Virus record (IMG/VR): IMGVR_UViG_3300002091_000055
Location: 1-38,408 of that record
From: a virus
Taxonomy: Duplodnaviria > Caudoviricetes
DNA length: 38,408 nt
Direction: 5' to 3' (one strand)
The notes below the pieces were generated by a model. It saw only the letters and a program-made list of their open reading frames with translations. It did not search any database and was not told where the DNA came from. The position numbers and the translations under genes were made by a program. Below, one piece after another: positions 1-38,408 of this stretch; within the stretch, counting starts at the first letter, position 1, and each line of letters starts with the position of its first letter.

Positions 1-97
1 AATACGGCTGGCTTGACCTGGTTGGTACTCAATGGCCGGATGAAAAAGTTCCGGCTCACGACCCTCAAGCAAATCTATCCAGCCCTGCTGGTGGGGG
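1..97. repeat. Terminal direct repeat (copy 1), identical to 38312..38408; circular-assembly overlap
   Basis: AATACGGCTGGCTTGACCTG...GCTGGTGGGGG is present at both ends; the terminase frame runs uninterrupted across the join. Confidence 0.95.
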
Positions 98-390
98 TAG
101 GTTTCCCTGTTGAGGAACGTGCGTCGAAACGACGCGAAATCCCCAATCGGTTCCCTACCCGTAGTTTTTACTTCTTTAAGAACGGCACGAGCGTTATCAA
201 CGTCCCGTTTGAACTCTGGGTGGTCGCGGCGGGAAGCCTCATACCAAGACAACGACCTGCCCACTTTTGCCAAAGCGGTAGGGTTAGTGGCACCAGTAGC
301 GATCTCAGCGAGGAACAACCGGCGGGCTTCATTGGGTGAAAGATCAGAACCAGGTTTACGACCCGACCGACCTTTCTTACCCTCAGCCAT
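1..390 (-). CDS. terL: Terminase large subunit, N-terminal part (continues across the origin into 38311..36779)
   Basis: ATG at 390-388 overlaps the upstream stop (TAATG); MAEGKKGRSGRKPGSDLSPNEARRLFLAEIATG...RETYPHQQGWIDLLEGREPELF is in frame with ORF 36779..38383, giving about 640 aa. Confidence 0.9.
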   Translation of the reverse strand, partial: MAEGKKGRSGRKPGSDLSPNEARRLFLAEIATGATNPTALAKVGRSLSWYEASRRDHPEFKRDVDNARAVLKEVKTTGREPIGDFASFRRTFLNRETYPHQQGWIDLLEGREPELFHPAIEYQPGQASRI

Positions 391-587
391 TACTTACCCT
401 TCTTAGAAACCTTCTTAACACCACTAACTTTCTTCAAACTAGGGTTAGCCTTAACAGCTTTCGGTGAAGCCTTACGAGCAGCGGAAGCCAAAATGGCTGA
501 AGCACCACTTTTAGAAATACCCTGTTTCTTAGCAATACCAGCAGCAACCTTAGCAAACCCAGGATGAACCTTTTTACCAGCCATCAC
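390..587 (-). CDS. Small Lys/Ala-rich basic protein
   Basis: 65 aa, highly basic, stop/start overlaps with both neighbours. Confidence 0.75.
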   Translation of the reverse strand: MMAGKKVHPGFAKVAAGIAKKQGISKSGASAILASAARKASPKAVKANPSLKKVSGVKKVSKKGK

Positions 588-811
588 TTGCCACCCTTAA
601 CTGACTTCTTCACAACCTTTTTAATAGGCACCGACTTCTTAACCTTCGAAACAAGCGAAACATCCTGCTTCTTATCCTGGGCAGAAGTCTTATTCATCTT
701 ATTCATCTTAGAATCAGCTTTGTTAAAAGCCGCGCGCTGAGCGGGCGTAAGCTTCTTCGTCAAAGCAGCATTCTGCTTCTTATCAGCCTTTTCATTAAAC
801 TTAACAGCCAC
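584..811 (-). CDS. Small Lys-rich basic protein, first gene of the late operon
   Basis: ORF 584..853; GTG at 811 is the more likely start (VAVKFNEKADKK...); C-terminal KGGK codons supply the RBS of the next gene. Confidence 0.65.
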   Translation of the reverse strand: MAVKFNEKADKKQNAALTKKLTPAQRAAFNKADSKMNKMNKTSAQDKKQDVSLVSKVKKSVPIKKVVKKSVKGGK

Positions 812-1190
812 GACAATCCAATCGGGTAATAGATCACTTAAAGGGTAAAACAATGTAAAAAACTAAGGGAGCAATAAACCGTGAGTAACTGCGACAAAGG
901 AGCAGTTACGAACCACTACCCTGCTTCTACGCTCAACGCTCCGAAGCACCAAGCGAAGGAGCAACAGTGAGAGCAGCTCGTCGCTACGCTCCTCACTGCT
1001 CTGTAAAACCCCTCACTATATAAACGGCGTGGAAAACACGACAACACCACGCAACGTTACCAAATTGTTATAAACTATTTTATCGAACCCTTACAAACAC
1101 TGGCCCCAGCAAATAACGAAAAAAATTTGGGGGGACATTATAATACTATTTATCCCGCCGTTTATCATCGTGGGGTCAGCCTATCGTGCG

Positions 1191-1274
1191 CTAGGTTACC
1201 GGTGGGTAACTTACGCTGCCGTAGGTTACGGTTGGGTAACTTACTGTACAGTAGGTTACTGCCAGGTAACTTAG
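1191..1274. repeat. 15-bp-periodic array of GTA(AC/GG)TTAC units separated by 6-nt spacers
   Basis: ctaGGTTAC-cggtgg-GTAACTTAC-gctgcc-GTAGGTTAC-ggttgg-GTAACTTAC-tgtaca-GTAGGTTAC-tgccag-GTAACTTAg. Confidence 0.85.
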
Positions 1275-1364
1275 ATACCAGAACTACACTTCATGTATTC
1301 TAATACAGGTATCCGGAGTTCTGTAATGTAGGTATGTGATGGGCGACACTCTGCCGGTGGGGCT

Positions 1365-1385
1365 TGTGGATAAGGTTGTGGATAA
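1365..1385 (-). promoter_or_regulatory. Two tandem consensus DnaA boxes
   Basis: TGTGGATAA (reverse complement of TTATCCACA) at 1365-1373 and 1377-1385. Confidence 0.7.
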
Positions 1386-1448
1386 CTATTTAGGGTTGTT
1401 TTAGGGTGAGCGTTATCAAACTGTTATCTTTCCAGGCGTGTTTACCTA

Positions 1449-1476
1449 TTGACACCGTTCCCCTGTTGTGTATGCT
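1449..1476 (+). promoter_or_regulatory. Housekeeping-sigma promoter of the early operon
   Basis: TTGACA-16 nt-TATGCT with TGTG just upstream of the -10, about 45 nt before the first early ATG. Confidence 0.7.
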
Positions 1477-1521
1477 TAGGGGTGTCGGGAAAGGTTCCCG
1501 CGTAATGGTTAGGGGTTAGAT

Positions 1522-1803
1522 ATGATGAAACTAGACCCGCGCGCGGTTAGCGCGATTATTCACGCCAAGACGACTAATGACGCGAGCGGTAACCCGCGCC
1601 GGTGTTTCGTTCTGCTCAATGGGGCGGGGCAGGTTCTGGCGGTGACTGATGAGGGTTATTCGGGTGATGGGGCATGGTGGCAGCTGATCCAAGACAGGGC
1701 GGACGGTAGGCACGCCCGCGACGGGGTAGAACCGTCCCCCTTTGCGGTGACCGTTACCCCCGCTGAATACCGTCGCTTGATTCGATGGGACGTAACGGCA
1801 TGA
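1522..1803 (+). CDS. Hypothetical early protein
   Basis: 93 aa ORF, preceded by GGTTAGGGG 6 nt upstream. Confidence 0.75.
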   Translation: MMKLDPRAVSAIIHAKTTNDASGNPRRCFVLLNGAGQVLAVTDEGYSGDGAWWQLIQDRADGRHARDGVEPSPFAVTVTPAEYRRLIRWDVTA

Positions 1804-1964
1804 CGCGCAAACACTTTCAAGCGGTAGCCGACGCCCTGCGGGTTAGCGATGCACCCCCCGACGCGGTTAGGGATATCGCCCTAGCCCTGGCGGATGTATT
1901 CGCGGGGCAGAATCCCCTATTTGATAGGGAGCGATTTTTGACGGCCTGCGGGGTGACACCATGA
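1800..1964 (+). CDS. Small phage protein (MTRKHF...NPLFDRERFLTACG), not in ORF track
   Basis: 54 aa, ATGA overlaps at both ends; resembles the NPxFDxxRFLxACG family of small phage proteins. Confidence 0.75.
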   Translation: MTRKHFQAVADALRVSDAPPDAVRDIALALADVFAGQNPLFDRERFLTACGVTP

Positions 1965-2086
1965 GCTTAGGGACGGGGCTAGGACTTTATGGCTTGTTCA
2001 TGGCGGGCGTTATTGTTGGAACGTCGTGGATCATTGACCGATTCCCTGCCGTGTTTGGTTATGAGGATGAGGGGGTCGAACAATGA
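1961..2086 (+). CDS. Small membrane peptide, not in ORF track
   Basis: 41 aa MSLGTGLGLYGLFMAGVIVGTSWIIDRFP..., ATGA overlaps at both ends. Confidence 0.6.
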   Translation: MSLGTGLGLYGLFMAGVIVGTSWIIDRFPAVFGYEDEGVEQ

Positions 2087-2301
2087 CGCGCCCCCTACGC
2101 CTGACTAGGCGCGGGTGGATTCTGGCAGCAATAGCAGCTCTCGCCCTAGTTTATGGGCTTAGCGTGTTGTTATCGTTCAACCGTGGCCTAGTGCCCTGCG
2201 ATGCGGTGACTTATGACACGCCTAGCACGTTCCCCGCCGGTAGTGCCGGTGCCCGTGCGTTCGATGCGGAGAATGGCGCGGGGGTTATTATCTGCCGTTA
2301 G
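2083..2301 (+). CDS. Small membrane-anchored protein
   Basis: RLTRRG followed by one hydrophobic helix. Confidence 0.7.
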   Translation: MTRPLRLTRRGWILAAIAALALVYGLSVLLSFNRGLVPCDAVTYDTPSTFPAGSAGARAFDAENGAGVIICR

Positions 2302-2394
2302 GCTCTAATCTCGCCCCCTGGCATGATATGGTCAGGGGACGGGGTTACCGGCTAAGGGTTAGCGGGTAGAATCAAATTAGGTTAGGGGTTCACA

Positions 2395-3465
2395 ATGTCA
2401 GACATCACGGCAGCTAGGGCTAGGCAACTATCTAAGGCCCTGGCGATTACTAAGCCATCACGCAATATTAGGGGCGTGAGTGTGATCGAGCTGCACGCCG
2501 ATGCATCGGGGCTAAGGGTGCAGATTAGGGATAGTTCCGGAATGTTCGGTGTAGTCACCTTGACCGATGATCCGCAGCCGGTAGCGATTCATCAACTATC
2601 ACGCGATGCCCTAGCCTTATGGTGTAAGACTCTCAAGGCTAAGGATGCACTATCGGTCACGCTTGACGCGGGTATGGTTAGCCTCTCGCGTAATGGGCTA
2701 GTGACTAGTGGCCTGGCTGCCGATATTGTGGACACGTCGGGACTAATGGACACGTCGGAAATAGGTAACGCCCTTACAGGTATCGCCGTCCCGTGGAATG
2801 AGCTACCTGCCGTGCTATTGGCTGCCGGTGACGATGATTCTCTCCCCGTCCTAACGGCGGTTAGTGTTCGATACGGGGATCAAGGTGTAGCACGCCTAGT
2901 AACTACAGATAGATACCGTATGGTGCTTACCGATGCAAACATTATGCACTATGAGAATCACGCGCTAGTGCCTGCCGCCTGGCTAACTAAGGTGACTAAG
3001 CAACTAGGCGGTGGCTTATTGGCCTTGACCGATAAGCACGCGGTCATTAGTGATCCGGCTAACCCGTTCTGGCTTATGGGAACGCGCCTGCTTGACGGTG
3101 ATTATCCGGTAGTTGATTCTCTAGTACGCGATAGCTCCCCTATCGGGCTAGTGTTTGATTCTTCCGCGCTGCGGGATGCGGTGAAACTAATCGCCCCGTC
3201 TATTGCTAAGAATAATCCGGTGATCGTTGACCTGGTTGCCGGTGTATTACGCACATTAGAGGGTGAAACTACCGTGCCTATTCCCGCCTATTCGGGCGAT
3301 AGTGACGGGCTAGTAATCGGATTCAACCCTGCCTACCTAGTGGATTCTCTCGCCGGTATCACGGGTAGCGTGCGCTTCGACCTAGATTCTGCCGGTAAGC
3401 CCGCTATTATTACTAGTGAATCAACCGCCACGACGCGGGTGCTCATGCCCGTACGCCAACGATAG
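2395..3465 (+). CDS. dnaN: DNA polymerase III beta sliding clamp-like protein
   Basis: Motifs LPVLTAV, LVTTDRYRM, RLLDGDYP, IGFNPAYLVDSL, KPAII and C-terminal VLMPVR match DnaN domains 2-3; 356 aa. Confidence 0.85.
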   Translation: MSDITAARARQLSKALAITKPSRNIRGVSVIELHADASGLRVQIRDSSGMFGVVTLTDDPQPVAIHQLSRDALALWCKTLKAKDALSVTLDAGMVSLSRNGLVTSGLAADIVDTSGLMDTSEIGNALTGIAVPWNELPAVLLAAGDDDSLPVLTAVSVRYGDQGVARLVTTDRYRMVLTDANIMHYENHALVPAAWLTKVTKQLGGGLLALTDKHAVISDPANPFWLMGTRLLDGDYPVVDSLVRDSSPIGLVFDSSALRDAVKLIAPSIAKNNPVIVDLVAGVLRTLEGETTVPIPAYSGDSDGLVIGFNPAYLVDSLAGITGSVRFDLDSAGKPAIITSESTATTRVLMPVRQR

Positions 3466-3476
3466 GGGAATAGATC

Positions 3477-3683
3477 ATGAATCAACGCAATATGGAAGAA
3501 CTTGCTGCCGTATCCTGGGATGCGAAGATGCTACTAAGCCGCCTGGGAACGCTTGATATTATGGTGACTAACGATGCCATGCCTGAGCAGTTACGGGATA
3601 GTCTGATCAATGTAATCGAGAGTGTTGCGCGGTTCACCTATCGGTCAGAGTGGGCACTAGATTCTGACCTCATGGTGGACTAA
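3477..3683 (+). CDS. Hypothetical protein
   Basis: 68 aa ORF with AGGGG RBS. Confidence 0.65.
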   Translation: MNQRNMEELAAVSWDAKMLLSRLGTLDIMVTNDAMPEQLRDSLINVIESVARFTYRSEWALDSDLMVD

Positions 3684-3780
3684 CTGAGGGTGTCGCTGCC
3701 AGGTGATGCCCTAGCCGGTAGGTTAGGGTGTCGCCTAGTGCCGATAGCCGGTGCTAATTAACAATGGTTAGGGGTAATAC

Positions 3781-3954
3781 ATGATTACGCATGAAAGAAT
3801 ACCTTATTCGAACGTCCTGATCCTGAGCTGCACCGTCACCGATGGCTCTATGGTATGGCTTGAAACTAGATCATATCAAGGGTATCCCGTGCGCGAGGCT
3901 AAGAAGATTCACCGCGACTACCTGGCACACAATGGCCTAACTATTGTGGACTAA
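3781..3954 (+). CDS. Hypothetical protein, not in ORF track
   Basis: 57 aa MITHERIPYSNVLILSC...NGLTIVD; GGTTAGGGG 6 nt upstream of the ATG. Confidence 0.7.
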   Translation: MITHERIPYSNVLILSCTVTDGSMVWLETRSYQGYPVREAKKIHRDYLAHNGLTIVD

Positions 3955-4049
3955 TCTAGCGAACTTGCCTGATGTACCGGCTGCGATGCCGGTATGTCGG
4001 GTTGGATCACTAGCATAGGGCTAGAGATACATAATGAAAGGTTAGGACA

Positions 4050-4544
4050 ATGGGATACTACGTTCACATTACATACAGTAATGCAGTAATACCGGCGGAG
4101 AATCTTCCGGCCGCGCTTGATGCGTTGCGTGAGCTTGATGCACGGGATGATCTAAAATCTGGCGGGTCGAGCGCGGGTGCTAAGTGGTTCAGTTGGATGA
4201 ACGACTTTGACCTGGCTAATGCGCCTAGCGTGGCTAGTGTGCTCGAGCGGCTAGGTTTTGATGTATCAGAAGATGAATGGGGTGGATTATCTATTGAGGG
4301 TTATGAGGATAAGACAGGTGATGAGGGAATCTTTATTCAAACATTAGCCCCATACATTGAGACAGGTTCACACGTCGAGTGGCAGGGTGAGGATGGCGAG
4401 GCTTATCGTTGGCACTTTCACCACGGCCTAATGACAACGGAATATGACCGGCGACTACCGTCCTGGCAACATACAGATAACCCTATTGAGGCTCACCTAA
4501 AACTGTCAGCTGTGTTTGCAGCAAACAAGACTAGTTTAGTCTGA
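4050..4544 (+). CDS. Hypothetical acidic protein
   Basis: 164 aa, GAAAGGTTAGGAC upstream. Confidence 0.8.
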   Translation: MGYYVHITYSNAVIPAENLPAALDALRELDARDDLKSGGSSAGAKWFSWMNDFDLANAPSVASVLERLGFDVSEDEWGGLSIEGYEDKTGDEGIFIQTLAPYIETGSHVEWQGEDGEAYRWHFHHGLMTTEYDRRLPSWQHTDNPIEAHLKLSAVFAANKTSLV

Positions 4545-4719
4545 TGCTTGGTGACATCCTTGGCGCGGCGGTGTTCATAGTGCTTGCCGTGGTGTTGCCG
4601 ATAGTGATTCATTATTTGTTTGACTAATCCTAGTGGTTTTGCTTGGTGCCCGTAGTGGGGAAGCTACGGGTATCGGGTTCGGCACTAGGCCGATATCGAA
4701 ACAATGAAAGGTTAGGACT

Positions 4720-4908
4720 ATGAATGCGAAACTAATGATGCACGACTGTCCCACACCTGTGCGGGAAGTCATGATCGAATCGGTCGATGAATGGAACACC
4801 CGCTGGAATAGTGAAATGGTGTTCAAGGTTCTTGATTTGCAAACAGGTATCCGTGTATGCGCTCATGCTAGTGAGCTTTGGCTTGAGGGTGTGAGCTGCA
4901 ATGCCTGA
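4720..4908 (+). CDS. Hypothetical protein
   Basis: 62 aa, GAAAGGTTAGGAC upstream. Confidence 0.7.
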   Translation: MNAKLMMHDCPTPVREVMIESVDEWNTRWNSEMVFKVLDLQTGIRVCAHASELWLEGVSCNA

Positions 4909-5272
4909 ACCCTATGTGGGACACCGTGAAAGCAACAGGGAATGGTGGGATTTTGCTGACTGTGGTGGCCTGAAGCCAACCTGGTGGGATACTGACATTG
5001 GCAAACAAGACCATAACCTGACCATCGAAAACCTTTACGCCATCACGATATGTATTGGCTGCCCTGTACAGAATGAATGCTTAGCCGATGCTTTACGAAA
5101 CGGCGGTGAACATAACATCAGGGCTGGTCTGACACCTTGGAACCAGACTGAACTGATCAACACGGGTTCAACTTATTCACGCCCGTTGAGGGTTTTGAAC
5201 AAACTACTAACATTGACCGATGATGTGAACACGGTGGTGACACAGGCATACGGTGTGCTTGGTGACAAATGA
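4901..5272 (+). CDS. whiB: WhiB-family transcription factor (divergent)
   Basis: WWDFADC...AITICIGCPVQNECLADAL (four Cys) then NIRAGLTP in place of G[IV]WGGLT. Confidence 0.8.
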   Translation: MPEPYVGHRESNREWWDFADCGGLKPTWWDTDIGKQDHNLTIENLYAITICIGCPVQNECLADALRNGGEHNIRAGLTPWNQTELINTGSTYSRPLRVLNKLLTLTDDVNTVVTQAYGVLGDK

Positions 5273-5445
5273 AAGCTGATGAACGTCTTGATGAGTTCAT
5301 GTTCATGCTATCCTTGAAGGAAAGTCCTGAACATATTGCACGCCAGATGGGTGTGCAACTAAAATCCATTGAAAGAATGTGGTATCGAACTAAGAAGGAG
5401 AGGCCACCGTGGGTGCAACAGAGAATGAAATCATTGAACAGCTAA
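5269..5445 (+). CDS. Small helix-turn-helix protein, not in ORF track
   Basis: 58 aa, SPEHIARQMGVQLKSIERMW HTH pattern; ATGA overlap with whiB. Confidence 0.65.
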   Translation: MKADERLDEFMFMLSLKESPEHIARQMGVQLKSIERMWYRTKKERPPWVQQRMKSLNS

Positions 5446-5675
5446 ACAAAGTGTTTGATCCAGAAGATAGACCTTTTACCATTGACAAAGGGCAGGTCAC
5501 GTTTGAAACAACCGATGGTGATACTGCCTGGTTGTTTGAGTACGATGGTCAAGTGTATGCGAGTCTATTCTCTTACCGCGACAACTCCGAAACTTGGTGG
5601 GCTGACGAGCGCGAGGTAGGCCCTTACGGTGATGCGGTTGAGGCCGTCAAACATTTGGCTGGTTGGAATGACTGA
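5409..5675 (+). CDS. Hypothetical protein
   Basis: 88 aa, GTG start with AAGGAGAGG RBS. Confidence 0.7.
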   Translation: MGATENEIIEQLNKVFDPEDRPFTIDKGQVTFETTDGDTAWLFEYDGQVYASLFSYRDNSETWWADEREVGPYGDAVEAVKHLAGWND

Positions 5676-6168
5676 AAATCAAACCGTTCCATCATGGTTG
5701 TTATTGTTGTGTGCCGGTCTTGTGGTGTTGCTGCTTGGTGAAATCCTTGTGTTGAACCGTGAGGATCAGGTGAGGCTACAATCTTTACCTAAAACCATGT
5801 TATCTTCCCAACCTGAAGCACATAAACCACACACAACACACCATCAGAGGGCACACAAGCCCGTTTCACGGTCTTATACCCGCATCCTTAACCTTTCCTC
5901 GCCTGCTAGGCGTTATGCCTTTACATTGGTTCCTGTTGAGCCACAGATGGCTTGCCTGATTATGCTTTGGGATCACGAGTCAGGCTGGAGTCCCACATCA
6001 GACAACCCCACATCGTCTGCCTACGGCATCCCACAAATCTTGGGGCTAAAAGCCAAGACGGGTAACGATTACAAGGCCCAGGTTCGAGCAGGTTTATCGT
6101 ACATCAAACATCGTTATGGTTCACCGTGTTCAGCTTGGGTGTTCTGGCAGAATCACAGGTGGTACTGA
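5668..6168 (+). CDS. Membrane-anchored lytic transglycosylase (SLT-like)
   Basis: N-terminal TM helix; CLIMLWDHESGW...NPTSSAYGIPQ...GLSYIKHRYGSPCSAW; start 5668 preferred over 5629. Confidence 0.85.
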   Translation: MTENQTVPSWLLLLCAGLVVLLLGEILVLNREDQVRLQSLPKTMLSSQPEAHKPHTTHHQRAHKPVSRSYTRILNLSSPARRYAFTLVPVEPQMACLIMLWDHESGWSPTSDNPTSSAYGIPQILGLKAKTGNDYKAQVRAGLSYIKHRYGSPCSAWVFWQNHRWY

Positions 6169-6377
6169 TGGGCTGGTCGTTTGCGCTTGCTGCCGGATCA
6201 ATGACCGGACTATGGATTGCTGGGAAGCGACCCTTGCAAGGCTGGCTAATACTATTGGGCATGGAAGTATTGTGGTGCTGGTACTCGGTAGCCACCAAAC
6301 AGTACGGGCTTGGTGTCCTATGCTTAGCCTACGGAATAATCTACTTTGCCAATACTGTTAGGGAGTTAAAAAAATGA
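6168..6377 (+). CDS. Small multi-pass membrane protein
   Basis: MGWSFALAAG..., three short hydrophobic segments, TGATG overlap with the upstream gene. Confidence 0.7.
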   Translation: MGWSFALAAGSMTGLWIAGKRPLQGWLILLGMEVLWCWYSVATKQYGLGVLCLAYGIIYFANTVRELKK

Positions 6378-7645
6378 AACTAGTTTCCCTATTCGCAGGT
6401 GTAGGTGGCTTTGACATCGCAGCTGAACGGGCAGGTATTGAACCAAGTGTCATGTGTGAAATTGATCCACAAGCAGCAGGTGTTTTGAAACACCGTTTCC
6501 CAAACACAACCCTCATCAACGATGTGAAAGAGGTAACAGGTGACAAACTCAGAGAACTTGGACTTGACCCAAGGGCAACAATTATCACTGGCGGGTTTCC
6601 CTGCCAAGACCTCTCCATTGCAGGAAAGCAAGCAGGACTCGAAGGTGGCGAAAGGTCGTCGCTTTTCTTTGAAATTGTGCGAATCCTGCGGGAGTTCAAT
6701 CCCCAGTGGTTCATCCTTGAAAACGTCCCAGGCTTGCTGTCATCCAAAGGGGGACGGGACATGGGAATCGTCATCGGGAGTTTGGCTGAACTCGGGTACA
6801 GTTTCTCCTGGAGAATCTTGGACGCGCAAAACTTTGGAGTCCCCCAACGTCGCCGTCGTGTCTTCATTGTCGGACATCTTGGAGCCGATGCGACCAGAGC
6901 TGAGCAAGTATTGTTTGAGTCCGAGGGCGGCCGAAGGGATCTTGAGGCGGGCCACGCGCAGGGGAAAGACATTGCCGGAGACCTTGCACAAAGCACTGAC
7001 AGCAATAGTTTCAGGATGTTAGGTTTTGGTGATTACGAACCAGACGACACTGCGTCAGCGTTGAAGGCTCGCGATTACAAGGATGCTACCTACCTCGTTG
7101 TGCCCTACGTGACTTCACGTAGGGCACAAACCGACCAAGACGATGAGACCTGGGTGGAAAGCAACGTCACCCCAACGCTGAACAGGATGGACAACACCGG
7201 CGAATCTCGTGCCACTGTCCTAATGATTGACGGCACACGAGTCGGCGATGTTCGTATCACCGAAGGCCAAACCATGCAGACCGTGATAAGTCGATGGGGT
7301 ACTGGTGGCAACAACGTACCAATGGTTGAGACCAACACGCAACGTATTGATGTTTTTGATAGACAGTTTGGTTCAAATGCACAAGTGTTTAACAATATTT
7401 CTCCTACATTAAAGCATAGTCAGCAGTCACCCTCGGTGGCTTTACCAACAATTGTTCGCCGGTTGACACCAATGGAATGTGAACGGCTGCAAGGATTCCC
7501 CGATGGCTGGTCAGCGCAACGCATAGATCACAAGAAGGGCGTTGTTGTCGATCAAGCTGACTCGTCCAGGTACAAGCAAATGGGCAACGCTGTCGCTGTC
7601 CCTGTCGTTGAATGGATTATGAATCGAATTATGCAACAGTCATAA
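6374..7645 (+). CDS. DNA (cytosine-5)-methyltransferase
   Basis: Motifs I SLFAGVGG, IV GGFPCQDLS, VI ENVPGL, VIII QRRRRVFIVG, IX RRLTPMECERLQGFP, X YKQMGNAV. Confidence 0.95.
   Translation: MKLVSLFAGVGGFDIAAERAGIEPSVMCEIDPQAAGVLKHRFPNTTLINDVKEVTGDKLRELGLDPRATIITGGFPCQDLSIAGKQAGLEGGERSSLFFEIVRILREFNPQWFILENVPGLLSSKGGRDMGIVIGSLAELGYSFSWRILDAQNFGVPQRRRRVFIVGHLGADATRAEQVLFESEGGRRDLEAGHAQGKDIAGDLAQSTDSNSFRMLGFGDYEPDDTASALKARDYKDATYLVVPYVTSRRAQTDQDDETWVESNVTPTLNRMDNTGESRATVLMIDGTRVGDVRITEGQTMQTVISRWGTGGNNVPMVETNTQRIDVFDRQFGSNAQVFNNISPTLKHSQQSPSVALPTIVRRLTPMECERLQGFPDGWSAQRIDHKKGVVVDQADSSRYKQMGNAVAVPVVEWIMNRIMQQS
6540..7022 (+). CDS. Overprinted ORF in the +1 frame of the methyltransferase (beta-polypeptide-like)
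   Basis: 160 open codons; C-terminus SSLSDILE...KYCLSPRAAEGILRRATRRGKTLPETLHKAL looks like real protein; start uncertain. Confidence 0.55.
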   Translation: MTNSENLDLTQGQQLSLAGFPAKTSPLQESKQDSKVAKGRRFSLKLCESCGSSIPSGSSLKTSQACCHPKGDGTWESSSGVWLNSGTVSPGESWTRKTLESPNVAVVSSLSDILEPMRPELSKYCLSPRAAEGILRRATRRGKTLPETLHKALTAIVSGC

Positions 7646-7738
7646 ACTATGCTATTGTTTAATTGTTGCCGGAACTCACCATCCCCCCCGTTGGTGAACC
7701 AACGGCACACCACCCTAATGAGCACGGGGTGGAAGTAC

Positions 7739-7780
7739 AAGACCCGTCAGCTACCCTAACCGGCTGGCGGGTCTTTACTT
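7739..7780 (+). terminator. Terminator-like hairpin between the convergent early and replication operons
   Basis: 14-bp stem AAGACCCGTCAGCT/GGCTGGCGGGTCTT with two G-U pairs, 9-nt loop ACCCTAACC, short T-rich tail. Confidence 0.75.
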
Positions 7781-8465
7781 ATTCAACATCACGTCTGGTT
7801 TGCACCACAGCCTGAGAGTTAGACATCACCCTGCGTGAACCAATACCATCCCAAGGTGTTTCACCACCAGTAAGATCAATGATCCTTTCAATGGCACGAT
7901 CAACACGGGCCTTAAGCGCGTGAACAGTTATTTGCAAGTCTATTGCAGCAAGTTCCTCAGGCATCTCATGCACATACAATAATTGCAAAGCTGCTTGCTG
8001 ATCAGTTGACAGTTTAGGTATGGCTTTAAGAATATCTATTGCCATTGCAGGAAGATTGTTACCGGTGCTTGGCTCCCGTGGTGGTTTACGGCCACCCTCA
8101 GGTTCACCGCGCAAAGTTTCACGCCACGAACCATCAAACACAATGGGCAACAGTTCTCGAATGATACCTTTGTTGAAGAACCATTCATCGGTGTGATGGT
8201 AACCTAATGATTGGGCTTTCATTTTCCGGCAAAATCGTTCACTTTGTTTGTGCATACGTTTGTTCATAATCCAAATGTTTGTTTTAAGAACTTTCGGATC
8301 TTCAACGCTAAGCCACTCATCAACACGCCTATGGTTGTGGTAGCCCCACTCAATCAGATCGGATCGAATATCATCAGCCTCAACATAACCCGAATACTTT
8401 CGGGCAAGACTGATAGCAACAGGGTAAGCGTGCTGCAAATAGTCTGGGTGCAAATGGGTGGTCAT
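7779..8465 (-). CDS. RNA polymerase sigma-70-like factor / sigma region 4 HTH protein
   Basis: Region 2-like AISLARKY...EADDIRSDLIEW; region 4-like LSTDQQAALQLLY...LAAIDLQITVHALKARVDRAIERI. Confidence 0.7.
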   Translation of the reverse strand: MTTHLHPDYLQHAYPVAISLARKYSGYVEADDIRSDLIEWGYHNHRRVDEWLSVEDPKVLKTNIWIMNKRMHKQSERFCRKMKAQSLGYHHTDEWFFNKGIIRELLPIVFDGSWRETLRGEPEGGRKPPREPSTGNNLPAMAIDILKAIPKLSTDQQAALQLLYVHEMPEELAAIDLQITVHALKARVDRAIERIIDLTGGETPWDGIGSRRVMSNSQAVVQTRRDVE

Positions 8466-9217
8466 TTTGCACCACGCATCTCAGTACCACGAAGCTGAGA
8501 CTTACCCTTAGACCATGAACCACAGTCACGGCACTGGTATCTCTGATACACCGCAGTGGTGGTGTATGCCTGACCACGTTTGGTTAGCCTGCTGCCACCA
8601 CAGCGAGGGCAACAGCCCTCAGCCCCACCGTAAAGCTCATGCGATGGGTGGTCTTTGATCCACGAACCGAGCCGGTCATACAGTTTCTCAGTTAATCGAA
8701 CATCTTGGATATTGTATTTTTTCATCAACGCCCAGGCTTTCACGTCACCAGCCATGCACTTGACCCACAGATCGTGCCCTGTGTGCGGTGTCTTTTGTCC
8801 GATACCCAATTGATCGGAAACGTGTTGCAGCTTGTTTGATGGGAAACGGAATTGCGACTTGACCACCTTGAGCAAGTCCACGTTCCTGAACGGGCTTGGC
8901 GGGTTCATACCAGCAAGAATAAATTCTCGCTGAAAATGTTTGATATCAAACGTGACACCATTGTAAGTAACAACAATGTCGGCCTCATCAAGCAACCTAT
9001 GCGCCTGCTTCACCATTTTGGCATGACCATCGTGGTGGTCTGAATAAAACTCTACGTTCCTCTCGCCGTACCACTTAGCGGCGAAAGAGATCATGGACGT
9101 GGTGTCCATCAGTTGCGATAAGGATACGTTCTGCTGCCACAATCCCCAAACGTGAGCTAGGTTTGGACTGGTCTCTATGTCCGTGATTAGGATGCGTGGC
9201 TTGTTTGTTTCCGGCAT
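8462..9217 (-). CDS. RNase H-fold (DEDD) 3'-5' exonuclease with C-terminal zinc ribbon
   Basis: ITDIETSP, TYNGVTFD, YNIQDV; CPRCG...YQCRDCG; start at 9217 (MPETNK) preferred. Confidence 0.85.
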   Translation of the reverse strand: MPETNKPRILITDIETSPNLAHVWGLWQQNVSLSQLMDTTSMISFAAKWYGERNVEFYSDHHDGHAKMVKQAHRLLDEADIVVTYNGVTFDIKHFQREFILAGMNPPSPFRNVDLLKVVKSQFRFPSNKLQHVSDQLGIGQKTPHTGHDLWVKCMAGDVKAWALMKKYNIQDVRLTEKLYDRLGSWIKDHPSHELYGGAEGCCPRCGGSRLTKRGQAYTTTAVYQRYQCRDCGSWSKGKSQLRGTEMRGAK

Positions 9218-9273
9218 CAGATGCCTTCCGTTAAGTAGCCCCCAGGTGCAGGGCAAATCGTTGTGTAGTTGGG

Positions 9274-9726
9274 TTAAATGTCGTCAATGATTTCAATGTT
9301 GGCAATGTAACCAACAATATCAACCAAGTTATCTTTCTTTTCAAGGTTCGCTTCACGACTAATCTTTTGCAAGATGTTCAGGAAACAAACATCCCTGGCA
9401 TCAAGGTCAAAATCAAGATCGTATTTGCGGTTCAGGTAAGCAGTCCAAAGTTCTGCTGTGCAACCATGATTATCCAACGGGTGACCGTAAGTGTCTTGCC
9501 TATCACCGTTAACAATCTCATCAGCTTCACGCAAAACCTTTGACTGAACTGCCCTGACTTCTCGAATGTTCCATTCGTGTGGGTCAACTTCACGTTTCAG
9601 CTTTGGACTGGTGGTACCTGAACTAAAACCTTGCCACTTGGCTGATCCGATTTTACTACCTGAAACCCAAGATCGCGGAGAAGGTTCAGCACCTGCTCCC
9701 ATTCCGTTCGAGTCACTCACAATCAT
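9274..9726 (-). CDS. DUF6378-like protein (all-alpha nucleotide pyrophosphatase-like)
   Basis: VLREADEIVNGDRQDTYGHP...AELWTAYL...KISR...DNLVDIVGY. Confidence 0.65.
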   Translation of the reverse strand: MIVSDSNGMGAGAEPSPRSWVSGSKIGSAKWQGFSSGTTSPKLKREVDPHEWNIREVRAVQSKVLREADEIVNGDRQDTYGHPLDNHGCTAELWTAYLNRKYDLDFDLDARDVCFLNILQKISREANLEKKDNLVDIVGYIANIEIIDDI

Positions 9727-9740
9727 CCGTCCTTTCGTTA

Positions 9741-10454
9741 TTAGAAGGGTGGTTCATCTTCATCAACTGGTGGCTTGAGTAAGTCCAAGACGTACTGCGG
9801 CCCTTGCTTTAACACTGTGCTATTCAAATCTTCACCTGCTGGCAAGTAAATAATCCTTGCCCAAGGTAGTGCGTCAATGATCCTGTTAGCCAAACGCAGC
9901 CCAGGGTTCTCGCCGTTCTCCTTCACATCATTATCAGCCATGATGTATATATTCTCAAAGCCTTCAAAACAGCGCGTGAAGTAATCCTTCCACATTTCCA
10001 CACCCGCAACACCAACAGATGCAATACCAACCACCGAATCCATAACGAGGGCATCAAGTTCACCCTCACAAATGGCAATGGCAGTATCCGAGTTGTGAAA
10101 CGCACGCACATTGAACAAGTGTGGTCTTTGACCCGCTGGCACTAGGTACTTTGGTTGCCTGTGTTCGTCAAGAAACCGAAACTTGAAACCCACCGGCCCT
10201 GTTGGGGTTAGGTAGGGAATAGACAGCATCCCCTGGTATGGTTCATGTCCTGGTTCAGGCACTTCCACGCTTCCAAGCCGGTAGTTGCTTATGGCTTGCT
10301 CGTCCAGTCCCCTTTCTAGCAGATAAGAATGAGCCTTCTCGGACAACTGCTTCTCGTAAGCTTTGGTAGCCCTCTCCTGTGATTTCTTCGACAAGCCTGA
10401 CGGCAGTATTGAAGTCACAACACTCCTGTTCCCTAACAATAGATATGGCATCAC
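9741..10454 (-). CDS. DNA primase, catalytic TOPRIM part
   Basis: YLLERGL, SIPYLTPTG, KFRFL, ICEGELDAL, MADND, GEDLNS; true start may lie about 20 codons downstream. Confidence 0.85.
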   Translation of the reverse strand: MMPYLLLGNRSVVTSILPSGLSKKSQERATKAYEKQLSEKAHSYLLERGLDEQAISNYRLGSVEVPEPGHEPYQGMLSIPYLTPTGPVGFKFRFLDEHRQPKYLVPAGQRPHLFNVRAFHNSDTAIAICEGELDALVMDSVVGIASVGVAGVEMWKDYFTRCFEGFENIYIMADNDVKENGENPGLRLANRIIDALPWARIIYLPAGEDLNSTVLKQGPQYVLDLLKPPVDEDEPPF

Positions 10455-10617
10455 CCTTGATGCCGCAGGTGAAGCAGTAAAACAATCCTTTATCTGGGTT
10501 CACGGTTGCACTTGCGTGCTTATCACCGTGAAACGCACATTTGACGGACTTGTTTCCACCGTGATCTGGTACACGGTCAAACCCGTAATGGGTTAGAACA
10601 CTAGTTATTACGCTCAT
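10255..10617 (-). CDS. DNA primase, CHC2 zinc-binding part
   Basis: CAFHGDKHASA...FYCFTCGIKGDAISIVREQE. Confidence 0.85.
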   Translation of the reverse strand: MSVITSVLTHYGFDRVPDHGGNKSVKCAFHGDKHASATVNPDKGLFYCFTCGIKGDAISIVREQECCDFNTAVRLVEEITGEGYQSLREAVVREGSFLSARKGTGRASHKQLPAWKRGSA

Positions 10618-10990
10618 CTAGCCCACTCATCAAATGCAATAGTTGGTGCAATGGGATCACACACATAGCGTCAAGGGTGCTGCGTTGCCTCATCTTACGA
10701 ACAACAACACCAAACACCCTGCCCCTGTTCCCTCTAACCTCAGACCAGTTTCCTGCTTCGAGTTCTGCCTGGCGTAACCAGTTGGCCCACTCAGGTGTCT
10801 TAACATCCTTAGCCTCAAGCACCAGTACTGTGTGGCCAAGGTCAATGTGAAGATCGCCTTCATCCTTGGCACCGGTCTGGGCAGTACGTTCCACTGCCCA
10901 ACCATTCTGTGCCATACCCACCCAGCCACGAATGTGACCGAGAAGGTCTGTTTCAAACTTGGTTCCTTTACGCTTGTTCGCTGAACTCAT
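10601..10990 (-). CDS. Holliday junction resolvase (PD-(D/E)XK type)
   Basis: KRKGTKFE...ERTAQTGAKDEGDL...VLEAKD...WLRQAELEA. Confidence 0.75.
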   Translation of the reverse strand: MSSANKRKGTKFETDLLGHIRGWVGMAQNGWAVERTAQTGAKDEGDLHIDLGHTVLVLEAKDVKTPEWANWLRQAELEAGNWSEVRGNRGRVFGVVVRKMRQRSTLDAMCVIPLHQLLHLMSGLDERNN

Positions 10991-11847
10991 ACCACACTAT
11001 CCCAAAACTGTTGAAGTGCTGGTGCCAGTTGCACCGCTGGTGCAGATAAAGAAGATTGGTAATCCATTGCGTCCTGAATCTGCATCCGTGGTGCATCCAC
11101 AAACAGGGACACATGGCTACGGGCTTGTGCATCGGCTGGCCCTGAACGGTTCTTAACAGTGGCAACCTTAAGTTCCCTAGCCATCTCATCGTAAGCCAAG
11201 GTGAGGATTACTTCTGGGAGCTGCGAGACTTTACCAAGGATCGCTTTACGCGGGGGGCATTCGCCAGGATTGGACGTGTTCTCACTGACGTGGTGGAGCA
11301 GGATGATCCCTGCTTCCGTTGAACGGGCAACGTGGTGCAATGCCCGACTGATCTCACGCATACCGGCATACTCATCCAAATGTTCGGCCACTACATTGTA
11401 GAGGGAATCAATAACAATGATCTCTGGTGGGCAACCCCACATTTCGGTGAACGCCATCGTCTCAAGATCAATGTCGTCCAACGTGGGTGAAGGGTCAAAG
11501 CACCAACGAATGTTTTGCAAACCAGTAACCTGATCCACATAGTAACCAGCCCCACCATTACTGATACCAGCTTCAACAATGTCCACCTGATCGCCTGTCA
11601 ACATGGCCGCGACACGGTTCACAATGGTGGAAGCATCCGTGTCTGCACTAAAAAACAGGGTAGGAATGTTGTGCTGTGCCACATACCACAATGCAAGCAA
11701 AGTTTTCATGTTGCCTGGTGCTGCCGCGATCATGGTCACTTGTCCACGTCGAAGCCTCACGCCTGCTTGTTTCAAACTTGGTGTCAAGTCAGGCAGTGGC
11801 CTGCCTGACTCACCACTAAGCATGATGGTTTGGGCTAAAGACTTCAT
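10987..11847 (-). CDS. DnaB-like replicative helicase (ATPase domain only)
   Basis: Walker A AAPGNMKT, FFSAD, Walker B IIVID, LLHH, KNRSGP. Confidence 0.85.
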   Translation of the reverse strand: MKSLAQTIMLSGESGRPLPDLTPSLKQAGVRLRRGQVTMIAAAPGNMKTLLALWYVAQHNIPTLFFSADTDASTIVNRVAAMLTGDQVDIVEAGISNGGAGYYVDQVTGLQNIRWCFDPSPTLDDIDLETMAFTEMWGCPPEIIVIDSLYNVVAEHLDEYAGMREISRALHHVARSTEAGIILLHHVSENTSNPGECPPRKAILGKVSQLPEVILTLAYDEMARELKVATVKNRSGPADAQARSHVSLFVDAPRMQIQDAMDYQSSLSAPAVQLAPALQQFWDSVV

Positions 11848-12014
11848 GCCTTATGCCACCAGCGTTTAGGAACTGGCCGCCCACCTGTTTGTACAAAGGT
11901 CACAAGGGCTTGACGGATAACATTTGATGCTGTCGTTTTTTTCTCGTTAGCAAGATCAACAATGGCATCCCAAATCTCATCGTTGATACGAACATTGCGA
12001 ATTGGTGTGTTCAC
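11844..12014 (-). CDS. Ribbon-helix-helix DNA-binding protein, not in ORF track
   Basis: 56 aa (M)NTPIRNVRINDEIWDAIVDLANEKKTTASNVIRQALVTFV...; overlaps both neighbours by 4 nt. Confidence 0.75.
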   Translation of the reverse strand: MNTPIRNVRINDEIWDAIVDLANEKKTTASNVIRQALVTFVQTGGRPVPKRWWHKA

Positions 12015-12205
12015 TTACGCCACCAACGCTTCTTGTCATACACAGCTTGCTCAAGGTTGTGCAACTGGTTCCAAAGAATGTCAACAATGTCGTTGAGCAA
12101 ATCCAGTTCCTCAGCAACAGAAGCCAACTGGTAATCCGTTTCGAACTCTAAACCTTTAAGCGTTAACCGCTTATCAGATTGGGTAATCTTCTTGGCCTTG
12201 GCCAT
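12011..12205 (-). CDS. Hypothetical coiled-coil protein
   Basis: 64 aa, AAGGAG RBS. Confidence 0.65.
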   Translation of the reverse strand: MAKAKKITQSDKRLTLKGLEFETDYQLASVAEELDLLNDIVDILWNQLHNLEQAVYDKKRWWRK

Positions 12206-12554
12206 CTTGAATTCTCCTTCTAATTTGTTCCATCATTTGTTTAGCGTTTGATTGCATAGCAACATTCGGGTCACCATCAACCAGTAGAGCAATCATTGAA
12301 GCGTAAGCATCACTCATGCCCATCAAATACACGCGCATCTTCATGGAACCAAGTGAACCATCAACATATCTTGTGGCAAGTGAGCTCGCCTGGTCACGGA
12401 AATCTTCAAGCAGCTCAATAAAATCAACGGTCTCATCCATCTCCCAATAACCCGCTTGGTCGCTCAATGAATCTACCGTCCTCGTGGGGTTGGTGTTGAC
12501 AGAAGCACGAATCGTACTGATCTTTTGGTCGAAGTACATCATCGCAATCCTCAT
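12174..12554 (-). CDS. Hypothetical protein
   Basis: 126 aa ORF within the operon; GAGGA RBS favours a start near 12542. Confidence 0.65.
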   Translation of the reverse strand: MRIAMMYFDQKISTIRASVNTNPTRTVDSLSDQAGYWEMDETVDFIELLEDFRDQASSLATRYVDGSLGSMKMRVYLMGMSDAYASMIALLVDGDPNVAMQSNAKQMMEQIRRRIQDGQGQEDYPI

Positions 12555-12584
12555 GCTTGTTGTAAGTACAAGGAGTACAAATCA

Positions 12585-12947
12585 TTACACAAACACCGGC
12601 TTACACTTGTTCGGGTCGTCCTTGTCTGTTGGGCAGAACCATGCAGACCAGGGGCCTTTTTGTGATGTGCCTTTGCGGTGAACACGTTGGCCGTGGGCAC
12701 ACGTTGGGATGCCTGTGTTGCCTTGACCTGTGTTTGGGGTTGCTACTGTTGCATCAGGGAAAGCGTCCGTGATTGCAGCGGGTATGGCTTGTTCACCGTT
12801 GTATTGCGCAATGAAATTTGCAACCGTTGGGAACATATTGAATGCTTCCAACCGTGTTAAAAAGGTCGCAGGGTCGTCTCCTCTAATGGTGAATAGGTCA
12901 CCTGCGATCTTGGTGGTGAAACTAATTGGTGCTTCAGCGTTACTCAT
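12585..12947 (-). CDS. Small protein with C-terminal Cys/His zinc finger, possible recombination or ssDNA-binding accessory
   Basis: CAHGQRVHRKG...WSAWFCP...CKP; directly downstream of the nuclease. Confidence 0.65.
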   Translation of the reverse strand: MSNAEAPISFTTKIAGDLFTIRGDDPATFLTRLEAFNMFPTVANFIAQYNGEQAIPAAITDAFPDATVATPNTGQGNTGIPTCAHGQRVHRKGTSQKGPWSAWFCPTDKDDPNKCKPVFV

Positions 12948-13795
12948 TTGGTTCCTTCCTTTTCTGTTTTGATTGGATCAAACTTATCAGCCAAACTACC
13001 GTTCACTGCGACACAATAGTTGGCAACACCACAACCCTTACACATGGATGTTACACGAGCTGGAAACAATTCAAGTTTAATGGCTTTGTCAACTTGAACA
13101 ATGGTATCTGTTAAAGATTCAAGATCAGTTGGGCTGAACCCTGTTGGGTCTGACAGTTCACCCTTCCTGGTCATGAAGAAAGCACCACAGTCAGGTGTTG
13201 GCAAACCAAGTTTGTCCATAGCGAACGCATACAACGCTAGTTGTTGGAATGTGTCTGGTGTTCTTGCGCCAGTCTTGTGATCAATGACCATAAGTTCACC
13301 GGTTGGTGTGTTCATCATCAAGTCAGCGTAACCTTTGATGGCCACACCACCAAAGTCCACGTTCAGTTCAATTTCGCAGGCAAGGTTACCGGCGAAGGAT
13401 GGCACCGACCAGCCCTCATCAATTCGATCATCAAACCATTTGGCAAACACTTGCAGTTGACGTAAACCTTCATCCACCCAGAAGGTGTAATCTTCGGCGT
13501 TTGGTTTGTCTTTGCTTTTACGCCCACCGGTACGCCAAGTGTTGCGATCAATGCCACTACGTTCCTCAAGCTTAACAATTTCTTCACTGAATGAGGTTGC
13601 CCACAATGGGAGTAATGCTTCACCACGTTGTTCAGGATCTTTGGTGATGGCTTCAAGGCCAGCGTGAACGGCACTACCTGCGGCCAAATACCAGGCTGGG
13701 GTTTCGGGAACCTTCACAATCCTGCTGAGTTGGTAAGATTTGGGGCAGTTCAAATATGATGTTATTTGCGAGTAAGACCTGTGACCTACACTCAT
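12944..13795 (-). CDS. RecB/Cas4-like PD-(D/E)XK exonuclease
   Basis: SYSQITSYLNCP, GSAVH, KGYADL, IDHKTG, QLALYA, C-terminal CKGC...C. Confidence 0.9.
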   Translation of the reverse strand: MSVGHRSYSQITSYLNCPKSYQLSRIVKVPETPAWYLAAGSAVHAGLEAITKDPEQRGEALLPLWATSFSEEIVKLEERSGIDRNTWRTGGRKSKDKPNAEDYTFWVDEGLRQLQVFAKWFDDRIDEGWSVPSFAGNLACEIELNVDFGGVAIKGYADLMMNTPTGELMVIDHKTGARTPDTFQQLALYAFAMDKLGLPTPDCGAFFMTRKGELSDPTGFSPTDLESLTDTIVQVDKAIKLELFPARVTSMCKGCGVANYCVAVNGSLADKFDPIKTEKEGTK

Positions 13796-14289
13796 GCTTG
13801 ACCACCAACCAACAACTTGATTTCTGACATACCCTTATCGGTAATAATCCCACCACAAAAACCAGGTTGGTTAGCCTCATGAAGAAGCCCACGATCCCTA
13901 GCCCTTTGAAGTCGGGCTTGAACCGCGCCAACAGTTAGCCCAAGTAAATGGGCGGTATCACTGGTTGGTTTGCGACTTCCACGCTTAATCGCAACCGTGT
14001 AAGCAAGGGCAGCAATAAGAGGTTTGCTATCTTTCCCCCGACCACCAGTCAAATCCAACAGTAGTTTGAGTAGGCCATGTACTTCGGTTGAATCTGAAGC
14101 CAAACCTGATCGAACTATTGATGCAAGAGGAAATCCCCTGAAAAGACGTACCGTCAAGACACTGTCTGCATTGGAGTCCGTGGATGGGGCAAGGTTTAAA
14201 CCAATAACCCTTGGAAAGGAATCTTCAACAGATTCAATCTGTATTTCGTAATCCCAATCCTGGTATGTTCCGGTCAATGTTTTGCTCAT
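13792..14289 (-). CDS. Hypothetical protein with C-terminal HTH-like segment
   Basis: KPTSDTAHLLGLTVGAVQARLQRARDRGLL. Confidence 0.65.
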   Translation of the reverse strand: MSKTLTGTYQDWDYEIQIESVEDSFPRVIGLNLAPSTDSNADSVLTVRLFRGFPLASIVRSGLASDSTEVHGLLKLLLDLTGGRGKDSKPLIAALAYTVAIKRGSRKPTSDTAHLLGLTVGAVQARLQRARDRGLLHEANQPGFCGGIITDKGMSEIKLLVGGQA

Positions 14290-14714
14290 TGTGTTTCCTT
14301 TGGGAGCATGGATTCTGCGATGGAAGTCAAAGCTTCCGAAACGCTTTTGCCAAGGTTGGCTTTGGTTGGGTTGCCTGATCGAATGGAGTCACCTGCAATT
14401 TTGCGTCCAGCGTTAGCAATATCGTTTGCGGTTGTGAAAGTGCAAACGTATGCGGCGGCTTTGGCAAGGTTGTCTAGTTGCTCCCTGTCAACTCCTTCAC
14501 CAGAAACATAGAACGGTGAATCTTCACTGAGCAGAACAGCTCGAAGAAATGCCATCGTTGGTGTCGGGTTGGATAATTCCTTTTCCGTGTCACCAAGGAA
14601 AGTGACAGGCGGATCAAGGGCTTCAAGGTTCTCAGCGGACAAAGGATCGTAGTCGTCCGGCCAAGGGTTGGCGTTGATTGCATCATCGGTTGGTGTTGTC
14701 ATGTTGGTAACCAT
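14286..14714 (-). CDS. Hypothetical protein, first gene of the replication operon
   Basis: ORF 14286..14738; ATG at 14714 has AAAGG upstream. Confidence 0.65.
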   Translation of the reverse strand: MVTNMTTPTDDAINANPWPDDYDPLSAENLEALDPPVTFLGDTEKELSNPTPTMAFLRAVLLSEDSPFYVSGEGVDREQLDNLAKAAAYVCTFTTANDIANAGRKIAGDSIRSGNPTKANLGKSVSEALTSIAESMLPKETQ

Positions 14715-14750
14715 AGTGCCTTTGTGAAGGTGACGCAAGTCACCCCCGAT

Positions 14751-14780
14751 TTGACGTGATCCGATTGGTGTGATTACAAT
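14751..14780 (+). promoter_or_regulatory. Housekeeping-sigma promoter for the rightward cassette
   Basis: TTGACG-18 nt-TACAAT. Confidence 0.55.
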
Positions 14781-14858
14781 AAAAAAAATAGTATTACTAA
14801 ACAGTAAAAGACCAGCCTTTAAGGGCTGGTCTAAGTTACTAACAGTTGTTTTTTGGTT

Positions 14859-14953
14859 ACTTTACTTCGTAATTATTACTAGGAGTTTTAATGAATGAAC
14901 TTGTTTCATGTACTGCCTGGTTTGTTAATTTCGATGGAGAGGAAATTCCCCTG
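14859..14953 (+). repeat. Direct repeat copy 1 (95 bp; lacks 21 bp present in copy 2)
   Basis: Matches 15778..15893 with 2 substitutions and a 21-bp gap bounded by CTGCCTG microhomology. Confidence 0.95.
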
Positions 14954-15001
14954 ATCACCCTGACCAAGTTTCTCATCGAAAAGGAAGAGGGAACGTCATG
15001 A
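14891..15001 (+). CDS. Chimeric 36-aa leader ORF created by the duplication
   Basis: AGGAG RBS; MNELVSCTAWFVNFDGEEIPLITLTKFLIEKEEGTS; TGA overlaps the next ATG. Confidence 0.4.
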   Translation: MNELVSCTAWFVNFDGEEIPLITLTKFLIEKEEGTS

Positions 15002-15717
15002 GCGACGACGACGGCTTTGTGAGTGTGGACGCTGACATCGAGCGCGACGGCTGGGGCCGACCCAAAATCCTCAACCCGTCCACGGGCAAGGTGCAGGCTT
15101 ACACGCGCATCTCCACCTTCGCTTCAACCTTGGACGATGGTGGCGAGCTGGCCACATGGAAATCCAAGCACGTCGCCCTCGGTTTGGCTGCACGCCGTGA
15201 GTTGGCCGACCTGATCGTGGGCATGGAATACACCGATCCTGGCTTGAACGAGGTCGTGGAGCGCGCCGTCGATGCTTCCCTGCTCAACATCAAGGCCGAC
15301 TATGGCACCGCGATCCACCGCGCCATCCAAGATGCCGGCCTTGTGGTTAGTGCCACTGAGCAGTTCGTGGTCAACCACGAGCTCGGAGTTGCCGGCACAC
15401 TAGATCACCTTTACATCGACGGACAAGGTCGCCAGCTCGTCGGCGATAAGGAGACGGGGTTTTTGCGCCCACTATCCACCGCCATCCAGTTGGCTTGTTA
15501 CGCCGGCGCCGAGCTTTACAACATCAAGACCGGCGAGACCACACCACTCGGCGCTGACAGATCCACCGCGATCCTGATCCACATCCCACGCGGCGAAGGT
15601 TCCACCAAAGTGTACAAAGTCAACATCGCCGCCGCTGGCCTGCTGTGCGAACTTGCGCGCGAAGTACGAGATGCACGTTCTTGCTCAAAGTTTTTGGTCA
15701 AGGAGTGGGGCGCATGA
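14998..15717 (+). CDS. PD-(D/E)XK exonuclease-like protein (actinophage RecE type), probably degenerate
   Basis: RDGWGRP, YTRISTF, LATWK, GTAIH, EQFVV, AGTLD, GDKETG, IQLACYA; GC-rich relative to flanks. Confidence 0.7.
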   Translation: MSDDDGFVSVDADIERDGWGRPKILNPSTGKVQAYTRISTFASTLDDGGELATWKSKHVALGLAARRELADLIVGMEYTDPGLNEVVERAVDASLLNIKADYGTAIHRAIQDAGLVVSATEQFVVNHELGVAGTLDHLYIDGQGRQLVGDKETGFLRPLSTAIQLACYAGAELYNIKTGETTPLGADRSTAILIHIPRGEGSTKVYKVNIAAAGLLCELAREVRDARSCSKFLVKEWGA

Positions 15718-15777
15718 GCCGGCTGCTGAAGTGCTCCGCGTGAAAACCGAACCACCTGGGCCAGTGATCACCGTTGA

Positions 15778-15893
15778 ACTTTATTTCGTAATTATTACTA
15801 GGAGTTTTAATGAGTGAACTTGTTTCATGTACTGCCTGTCACAAACCTGCTTCTGCCTGGTTTGTTAATTTCGATGGAGAGGAAATTCCCCTG
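15778..15893 (+). repeat. Direct repeat copy 2 (116 bp, intact)
   Basis: Matches 14859..14953. Confidence 0.95.
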
Positions 15894-15935
15894 TGCCTAG
15901 ATCATCAACCACCAAGCGGCCCAACACAGTCCTAG
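15810..15935 (+). CDS. 41-aa zinc-finger microprotein, not in ORF track
   Basis: AGGAG RBS; MSELVSCTACHKPASAWFVNFDGEEIPLCLDHQPPSGPTQS has CxxC...CxxH. Confidence 0.6.
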   Translation: MSELVSCTACHKPASAWFVNFDGEEIPLCLDHQPPSGPTQS

Positions 15936-16234
15936 TTTCCCCATACACCTGGCAAATCAAATGGTCTAAAGCTGCTGTTCTAAGCTTTCATCCCAATGGG
16001 GATGCTTGTGGTTCTTGTGATCTTTCCTCAATGACGATCGCTGTTGACCCTGGAAAGTCTGAGGATTACGCACGAGTAACTTTGTTGCACGAAATCTTGC
16101 ACGCAGCCATCCGATCCTCTGACCCGAACATTGAGTCTGAGGCCGAGGAAATGGCTGTTGCTTCCATGACTGGCCCTTTGCTGGCCACAATTCGGAACAA
16201 CCCCGAAGTCATGGCCTACCTTATGGCAAAATGA
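15893..16234 (+). CDS. Small HExxH metallopeptidase-like protein
   Basis: TLLHEILHA...EAEE; GGAGAGG RBS. Confidence 0.75.
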   Translation: MPRSSTTKRPNTVLVSPYTWQIKWSKAAVLSFHPNGDACGSCDLSSMTIAVDPGKSEDYARVTLLHEILHAAIRSSDPNIESEAEEMAVASMTGPLLATIRNNPEVMAYLMAK

Positions 16235-16276
16235 GGATACCCTCTCAGAAGCCTGAGGATGCCCTGTAACGAAAGA

Positions 16277-16316
16277 AACCCCCCTGCCTAGTGGATTACA
16301 CCAGACAAGGGGGTTC
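16277..16316. terminator. Hairpin between convergent genes, probable terminator
   Basis: AACCCCCCTGCCTAGTG/CACCAGACAAGGGGGTT imperfect stem. Confidence 0.55.
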
Positions 16317-16332
16317 AGGCTTTCTAACGGGC

Positions 16333-16977
16333 TTACAGCCCCATACGATCCCATTCACGGGCCGACACACGACCAGTCATGGGAATCAAACGTTTAAGTT
16401 GCCACAACTTAACCTTCTTCTCAGTGGCCTGACCAAAGATACCATCAGACAACACACCCAAAAAAGTTTGAATCTTACGCACATCAGAACGATCCTCACT
16501 ATTTCGAGAACCATTATGAACCGTTTGCGTAACACCCCTACCAAAAGCATGGGTGCGTGGCAACGGGAACGTGGACTTCCTCACAGGCTTAGTGGCACCA
16601 GTGAACCAAGGAGTCGTGTCCTGTTCAGCTTTCGCAGACTGCAAAATAGAAACATGAAGATGTTCCGTGTGAGGACTGATACCCGAATAAGGTTCAGCCT
16701 TCCACCCACCAGAGCGTGAATAAATCTTGCGATTAAAAATCACATAGTTCGCTGACGGGTGCTTAGACACAGCCTTAATGATCACATTAGGGTTCACACC
16801 AGGATAAGTAATATCAATAGCGTTCACCGAATTACGAATATTCGGGTTATGATCACTAACCCTAGCGGCATGGGCAGTATCACCAATGGTTCCATCGGAA
16901 CCCTTAGGACGGTTAGGCCACTTACGGTTAACTTCATTACGAAACTGAACAAGGGAAGGTGCAAGATGCCAAACCAT
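16333..16977 (-). CDS. Endolysin (zinc peptidase-like domain plus peptidoglycan-binding domain)
   Basis: SDGTIGDTAH...SDHNP...AIDIT...HTEHLHVS; C-terminal DVRKIQ...DGIFGQATEKKVKLWQ. Confidence 0.85.
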   Translation of the reverse strand: MVWHLAPSLVQFRNEVNRKWPNRPKGSDGTIGDTAHAARVSDHNPNIRNSVNAIDITYPGVNPNVIIKAVSKHPSANYVIFNRKIYSRSGGWKAEPYSGISPHTEHLHVSILQSAKAEQDTTPWFTGATKPVRKSTFPLPRTHAFGRGVTQTVHNGSRNSEDRSDVRKIQTFLGVLSDGIFGQATEKKVKLWQLKRLIPMTGRVSAREWDRMGL

Positions 16978-16980
16978 AAA

Positions 16981-17220
16981 TTATCCTTGGGTAGGTGCAT
17001 CCACCTGCGTGGTGTCAGCAACAGCGGGGGTGGAACCCAAACCAAACGAAGTGTTGTTCGGGTCAAGGTAGGCAACAACTGTACGAATAGTTGTCAAAGC
17101 TGCAGCAATAAGTGCTGACTGCAACCAACCAAAATCGCGGGAAGCCAAAGCACTCAAAGGAATAAGCGCAATGAAAGCGGTAACAAAAGTTGTTCCAGCC
17201 GAACGGACAATCTGATTCAT
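16981..17220 (-). CDS. Holin
   Basis: 79 aa, two TM helices, YLDPNNTSFG tail, adjacent to the endolysin. Confidence 0.75.
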   Translation of the reverse strand: MNQIVRSAGTTFVTAFIALIPLSALASRDFGWLQSALIAAALTTIRTVVAYLDPNNTSFGLGSTPAVADTTQVDAPTQG

Positions 17221-17807
17221 TCTGTACCCTTATCTTTAATTAGGTTATCGATTTGCATTTTCACAGTTAGTTGACGCAACTCAATGCGCTCCACCTGCTC
17301 AATGACATTCTCAAACTTATCACACAAGTCCTGCAAAATTTGGGCGTGACGTTTCTCATTCTCAATGTGAAGAATGTCAGCCTCAACCCCATCCTTCCAA
17401 GCTTTATAAATCTTTCCAGCCCCCAAACCAATGGTGATCAAACCAACAAACAACGAAATAATAAACGCTGTGCCATTAGTAAGGTTCTCACTGCTGGCCA
17501 AAGCCACAAACAAAGGTGACCCACTAACCACCGAACCAAGCATTGCTGCTGTCAAGGTCGCTTCACCCCTATCAACCGATACACCCTTGACGTTTCTCAA
17601 CCTGTGATAAGTCAACTCCGTTAACCAACCATTAGGCACAAGACCCGCAACGTGCTGAAACCCCCGCAACCTTTGCTCCAAAGGCTCATCAAACAAATCA
17701 CTATCAGGCAAAGCCAACAACCGTCGAACCTCACGAACATCCTCAGAACGCTCACCAGCAACCGCCAAAATACCAACGGCACGCTGAACATCCTTAGGCA
17801 CGCTCAT
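17217..17807 (-). CDS. Lysis-cassette membrane protein with N-terminal peptidoglycan-binding-like domain
   Basis: GERSEDVREVRRLL...FDEPLEQRLRGFQHVAGLVPNG; TM segment(s); coiled-coil tail. Confidence 0.65.
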   Translation of the reverse strand: MSVPKDVQRAVGILAVAGERSEDVREVRRLLALPDSDLFDEPLEQRLRGFQHVAGLVPNGWLTELTYHRLRNVKGVSVDRGEATLTAAMLGSVVSGSPLFVALASSENLTNGTAFIISLFVGLITIGLGAGKIYKAWKDGVEADILHIENEKRHAQILQDLCDKFENVIEQVERIELRQLTVKMQIDNLIKDKGTE

Positions 17808-19705
17808 ACCGATTGAACCGTAACCTCAATGATGCCACCAAAATTATCAAACCCAGACTGGCCATTGCCCTGTTCCTGGGTGAAAGCAACATCTTGAACA
17901 GTGATCGGAAGCCGTTCACCCGTACGCAAATCCTGATACACCAAAACAGAACCATCAACACAAGCAGACTGCAAAGCAACCAAACGGTCATAAGCGTAAC
18001 CATCATAGCCACGAGCTGCACCAGCCCGATCAGTTTCATGATCGAAACACATCAAAGGAATCTTCAACAACAAAAGCCTAGGGGAACCTGGCATCGCTTT
18101 CATCTGCCAACCAGTAATAACAGGTGTTTGGGAAGCTGTTCCCCTAGTTAAAGTAAACTTCAAACCAAGGGATTCACGCAACAATTCAGTTGGGTAAGTG
18201 ATAGCAATATCCTGATTGATGTCCACATTAGAATCATAAGTAAACATTGGTACACCTTGCTGGCCGTACTGAACTGAACCAACATTGACCGAACCATAAC
18301 TAACATCACCACGAATACGGAACGACCTGAAATTCTTTTGCTCAAGGGTACCGTAACGAACTTGACCCGTTGTTAAATAACCTGTGGTCACATAGTCCGT
18401 GGCAGACTCAGTATAAAGATTAGTGTTAGTGAAAACAATTTGATTACCATAGGTGGCAACCGAATTCACCCTGCCAGTGGTACCAGAATCCAAGTCGTTA
18501 GCCCAAGCGTAACGACCATTACCATCGCTTGATGAAAGATCGAAACGAATCAAACCAGCATTACCATCAAGTTCGTTACCAACACCAACAAAAACAAAAC
18601 GGTCTTTACCAGAAAAACCAGTGATACTTGTTGTGGTGGTGCTAACAAAAGACAACGGGCCGTACGCAAGGTTGCCACTGTTATCAACCTCAGCAATACG
18701 AACACCCTTATTGGTGCCGATCACAACATAAGAACCAAGGTAAGAAAACATACCAGTAACAATCTCACCATAAGGAAGTTCAGCAGCAACAGAAGCTTGA
18801 CTTAACGTTGGAAGGTCACCATCGTCCTGCAAAATAAGTTTGTAAATGGCTGACCTGTTACCTGCGTAACCCGCTGCAAGGATCGCACCAGGTGTATCAA
18901 CACAAGAAACCCATTCCCATGTTGTTATTGGGTGGATGTAATGCCAAGGAATTGCAGTAAAGGTTGTTGAACTGGTGGTAAAAGGTGTTGCGTAAAGGTC
19001 ATGGGATGAACCAACCATGATGCGTTGCTTAACCCACCACGTTTTAGTGTTAGGTTGGTTGGCTGCATTGTTTAGAATAACTGTTGGTGTGCCAGTGAAT
19101 GGTGCATCCAAATATTCAACGTAACCAGTTGTTCCCGTATAGGTTGAAGCAATGATCTTGTCACCAAGGGAAGTAACCCAACCAGTAGGTGTGTGGTTCC
19201 AACCCGTGATGGTGCCACTTGCTGCACCGTTACGGTACACATAACCAGCATCACCAGAAATAATGTAGTTATCTGTACCCGATGAAGCTGTGCAAACAGT
19301 CGAAGAAGAACTTGTTAACGTTCGGGTCGAACTTGTTTTCTTCAACAAAGTTAGTTTGCCACGAGTCCAACAATCAACACCGTTTGATGAAGCAAACCGT
19401 TTCATTTGGAAATCATCGTTTGATGGTTCCATAAAAGTGATACCTGCACCACCAGTAAAATCTTGTTGGGATCTTAACCAGTAACCGTTCAAAGATTGTT
19501 CACCAGGATTGTTACTGGTGTCGTATTGTTGTTTGCGAATGTCGCTAAGGCCACGTCGGTAAGGGTTGTTTCTTGAAATGGCGTTAAGGAACGCTGATTC
19601 ACCGATGGCAAAATCGTAACCAAAGTTGTTTGCTTGGTATGCTGCTACAGCAGCTTCAACACCAAGGTGAAATACTGGTTCGTCTGTTACGTCAAAAGTT
19701 GCCAT
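17804..19705 (-). CDS. Tail structural protein (beta-rich, nozzle/tubular-B-like)
   Basis: 633 aa beta-propeller-like composition, at the end of the tail module. Confidence 0.6.
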   Translation of the reverse strand: MATFDVTDEPVFHLGVEAAVAAYQANNFGYDFAIGESAFLNAISRNNPYRRGLSDIRKQQYDTSNNPGEQSLNGYWLRSQQDFTGGAGITFMEPSNDDFQMKRFASSNGVDCWTRGKLTLLKKTSSTRTLTSSSSTVCTASSGTDNYIISGDAGYVYRNGAASGTITGWNHTPTGWVTSLGDKIIASTYTGTTGYVEYLDAPFTGTPTVILNNAANQPNTKTWWVKQRIMVGSSHDLYATPFTTSSTTFTAIPWHYIHPITTWEWVSCVDTPGAILAAGYAGNRSAIYKLILQDDGDLPTLSQASVAAELPYGEIVTGMFSYLGSYVVIGTNKGVRIAEVDNSGNLAYGPLSFVSTTTTSITGFSGKDRFVFVGVGNELDGNAGLIRFDLSSSDGNGRYAWANDLDSGTTGRVNSVATYGNQIVFTNTNLYTESATDYVTTGYLTTGQVRYGTLEQKNFRSFRIRGDVSYGSVNVGSVQYGQQGVPMFTYDSNVDINQDIAITYPTELLRESLGLKFTLTRGTASQTPVITGWQMKAMPGSPRLLLLKIPLMCFDHETDRAGAARGYDGYAYDRLVALQSACVDGSVLVYQDLRTGERLPITVQDVAFTQEQGNGQSGFDNFGGIIEVTVQSV

Positions 19706-20688
19706 TATGCAACCTCGTAAGTACCGCTACAAATAAAAGTGTACGCCAAAGCAGAAGTGTAACCGAGAGGGTATTGATCTCCTTCAACATTTGGTATTGC
19801 CCTACCGGTTGTATTGATTTGTAGGGAACCATAATGTTTGTTTCCAGAAACATCTGTTGCATCATAGATTCCAACAGATGAATAAGATGGGGTAACTGGT
19901 AAAGAAAAATATGCTGTAGTTGATGTGGTGTTCCAACTACTAAGAGTCATTCTAAAATGGATCACATCACCAATGCGAACATACCTACCAACAGCAGTCG
20001 GTGTACCACCAATACCGGTAAGTGTTGGTGTCCAAGAAGTCCAAGCCGTTTGGGCAACCGCTGAATAAGGAATAGCACTAAAAGTGTTAGAAGAACCACT
20101 AATGGTTTTGTTAGTCAAAGTCTGGGTATCACTGATTGTTGCTGCTTGCACCCCACCCTGCTGAAGGGTAGTTGGGTTAACAGTTCCACCAGTAATAGTT
20201 TTGTTAGTCAAAGTCTGGGTATCAGTTGTGCCAACCGCTGCACCAGACAAACCAAGATTTGTACCAGACAAACCGGTAATTGTGTTTGCTGAACCACTGA
20301 TAGTTTTATTGGTCAAAGTTTGAGTGTCTGTTGTACCAACTACAGAACCAGCAACACCATGCACAGCAGTAGAAGCAGCAAAGTGAGCTGAACCATCCTC
20401 AAAATCTTGGGCATAAACACCATGACGGATCGTTTCACCAGTCGAATGCGCCTGCGCCGAAGTACCACCAACACCACGAGTAATAGTTAAAGTAGTACCA
20501 GCAGCAGCAGTAACCGTAACCAGTTCCTCAACCGCAGTATCCTCACCAATGATTGCAGTGTAAGGAAACGAAGAAGGCCAACCAGTAACAGTACTAACAA
20601 CAACAGACGTTGCACTGTTAGTAATGCTTGCTGACAATGTTGCTGCAACAGCAGTGGAAGAATAGTAACGACGGGTTGGTGTCGGCAT
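19705..20688 (-). CDS. Tail fibre protein
   Basis: Thr/Ser-rich, three DTQTLTNKTI repeats, C-terminal WTSWTPTL...GRYVRIGD receptor-binding-like domain. Confidence 0.75.
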   Translation of the reverse strand: MPTPTRRYYSSTAVAATLSASITNSATSVVVSTVTGWPSSFPYTAIIGEDTAVEELVTVTAAAGTTLTITRGVGGTSAQAHSTGETIRHGVYAQDFEDGSAHFAASTAVHGVAGSVVGTTDTQTLTNKTISGSANTITGLSGTNLGLSGAAVGTTDTQTLTNKTITGGTVNPTTLQQGGVQAATISDTQTLTNKTISGSSNTFSAIPYSAVAQTAWTSWTPTLTGIGGTPTAVGRYVRIGDVIHFRMTLSSWNTTSTTAYFSLPVTPSYSSVGIYDATDVSGNKHYGSLQINTTGRAIPNVEGDQYPLGYTSALAYTFICSGTYEVA

Positions 20689-20696
20689 TTACATCA

Positions 20697-21623
20697 TCAC
20701 CTTTGGAAATTGATAACAGGTTGGGTGTTGCGGAGAAGCAGATCGCGTTCATTTTCAAGACGTGCCTGGTGGAAAGCGTAAAGTTCTTTAGCGATAGCAC
20801 TTGCTGATTGTCTCCAGTTAGAACCGTAACCATCAGCAAGAACATTAGAAGAAACACCAGTCTGGTTGTTTCGACCACCCTCAATAGCCCAAGCTAAACG
20901 TGCAGCGGCACCGTAAGTGACCACATCAAAACAAGATTCTGGTAACGTTGTTTCACTGAAAGGGTTTGAACCGTCAGCATCAATGGGGAACGGTTGTGGA
21001 CTGGTTGTGTAAACAACGTTCACATCAACACCGTTACGGATCGGGTCAAAGATTTCAACTGAGTGACCTGAAGGGAAATAGGTTAAGTTAGATTGAACAC
21101 TGTAACGCCAACGGCGAACAGGGATCCAAGCTTCAGTAGTGTTCTCCGTATTCCAAGCCAAAGAAATAATGTCAAGGATTTCACCAAACTCTGGGAGCGG
21201 AAGTTCGTAAGCAACCTGACCAGAATTGAATTCAATGGTGTTATTTGAAACACCAAACAAGTCACCACTGACAGCATTAATTGTTTCATTGATTGCCTGT
21301 CGAACACGGTAACGTGGGAGCAAAGGATTCATTTTGACAGGGACAAGGTTCGCAACATGGGCTGCTGCTGTGGTACCACGGTAACCCCTACCGAAAGGTG
21401 CAATGGTAACAGTTTTAGAAATTGTATCCACCGAATCAACCCACAACAACTCATCTTCAATCTCAATGATTCCACGACGCAAACCCTCAACTGAACCAAG
21501 TTGCAAACTGGTTGAAGTTGAAGTGATATCAGTCGTCAAATAAGTTAGTTGCTCATCTTGACCAGTGTGACCGTGAAGCAAAGCCTGAGTGGCCTCAATC
21601 ACATCATCCAACGTGTATGCCAT
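20697..21623 (-). CDS. Head-tail adaptor / tail tubular A-like structural protein
   Basis: 308 aa; helical termini with beta core, YGAAARL motif; position in module. Confidence 0.55.
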   Translation of the reverse strand: MAYTLDDVIEATQALLHGHTGQDEQLTYLTTDITSTSTSLQLGSVEGLRRGIIEIEDELLWVDSVDTISKTVTIAPFGRGYRGTTAAAHVANLVPVKMNPLLPRYRVRQAINETINAVSGDLFGVSNNTIEFNSGQVAYELPLPEFGEILDIISLAWNTENTTEAWIPVRRWRYSVQSNLTYFPSGHSVEIFDPIRNGVDVNVVYTTSPQPFPIDADGSNPFSETTLPESCFDVVTYGAAARLAWAIEGGRNNQTGVSSNVLADGYGSNWRQSASAIAKELYAFHQARLENERDLLLRNTQPVINFQR

Positions 21624-21887
21624 TTATACTCCCTGAAATGCTGAACCAGTGGAATCACTAATTCGACGAGCTTGCTCAACCTGTGCCATGCGGGTACCAG
21701 CAGGTTGGATACCCTCAGCACGCGCAGACTTGTAAGCATCAAGTTCACGATCAACCTTTTTTTGTGCCGTGTAATCCTGGTTGTTTGCTGAATTGGCGTA
21801 AGCAACACGAATGTTTGCATCCTGTGCGCACTCAATCCAAGAGTTGTGGTCTTTTGTTTTACAACCTGACCGGCAATCCTTACCCAT
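21624..21887 (-). CDS. Small hypothetical protein with Cys/His cluster
   Basis: CRSGCKTKDHNSWIEC...ELDAYKSARAEGIQP. Confidence 0.7.
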   Translation of the reverse strand: MGKDCRSGCKTKDHNSWIECAQDANIRVAYANSANNQDYTAQKKVDRELDAYKSARAEGIQPAGTRMAQVEQARRISDSTGSAFQGV

Positions 21888-21889
21888 TA

Positions 21890-23368
21890 TTAAATGATCC
21901 TTGTCTCAACTGTGTAACCGGCTGCCTCAAGTTCGGTTTTCTGTGAAGCAGTAACCCTGTTTTCGTGACCGCCATATAGGACAACGGTGCAACTATCCAA
22001 ATAACTTTTACGCCTGTTCTGTACTGTTAACCAAACACCATCTTTTTTAACCACAGTTTTGGCCAACCTGTACCCAACGATTTCTGCATAAGGATCGTAA
22101 CTTAGTGGTGCTATTTCCCTGATCGGGCTGAGCAGGTAGTACGCGGTAATTCCAAGTGTTGCTGAACCTGTTGCTGTTACAACATCTGATGCGGTAATTG
22201 TTGTCAACGTTGTTGCTGTCAAGTTAGCGTAACCAAGGGCGTTGACATTACCTGATGCTGAAGTTGTGTACTTGTATTTGATTGTTGCTTCAGCCGTTCC
22301 AGTTCCAGTAACGGTTCCTGTGGTTTGTAATCTTTTGGTGTGTGTCATTGTTACTGAAACGTTTGGTGAAACAGTTGCACGATTAACAAAAATTGTTTTG
22401 TTTGAAACAGATGTTTGTGTTGTGTCCGCTGTACCAGTACCGGTAATCGTTGAGGTCGCGTCGATGCTGACCGTCTTAGTTCCGGCAGCTGTACCGTTCG
22501 CAGTAATGCTTGAGGACGCGGTGCTGTTCGCGGTGTAAGTGACCGCACCCGTACCGGTTGCGGTTTCGGTTCCCGTCGCTGAGACTGTCAGGGACTTGGT
22601 TAGGGAAGCGGTACCACTTGCTGTTGCGGTACCTGTTGCGGACGCGGTGTAAGCGGTGCCTGAGGATGCGGCCTTGAACGCGAGTGAGGCTGAATAGAAA
22701 TCGTCTGTTGGTGCTTGACGGTAACCATAATAACTTGCTACACCACTAGTGTCGTCATAACCAGTAAAATAAGAATCCCAAGATGTGCCACCTGGAGTGG
22801 TAGTGCTTAACGCTTTGTATTGTGTTTGGACTGCGTAATCATCCACATACCAGTAACTGAAAACGCCATAAAAATCGTAAGGGCCATCGTAACTATGTTT
22901 TTGCGCCGATGTTCCAGCGGTGAACCCTGCAGTGGTTGCCGGTGTCGCATCCGTTTCTTGTTCGTTGCCATCAACCCATGCACTAACCGTATGGTTAATT
23001 CCAACTACAACGAGTTCATCCGTTGAACTTGACAACGCTGAACCACCATTAGGGGCAGGAGCAACACTTGAAGCACTATCCCATGTTCCTGATGTGTAAT
23101 CCTCAGTCACCCCAGAATCAAAAACTAGCCCCGTACCCCAGAACGCATTACCAAAGTTATCGGTTGAGGTTCCATTAGCTGTGCGCGTAAACAGTTTGAA
23201 GTTGGATCCGGTGCGGGCCAACGTCCAACCCGTTGGGGCTGAAACGGAACCAAGGTTAGTATTCGCAACAACGAACAAAGCCTTGCCACTGGCCACGCTG
23301 TACCACGTGTTGAATAGAAGCGACGAATCAGCAATGTTGTAAACAGCATTCGGGGTAGGTGCAGCCAT
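21890..23368 (-). CDS. Thr/Ala-rich virion fibre or decoration protein
   Basis: 492 aa with repeated TASxTxTATGTA units and a distinct N-terminal domain. Confidence 0.65.
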   Translation of the reverse strand: MAAPTPNAVYNIADSSLLFNTWYSVASGKALFVVANTNLGSVSAPTGWTLARTGSNFKLFTRTANGTSTDNFGNAFWGTGLVFDSGVTEDYTSGTWDSASSVAPAPNGGSALSSSTDELVVVGINHTVSAWVDGNEQETDATPATTAGFTAGTSAQKHSYDGPYDFYGVFSYWYVDDYAVQTQYKALSTTTPGGTSWDSYFTGYDDTSGVASYYGYRQAPTDDFYSASLAFKAASSGTAYTASATGTATASGTASLTKSLTVSATGTETATGTGAVTYTANSTASSSITANGTAAGTKTVSIDATSTITGTGTADTTQTSVSNKTIFVNRATVSPNVSVTMTHTKRLQTTGTVTGTGTAEATIKYKYTTSASGNVNALGYANLTATTLTTITASDVVTATGSATLGITAYYLLSPIREIAPLSYDPYAEIVGYRLAKTVVKKDGVWLTVQNRRKSYLDSCTVVLYGGHENRVTASQKTELEAAGYTVETRII

Positions 23369-23383
23369 CAGTTCCTACCCTTC

Positions 23384-23605
23384 CTACGGTTGTTGTTGTG
23401 CAGCGCGAGCCGCTTGCAAATCCTTGATCTTCACCATTAGGTCAGCAAAGAACTCAGCCGGACGTGGTGCATCAGGGACAACGCCAGCAAAATAATCCTC
23501 GGCAGCAATCAACGCCAGTGACGCATGAGCGTCTGCGTCAGTGTCACCGGCATTAGTCAGCGCGACCTTCACAGCCTCAAAAGCCTCACCGAAGTTCGCC
23601 GCCAT
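23384..23605 (-). CDS. Hypothetical protein
   Basis: 73 aa ORF within the operon. Confidence 0.65.
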   Translation of the reverse strand: MAANFGEAFEAVKVALTNAGDTDADAHASLALIAAEDYFAGVVPDAPRPAEFFADLMVKIKDLQAARAAQQQP

Positions 23606-23607
23606 AA

Positions 23608-24012
23608 CTACGCTGCAATAGGTGTAAGAGCCAGCGTCAACGATGTCAGCTGGAGCGAGTCACCATTGCCAACAGTCTTGGGACTGGCCAAAGCAATAGA
23701 CCACAAGAAGTTACCACTAGTGGCACCCCAAAGACTAATGTGCGTAATATTTTCAGTAGTTGAACCACTGAGAGTAATAGACCAAGCAGTAGGTGAAGCA
23801 GTGATAGACATTGAACCACCCGAAGGAGCGGTGCCAAAAGTTAAAGTTTGCTTAGTTGCATTACCTGTAGAAACAGCAGTAGTACCAGCAGAACCCGGAT
23901 CAGCAGTATGAATCTGAACCTTCATGTTTTCGGCAGTAAAAGTGGTACCAGTTTGGCCAAGCACAGCCAAAAGTTTGTTGGCGACATTAGCCGCACTAAG
24001 ACCAACAGCCAT
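23608..24012 (-). CDS. Small virion structural protein
   Basis: VQIHTADPGSAGT...ITHISLWGATSGNFLWS...KTVGNGDSL, a pattern common in phage minor structural proteins. Confidence 0.7.
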   Translation of the reverse strand: MAVGLSAANVANKLLAVLGQTGTTFTAENMKVQIHTADPGSAGTTAVSTGNATKQTLTFGTAPSGGSMSITASPTAWSITLSGSTTENITHISLWGATSGNFLWSIALASPKTVGNGDSLQLTSLTLALTPIAA

Positions 24013-24113
24013 TACGATTCCTCATTTTCAGTAGATAGTGCAGCGGGAATAACTTCCATAGTTGCCTCAGCAATAATAGAAGCAATAACTTGCATTTCAT
24101 TCGGATCAGACAT
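24012..24113 (-). CDS. 33-aa acidic peptide, not in ORF track
   Basis: GAAAGGAA RBS; MSDPNEMQVIASIIAEATMEVIPAALSTENEES; TAATG overlap. Confidence 0.55.
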   Translation of the reverse strand: MSDPNEMQVIASIIAEATMEVIPAALSTENEES

Positions 24114-24221
24114 TGAAACAAATTCCTTTCAAAACGATTCCTTGGGAACCGTCCAATGCCCCCCACCCACAATATGATGAGGAACAAAGGACAACCACCA
24201 AAAGATGATTGTTAAAACAAA

Positions 24222-25175
24222 CTAGATGCTCGTACCACTTTCAACGCGGTACAAACTTTCCTCGCGGAAACGTGCCCAACCGATCAAAGCCTTCCAGCCG
24301 ATCGGACGGAAACGCATCAACTTGTCAGTCACAGGCCCAACAACAACCTGTGGTTCGTAGGCAACAGCCTCAGCAAGAGCCTGCTGACCCAAGAACAACG
24401 TGCGGTGATCCTTAGCAGATGAAGCACCATCAGTGGCAACATAAGTACGAGGTGATTCAATGAAGAAACAACCCTCGTAAGTACCAAGGACAGCGTTCCA
24501 AATGTCGGAAGCACCAGAATACTCGTGCGGTGAACGCCACGCAGCATTACCCGACTCAGCACGAAGGTCGTGCGAAACGTCAGGGTGAATGTAGCAAGCG
24601 TACAAACCGTTAGCCAAAGGCAAAGCGTTACCGCCACGCAACTTAGCAACCGAGTAACGCACAAGCTTTGAGGAGAACGTGTCAGACGAAGTCAACGTTG
24701 TACCGTTACCACTGGTACGAACAGCACCAGCGTTAGAGTAAATCACGTTAGTTCCACCAACAAGAACAGTACGAACCAACTGGTCAAGCGTGTCAGCCTG
24801 GTTGTACGCAATGATGTTGGCAATAGCAGGATCAACATCGGACAAAGATTCGAACTGCAACTTGGCAGTAGGAATAACAGCATTACCATACTCGTTAAGA
24901 GTCACAGTAACCTGAGTAGTGTTGGACAAAGCAACAGCATCTGGGTCAACGTTTTCAGTCAACGCAGTGGTAGCCGCACTCAGGTCAACATACTTTTGAA
25001 ACACCACGGACGAACCAGGACTGGTCACATCAACCGGACGCTTCGTTGCAGCCATGCGGAACATGGGCTGTGAACGCAAAGCGAACTCAACATACTTGTC
25101 ATAAGCAGTTGTGACTAGGTTAGTGATACCAGTCTGGTTTGTGATGGTACTTGTACCCGTATAGGTATTAGCCAC
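24222..25175 (-). CDS. Major capsid protein (N4-gp56-like family)
   Basis: 317 aa; VTLNEYGNAV, YIHPDVSHDLR, GPVTDKLMRFRPIGW; GAAAGG RBS; follows the scaffold. Confidence 0.9.
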   Translation of the reverse strand: MANTYTGTSTITNQTGITNLVTTAYDKYVEFALRSQPMFRMAATKRPVDVTSPGSSVVFQKYVDLSAATTALTENVDPDAVALSNTTQVTVTLNEYGNAVIPTAKLQFESLSDVDPAIANIIAYNQADTLDQLVRTVLVGGTNVIYSNAGAVRTSGNGTTLTSSDTFSSKLVRYSVAKLRGGNALPLANGLYACYIHPDVSHDLRAESGNAAWRSPHEYSGASDIWNAVLGTYEGCFFIESPRTYVATDGASSAKDHRTLFLGQQALAEAVAYEPQVVVGPVTDKLMRFRPIGWKALIGWARFREESLYRVESGTSI

Positions 25176-25219
25176 GGATCTTCACAACCTTTCGAACAGA
25201 CATTGGATGGGTTAAAACA

Positions 25220-25732
25220 TCATCCGCCCATTAGAAGGCGAGTCAGTTCTTCAGGGCTTGTAGCATTTTGGATAGCTGCCAAAGCCTGCGCTTCTGAAGT
25301 CATAGGGACTGCGCCTTGAGATGTTTGGTTGATGGTCGTAAAAGCGTCAACCTGTTGTTGGCTCACCCCAACTGCTGGTGTGACCGTACCCGACAAATCA
25401 AAAGGGTTCGAACCGGTTTGAGCCGGTACAGCCTCATTTGATCCGCCAAGGTTAATGTTAAAAATGGCTGCGTTTTCCACAAGCCACTCATTAACAGACG
25501 ATTCATTATCAACATCTGATGGAATGAACTTAGCAATAGCAGGATTGATACCGTTACTATTCAGGACTTCCTTGACAGTTCGCTCACGAGAAGACTTCTG
25601 GAGCGTGGCAAGTTGTTCTTCCAACTGCTTACGTTCCTTCTGTTCCTTCTTCAAAGCATCCCGTAAAGCCTTAGGGCCTTCGCCCTGCTCTCCGAGATCA
25701 TCGTCGTAGTTATCCCATTCGTTGTTGCTCAT
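25220..25732 (-). CDS. Capsid scaffolding protein
   Basis: Start MSNNEWDNYDDD at 25732 with AAGGGAG RBS; acidic N-terminus, coiled coil, directly upstream of the capsid gene. Confidence 0.75.
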   Translation of the reverse strand: MSNNEWDNYDDDLGEQGEGPKALRDALKKEQKERKQLEEQLATLQKSSRERTVKEVLNSNGINPAIAKFIPSDVDNESSVNEWLVENAAIFNINLGGSNEAVPAQTGSNPFDLSGTVTPAVGVSQQQVDAFTTINQTSQGAVPMTSEAQALAAIQNATSPEELTRLLMGG

Positions 25733-25744
25733 CGCAACGTCTCC

Positions 25745-25947
25745 CTTACTTGTTGTAGTTTCCGTAACCCGCAACCACCACAGGGGAATAGGTGACTGGC
25801 TGTTACTACCGGGCTTATGACGCTCCACAGGGCCGGTCGGTCTGCGAGAGGTTTAATGGGCTAGGGGTTTGCACCACGCCTAGCGATCTGATACATTATG
25901 TTTAAGAAGCGGGTAACACTGATAGGGGAAGATCAGTGTTATCCGCT
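25745..25947 (-). ncRNA. Structured RNA leader upstream of scaffold/capsid genes
   Basis: Long hairpin, GCAA-capped hairpin, candidate H-type pseudoknot and a UUCCCC-loop hairpin. Confidence 0.45.
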
Positions 25948-26997
25948 TTAGTACAAAGCTTTTTGGTCTTGTGCCAAAGAACCAGCCCTGATACCTGAAG
26001 TACCAGAGAACGATGCACGTTCCTGACTGGCCAACATCTTCTTACGGGCAGTGGCGGCAGCAGCACCAGCAGTATTGAACTGTTCAGACGCTGCCTGTTC
26101 AATACCATACGGGTCACCACCATAAATCTTTGACAAAGTGTCCCCACGTTGAGCATTCTCAGAAGCTTGAGCAAACCCTGAAGCAGCTTGAGCGTAACTA
26201 ACATTCGGGTTAACGTTGCCAATTTCTTGTGCCAAAGAACCACTAACCTTGTTACCCAACCCCTGATCTTGGGCTGCACCAAGAACCGTAGCCTTGCGGA
26301 TCTGGTTATTGATAACAGGTTCAGCAACTTTAGGATCAAGGAAAGCTTCAGTGAGGTGCCCAGAGTCAACACCATACAGTTTCAGGTACTGATCCCTAAC
26401 GGATTGTGGTGTGGAAGAAACAAAATCTGATGCGGCCTTAGCCCTATCATTAACTTCATTAGCCGAAACACCTGCACCAATAATTTTAGCAAGGTAACTT
26501 TGGCTCATGAACTGATCAGAAGTGATGCCATATTGTCTAAGGTTTTGACGCATCTGATCTTCGGTTGCTATGTACTGACCCTCAGACAACACATTTTGAC
26601 CGGCTGCTCGAAGTGCCTCATTACCAGCAAAACGATTTTTGTACTGGCTGGTTTCTTTAAGTTTAAGATTAACAGTATCAGCATCAGTGTAACCCTGCTG
26701 AATGTAACCATTGATAATATCAATAAGTGATTGGCCTGATGAGTCAGGAACATTCAAACCGTATTGCGTGAACGTATCTTTAAGAAGATCAAAAGCAGAC
26801 TTTTGATCGCTAGTTAAAGTCGTTGCAGAAGTACCAGGTGTAGTCGGTGTAGTGGTCGTAGGTGGTGTGGATGTTGGTACAGCATTCCCTTGAGAAGCAT
26901 TATACCTAGCATAAGCCAACTGAGTTGCAGCATCACCAACAACATTATTTTTAGCATAATAATCAAGCCACGCTTGAACTTGAGGAGTCTCAGCCAC
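25948..26997 (-). CDS. Putative internal virion protein
   Basis: 349 aa, helical, Ala/Gln-rich, in the morphogenesis operon. Confidence 0.55.
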   Translation of the reverse strand: MAETPQVQAWLDYYAKNNVVGDAATQLAYARYNASQGNAVPTSTPPTTTTPTTPGTSATTLTSDQKSAFDLLKDTFTQYGLNVPDSSGQSLIDIINGYIQQGYTDADTVNLKLKETSQYKNRFAGNEALRAAGQNVLSEGQYIATEDQMRQNLRQYGITSDQFMSQSYLAKIIGAGVSANEVNDRAKAASDFVSSTPQSVRDQYLKLYGVDSGHLTEAFLDPKVAEPVINNQIRKATVLGAAQDQGLGNKVSGSLAQEIGNVNPNVSYAQAASGFAQASENAQRGDTLSKIYGGDPYGIEQAASEQFNTAGAAAATARKKMLASQERASFSGTSGIRAGSLAQDQKALY

Positions 26998-28111
26998 TTA
27001 AACCCCACTTCTGAAGAATCGAATTAGCAACACTAGCCGTCGTTTGACGAGCATTGTTTGTGTACTGCCAACGTGGATCTTTACGCAAATCATTCTCAAA
27101 CTGCCACAAAGACTTAGCCTGAGCCTTACCCGTGTCAGGGTTACGACCAGACAAAGCTTCACGAATATTCGGATCAAACAAGTTAACATCAGTTGGGTTT
27201 AATTCAAGCAACGTACTCATACGTTGAATGTATGGGGAAGCAATGTCCGAAACGTTTTGACCAGCTTTAATCTGATCAGCATAAACAGGAAAAGCCGAAG
27301 CGGCCTGCGTCCTAATATCGTTCTCATAATCTTGGGCTGTTCTAGTACCACCAACAACACCACGGGCAGCAGTCGAATACCATTCATCATTATAAGACAC
27401 ACCATTAAGTTGTGCAAGTTGACGCAAATTTTGTTGTGCAGTACCAGCTGCACCACCCATTACACCATTATGCTCAGTGACATAACTGGATAAAAGCTTT
27501 GTTACATCCTGACCTTTAAGACCGAAACGGTAAACTTGGTTAACAGCCCTGGTTAAAGTGTTACCAGTAAGCGTTGCACCAAGTTGTGCGGCCTGTGCAA
27601 CCAAATCGTTTTTAACACTGTTCCAGTCCTGGGCGTAAGACTTTGGGTCAGTTAACCTTTTGATCTCGGTTAACCGCCAAGTTTCTGTGTTAGTTTTGTA
27701 CCATTTGGTGTTTCGAACTTGTGCAGTTAAATGTTCTGGAGACCAACCTTCAGCAACACCTTGCCTAAACAATGCAGCCAGTTCAGGGTACGTTGTCAAA
27801 ATTGCTTTATTCCAACCAACATCAGCAAGGTTCAAAGTATCTCTGGTTGTTGTTGGTGTGGTACCAGCAGTAGATGGAGCAACTGCTGGTGCAGATGATT
27901 GTGCCGCTTGTTGTTGTGCTACACGATTAGCATGAATTTGGTGGGCTGTGGGCTGTGCAGGGCCAGTTGCGTAAGTTGATGTAGGATCACTCATCCACCA
28001 ATCACCATAAGTTGCGCTACTTGGATCATCAACAGGCGCAATAGAACTACTACCAGATTGACCAGCCAAAGCGGTCGCAACCGCATCCCTATTAGCATTA
28101 CTTCCAGCCAT
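26990..28111 (-). CDS. Putative internal virion protein
   Basis: 373 aa; low-complexity N-terminus, C-terminal LWQFENDLRKDPRWQYTNNAR. Confidence 0.55.
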   Translation of the reverse strand: MAGSNANRDAVATALAGQSGSSSIAPVDDPSSATYGDWWMSDPTSTYATGPAQPTAHQIHANRVAQQQAAQSSAPAVAPSTAGTTPTTTRDTLNLADVGWNKAILTTYPELAALFRQGVAEGWSPEHLTAQVRNTKWYKTNTETWRLTEIKRLTDPKSYAQDWNSVKNDLVAQAAQLGATLTGNTLTRAVNQVYRFGLKGQDVTKLLSSYVTEHNGVMGGAAGTAQQNLRQLAQLNGVSYNDEWYSTAARGVVGGTRTAQDYENDIRTQAASAFPVYADQIKAGQNVSDIASPYIQRMSTLLELNPTDVNLFDPNIREALSGRNPDTGKAQAKSLWQFENDLRKDPRWQYTNNARQTTASVANSILQKWGLSG

Positions 28112-28911
28112 TACACATTCACCGGGCTTTGAATAGCTTTCATCAACGCATCCATGTATGTAGTTTCGGTTTGATATTCAGCATAGTCTTTAGCAGACTT
28201 AGCAAAATCAGAAGTAAACTGGCTAGCAGCAGTTGCACTTACACCACCAGTAGTGGTAGAAGAACTTGTAGAATTCCTATTACCAGTATCAATTTGAGCA
28301 ATTGAACCATTAACATTAGCAAGTTGTGAACTACCAGGATTTGAAACTTCCTGACCAGTGGTACTCGTATAACTAGGGTTAGCCTTTTCCATATTGTTCA
28401 AAGCATTAGTAAAAAGTTTAATCTCTTTAGCTGTTGGATCTCGACCAAGCAACTGTTGGGCAGCATTAGTCAAGGCTCCTTTGGCTTCTTCACCAGTGCT
28501 AATTGTTAAATTCTTTTGAACATTGTTAGTGTTTGTTACACTAATTTGTGGATTTTTTGCTGTGGTTGAACCGATAAGATCAATGGCGGAAAAAGGATCA
28601 AGTTTGTAGTAACCAGAAGCGTAGGCTTTTGTTGCTGCACCAACAGCCTTTTCCCAATTTTTTTGAACAGTTTGAGGATCACTAACATCAAGACCAGAAG
28701 ATGCCATACGGTTAACAATCTTTTGGTATTCAATTGGATTGGTTGCTTGCAACGTGTACAGGTAACCGGTAACTTGTCCAGCTGTTATTGGGTTAATGGG
28801 TTTACCGTTTGGCCCATAATTTGTTTGACCAACTGTAAAAATAAGTTGATCTGAATTTGTTGGTGAAAATCCTGCATCTATAGCTTGTTGTATTGAATCA
28901 GTAGCTGCCAT
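28111..28911 (-). CDS. Putative internal virion protein
   Basis: 266 aa; QQLLGRDPTAKEI; TAATG overlaps. Confidence 0.55.
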   Translation of the reverse strand: MAATDSIQQAIDAGFSPTNSDQLIFTVGQTNYGPNGKPINPITAGQVTGYLYTLQATNPIEYQKIVNRMASSGLDVSDPQTVQKNWEKAVGAATKAYASGYYKLDPFSAIDLIGSTTAKNPQISVTNTNNVQKNLTISTGEEAKGALTNAAQQLLGRDPTAKEIKLFTNALNNMEKANPSYTSTTGQEVSNPGSSQLANVNGSIAQIDTGNRNSTSSSTTTGGVSATAASQFTSDFAKSAKDYAEYQTETTYMDALMKAIQSPVNV

Positions 28912-31900
28912 TAGTTAACCGCCGTCCCAATATTTTCAAGACGAGAAAATTCTCCGTCAAGTTGCCGATAATAAATTTCACCAAACCTTGGATTTTCATT
29001 AATCAAACCACTAACAAAAGCATTCCAAGCATCATCTAACGCACCATATTTTTGGGAAGAATCAAGAACACCAGCATTATAATTTGATGGCAAAGCATCA
29101 ACAATTTTTTGCCTTTGTTCAATGTACTGTTGAAGTTGTTTAACAGGTATCGCTGCATTAGGATTTTTATTTGATTCAGATTGAACACTTGGGTTAGAAA
29201 TGATTGTTTGTAAACCCTGAATTGTATTAGGATAATTTTTGCTACCACCAAAATTAATATCGTTTCTAAACGCAGGGTTTTCTGCTTTAAGACTGGCAAC
29301 AAAACTTTTGAAACCCTCATTCAAAGCTGGCCATTGAGTGATGGAAGTTAAATTGTTTTCATTCAACAAAGCCTGAACTCTTTGACGTTGCTGAATATAT
29401 TGCCTATAACCTTCCTCAACCTGTGTTTGATCAATAGCATCAGCAGCTGAACGATTACCACGATAAGACTCAATTGTTCCAGGTATCTTGTTTTGAATTT
29501 GCCAATTATAAACAGCTGAATTAAAATCTTGTTTGCCACTAGGATCATTAACAAGCAAACCAATAAGTTTAGGATTTGATCGAGCAATCTCTAAAATAAA
29601 ATCCTTAGGGTAAGAATCAAGTTTCTTTTGGGCAAACAATGTTGGATTAATTCCTGCATTGTTTTGGGTAACAGAAAATGTGTACGCAGCTGCTGTATTT
29701 TTTGATCCAAGCCAAGGTGAAAAATCATTTATAAATCTTGTGGTTGCATCAAGTTGTGTTTGTTGACCAAAAGTTGGTGACTGCGGATCTTTGTCTAAAG
29801 AAACAAGTGTTCCTTGCTTCTCGTATTCCCTATACTTGTTGACAAGGAATTGTTGCCTTGGGTCAATAATGTTTGTTGAAAATGGTAAAGAAACTGAACC
29901 AAGAATTTTTACAACAAAAAGTTTATCAACTTTTTTATCAACTTCAGCAATGTCCTGTGGAGTCAAATAAGGGCTTTGACCTGAATTAACTTTTTGCTCA
30001 ATTTGATTGATGAGCATCAAAGATGTTGCATTGGCCCTTGTCGTACCAGACTCATCATTGGAATTAAACCATTGACGGATCCAAGACGGCATAACAGCTT
30101 TGAAAGGATTCTGCGGTATTTGTGCTTTCTTCGGAAAAAATCCACGTTCAGTATTTGAAGGAAAAATATATTTTCCTAATTCTTGAACAATGAAATTACT
30201 TGGTTCTTTGTTAGCAAACCATGCAAAAGGAAGTGCAATGGTGGGGCCGGTTGATGGCAACAAAGGAACGTTACCTTGAAGTACCAGGTTGAAGGAAGTG
30301 ATCGGTGGTGCAAGAACAAATCTTTCATCAAGACCAATAAGTTTTTTGAAAAATTTTGGTACAGGTAAAACAACACCATATTTCGCATTGGGAAAAATCG
30401 GTAAAATATTTGGTTTATTTCCGCTAACATCACCAGTATCAAGGTTCACAATCAAACCTGTTTTTGCTGGCATTTGAAAAAGATCGTAAGCATAAACAAG
30501 TGTTTGCGGTTTACGACCAATAATTGCAGCCCAAGTTCTTACAGTATTATTTGATGCAGCAATGAATGGGGACATAACCCTTAAAGCATCAGCACCATTA
30601 GAATAACGATCAATAGTATAAATCCATTTTTTAACATCTTGAACTGCGCCAAGTCGAGCCGTTCTGGTTAAGTCAGCAACTTCAGCTTCAGTCAATTTGC
30701 TTACATCAGTGCCTTGCTTTTGCAAAGCATTAAGAATTTCTTGTGACCTGTTTCTGAAAGACATTGCACCGAAAGGAAGTCTTACAAGACTATCTTCAAG
30801 ATCAGAACCAATTTTCTTAAACAAATAATCAACAGTTACTTTACGAGTTTTTTGCAAAGCAGCAACTGCTGTATTGTTTGAAACTACTTCCTCAACACGA
30901 ATACCATGAATTGTTCCAATAAGTTCAGGGTCTTGAATAATGTTTCTAAATTCTTCACCACTAAAAGTTTTAGAAAACAATTGATCAATAATTTCCTGGG
31001 GCAAACCAGACCATTTTGTTCCAGGTGTTCCAGTAATATGTTTTTGAACCTGTCGTTCAATTTCTAAAAATTTGTCAACAGCTTGTTCAACAGTTGCTTG
31101 TTGTCCTGGTTCAAGATGGTAACCAAGACCATATTTTTTTCTAAGGTTAACTGCATCACGGTTGCTTGAAGTAAACCAGTTCAGTAATTGGTTTCGATCT
31201 TCGCCCTTAATTAAACGCCTAGCAATAGGATCACCAATAATTTGTTGAACATCTCTTGAATAAGAATCAAAATAGTATTTAAGATTTTTATCAAGTTGCT
31301 TTTCGGCACGTTGCCTACTTACAGTGTTAGCTGCAATACCTGCTTCATCAAGAACTGGTGGATCAATTGGATCACCCCAAGTAATTTTTGCTGAATTAAC
31401 TTTTTCATCCGGTCTTAAAGCCCTTTGAGTTGTTTTTTCAGCAGAAATAACAGATCGAACATCAGCTGCGTGTTCAGGGTTGTACATATCACTCATTGTT
31501 AAAACAGGTGTTCCTTTTTTTTCTTCTGGAACAAGACGAAGTTGACCATTTTTTTCAACAACTTTTAGAGTACCCGTTGCTGAATATTCAGGGTTTGCAA
31601 CCCGTGCATTAGCTGCAATTTTTTCAGCATCAGTTGCAAAACTAACACCATGTTTTGCATTAACATAAAGAGAATTTACACCAGCAAGACGATTCTTTGC
31701 CCAAGCGTGCATTCCTTCTGGACCAATCTGTGCCGCCATTTGTGTTAAAACACCGAGGCCAGCTAGACGACCATATGATTCTGAAATGTTTCTTGGAGCA
31801 AAACCACCACGCAAAAGAATTGAAGGTTTCCACAAATTGTCAATAAGAAAATTTGTTGCTTCAATTGATCGGTTAACAGCAACACCGGATGCACGATTAA

Positions 31901-33887
31901 CTTTACCCAAAACACCAAGTTCATTAAAAGCAATTGGATCATACTTATGAAATTTTCTGATGTATGAAACATCAAGCAAAGGGTAACCAGCATCAAGTTG
32001 TGCAAGAAGAAGTGCATCATGCACAATAGTTACACCATCATCTGCAATGTAATAACCATTTTGTTTTGTTGCATCAACAACTTCTTGTTGCTTTCCAAGA
32101 AGTTTATTAACTGCATTATCTAAAGATTCACCTTCGTAACCAAGTTCATCACGCAGAGTTGATCGAACCCTGGCCTCATTGAATTGGCGAGCAAAATCTC
32201 TTTTTTCAGTTTCAGTAATTGCAAGTTGATAATTTTCCATCCACGACAAACGTTCAGCGGGTGTCCAACCTTTAATATCGTAAGCTGCTGCCTGAATTTC
32301 TTTTGCACCATCAGCAATATTTGTACCCTTGAAAACGATAAAGTTAGCTGGTCGTACTTGACCCACATGACGGGCAATAGCAATCGTTCTGGCAAGTGGT
32401 GATATTTGATATTTGTCAACAACCCATGATCCATCTGTTTTTTGACGTGAAGCTTCATAACTTGTTGGGTTGTCTAAAATTTTTGGTTTTCCACCAATGG
32501 AAATATCTCCCCTAACCCTGGCCATATCCGCATAAATATTTGCAAGGTACTTATTTTTTGGCCCCATTTCAGCACCAATAAGACTAAGATTAAAACCTGT
32601 TCCAACAAAACCAGAAGATTCACCTAAAGCTTTAGCCATTCCCTTATCAGCAAGCAAGTACTGATCCCATAGTTCTTTTGTTACCGCAGGTGCTTCAGCA
32701 ATTGGATTGGCCGCGCGTTGCAATGCTTCAGTAAGTATTTGGGCATTGCTTTGAAGAAATTCCCTTGAAGTTTGATCACCTAATTGTGCAGCAACAAGGT
32801 GGCCAATAAGTTGTTGAGGTGTTGCATTGACAGCTTCAGTTCCACCAACCTTGATAAATAAGTCCATTGCCCCAGCAAGTTCATCAGGGTTTGTTGCTTT
32901 CCAACCATCTTCCCCAACAAGTGATCTGATTTGGGCAAGGTTCATTCTTTCTGAACCATCGGCTGCTTTACCAACGATATTTTGTAATTGGGCACCAATA
33001 CCAGAATTAGCATTACCGCTAGCAAAATTTTTTGCTTCCTGGGCTAGTTTAGGGGCACGAGCCTGATACCAAACTGGACTAAATTTTCCAAAAATTTTCT
33101 TGTCAGAACCTGTTGCTGTTCTATAAAAATTATGATCAGCAAAAACTGATGCACCTTTTCCAACCCAGATTAAAGGATCAAGCAAATATGTTGAAGCATC
33201 AGTAGTACCAGAAATAAAGTTGGCAAAATAGTTATTCATAAACCCATGTTGCAGAATACCGTTACCATCAACATAAGTTAATTCTGAATTCATTGCTATT
33301 GCTCGATTAACTTGTTCCCTGGGCGAAGAAGCACCCTGATCACCAAAAAAACGATTAGCGGAAGCAACAACTTCTTGACCTGGTGACAGGTAACGTGAAG
33401 CACTCCACACATCTTTAAGGGTTTTATGTGCATCAGTTAATTGGCCACCACCGGTAGCGTAGTCAGCTGCCAACATTCCCGCTGTTAAACCATGCTGAAC
33501 TAATTGAACCGGTGTCATTGCAACATCAGTTAATGCACCAATATTTGCTAAACCAGATTCTTGAATTGCTTGAGGATTATAATTTTGTGGAGCCGAGTAA
33601 GTGGCAGCTCGCTGCGGGTTAACTGCTGAAGCATATGGGTTCGTGGTTTCATTAGCTACAGCACCAGCAGCAAGGGCACCAATAGGATACGCAGCAGCTT
33701 TAATAACTGGTTCAATTGCTGTTTTCACAGTTGAACTAACTTCATTTGCATATTGAGGAAATTCTGATGCTTTAAGTGGTGTTAAACGACCAGCAGTTCC
33801 ATCAGCAACACCCGGACTTCCAAGATAACCGGCATAATTTTCAACAGCATTTTTTGATGCTGAAACAATTGTTCCCCATAAACTCAT
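28911..33887 (-). CDS. Large putative internal virion / DNA ejection protein
   Basis: About 1658 aa from the ATG at 33887; helical, without tape-measure repeats; AT-rich codons. Confidence 0.6.
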   Translation of the reverse strand: MSLWGTIVSASKNAVENYAGYLGSPGVADGTAGRLTPLKASEFPQYANEVSSTVKTAIEPVIKAAAYPIGALAAGAVANETTNPYASAVNPQRAATYSAPQNYNPQAIQESGLANIGALTDVAMTPVQLVQHGLTAGMLAADYATGGGQLTDAHKTLKDVWSASRYLSPGQEVVASANRFFGDQGASSPREQVNRAIAMNSELTYVDGNGILQHGFMNNYFANFISGTTDASTYLLDPLIWVGKGASVFADHNFYRTATGSDKKIFGKFSPVWYQARAPKLAQEAKNFASGNANSGIGAQLQNIVGKAADGSERMNLAQIRSLVGEDGWKATNPDELAGAMDLFIKVGGTEAVNATPQQLIGHLVAAQLGDQTSREFLQSNAQILTEALQRAANPIAEAPAVTKELWDQYLLADKGMAKALGESSGFVGTGFNLSLIGAEMGPKNKYLANIYADMARVRGDISIGGKPKILDNPTSYEASRQKTDGSWVVDKYQISPLARTIAIARHVGQVRPANFIVFKGTNIADGAKEIQAAAYDIKGWTPAERLSWMENYQLAITETEKRDFARQFNEARVRSTLRDELGYEGESLDNAVNKLLGKQQEVVDATKQNGYYIADDGVTIVHDALLLAQLDAGYPLLDVSYIRKFHKYDPIAFNELGVLGKVNRASGVAVNRSIEATNFLIDNLWKPSILLRGGFAPRNISESYGRLAGLGVLTQMAAQIGPEGMHAWAKNRLAGVNSLYVNAKHGVSFATDAEKIAANARVANPEYSATGTLKVVEKNGQLRLVPEEKKGTPVLTMSDMYNPEHAADVRSVISAEKTTQRALRPDEKVNSAKITWGDPIDPPVLDEAGIAANTVSRQRAEKQLDKNLKYYFDSYSRDVQQIIGDPIARRLIKGEDRNQLLNWFTSSNRDAVNLRKKYGLGYHLEPGQQATVEQAVDKFLEIERQVQKHITGTPGTKWSGLPQEIIDQLFSKTFSGEEFRNIIQDPELIGTIHGIRVEEVVSNNTAVAALQKTRKVTVDYLFKKIGSDLEDSLVRLPFGAMSFRNRSQEILNALQKQGTDVSKLTEAEVADLTRTARLGAVQDVKKWIYTIDRYSNGADALRVMSPFIAASNNTVRTWAAIIGRKPQTLVYAYDLFQMPAKTGLIVNLDTGDVSGNKPNILPIFPNAKYGVVLPVPKFFKKLIGLDERFVLAPPITSFNLVLQGNVPLLPSTGPTIALPFAWFANKEPSNFIVQELGKYIFPSNTERGFFPKKAQIPQNPFKAVMPSWIRQWFNSNDESGTTRANATSLMLINQIEQKVNSGQSPYLTPQDIAEVDKKVDKLFVVKILGSVSLPFSTNIIDPRQQFLVNKYREYEKQGTLVSLDKDPQSPTFGQQTQLDATTRFINDFSPWLGSKNTAAAYTFSVTQNNAGINPTLFAQKKLDSYPKDFILEIARSNPKLIGLLVNDPSGKQDFNSAVYNWQIQNKIPGTIESYRGNRSAADAIDQTQVEEGYRQYIQQRQRVQALLNENNLTSITQWPALNEGFKSFVASLKAENPAFRNDINFGGSKNYPNTIQGLQTIISNPSVQSESNKNPNAAIPVKQLQQYIEQRQKIVDALPSNYNAGVLDSSQKYGALDDAWNAFVSGLINENPRFGEIYYRQLDGEFSRLENIGTAVN

Positions 33888-34030
33888 GGTTTGCTCCACC
33901 CACCAAGAATAGAAGCTAACTTGTAATGATCATCATTGTTCATTGGAAGATGAGCTAAATCCCATGCAGCAGAAACATCTTGCAGCCCAACTGCTTGAGT
34001 GTAAAGTGCAAACCGATCAAAGAAATCCAC
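33884..34030 (-). CDS. 48-aa hypothetical protein, not in ORF track
   Basis: (M)DFFDRFALYTQAVGLQDVSAAWDLAHLPM...; fills the gap exactly with overlaps at both ends. Confidence 0.6.
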   Translation of the reverse strand: MDFFDRFALYTQAVGLQDVSAAWDLAHLPMNNDDHYKLASILGGWSKP

Positions 34031-34506
34031 TATTGGTACGCTTTCAAATACATAACAATGTTTCGAAGTGTTTGTGAAGATTCAGCCGAGTTAGCTCGTT
34101 CTTGAATCAACGGTAGATAAGGCAAAAGTTTTTGAATATCAGCATCAGCTGTCAAGGGTTGTGCTGGGGCACCAGGCCCAGGACCAGCGTTAACACCAGC
34201 AGTGACCGGTTCATCAGGACGCTGTGTGGGGTCTGTAAGAGGTGTTGGTGGTGTCATTGGGGTAACAGGTGCAGAAGGTTGCGCTGGGCCGTTAGAAGGC
34301 AACACAGGGCTTCCTGATGGCATACCATCTTGAGCCATAGTTGCACCACCCTGAATACTGTGCATTTCCTGTCGATCACCATAATTGGCAGCAGGTACAT
34401 CTCTAATAGGTTGGCCAGGACCACCATCAGTGCGTTGCGATAGTGACCCTGGCCCTGAAACGGGGGCAGGGTTGGTGGGTTTGCGGTATCCACCTTGTTG
34501 CGCCAT
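34030..34506 (-). CDS. Pro/Gly-rich hypothetical virion-module protein
   Basis: GGYRKPTNPAPVSGPGSLSQRTDGGPGQ...TQRPDEPVTAG. Confidence 0.75.
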   Translation of the reverse strand: MAQQGGYRKPTNPAPVSGPGSLSQRTDGGPGQPIRDVPAANYGDRQEMHSIQGGATMAQDGMPSGSPVLPSNGPAQPSAPVTPMTPPTPLTDPTQRPDEPVTAGVNAGPGPGAPAQPLTADADIQKLLPYLPLIQERANSAESSQTLRNIVMYLKAYQ

Positions 34507-34521
34507 TACGTTTACCTACTT

Positions 34522-34713
34522 TTAAATAGTTTTTGCGTTTGGTGTGTGAGCCAAATGTGCCAGATGGGCCATATGAACAACGTGCAACTGATGTGCTGCA
34601 TGAGCACTCAACACTGGGCTACCAGTTGGACTGGTAGTAACAGTGGGCTTCGGTACAGCGTTACCACCAGTTACTCGTGGTGCGCCATTGCTGGGTGGGT
34701 TGATCGCTCCCAT
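34522..34713 (-). CDS. His-rich small protein
   Basis: 63 aa; HAAHQLHVVHMAHLAHLAH. Confidence 0.6.
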   Translation of the reverse strand: MGAINPPSNGAPRVTGGNAVPKPTVTTSPTGSPVLSAHAAHQLHVVHMAHLAHLAHTPNAKTI

Positions 34714-34883
34714 TACTTAGCCTTGTGCTTGTCGTTGTTAGGCGTACCTGGAACTTGAACACCAGTGGCAGTAGTACCATGGGTTTGAGTAGGGGCATTT
34801 TCCCAATCAATGGGATTACCAGCCTTGATCGGCTGCGCTGTATTAACCGGCGCAGCAGTGCCTTGCTTACCAAAATCAGCCAT
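34713..34883 (-). CDS. 56-aa hypothetical protein, not in ORF track
   Basis: AAAAGGAG RBS; MADFGKQGTAAPVNTAQP...KHKAK; TAATG overlap. Confidence 0.65.
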   Translation of the reverse strand: MADFGKQGTAAPVNTAQPIKAGNPIDWENAPTQTHGTTATGVQVPGTPNNDKHKAK

Positions 34884-34904
34884 TTGCTGACTCCTTTTCT
34901 TTAC

Positions 34905-36782
34905 TTACGCCGGTTGGCGACGAATGACGCTTGCCGAAAGGTTCGGTGCGCCTGATTGGGACAAACCCGCTAAAAGGGTTTGCATATCTGGCCGACCACC
35001 AGGAGCCATACCTGCTTGACCAGGTGCAACCCCTTGCGGTAAACCAGTTTCTTGCATACCAGGTGGCATACCAGAAGGTGTCCCCTCAGGGGCGGGTGCG
35101 CCAGGAGTGCCAAGTTCGTTAGGCATCTGCGTACCAGCGGCTCCGTTTTCCGGCTGAGGGGAAGGTGGTGGGGCAAAAGCGTCAGCGATTGCCGTTTCAA
35201 TAGGAGTACCCTTTTTACGGGACTCAATGATTGCTGCAAGTTTAGTAACAACATCAGTAGGATCTTGGCCCTGTGCCGCCATTGAAGGAATGGACTGCAC
35301 ATAAGCTGCAACACCCTGGAACCCTGCTTCACGCAAACGCTCAATGTCAATGAGTTCTTCCTCAGTTTTAACATTCATTGAGTTTGGCAAGTTGCGTCGA
35401 ACAAACGACTTGGAAACAAGATCCGCACCCAAAGCCTGCAACGACCACACCAGTGCGCGGTTCGGGTCAAGACCAGCCATCAAACCGTAAGTGACCTCAA
35501 CACCAGTCTCAGTACCAATGTCGCGCTGGGGAACATACTTGATGGTGTACGAGTTTCCGTTCTGCTGACCCTTGATCTCTTTAGTTTCCATTGGCCAGTA
35601 AAGCGTGTCCATTTCAAAACACATTTGAATAATTTCAACAAAAGTATCGGCCAACACATCCTGTGCTGTTTTAATCTGGGTATCAAACCCACCCATCAAA
35701 GCCTGCACACCACGACCAGTGATGATACTTGCATCAATGTTTCCTTGACGACCCTCAGGGTAACGGGCACCGTTACGCATTTCCTGATCCAAAGCCTGAG
35801 CTTGAGCAAAAGCAGACTGTGGCATTTCAATGGGGGCACGTCGAACGTTTTGCGGTTCACGGGTACGAATGATTGCATCCCCACCGATAGGGAAGTGTTG
35901 AATGTCCGAAGGTACAAACAGTGGGGCCTCAACAGATTTGTGTGCAGCTTCCAAAGAAAGCAAAGCAAACTTGGCTCTAGCCATCTGAACCCAAAGCACA
36001 TCATCAAACTGTCCACGTTGCTGACCATCAAAAGAAGGTTTGCGTGCAACCACAATAGGACAACGACCCAAAGGGTTAGGGGTTTGAACTAAAAGAAGAT
36101 TGGAGCGTTCAGGGATGAACATGATTTCTTGCTCATCATCAACCCAACGAATAACCTCAAGCATAGTATCAGTGGTACCAAACATAACACCCTGGCTTGG
36201 ATTCTTACCACGAATCTTATCAGCATACTCAGGAAACATGGCACAAAGTTCCGAAGTGGGTTTAAGGAAACGCCTAGCAAAAGCAGTACAGTTACCCCAA
36301 CGATCAAACTCTGGGTACGAACCCATAGGATCTTCAACCGTAATATGTGGACGCTTATCCTTAAAATTGGGTTCAACACGGAAAGGAAGAAAACCATAAG
36401 TAATGTACTGGTCTGCACCAGCATACATTTCACGACCAAGTTTAGAAGCCATCACATACCAGTTAGCAATGATGGTGCGCTTCTCAGCCTTAGTACGCTT
36501 ACTATCATCAACCATGTTAGTTTGCGAACAAGAAAACGTTGGCAAAGGTGCGATCACCTCAGAAAGGTCACGCGCAACCGTATCAATAAAGTTTGAAACA
36601 ATGGGCTTAGGCCAGTCACTAGGAAACAAACCAGGAAAAGCTTCATCATAGTTACCACCACGAACAGAAGCCACCTTATTCATGCGACCATCACGTTCAG
36701 CATAACGTGATTTCAATACGTCAAAACGGCGGCGGATAGAATTATCCGCGTACTGCGCCATAGGCGTATCTTCTGCCATCAC
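34905..36782 (-). CDS. Portal protein
   Basis: 625 aa directly after the terminase; NFIDTVARDL, RGQFDDVLWVQ, Pro/Gly-rich C-terminal tail. Confidence 0.85.
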   Translation of the reverse strand: MMAEDTPMAQYADNSIRRRFDVLKSRYAERDGRMNKVASVRGGNYDEAFPGLFPSDWPKPIVSNFIDTVARDLSEVIAPLPTFSCSQTNMVDDSKRTKAEKRTIIANWYVMASKLGREMYAGADQYITYGFLPFRVEPNFKDKRPHITVEDPMGSYPEFDRWGNCTAFARRFLKPTSELCAMFPEYADKIRGKNPSQGVMFGTTDTMLEVIRWVDDEQEIMFIPERSNLLLVQTPNPLGRCPIVVARKPSFDGQQRGQFDDVLWVQMARAKFALLSLEAAHKSVEAPLFVPSDIQHFPIGGDAIIRTREPQNVRRAPIEMPQSAFAQAQALDQEMRNGARYPEGRQGNIDASIITGRGVQALMGGFDTQIKTAQDVLADTFVEIIQMCFEMDTLYWPMETKEIKGQQNGNSYTIKYVPQRDIGTETGVEVTYGLMAGLDPNRALVWSLQALGADLVSKSFVRRNLPNSMNVKTEEELIDIERLREAGFQGVAAYVQSIPSMAAQGQDPTDVVTKLAAIIESRKKGTPIETAIADAFAPPPSPQPENGAAGTQMPNELGTPGAPAPEGTPSGMPPGMQETGLPQGVAPGQAGMAPGGRPDMQTLLAGLSQSGAPNLSASVIRRQPA

Positions 36783-38408
36783 ATCACCATTTCATTTCGG
36801 CTACTTGCCCACTCATTCAAATCAACAACTGACCGTTGACTCATTCGACGGGGAGAGGAGTAAGGATTCTTAGTAAACCAACCAAGATCATTAGCGTTCT
36901 GACCAATAGTGTTTCTAGCTGAAAGCTCACAAAACCACAACGCCATAACAAGGTCAGTTTTGTTACGGGTCTTAGGTTGCCAAGAAACCAACTGCTCAAC
37001 AAGGGCCTTCATACCCTCAGTGCCCTCAATCAGTGGCAACTCAATCTGGTTATCACCCATTGAACGGGCAACACGGTTCTTATCACTAGCCGTTTCAATG
37101 GTGCCAAACAAAGGTGCCATACTTGCCACACCAAAACCATCATCCCACTTGTTGATACGGGATGTGTAGTGCGGTTTAATAATACAACCACGAGTATTCA
37201 AATACTTATTCAAATTTTCATCGTGAACCAAATACAACTGGAAAGCATTCGATTCAATAACCCACTCAGAAGGACGATACCTGTCAGTCCAAGAAGTAAC
37301 AAGATCATAAATTTTTGAAGGTGTTGCACCACTCATACGAACAGCATCAAGAATGTAACGCTTACCCGATTGCCTATCAACTGCCATAGCAATCGCTGCC
37401 GTGTCTTGGTCGGCAGCGGGGTCAAGTCCGCAAATGATGTAGAAACCTTCGGGGTTGGCGGGGTGTCCAGCGGACTTGCCGTTCAGTGGTCCTGGGCGGC
37501 GCATACCGTTTACGCTTCCGCGTACAGCAGCAGGGTGGAAGATTGCATCTTCAGCAACGTCTTGTTGTTGGTAAACCATTGACCAGATGCGGGGGCCTAC
37601 AGCACCACGCACGTTGTCAAGGTGTGGCCCGTCCCACCGTCGGTATAAGCCTTCTTCGTCGGGTTCTTCACCTTCTGAACCTTCAAAGGGCACTTCGGCT
37701 TTGGGCCAAAGTGTTAACCAAGTGTCCGAGTTGCCGGAACCGTAATCTAAAACAGCGGGTTGGGAGAAACGTGTCCAAGGTGAAACACCTGAAACGTAGT
37801 GGTCACCGTTCATTAGTTGTTGATACAAGTCAATGGGCGCAACGCGCGTACCAATAACCAGCAGTTTGCCCGTGGGGGCCAGTCGGGAGCTGACTTCGAT
37901 GCGAAGCCAGTCTAAATGTTTTTCCCATTCGGCGGCATTGGCTAAAACAACAGCGTCGTCAACAATGATCAGGTCTGCGCGGGCACCATAGATTTGGCCA
38001 CCGATACCAATGGCCTGAACTGTTGGGTCTTTCTCTTGGCCGTCACGTTCCTCACCACCCAAATAGATTTGGTTGGCAGTCCAAGAGTCAGCATTCTTTT
38101 TGAAACCACCCTCAGGACTAAAATTGGCTTGCAGCTTTGCGTACGCTGGGTGGGTTAAACGCTGCTTGATACCGTACAAGAACTGTTGTGCCATCTTCTG
38201 CGTTTTAGACACAAGGATCACGCGGGTGTCAGGGTTTTTACAAATCCGGTACACCACATAGTCAATAGAAACGGTTTGCGACTTTGCGTGGGCTGGTGGG
38301 GTGTTGATCAAAATACGGCTGGCTTGACCTGGTTGGTACTCAATGGCCGGATGAAAAAGTTCCGGCTCACGACCCTCAAGCAAATCTATCCAGCCCTGCT
38401 GGTGGGGG
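36779..38408 (-). CDS. terL: Terminase large subunit (ATPase and nuclease domains)
   Basis: Walker A-like PPAHAKS, GARADLIIVDD, VIGTR, nuclease GLDPA, IESNAFQ, DLVMALWF; N-terminus at 1..390. Confidence 0.92.
   Translation of the reverse strand, partial: PHQQGWIDLLEGREPELFHPAIEYQPGQASRILINTPPAHAKSQTVSIDYVVYRICKNPDTRVILVSKTQKMAQQFLYGIKQRLTHPAYAKLQANFSPEGGFKKNADSWTANQIYLGGEERDGQEKDPTVQAIGIGGQIYGARADLIIVDDAVVLANAAEWEKHLDWLRIEVSSRLAPTGKLLVIGTRVAPIDLYQQLMNGDHYVSGVSPWTRFSQPAVLDYGSGNSDTWLTLWPKAEVPFEGSEGEEPDEEGLYRRWDGPHLDNVRGAVGPRIWSMVYQQQDVAEDAIFHPAAVRGSVNGMRRPGPLNGKSAGHPANPEGFYIICGLDPAADQDTAAIAMAVDRQSGKRYILDAVRMSGATPSKIYDLVTSWTDRYRPSEWVIESNAFQLYLVHDENLNKYLNTRGCIIKPHYTSRINKWDDGFGVASMAPLFGTIETASDKNRVARSMGDNQIELPLIEGTEGMKALVEQLVSWQPKTRNKTDLVMALWFCELSARNTIGQNANDLGWFTKNPYSSPRRMSQRSVVDLNEWASSRNEMVM
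38312..38408. repeat. Terminal direct repeat (copy 2)
   Basis: Identical to 1..97. Confidence 0.95.

What the first reader, a model, noticed from the sequence alone, without database searches (positions are those of the whole stretch)
2306..4722. Four early-gene leaders share one RNA architecture without sequence identity
Seen: each has a 15-17 bp G-U-rich hairpin (2306-2347, 3701-3736, 3967-4002, 4641-4678), then a short hairpin (2346-2368, 3736-3756, 4006-4028, 4679-4693), an A-rich linker, the GGTTAGG motif and ATG. The first gene keeps only a short hairpin (1486-1500). The many G-U pairs work only as plus-strand RNA, and there is no U tail. Known: T7 early mRNA is cut at RNase III stems between genes. 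Inference: a repeated processing/stabilising leader that splits the early transcript into separately translated units.
Basis: partly seen in the sequence, partly recalled or inferred. Interest (0 to 1): 0.75.

Follow-up and report, generated by a model that had tools for sequence, protein, structure and literature searches.

The report
Two-state RNA spacers between phage genes
A freshwater phage that likely infects actinobacteria separates its early gene blocks with a repeated two-hairpin RNA spacer, shared with cultured Streptomyces phages, whose small hairpin can alternatively pair with the upstream stop codon, so the spacer likely folds first into a long stem that a host enzyme would cut and then refolds to cap the freed message.

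Summary
The four leaders are real: long hairpin, abutting short hairpin, ribosome site (z -2.8 to -5.0). They are diverged paralogues, not unrelated sequences. Seven homologous copies covary (11 of 23 pairs). The layout recurs in 27 of 61 related loci and in cultured Streptomyces Beephvirinae phages, almost only on the early strand (26/137 early versus 1/204 late spacers).

New point: the strand at the upstream stop codon pairs with the short hairpin's loop. Own pairs beat swapped pairs (0/20,000 permutations; 3/20,000 in cultured phages), and the loop triplet tracks the stop codon. This gives two exclusive folds: a roughly 22-bp interrupted stem, or two hairpins.

Best reading: a T7-like processing signal, likely cut by RNase III, then refolding so each product ends in a hairpin. 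One relative has a hammerhead ribozyme in the same slot. No cut is shown and no RNA data exist.

Rivals: PeSL-like terminator/promoter (full promoter in 4 of 34 clusters; no U-tract) and ribosome-controlled coupling. No Rfam match. This scan has noted similar hairpin spacers on other DNA; the stop-codon pairing was not in the notes I saw.

The parts
1449..1476 (+). Main early promoter: -35 TTGACA, 16 by the scan tool, -10 TATGCT; the only clear promoter of the early block
   Evidence: 10 of 12 consensus matches. In related contigs the listed changes fall in the spacer (1455-1468) and at 1474, none in the -35 hexamer (274 rows not shown)
1486..1524 (+). First leader: short hairpin 1486-1500 near the predicted start site, GGTTAGG 1507-1513, ATG 1522. 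No intact long hairpin and no upstream gene
   Evidence: model R1 hit E 0.009; kept in L111 and L120
1522..2301 (+). First gene block: four small overlapping genes (1522-1803, 1800-1964, 1961-2086, 2083-2301), function unknown
2294..2397 (+). Spacer L1: stop TAG 2299-2301; long hairpin 2306-2347 with an extended -10-like motif at 2324-2332; short hairpin 2346-2368; ribosome site; ATG 2395. Alternative fold pairs 2294-2303 with 2350-2359
   Evidence: orthologues in L002, L011 and L120
2395..3683 (+). DNA polymerase III beta-clamp-like gene (2395-3465) plus a 68-aa gene (3477-3683)
   Evidence: phrog_947 E 1e-23; PF02767
3681..3783 (+). Spacer L2: stop TAA 3681-3683; long hairpin 3701-3736; short hairpin 3736-3756 (loop 3744-3748); ATG 3781. 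Alternative fold pairs 3688-3699 with 3738-3749. Weak promoter-like pair at 3696-3723
3781..3954 (+). 57-aa gene of unknown function
3951..4052 (+). Spacer L3: stop TAA 3952-3954; long hairpin 3967-4002; short hairpin 4006-4028; ATG 4050. The stop region can pair with the short hairpin (nascent fold) or with 4039-4045 over the ribosome site
4050..4627 (+). 164-aa gene (phrog_38862) plus a 27-codon ORF 4544-4627; this block is absent from relative L011
4625..4722 (+). Spacer L4: stop TAA 4625-4627; long hairpin 4641-4678; short hairpin 4679-4693; ATG 4720. Alternative fold pairs 4629-4635 with 4683-4689 (7 Watson-Crick pairs)
   Evidence: orthologues in L002, L011, L111 and L120
7739..7775 (.). 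Terminator-like hairpin where rightward and leftward genes meet; the likely end of the rightward unit and a contrast to the U-less spacers
   Evidence: the matching hairpin in L002 and L011 carries a U-run

Best explanation
The four spacers are copies of one two-state RNA module between early gene blocks that likely acts as an mRNA processing signal, most likely cut by host RNase III. Shown by sequence and comparison: the layout (stop codon, about 7 nt, long hairpin, abutting short hairpin, ribosome site), its covariation, its restriction to the early strand, and complementarity between the stop-codon strand and the short hairpin's loop. Predicted by folding: as RNA emerges, that pairing extends the long hairpin into an interrupted stem of about 22 bp (fold A); the short hairpin (fold B) takes over when the stop-codon strand is removed, covered or never transcribed. 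Inferred, untested: RNase III nicks fold A near the junction; the upstream piece keeps a 3' hairpin; the downstream piece refolds into a 5'-terminal hairpin, which releases it from the upstream piece and leaves its ribosome site available. The first gene gets the same 5' hairpin directly from the promoter, and the minority of spacers with an internal promoter would too. As a by-product the repeats act as joints where gene blocks are gained and lost.
For: Covariation: 11 of 23 pairs change on both sides in 7 copies, 0/500 shuffles, slid controls 27-40% paired versus 94%. Spread: 61 elements in 27 of 61 loci; 26 of 137 early-strand spacers versus 1 of 204 late-strand and 0 of 25 antisense; 12 of 20 annotated spacers in FlowerPower, WRightOn and ZooBear. 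Stop-to-loop pairing: own -5.34 versus swapped -3.66 kcal/mol over 34 clusters, 0/20,000 permutations, while two control targets are null (3695/5000, 3295/5000); cultured phages -6.88 versus -4.16, 3/20,000. The anti-stop triplet follows the stop codon: CTA in 14 of 20 TAG clusters, TCA in 5 of 8 TGA, TTA in 2 of 6 TAA. The first spacer of the three cultured phages changes both partners together. Fold A is favoured in nascent RNA in 31 of 34 clusters versus 47% with swapped flanks; fold B exceeds 0.5 in 11 of 34 free, 26 of 34 with the stop region blocked, 27 of 34 after a simulated cut. Fold A has a median of 22 bp, at least 20 bp in 41 of 46. RNase III substrates typically have two helical turns, and internal loops limit cutting to one strand, leaving a protective 3' hairpin (PMC1540722, introduction and passages); T7 R1.1 is such a stem between early genes (PMC6121014, passages). 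A type II hammerhead (38.3 bits, cut-off 37) fills the first early spacer of relative L074; its cut site lies between two hairpins, giving the same product shape. RNase III and RNase J genes are present in the Nanopelagicus-labelled and Lentzea genomes that hold terminase relatives. Most elements lack both a promoter and a U-tract, so read-through is needed.
Against: No RNA end, cut or expression is shown. The scan required long stems of at least 11 bp, so part of the size match to RNase III is built in. Stems are GC-rich (380 of 669 pairs) and show no conserved UA/UG distal-box register, whereas E. coli RNase III prefers those boxes; the host enzyme's rules are unknown. Which fold wins in full-length RNA depends on the flank included: free fold-B probability for L2 was 0.10 or 0.62 and for L3 1.0 or 0.12 in two runs. 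L1 favours fold B even when free (0.79-0.84). The fold-A helix covaries less than the hairpins in the 7 close copies (75% paired, 2 double changes, 308/500 shuffles for that count; score 3/500). In window L2 and L4 the pairing strand starts a few bases after the stop, not on it. 5' stem-loops did not stabilise mRNA in M. smegmatis (PMC11728522, abstract). Only 1 hammerhead was found in 39 distinct loci scanned with Rfam. The host is not known.
Confidence: 0.52

Rival explanations
1. PeSL-like punctuation without cutting. The long hairpin is a leaky U-less terminator, pause site or 3' decay barrier, an overlapping promoter restarts transcription, and the short hairpin is the 5' end of the new transcript.
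For: A full -35/-10 pair overlaps the long hairpin in 4 of 34 clusters, with the predicted start at the short hairpin; a pattern search found 9 such stretches (2 in the contig of L092, 1 in that of L061). The first window promoter has the same geometry. L1 has an extended -10-like motif kept in altered form in L002 and L011; L2 has a weak pair. PeSL stem-loops overlap promoters and terminate in reporters (PMC2839356, passages). U-less terminators were reported in the phiC31 early region (title only, in a reference list).
Against: 30 of 34 clusters lack a full promoter, as do window L3 and L4 and the early spacers folded in the three cultured phages. No U-tract, and purified mycobacterial RNA polymerase does not stop at U-less hairpins (PMC3993855, abstract). 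This reading does not explain the stop-to-loop pairing.
Confidence: 0.2
2. Translation-sensing switch. A ribosome finishing the upstream gene covers the stop-codon strand, flips the RNA to fold B and frees the downstream ribosome site (translational coupling by unfolding), or gates the cut.
For: Pairing begins sharply at -1 of the stop codon (probability 0.18 at -2, 0.56 at -1; 0.29 and 0.65 in cultured phages). Blocking the stop region raises fold B from 11 to 26 of 34. In the window's close group the stop context also pairs with the GGTTAG motif (own pairing stronger than 25-29 of 29 late stop contexts), and L3 ribosome-site access rises from 0.30-0.36 to 0.69-0.85. Coupling by unfolding over about 50 nt is known (PMC12548453, passages).
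Against: Across 46 elements the stop region does not prefer its own ribosome site (7102/10,000). Mean access rises only from 0.61 to 0.68. The first gene carries GGTTAGG with no stop to pair with. The sharp edge may only mark where coding constraint ends.
Confidence: 0.15
3. Protein- or polymerase-binding RNA signal (put- or nut-like antitermination, or a site for a phage regulator) in which the short-hairpin loop is the binding site.
For: Two abutting hairpins repeated along an early transcript; the loop is AU(A/G)G(G/C) in all 7 close copies.
Against: Across the family the loop sequence follows the upstream stop context instead of a fixed motif. No Rfam match. The put comparison is recalled, not tested.
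Confidence: 0.07
4. DNA-level cassette joints (attC-like hairpins or simple recombination repeats); the RNA folds are incidental.
For: Relatives gain or lose genes at the spacers: breaks at 1525, 2397, 3725-3775 (part of the spacer duplicated around 420 inserted bases) and 4720, and loss of the L3 block in L011.
Against: The stems are much weaker as DNA and differ by strand. 119 G-U pairs versus 5 A-C mismatches, though selected on the plus strand. No integrase among the ORFs scanned. Breaks also fall at a plain junction (2083).
Confidence: 0.06

Closest known systems
RNase III processing signals of phage T7 early mRNA (R1.1 as the example; PMC6121014 passages, PMC1540722 abstract, introduction and passages)
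   Same: An interrupted stem of about two turns between early genes of a podovirus-type phage; a one-strand cut would leave a 3' hairpin on the upstream piece.
   Different: The host is an actinobacterium; the lower stem includes or touches the upstream stop codon and is exclusive with a short hairpin that would cap the downstream piece; no cut is shown; no shared box register. I saw no such refolding described for R1.1 in the passages read.
PeSL (promoter-early stem-loop) cassettes of T4-type phages (PMC2839356 passages; PMC4122927 parts 1-2 of 3)
   Same: Repeated stop-to-start modules with a G-U-containing stem-loop and a ribosome site in the variable early region, acting as gene-swap joints; some members have a promoter overlapping the stem.
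   Different: A promoter defines PeSLs but is complete in only 4 of 34 clusters here and in at most 2 of the 4 window spacers (weak). Two abutting hairpins with an alternative fold; termination untested.
Hammerhead ribozymes flanking genes in prophages (Rfam RF02276; PMC3088659 passages)
   Same: Proposed to cut long phage transcripts into gene-length mRNAs; one occupies the same slot in relative L074 and would leave hairpins on both products.
   Different: The window's spacers have no hammerhead core and no Rfam match; they would need a protein nuclease.
SAS/ESAS repeats of Cluster K mycobacteriophages (PMC3203893 passages)
   Same: A conserved ribosome-site motif before non-structural genes, about half with an upstream imperfect inverted repeat; function unknown.
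   Different: ESAS arms keep a 17-bp sequence consensus; here stem sequence varies while pairing is kept, and there is a second hairpin.

Membership tests
T7-type RNase III processing signal | Lies between genes of a polycistronic early transcript | tested here: met
   one clear promoter, four internal spacers; early-strand bias 26/137 versus 1/204. A single transcript is inferred, not observed
T7-type RNase III processing signal | Interrupted double helix of about two turns | tested here: met
   predicted nascent stem median 22 bp, at least 20 bp in 41 of 46; 23-26 bp in the window. The scan demanded at least 11 bp
T7-type RNase III processing signal | Distal/proximal box base-pair preferences | tested here: inconclusive
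   no conserved UA/UG register, GC-rich stems; the rules come from the E. coli enzyme and the exact register was not modelled
T7-type RNase III processing signal | Host encodes RNase III | tested here: inconclusive
   present in 3 of 3 genomes tested among 9 holding terminase relatives; the true host is unknown and the other bins carry unrelated labels
T7-type RNase III processing signal | RNase III-dependent cleavage at a defined site | not testable with these tools
   needs end mapping or enzyme assay; no RNA holder listed
PeSL cassette | Sigma70-type -35/-10 promoter in each unit | tested here: not met
   4 of 34 clusters; window L3 and L4 have none, L1 and L2 are partial
PeSL cassette | Stem-loop plus ribosome site from stop codon to start codon, repeated in the variable early region | tested here: met
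PeSL cassette | Gene gain and loss at the units | tested here: met
   breaks also occur at a plain junction (2083)
PeSL cassette | Stem-loop terminates transcription | not testable with these tools
   no U-tract; needs a reporter or in vitro assay
Hammerhead or other Rfam family | Match to the covariance model or catalytic core | tested here: not met
   no match at E<=5 in window 1-8000
Integron attC site | Cognate tyrosine integrase and paired inner boxes | tested here: not met
   no integrase among 50 ORFs scanned; inner boxes not seen by eye; the attC features are recalled
SAS/ESAS | Sequence-conserved 17-bp inverted repeat and 13-bp start motif | tested here: not met
   stem sequences vary with compensation; the motif differs from the one in PMC3203893

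The most novel reading that the evidence does not exclude
The spacer is a stop-codon-sensing RNA switch: the ribosome finishing one gene melts the lower stem and so decides whether the message is cut and the next gene released or translated. That would tie processing of each early gene block to translation of the one before, across a whole family of actinobacterial podoviruses, with hammerhead ribozymes as the unregulated alternative.
Probability: 0.2. Interest if true: 0.82.

Novelty: new variant of a known kind. Interest (0 to 1): 0.58.

Why it matters
Early regions of actinophages are strings of small unknown genes that swap freely, and how such genes get their own expression signals is poorly described. 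A self-contained spacer that supplies the stop codon, a cut signal, end caps and a ribosome site would make each block portable. The stop-to-loop pairing gives a precise, mutable handle. The same module exists in cultured Streptomyces phages (FlowerPower, WRightOn, ZooBear), and Streptomyces rnc and rnj mutants are published (PMC12096830), so the idea can be tested directly. It could also define natural RNase III substrates for actinobacteria and serve as an operon-tuning part.

Tried and rejected
Rfam: no match in window 1-8000 at E<=5 or in 10 loci and 7 loci at cut-off; 1 hammerhead in 16 loci; only a tRNA above cut-off in 3 cultured-phage loci. DNA search of named phages with window 1-12000 found nothing. 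No RNA holder listed for 1400-5000; the four runs laid are DNA contigs, so ends and strand could not be seen.

Eight loci from more distant phages that share only the 164-aa gene (L003-L010; 4 scanned, 4 near-duplicates skipped) gave 1 architecture hit and no model hit in the 3 searched. L021 was a chance motif match in an unrelated phage. L020 starts inside the spacer.

'Every spacer is a promoter' was rejected (4 of 34). 'The stop region pairs with the ribosome site family-wide' was rejected. A pseudoknot using both folds at once was rejected by reasoning: the loop would be fully paired with no linker left. A tRNA-like or RNase P reading was considered; no closed junction is conserved. A telomere-like reading of GGTTAGG was dropped: 5 of 7 early copies are ribosome-site motifs. 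A crude hammerhead-core pattern search of early strands gave 3 hits that did not look like ribozymes and missed the permuted L074 one.

Script limits: one search chose some inner pairs wrongly, which probably explains most of the 7 clusters that never reach fold B. One search set the L4 stop one base early; one search corrected it. Clusters were single-linkage at 72% similarity and remain related, so permutation counts are not true probabilities. Loci L104 and L106-L110 were picked by a promoter pattern and entered the scan. TerL loci with under about 1.3 kb upstream and duplicate loci were left out.

Literature: ten searches found no description of this module. The phiC31 terminator paper was not held. 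The supplements of PMC10690425 (10,006 viral candidate RNAs) and PMC5737381 were not opened and could contain it.
Full report
Context. The window is a whole 38.4-kb virus record with direct terminal repeats. WhiB, a sigma-like gene and a beta-clamp-like gene and a terminase 45% identical to those of Streptomyces Beephvirinae podoviruses (29 of 31 strong hits) point to an actinobacterial host. Sequencing runs holding it are freshwater metagenomes. The rightward block starts at one clear promoter (1449-1476) and runs to a terminator-like hairpin at 7739-7775. I call its first part 'early' by position and gene content; timing is not shown.

Observation. GGTTAGG occurs 7 times against 0.29 expected. 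No long stem has a U-tract. The copies are diverged paralogues: 5 of 6 pairs align better than all 200 shuffles, and a model from L2-type copies recovers L1 and the first leader but not window L3 or L4. Strand bias beyond composition holds for L2 and L3 only.

Relatives. Close relatives (clamp 74-77% identical; L002, L011, L120) carry five to eight copies. Seven alignable copies show 94% pairing and 11 of 23 pairs changed on both sides, above all 500 shuffles and all slid controls. A scan anchored on stop codons found 61 elements in 27 of 61 loci, most with terminases about 50% identical. The layout appears in 26 of 137 early-strand spacers, 1 of 204 late-strand spacers and 0 of 25 antisense spacers. 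It fills 12 of 20 annotated spacers of 52-132 nt in three cultured phages; several of the 8 misses show the same layout with more bulges. Two Lentzea loci show similar spacers by eye.

The second fold. The strand at or just after the upstream stop codon is complementary to the short hairpin's loop region. Over 34 clusters, own pairs average -5.34 kcal/mol against -3.66 for swapped pairs (0 of 20,000 permutations); two control targets show nothing. The cultured phages, not used to form the idea, give -6.88 against -4.16 (3 of 20,000); the anti-stop triplet is present in 7 of 12. The loop triplet follows the stop: CTA in 14 of 20 TAG clusters, TCA in 5 of 8 TGA, TTA in 2 of 6 TAA. The first spacer of FlowerPower, WRightOn and ZooBear changes both partners together. 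Pairing starts sharply one base before the stop. In the seven close copies this helix is weaker: 75% paired, 2 double changes.

Folding predicts that this pairing extends the long hairpin into an interrupted stem (fold A; median 22 bp) in nascent RNA for 31 of 34 clusters, against 47% with swapped flanks. The short hairpin (fold B) wins in 11 of 34 when free, 26 of 34 with the stop region blocked and 27 of 34 after a simulated cut. For single window spacers the free-state winner changes with the flank length used, so I claim two competing folds, not their ratio. In L2-type copies the last three bases of the long stem are shared with the short stem, and those positions are invariant or nearly so. 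That would place a fully paired 5' end right at the junction.

Mechanism. Most spacers have neither promoter nor U-tract, and mycobacterial polymerase needs a U-tract to stop (PMC3993855, abstract), so the transcript likely reads through. Fold A has the size and interruption of RNase III substrates, where an internal loop restricts cutting to one strand and leaves a protective 3' hairpin (PMC1540722); T7 R1.1 is the model case (PMC6121014). After a cut, fold B would free the downstream piece and cap its 5' end; RNase III products are RNase J targets in Streptomyces (PMC12096830, passages). RNase III genes are present in 3 of 3 and RNase J in 2 of 2 actinobacterially labelled genomes tested; these are not proven hosts. 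A type II hammerhead sits five bases after the stop codon in the first early spacer of L074, with a hairpin on each side of its cut site, while other spacers of that genome carry hairpin pairs. Hammerheads flanking prophage genes are published (PMC3088659, passages). It is 1 case in 39 distinct loci scanned. I looked for it after reading earlier notes of this scan.

Against. There is no RNA evidence. No RNase III box register is visible and the stems are GC-rich. 5' stem-loops did not stabilise mRNA in M. smegmatis (PMC11728522, abstract); their stabilising role in E. coli I saw only as reference titles (PMC3997798). Four of 34 clusters carry a full promoter over the long hairpin, placed so that transcription would start at the short hairpin, which supports a PeSL-like role for those copies (PMC2839356, PMC4122927). 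In the window's close group the stop context can also cover the ribosome site, most clearly at L3, but this does not hold family-wide. The stop codon may lie in the stem simply because a compact, swappable module begins where coding constraint ends.

Gene exchange. Related contigs break at 1525, 2397, 3725-3775 (a 420-base insert flanked by a duplicated part of the spacer) and 4720. L011 lacks the L3 block, and L002, L011 and L120 have extra genes after L2. A break also falls at the plain junction 2083, so the spacers are favoured joints at most, not exclusive ones.

Verdict. This is a real, family-wide structured RNA with no Rfam match. It works most like T7 early processing signals and is laid out like PeSLs, but fails the PeSL promoter test and is unproven as an RNase III site. 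The general idea has been noted by this scan on other genomes. The covarying stop-codon/loop switch and its presence in cultured, testable phages are what this window adds. New variant of a known kind; interest 0.58. The actinobacterial -10 pattern TAnnnT, the extended -10, attC, put and DnaA-box labels and the ribosome footprint length (9-12 nt past the stop) are recalled, not from a call.

Noticed in passing
window 1150-4750: Sharp composition island: CTAG 7.6-fold enriched, CCA 0.17-fold and AAA 0.25-fold versus the rest. CCA is depleted on the coding strand in all three frames while TGG is not (observed/expected 0.30 versus 0.88), and CTA is the main Leu codon (36 of 97). Early CTAG exceeds late in 29 of 32 relatives and early CCA is lower in 24 of 32; the three cultured phages show no CCA loss. 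Could reflect avoidance of a host RNase or a strand-specific site; unexplained.
   Followed up: partly
window 1187-1276: Three 30-nt tandem units, each with an 8-bp inverted repeat around 6 bases, in the non-coding gap between terminase-side genes and the early promoter; similar units in L011 and L120. Operator-, origin- or packaging-like.
   Followed up: partly
window 1364-1385: Two nearby TGTGGATAA copies resembling DnaA boxes (label recalled), upstream of the early promoter in a phage that encodes a beta-clamp-like protein.
   Followed up: no
L074 5814-5754 (minus strand): Type II hammerhead ribozyme above the Rfam cut-off in the first early spacer of a terminase relative; activity untested.
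   Followed up: partly
L010 3097-3126, 6318-6347, 7631-7674; L006 2380-2411: A different repeated module in unrelated phages: a hairpin followed by a conserved TTTGTGTTG-containing stretch before genes.
   Followed up: no
L149 5038-5139, L150 4841-4942, L151 5392-5496: In all three cultured phages the last early spacer holds a conserved long imperfect stem that ends just before the ribosome site and differs from the two-hairpin module.
   Followed up: no
window 7098-7129: Perfect 14-bp inverted repeat inside the DNA methyltransferase gene.
   Followed up: no
window 16276-16316, 25906-25949, 34413-34454: Other long hairpins (17-18 bp) in the late region, probably terminators or late-gene spacers.
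   Followed up: no
L160, L161: Lentzea genome loci with a 37%-identical terminase show early-type spacers in which the stop region pairs with a downstream short hairpin, suggesting prophage-like relatives use the module.
   Followed up: partly

Follow-up and report, generated by a model that had tools for sequence, protein, structure and literature searches.

A predicted three-hairpin small RNA whose loops mirror the start tags of early genes in lake actinophages

We analysed a complete, actinophage-like virus record of 38,408 bp with direct terminal repeats (the window, which is the whole record) and found a predicted trans-acting small RNA at the end of its early arm. The loops of this RNA would pair with tags at the starts of early genes and block their initiation as a group, a reading to which we give a probability of about 0.63. 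The plus-strand arm (1522-7645) encodes a beta-clamp-like protein, WhiB, a transglycosylase and a C5 methyltransferase, and the minus strand carries sigma-like, exonuclease, primase, helicase, capsid, portal and terminase genes (Pfam, PHROGs); the host is presumably actinobacterial. The early (plus) and replication (minus) arms converge on a gap of 133 nt, which holds the element:

7653-7658, plus strand: -10-like hexamer TATTGT with TG upstream, in register with the relatives
7665-7776, plus strand: predicted small RNA of about 112 nt with three hairpins, its 3′ end at a U run, directly next to the stop codon of the convergent gene
7665-7708, plus strand: hairpin P1, two helices with an internal loop
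7682-7691, plus strand: loop 1 of P1, UCCCCCCCGU in the window
7710-7732, plus strand: hairpin P2, with loop 2 AAUGAGCAC in the window
7739-7775, plus strand: hairpin P3, terminator-like, its loop 3 complementary to the early start tag
7753-7761, plus strand: loop 3 of P3, ACCCUAACC
7779-8465, minus strand: convergent sigma-70-region-4 (sigma-like) gene, the anchor used for finding relatives

Using the sigma-like gene as anchor, we collected seven viral and four metagenome loci (L001 to L011). L008 repeats L003, L009 repeats L006, the RNA of L010 is identical to that of L006 and L007 ends short of the gap, which leaves eight distinct element sequences including the window. Core-gene identity is 93% between the window and L001, 78-79% between the window and L004-L006, and 96-98% between L004-L006 and L002/L003. 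Matches of the sigma-like protein in the phage collection were limited to two unannotated records and the Streptomyces phages Fabian and Stella (26-30%), the former described as a podovirus (PMC9753666). No relative was found in the genome contigs searched with the anchor gene.

All eight sequences form three hairpins and share the first letters GUYGCCGGAAC. Across them, 98.9% of 188 stem cells are paired and 9 of 24 pairs have changed on both sides, counted on a consensus structure drawn from the same eight sequences and without the inner pairs of P3, which are misaligned. None of 500 shuffles reached this pairing, and slid controls were 35-45% paired. In the window, positions 7665-7782 fold with a z-score of -5.84, and none of 200 shuffles was as stable. 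The plus strand has the lower fold z-score in eight of eight sequences (-3.9 to -6.7, against -1.7 to -3.6 on the minus strand), with 11 G.U cells and no A.C cell, and in L003 the minimum free energy of the minus strand is slightly lower than that of the plus strand. Near-identical phage contigs from two lake runs show zero differences across the gap, so the unusual loop 2 of the window is natural.

The sequence-only reading had described the last hairpin as a 14-bp stem with a 9-nt loop, which was borne out (7739-7752 with 7762-7775, two G.U among the 14 pairs, loop ACCCUAACC), as was a C7 run between TCACCA and TGGTGA, located at 7683-7689. Its second CCCTAA is present at 7713-7718, but lies mostly inside the P2 stem in the window. 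The TATGCT that it took for a -10 element exists at 7648-7653 but is five bases off-register; the conserved hexamer is TATTGT at 7653-7658. TAnnnT (T34, A35, T39) is invariant in eight of eight sequences despite a differing upstream gene, which is the methyltransferase in the window and L001 and another small ORF in the other relatives. TTGAC(A/G) occurs 17-18 nt upstream of the -10 in six of the eight, within the upstream ORF of these relatives, and is absent in the window and L001. The 5′ end of the RNA was placed at 7665 because the conserved -10 is 6 nt upstream, a spacing that suggests a primary 5′ end rather than a processed one. The earlier proposal of a 3′-UTR-derived or independent RNA that masks ribosome-binding sites is partly supported, in that the plus strand is structured and, as described below, the loops co-vary with the tags and pair with early leaders; of its two origins, an own promoter is favoured by the conserved -10 over a purely 3′-UTR one.

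On the target side, the early arm has the following features:

1449-1476, plus strand: candidate early promoter TTGACA-16-TATGCT, by consensus match alone
1507-1514, plus strand: start tag GGTTAGGG, before the gene at 1522
2380-2387, plus strand: start tag before the beta-clamp-like gene (2395-3465), the best predicted target (-9.6 kcal/mol)
3701-3737, plus strand: leader hairpin whose 3′ arm sequesters the 9-nt site at 3721
3766-3773, plus strand: start tag before the gene at 3781
4040-4046, plus strand: start tag GGTTAGG before the gene at 4050, flanked by an AAAGG Shine-Dalgarno-like word and the AUG
4710-4716, plus strand: start tag GGTTAGG before the gene at 4720
6357-6363, plus strand: partial tag GTTAGGG before the C5 methyltransferase gene (6374-7645), predicted to be poorly accessible (-1.0 kcal/mol)

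The early arm has GGTTAGG on the plus strand at 1507, 1865, 2380, 3721, 3766, 4040 and 4710. In the replication/late arm, the sense strand has it once within a gene (32511), besides the loop itself. The start tags have one orientation, lie at the ribosome-binding sites of non-structural genes and reach past the Shine-Dalgarno word, which the nucleotides that pair with the loop overlap or abut. Complementarity to loop 3 extends over 8 nt at 1507, 2380 and 3766 and over 7 nt at 4040 and 4710, as the sequence-only reading had stated. Its 9-nt match at 3721 is there in the letters but is buried in the 3701-3737 stem and belongs to no start site, and its motif list had missed 1865, which is inside a gene, and the GTTAGGG before the methyltransferase start. 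Stems comparable to the 3701-3737 hairpin precede the tags at 2380, 4040 and 4710, and centroid folds leave the last two of these tags unpaired. Ten of the 16 early genes of the window have no loop match, and many of these overlap the preceding gene. Loops 1 and 2 of the window have no complement of at least 6 nt among its 16 leaders. An altered host anti-Shine-Dalgarno sequence was also considered and rejected, since late genes use ordinary AAGGA/GGAG words. A three-codon upstream ORF, AUG AAA GGU UAG, overlaps the tag at 4035-4046 and 4705-4716 and is found in L004-L006 too; it is absent at most other leaders.

We found that loop 3 matches 6 of the 16 window leaders over at least 7 nt, a score reached by a fraction of 0.00003 of all 9-mers and equalled by 2 of 504 permutations of the loop. 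The relatives fall into two tag types: the window, L004 and L006 have GGUUAGG(GG), and L003 and L002 have ACUAGGG plus GGAGCA. In a swap test, which counted leaders with a perfect complement of at least 6 nt to the loop, the window-type loop 3 matched 6/16 leaders in the window, 8/21 in L004, 5/14 in L006 and 0/19 in L003, and the L003-type loop 3 (CUGCUCC) matched 6/19 of its own leaders, at GGAGCA, and none in the window (0/16), L004 (0/21) or L006 (0/14). The partial contigs did not tell the types apart, with 1/7 (L002) and 1/9 (L005) for either loop. A generic anti-Shine-Dalgarno 9-mer matched 1/16 leaders in the window, 4/19 in L003, 0/21 in L004 and 0/14 in L006. In four genomes (the window, L003, L004 and L006) the most frequent leader 6-mer is complementary to a loop. 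L004-L006 have the loop 3 and tag of the window, though their core gene is nearer to that of L002/L003; by these comparisons, loop and tag travel together against the neighbouring core gene.

The other two loops take part as well. Loop 1 is CCCCCUAGU in L001-L003 and UUCCCUAGU in L011, both complementary to ACUAGGG, and loop 2 is (A)ACCCCUAA in L001 and L004-L006, complementary to UUAGGGGU. Loop 2 of L004 matched 11/21 leaders and loop 1 of L003 matched 5/19; loop 1 of L005 had no match among the nine leaders of its partial contig. From its loop 3, L011 is predicted to have GGGGCUAA leaders. The mosaic relative L001 is in part a counter-example and a recombinant of both types: its leaders are mostly L003-type, yet its loops 2 and 3 are window-type. 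Its loop 1 has changed to CCCCCUAGU, which fits its ACUAGGG leaders (5/20), and a loop complement is one of its four tied top leader 6-mers. Its loop 3 matches 2/20 leaders, no better than chance (36 of 280 permutations do equally well), and none of its loops fits the GGAGCA leaders at 1003 and 3259. The co-variation of loop and start motif, whose absence the sequence-only reading had named as refuting it, was found in the switch of loop 3 with the tag, but with a partial fit in L001 and two tag types.

Another of its checks, pairing at all phage starts, was made with a simplified seed-plus-accessibility model, other than IntaRNA, with a cut-off of ≤ -6 kcal/mol, and pairing was predicted for early leaders and not for others. 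The window RNA was predicted to pair with 4/16 early and 0/34 other starts and the L003 RNA with 8/19 early and 2/33 other starts, while crossed pairs of RNA and leaders between the window and L003 gave 0/19 and 0/16. Cross-talk was predicted on L004 leaders for the L003 RNA (7/21) and the L011 RNA (12/21). The p-values of 1e-4 and 1.4e-6 from this model overstate independence, because the leaders, as cassette copies, are related to each other, the RNA and its tags sit in linkage on a single arm and the lake clade has only two testable tag types, so that the independent events are few. The starts for the swap, permutation and pairing tests were hand-picked after the motifs were known. When 172 strands were scanned blind, with ORFs called automatically, the element was recovered in the window, L003, L004 and L006 and missed in L001; the other strong match was Streptomyces phage Fabian. 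Five further hairpins of the scan (twice on the minus strand of the window, and in L109, L112 and L184), with motifs in 4-5 leaders, were taken as chance.

Searches beyond the close relatives placed the element in no known family. The Rfam search of window positions 1000-9000 with E up to 5 returned only a 21-bit chance match to HTH-XRE elsewhere. The exact hairpin pattern had no match in viral contigs. The P1 pattern had 87, and among the matches listed only the six known relatives were real; a stricter P1 pattern returned the same six. A covariance model (R1) found its eight training sequences and L010, with weak opposite-strand echoes in 25 sources, and no homologue in 73 more distant loci. 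Among anti-tag loops in L104, L105, L107 and OX376641, none was convincing on the tag strand (one unconvincing match). The distant relatives L105, L107 and L119 have repeated early start words of their own (GAGAGGA; ACAGGAG), and no mirror loop for them was found in the sequence parts searched.

The early genes look like cassettes that have been swapped at their repeated leaders. Lake contigs on the early arm break or jump at leaders, some of the joints having short sides (21 nt). These places include a jump from 2363 to 1504, 420 additional nucleotides flanked by two copies of the 3725-3775 leader, a different sequence following the ATG at 2395 and an insertion at 4720-4723. Gene sets differ among the relatives, and L004 has two 60-nt leader repeats. 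Shuffling of the leaders as cassettes would account for the likeness of the tags, but not for a loop that mirrors them.

The c4 antisense RNA of phages P1 and P7 is an RNase P-processed RNA of lysogenic immunity with a single target region, icd/ant, and the CI RNA of phage P4 is likened to it. The loops of c4 pair with its own message and occlude the ribosome-binding site, and variable loops set the specificity (PMC5320573). Like c4 as described there, the element is phage-encoded, has three stem-loops and variable loops directed at ribosome-binding sites, and its loops are, by their letters, complementary to the phage's own ribosome-binding region and co-vary with it. In contrast to c4, it apparently addresses 6-11 cassette genes through a shared tag, and both a promoter and a terminator-like 3′ end of its own are predicted. 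The proteins scanned (45 with Pfam, 26 with PHROGs), a subset of all ORFs, gave no match to an integrase or repressor family. It does not match the Rfam C4 model. The 6C small RNA, which comes from the likely host phylum, Actinobacteria, is likewise multi-hairpin with C-rich loops, reported to bind several mRNAs without a chaperone (PMC6486639). 6C is host-encoded with conserved C-run loops, whereas the loops of the element are phage-specific, vary and track a private tag, and the Rfam 6C model is not matched. The element is thus, in its predicted function, like c4 and 6C and belongs to neither family; what makes it notable is the private tag through which it would address a whole swappable gene set.

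The tags themselves resemble the start-associated sequences (SAS) of cluster K mycobacteriophages, conserved ribosome-binding-site tags of non-structural genes that extend past the Shine-Dalgarno word, whose role was stated to be unknown in 2011 and was still ill-defined in 2024 (PMC3203893, PMC11373665); start-associated sequences are described in Microbacterium cluster EF likewise (PMC7302621). In contrast to SAS, the tags here are GGTTAGG(GG), ACTAGGG and GGAGCA, of unrelated sequence and without the cluster K 13-bp consensus, and no antisense RNA is named for SAS in the parts of these three papers that we consulted. The PeSL of T4-type phages are described as promoter-terminator stem-loop cassettes that shuffle small non-essential genes (PMC2839356). 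Repeated stem-loop cassettes with gene gain and loss are shared with the leader joints described above; PeSL, however, are promoter-terminator units for which the portion of that source consulted names no trans-acting RNA as reader. Here, stem-loops lie at the leaders and promoter-consensus sites show no excess (10 found, 9.0 in shuffles), with one weak match at a tag (3758-3785). Very few phage regulatory RNAs are said to have been described so far (bioRxiv 10.1101/2024.10.31.621285), and we found no description of a tag-mirroring phage RNA in the open-licence literature searched.

Two groups of cultured phages have a comparable layout:

L112:14812-14912 (Fabian MN284894, gp73-gp72 gap), also L196-L201, minus strand: long hairpin of cluster BF, whose loop CUCUCUCCC mirrors the early tag GGGAGAGAG
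L202:30615-30715 (Adephagia JF704105, about 58,615-58,715), also L203 and L206-L210: cluster K1 hairpin with a reversed SAS, loop CCUCCUAUCC

In Fabian, GGGAGA is found in 11 leaders, and a hairpin with the loop UGCCUCUCUCCC lies just downstream of the early cassette array. This loop is kept in all seven cluster BF phages checked, from three genera, and being invariant it gives no co-variation. All 165 stem cells are paired and 6 of 25 pairs are compensatory. Among BF leaders the loop matches 11/21, 10/16 and 9/15, against 0-2 per lake phage, and model R1 detected no homology between the BF hairpin and the lake element. One strand at the base of the BF hairpin also belongs to a small hairpin upstream, and the base lies directly against the Shine-Dalgarno word of the next gene; a cis role is possible, as the hairpin leads into the start of the downstream gene. 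For cluster K1, one reversed SAS away from gene starts has been reported in four mycobacteriophages (PMC3203893). In Adephagia and Anaya, we found the sole reversed copy in a long hairpin between genes, of which it forms the loop, CCUCCUAUCC. Peanam, Amelie and LastHope retain the loop, and DarthP has an altered form of it. Pixie and Hurricane have the equivalent hairpin but lack this loop, and it is missing too from the part of TM4 examined. The region has matches in 146 phage records, and part of the loop is plain anti-Shine-Dalgarno. A wider proposal, to which we give slightly less than an even chance, is that lake actinophages, BF podophages and K1 mycobacteriophages all have address-tag regulons, in which a private ribosome-binding-site tag marks exchangeable early cassettes and one small RNA, unrelated between the groups, shuts the set off; this would explain SAS.

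For the lake phages, a host sigma-A-type promoter with read-through ending at P3 would yield the RNA, and its G-C-rich loops would pair over 6-8 nt with the tags, chaperone-free as reported for 6C (PMC6486639). Since the tag reaches into or borders on the Shine-Dalgarno word, pairing would be repressive; ribosome loading would be blocked and translation of the early genes damped as a group. With the RNA encoded at the distal end of the early arm and having to build up first, repression may be delayed and the early proteins confined to a pulse, in the manner of the timer that the sequence-only reading proposed. The same pairing might instead serve to silence superinfecting kin or to hold a dormant or carrier state, the divergence marking immunity groups. 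We consider this purpose unlikely, although loops and tags have diverged between phages that are 96-98% identical in the core gene, window- and L003-type RNAs share two lake runs (X3, X6), L001 recombines both, a host-type promoter would be active at once and the c4 immunity RNA, with its specificity in variable loops, is a precedent (PMC5320573); against it are the absence of integrase and repressor matches in the scanned proteins (45 with Pfam, 26 with PHROGs), cross-talk through loop 1, which blurs the groups, and the invariance of the BF analogue across three genera.

Damping of early genes by pairing also has to be weighed against readings in which the RNA does something else. The element lies between convergent operons, P3 in the relatives has a U tract on one side and an A tract on the other, and loop 1 of the window is a plain C7, as might be expected of a bidirectional terminator with generic C-rich loops that are host-directed, like those of 6C, or idle, the match to the tags being incidental. 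A terminator needs no P1, P2, upstream -10 or variable loops of 7-13 nt, however, and the loops fit letters outside the Shine-Dalgarno word (GGUUA, ACUA, GCA) and switch with the tag, while a generic anti-Shine-Dalgarno sequence fits few leaders; we hold this reading to be quite improbable. More improbable again, if slightly, is that pairing activates or stabilises early messages or directs their processing, for which the strong hairpins upstream in the leaders could be signals: the nucleotides that would pair lie partly in, or directly beside, the Shine-Dalgarno word, and the unpaired tags at 4040 and 4710 leave little to open. The minus strand is able to fold as well (z of -1.7 to -3.6), matches the model weakly and in L003 has the slightly lower free energy. 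It might display the tag and so act as decoy to a protein that binds the tag, or the tag might be a DNA site; the 11 G.U cells of the plus strand would be mismatches on the minus strand, and the conserved -10 and U run point to the plus strand, which makes this very improbable.

If damping by a tag-addressed RNA is right, the early programme is ended by one RNA instead of a protein, and, with early genes exchanged as cassettes at leaders, a gene swapped into the early arm joins the same switch. The function of SAS becomes directly testable, as the same layout occurs in cultured phages (cluster BF; Adephagia), and orthogonal pairs of loop and tag might serve as translation switches in Actinobacteria.

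The early arm has further features. Its word usage at 1500-4720 is skewed, with CTAG at 10.6 per kb against 1.3 per kb elsewhere, CGCG at 8.4 against 1.3, and AATT, TTAA, GTAC, CCAA and CAAA depleted, which is possibly restriction-site avoidance in the DNA that enters first. Upstream of the early promoter, at 1187-1276, there are three tandem 30-nt copies with a GGTTAC-n-GGTAAC inverted motif, a candidate protein-binding or origin/end region. The methyltransferase gene contains in another frame a 160-aa ORF (6540-7022, plus strand), which is open in L001 too, and its variable part holds a perfect 15-bp inverted repeat with a 2-nt spacer at 7098-7129.
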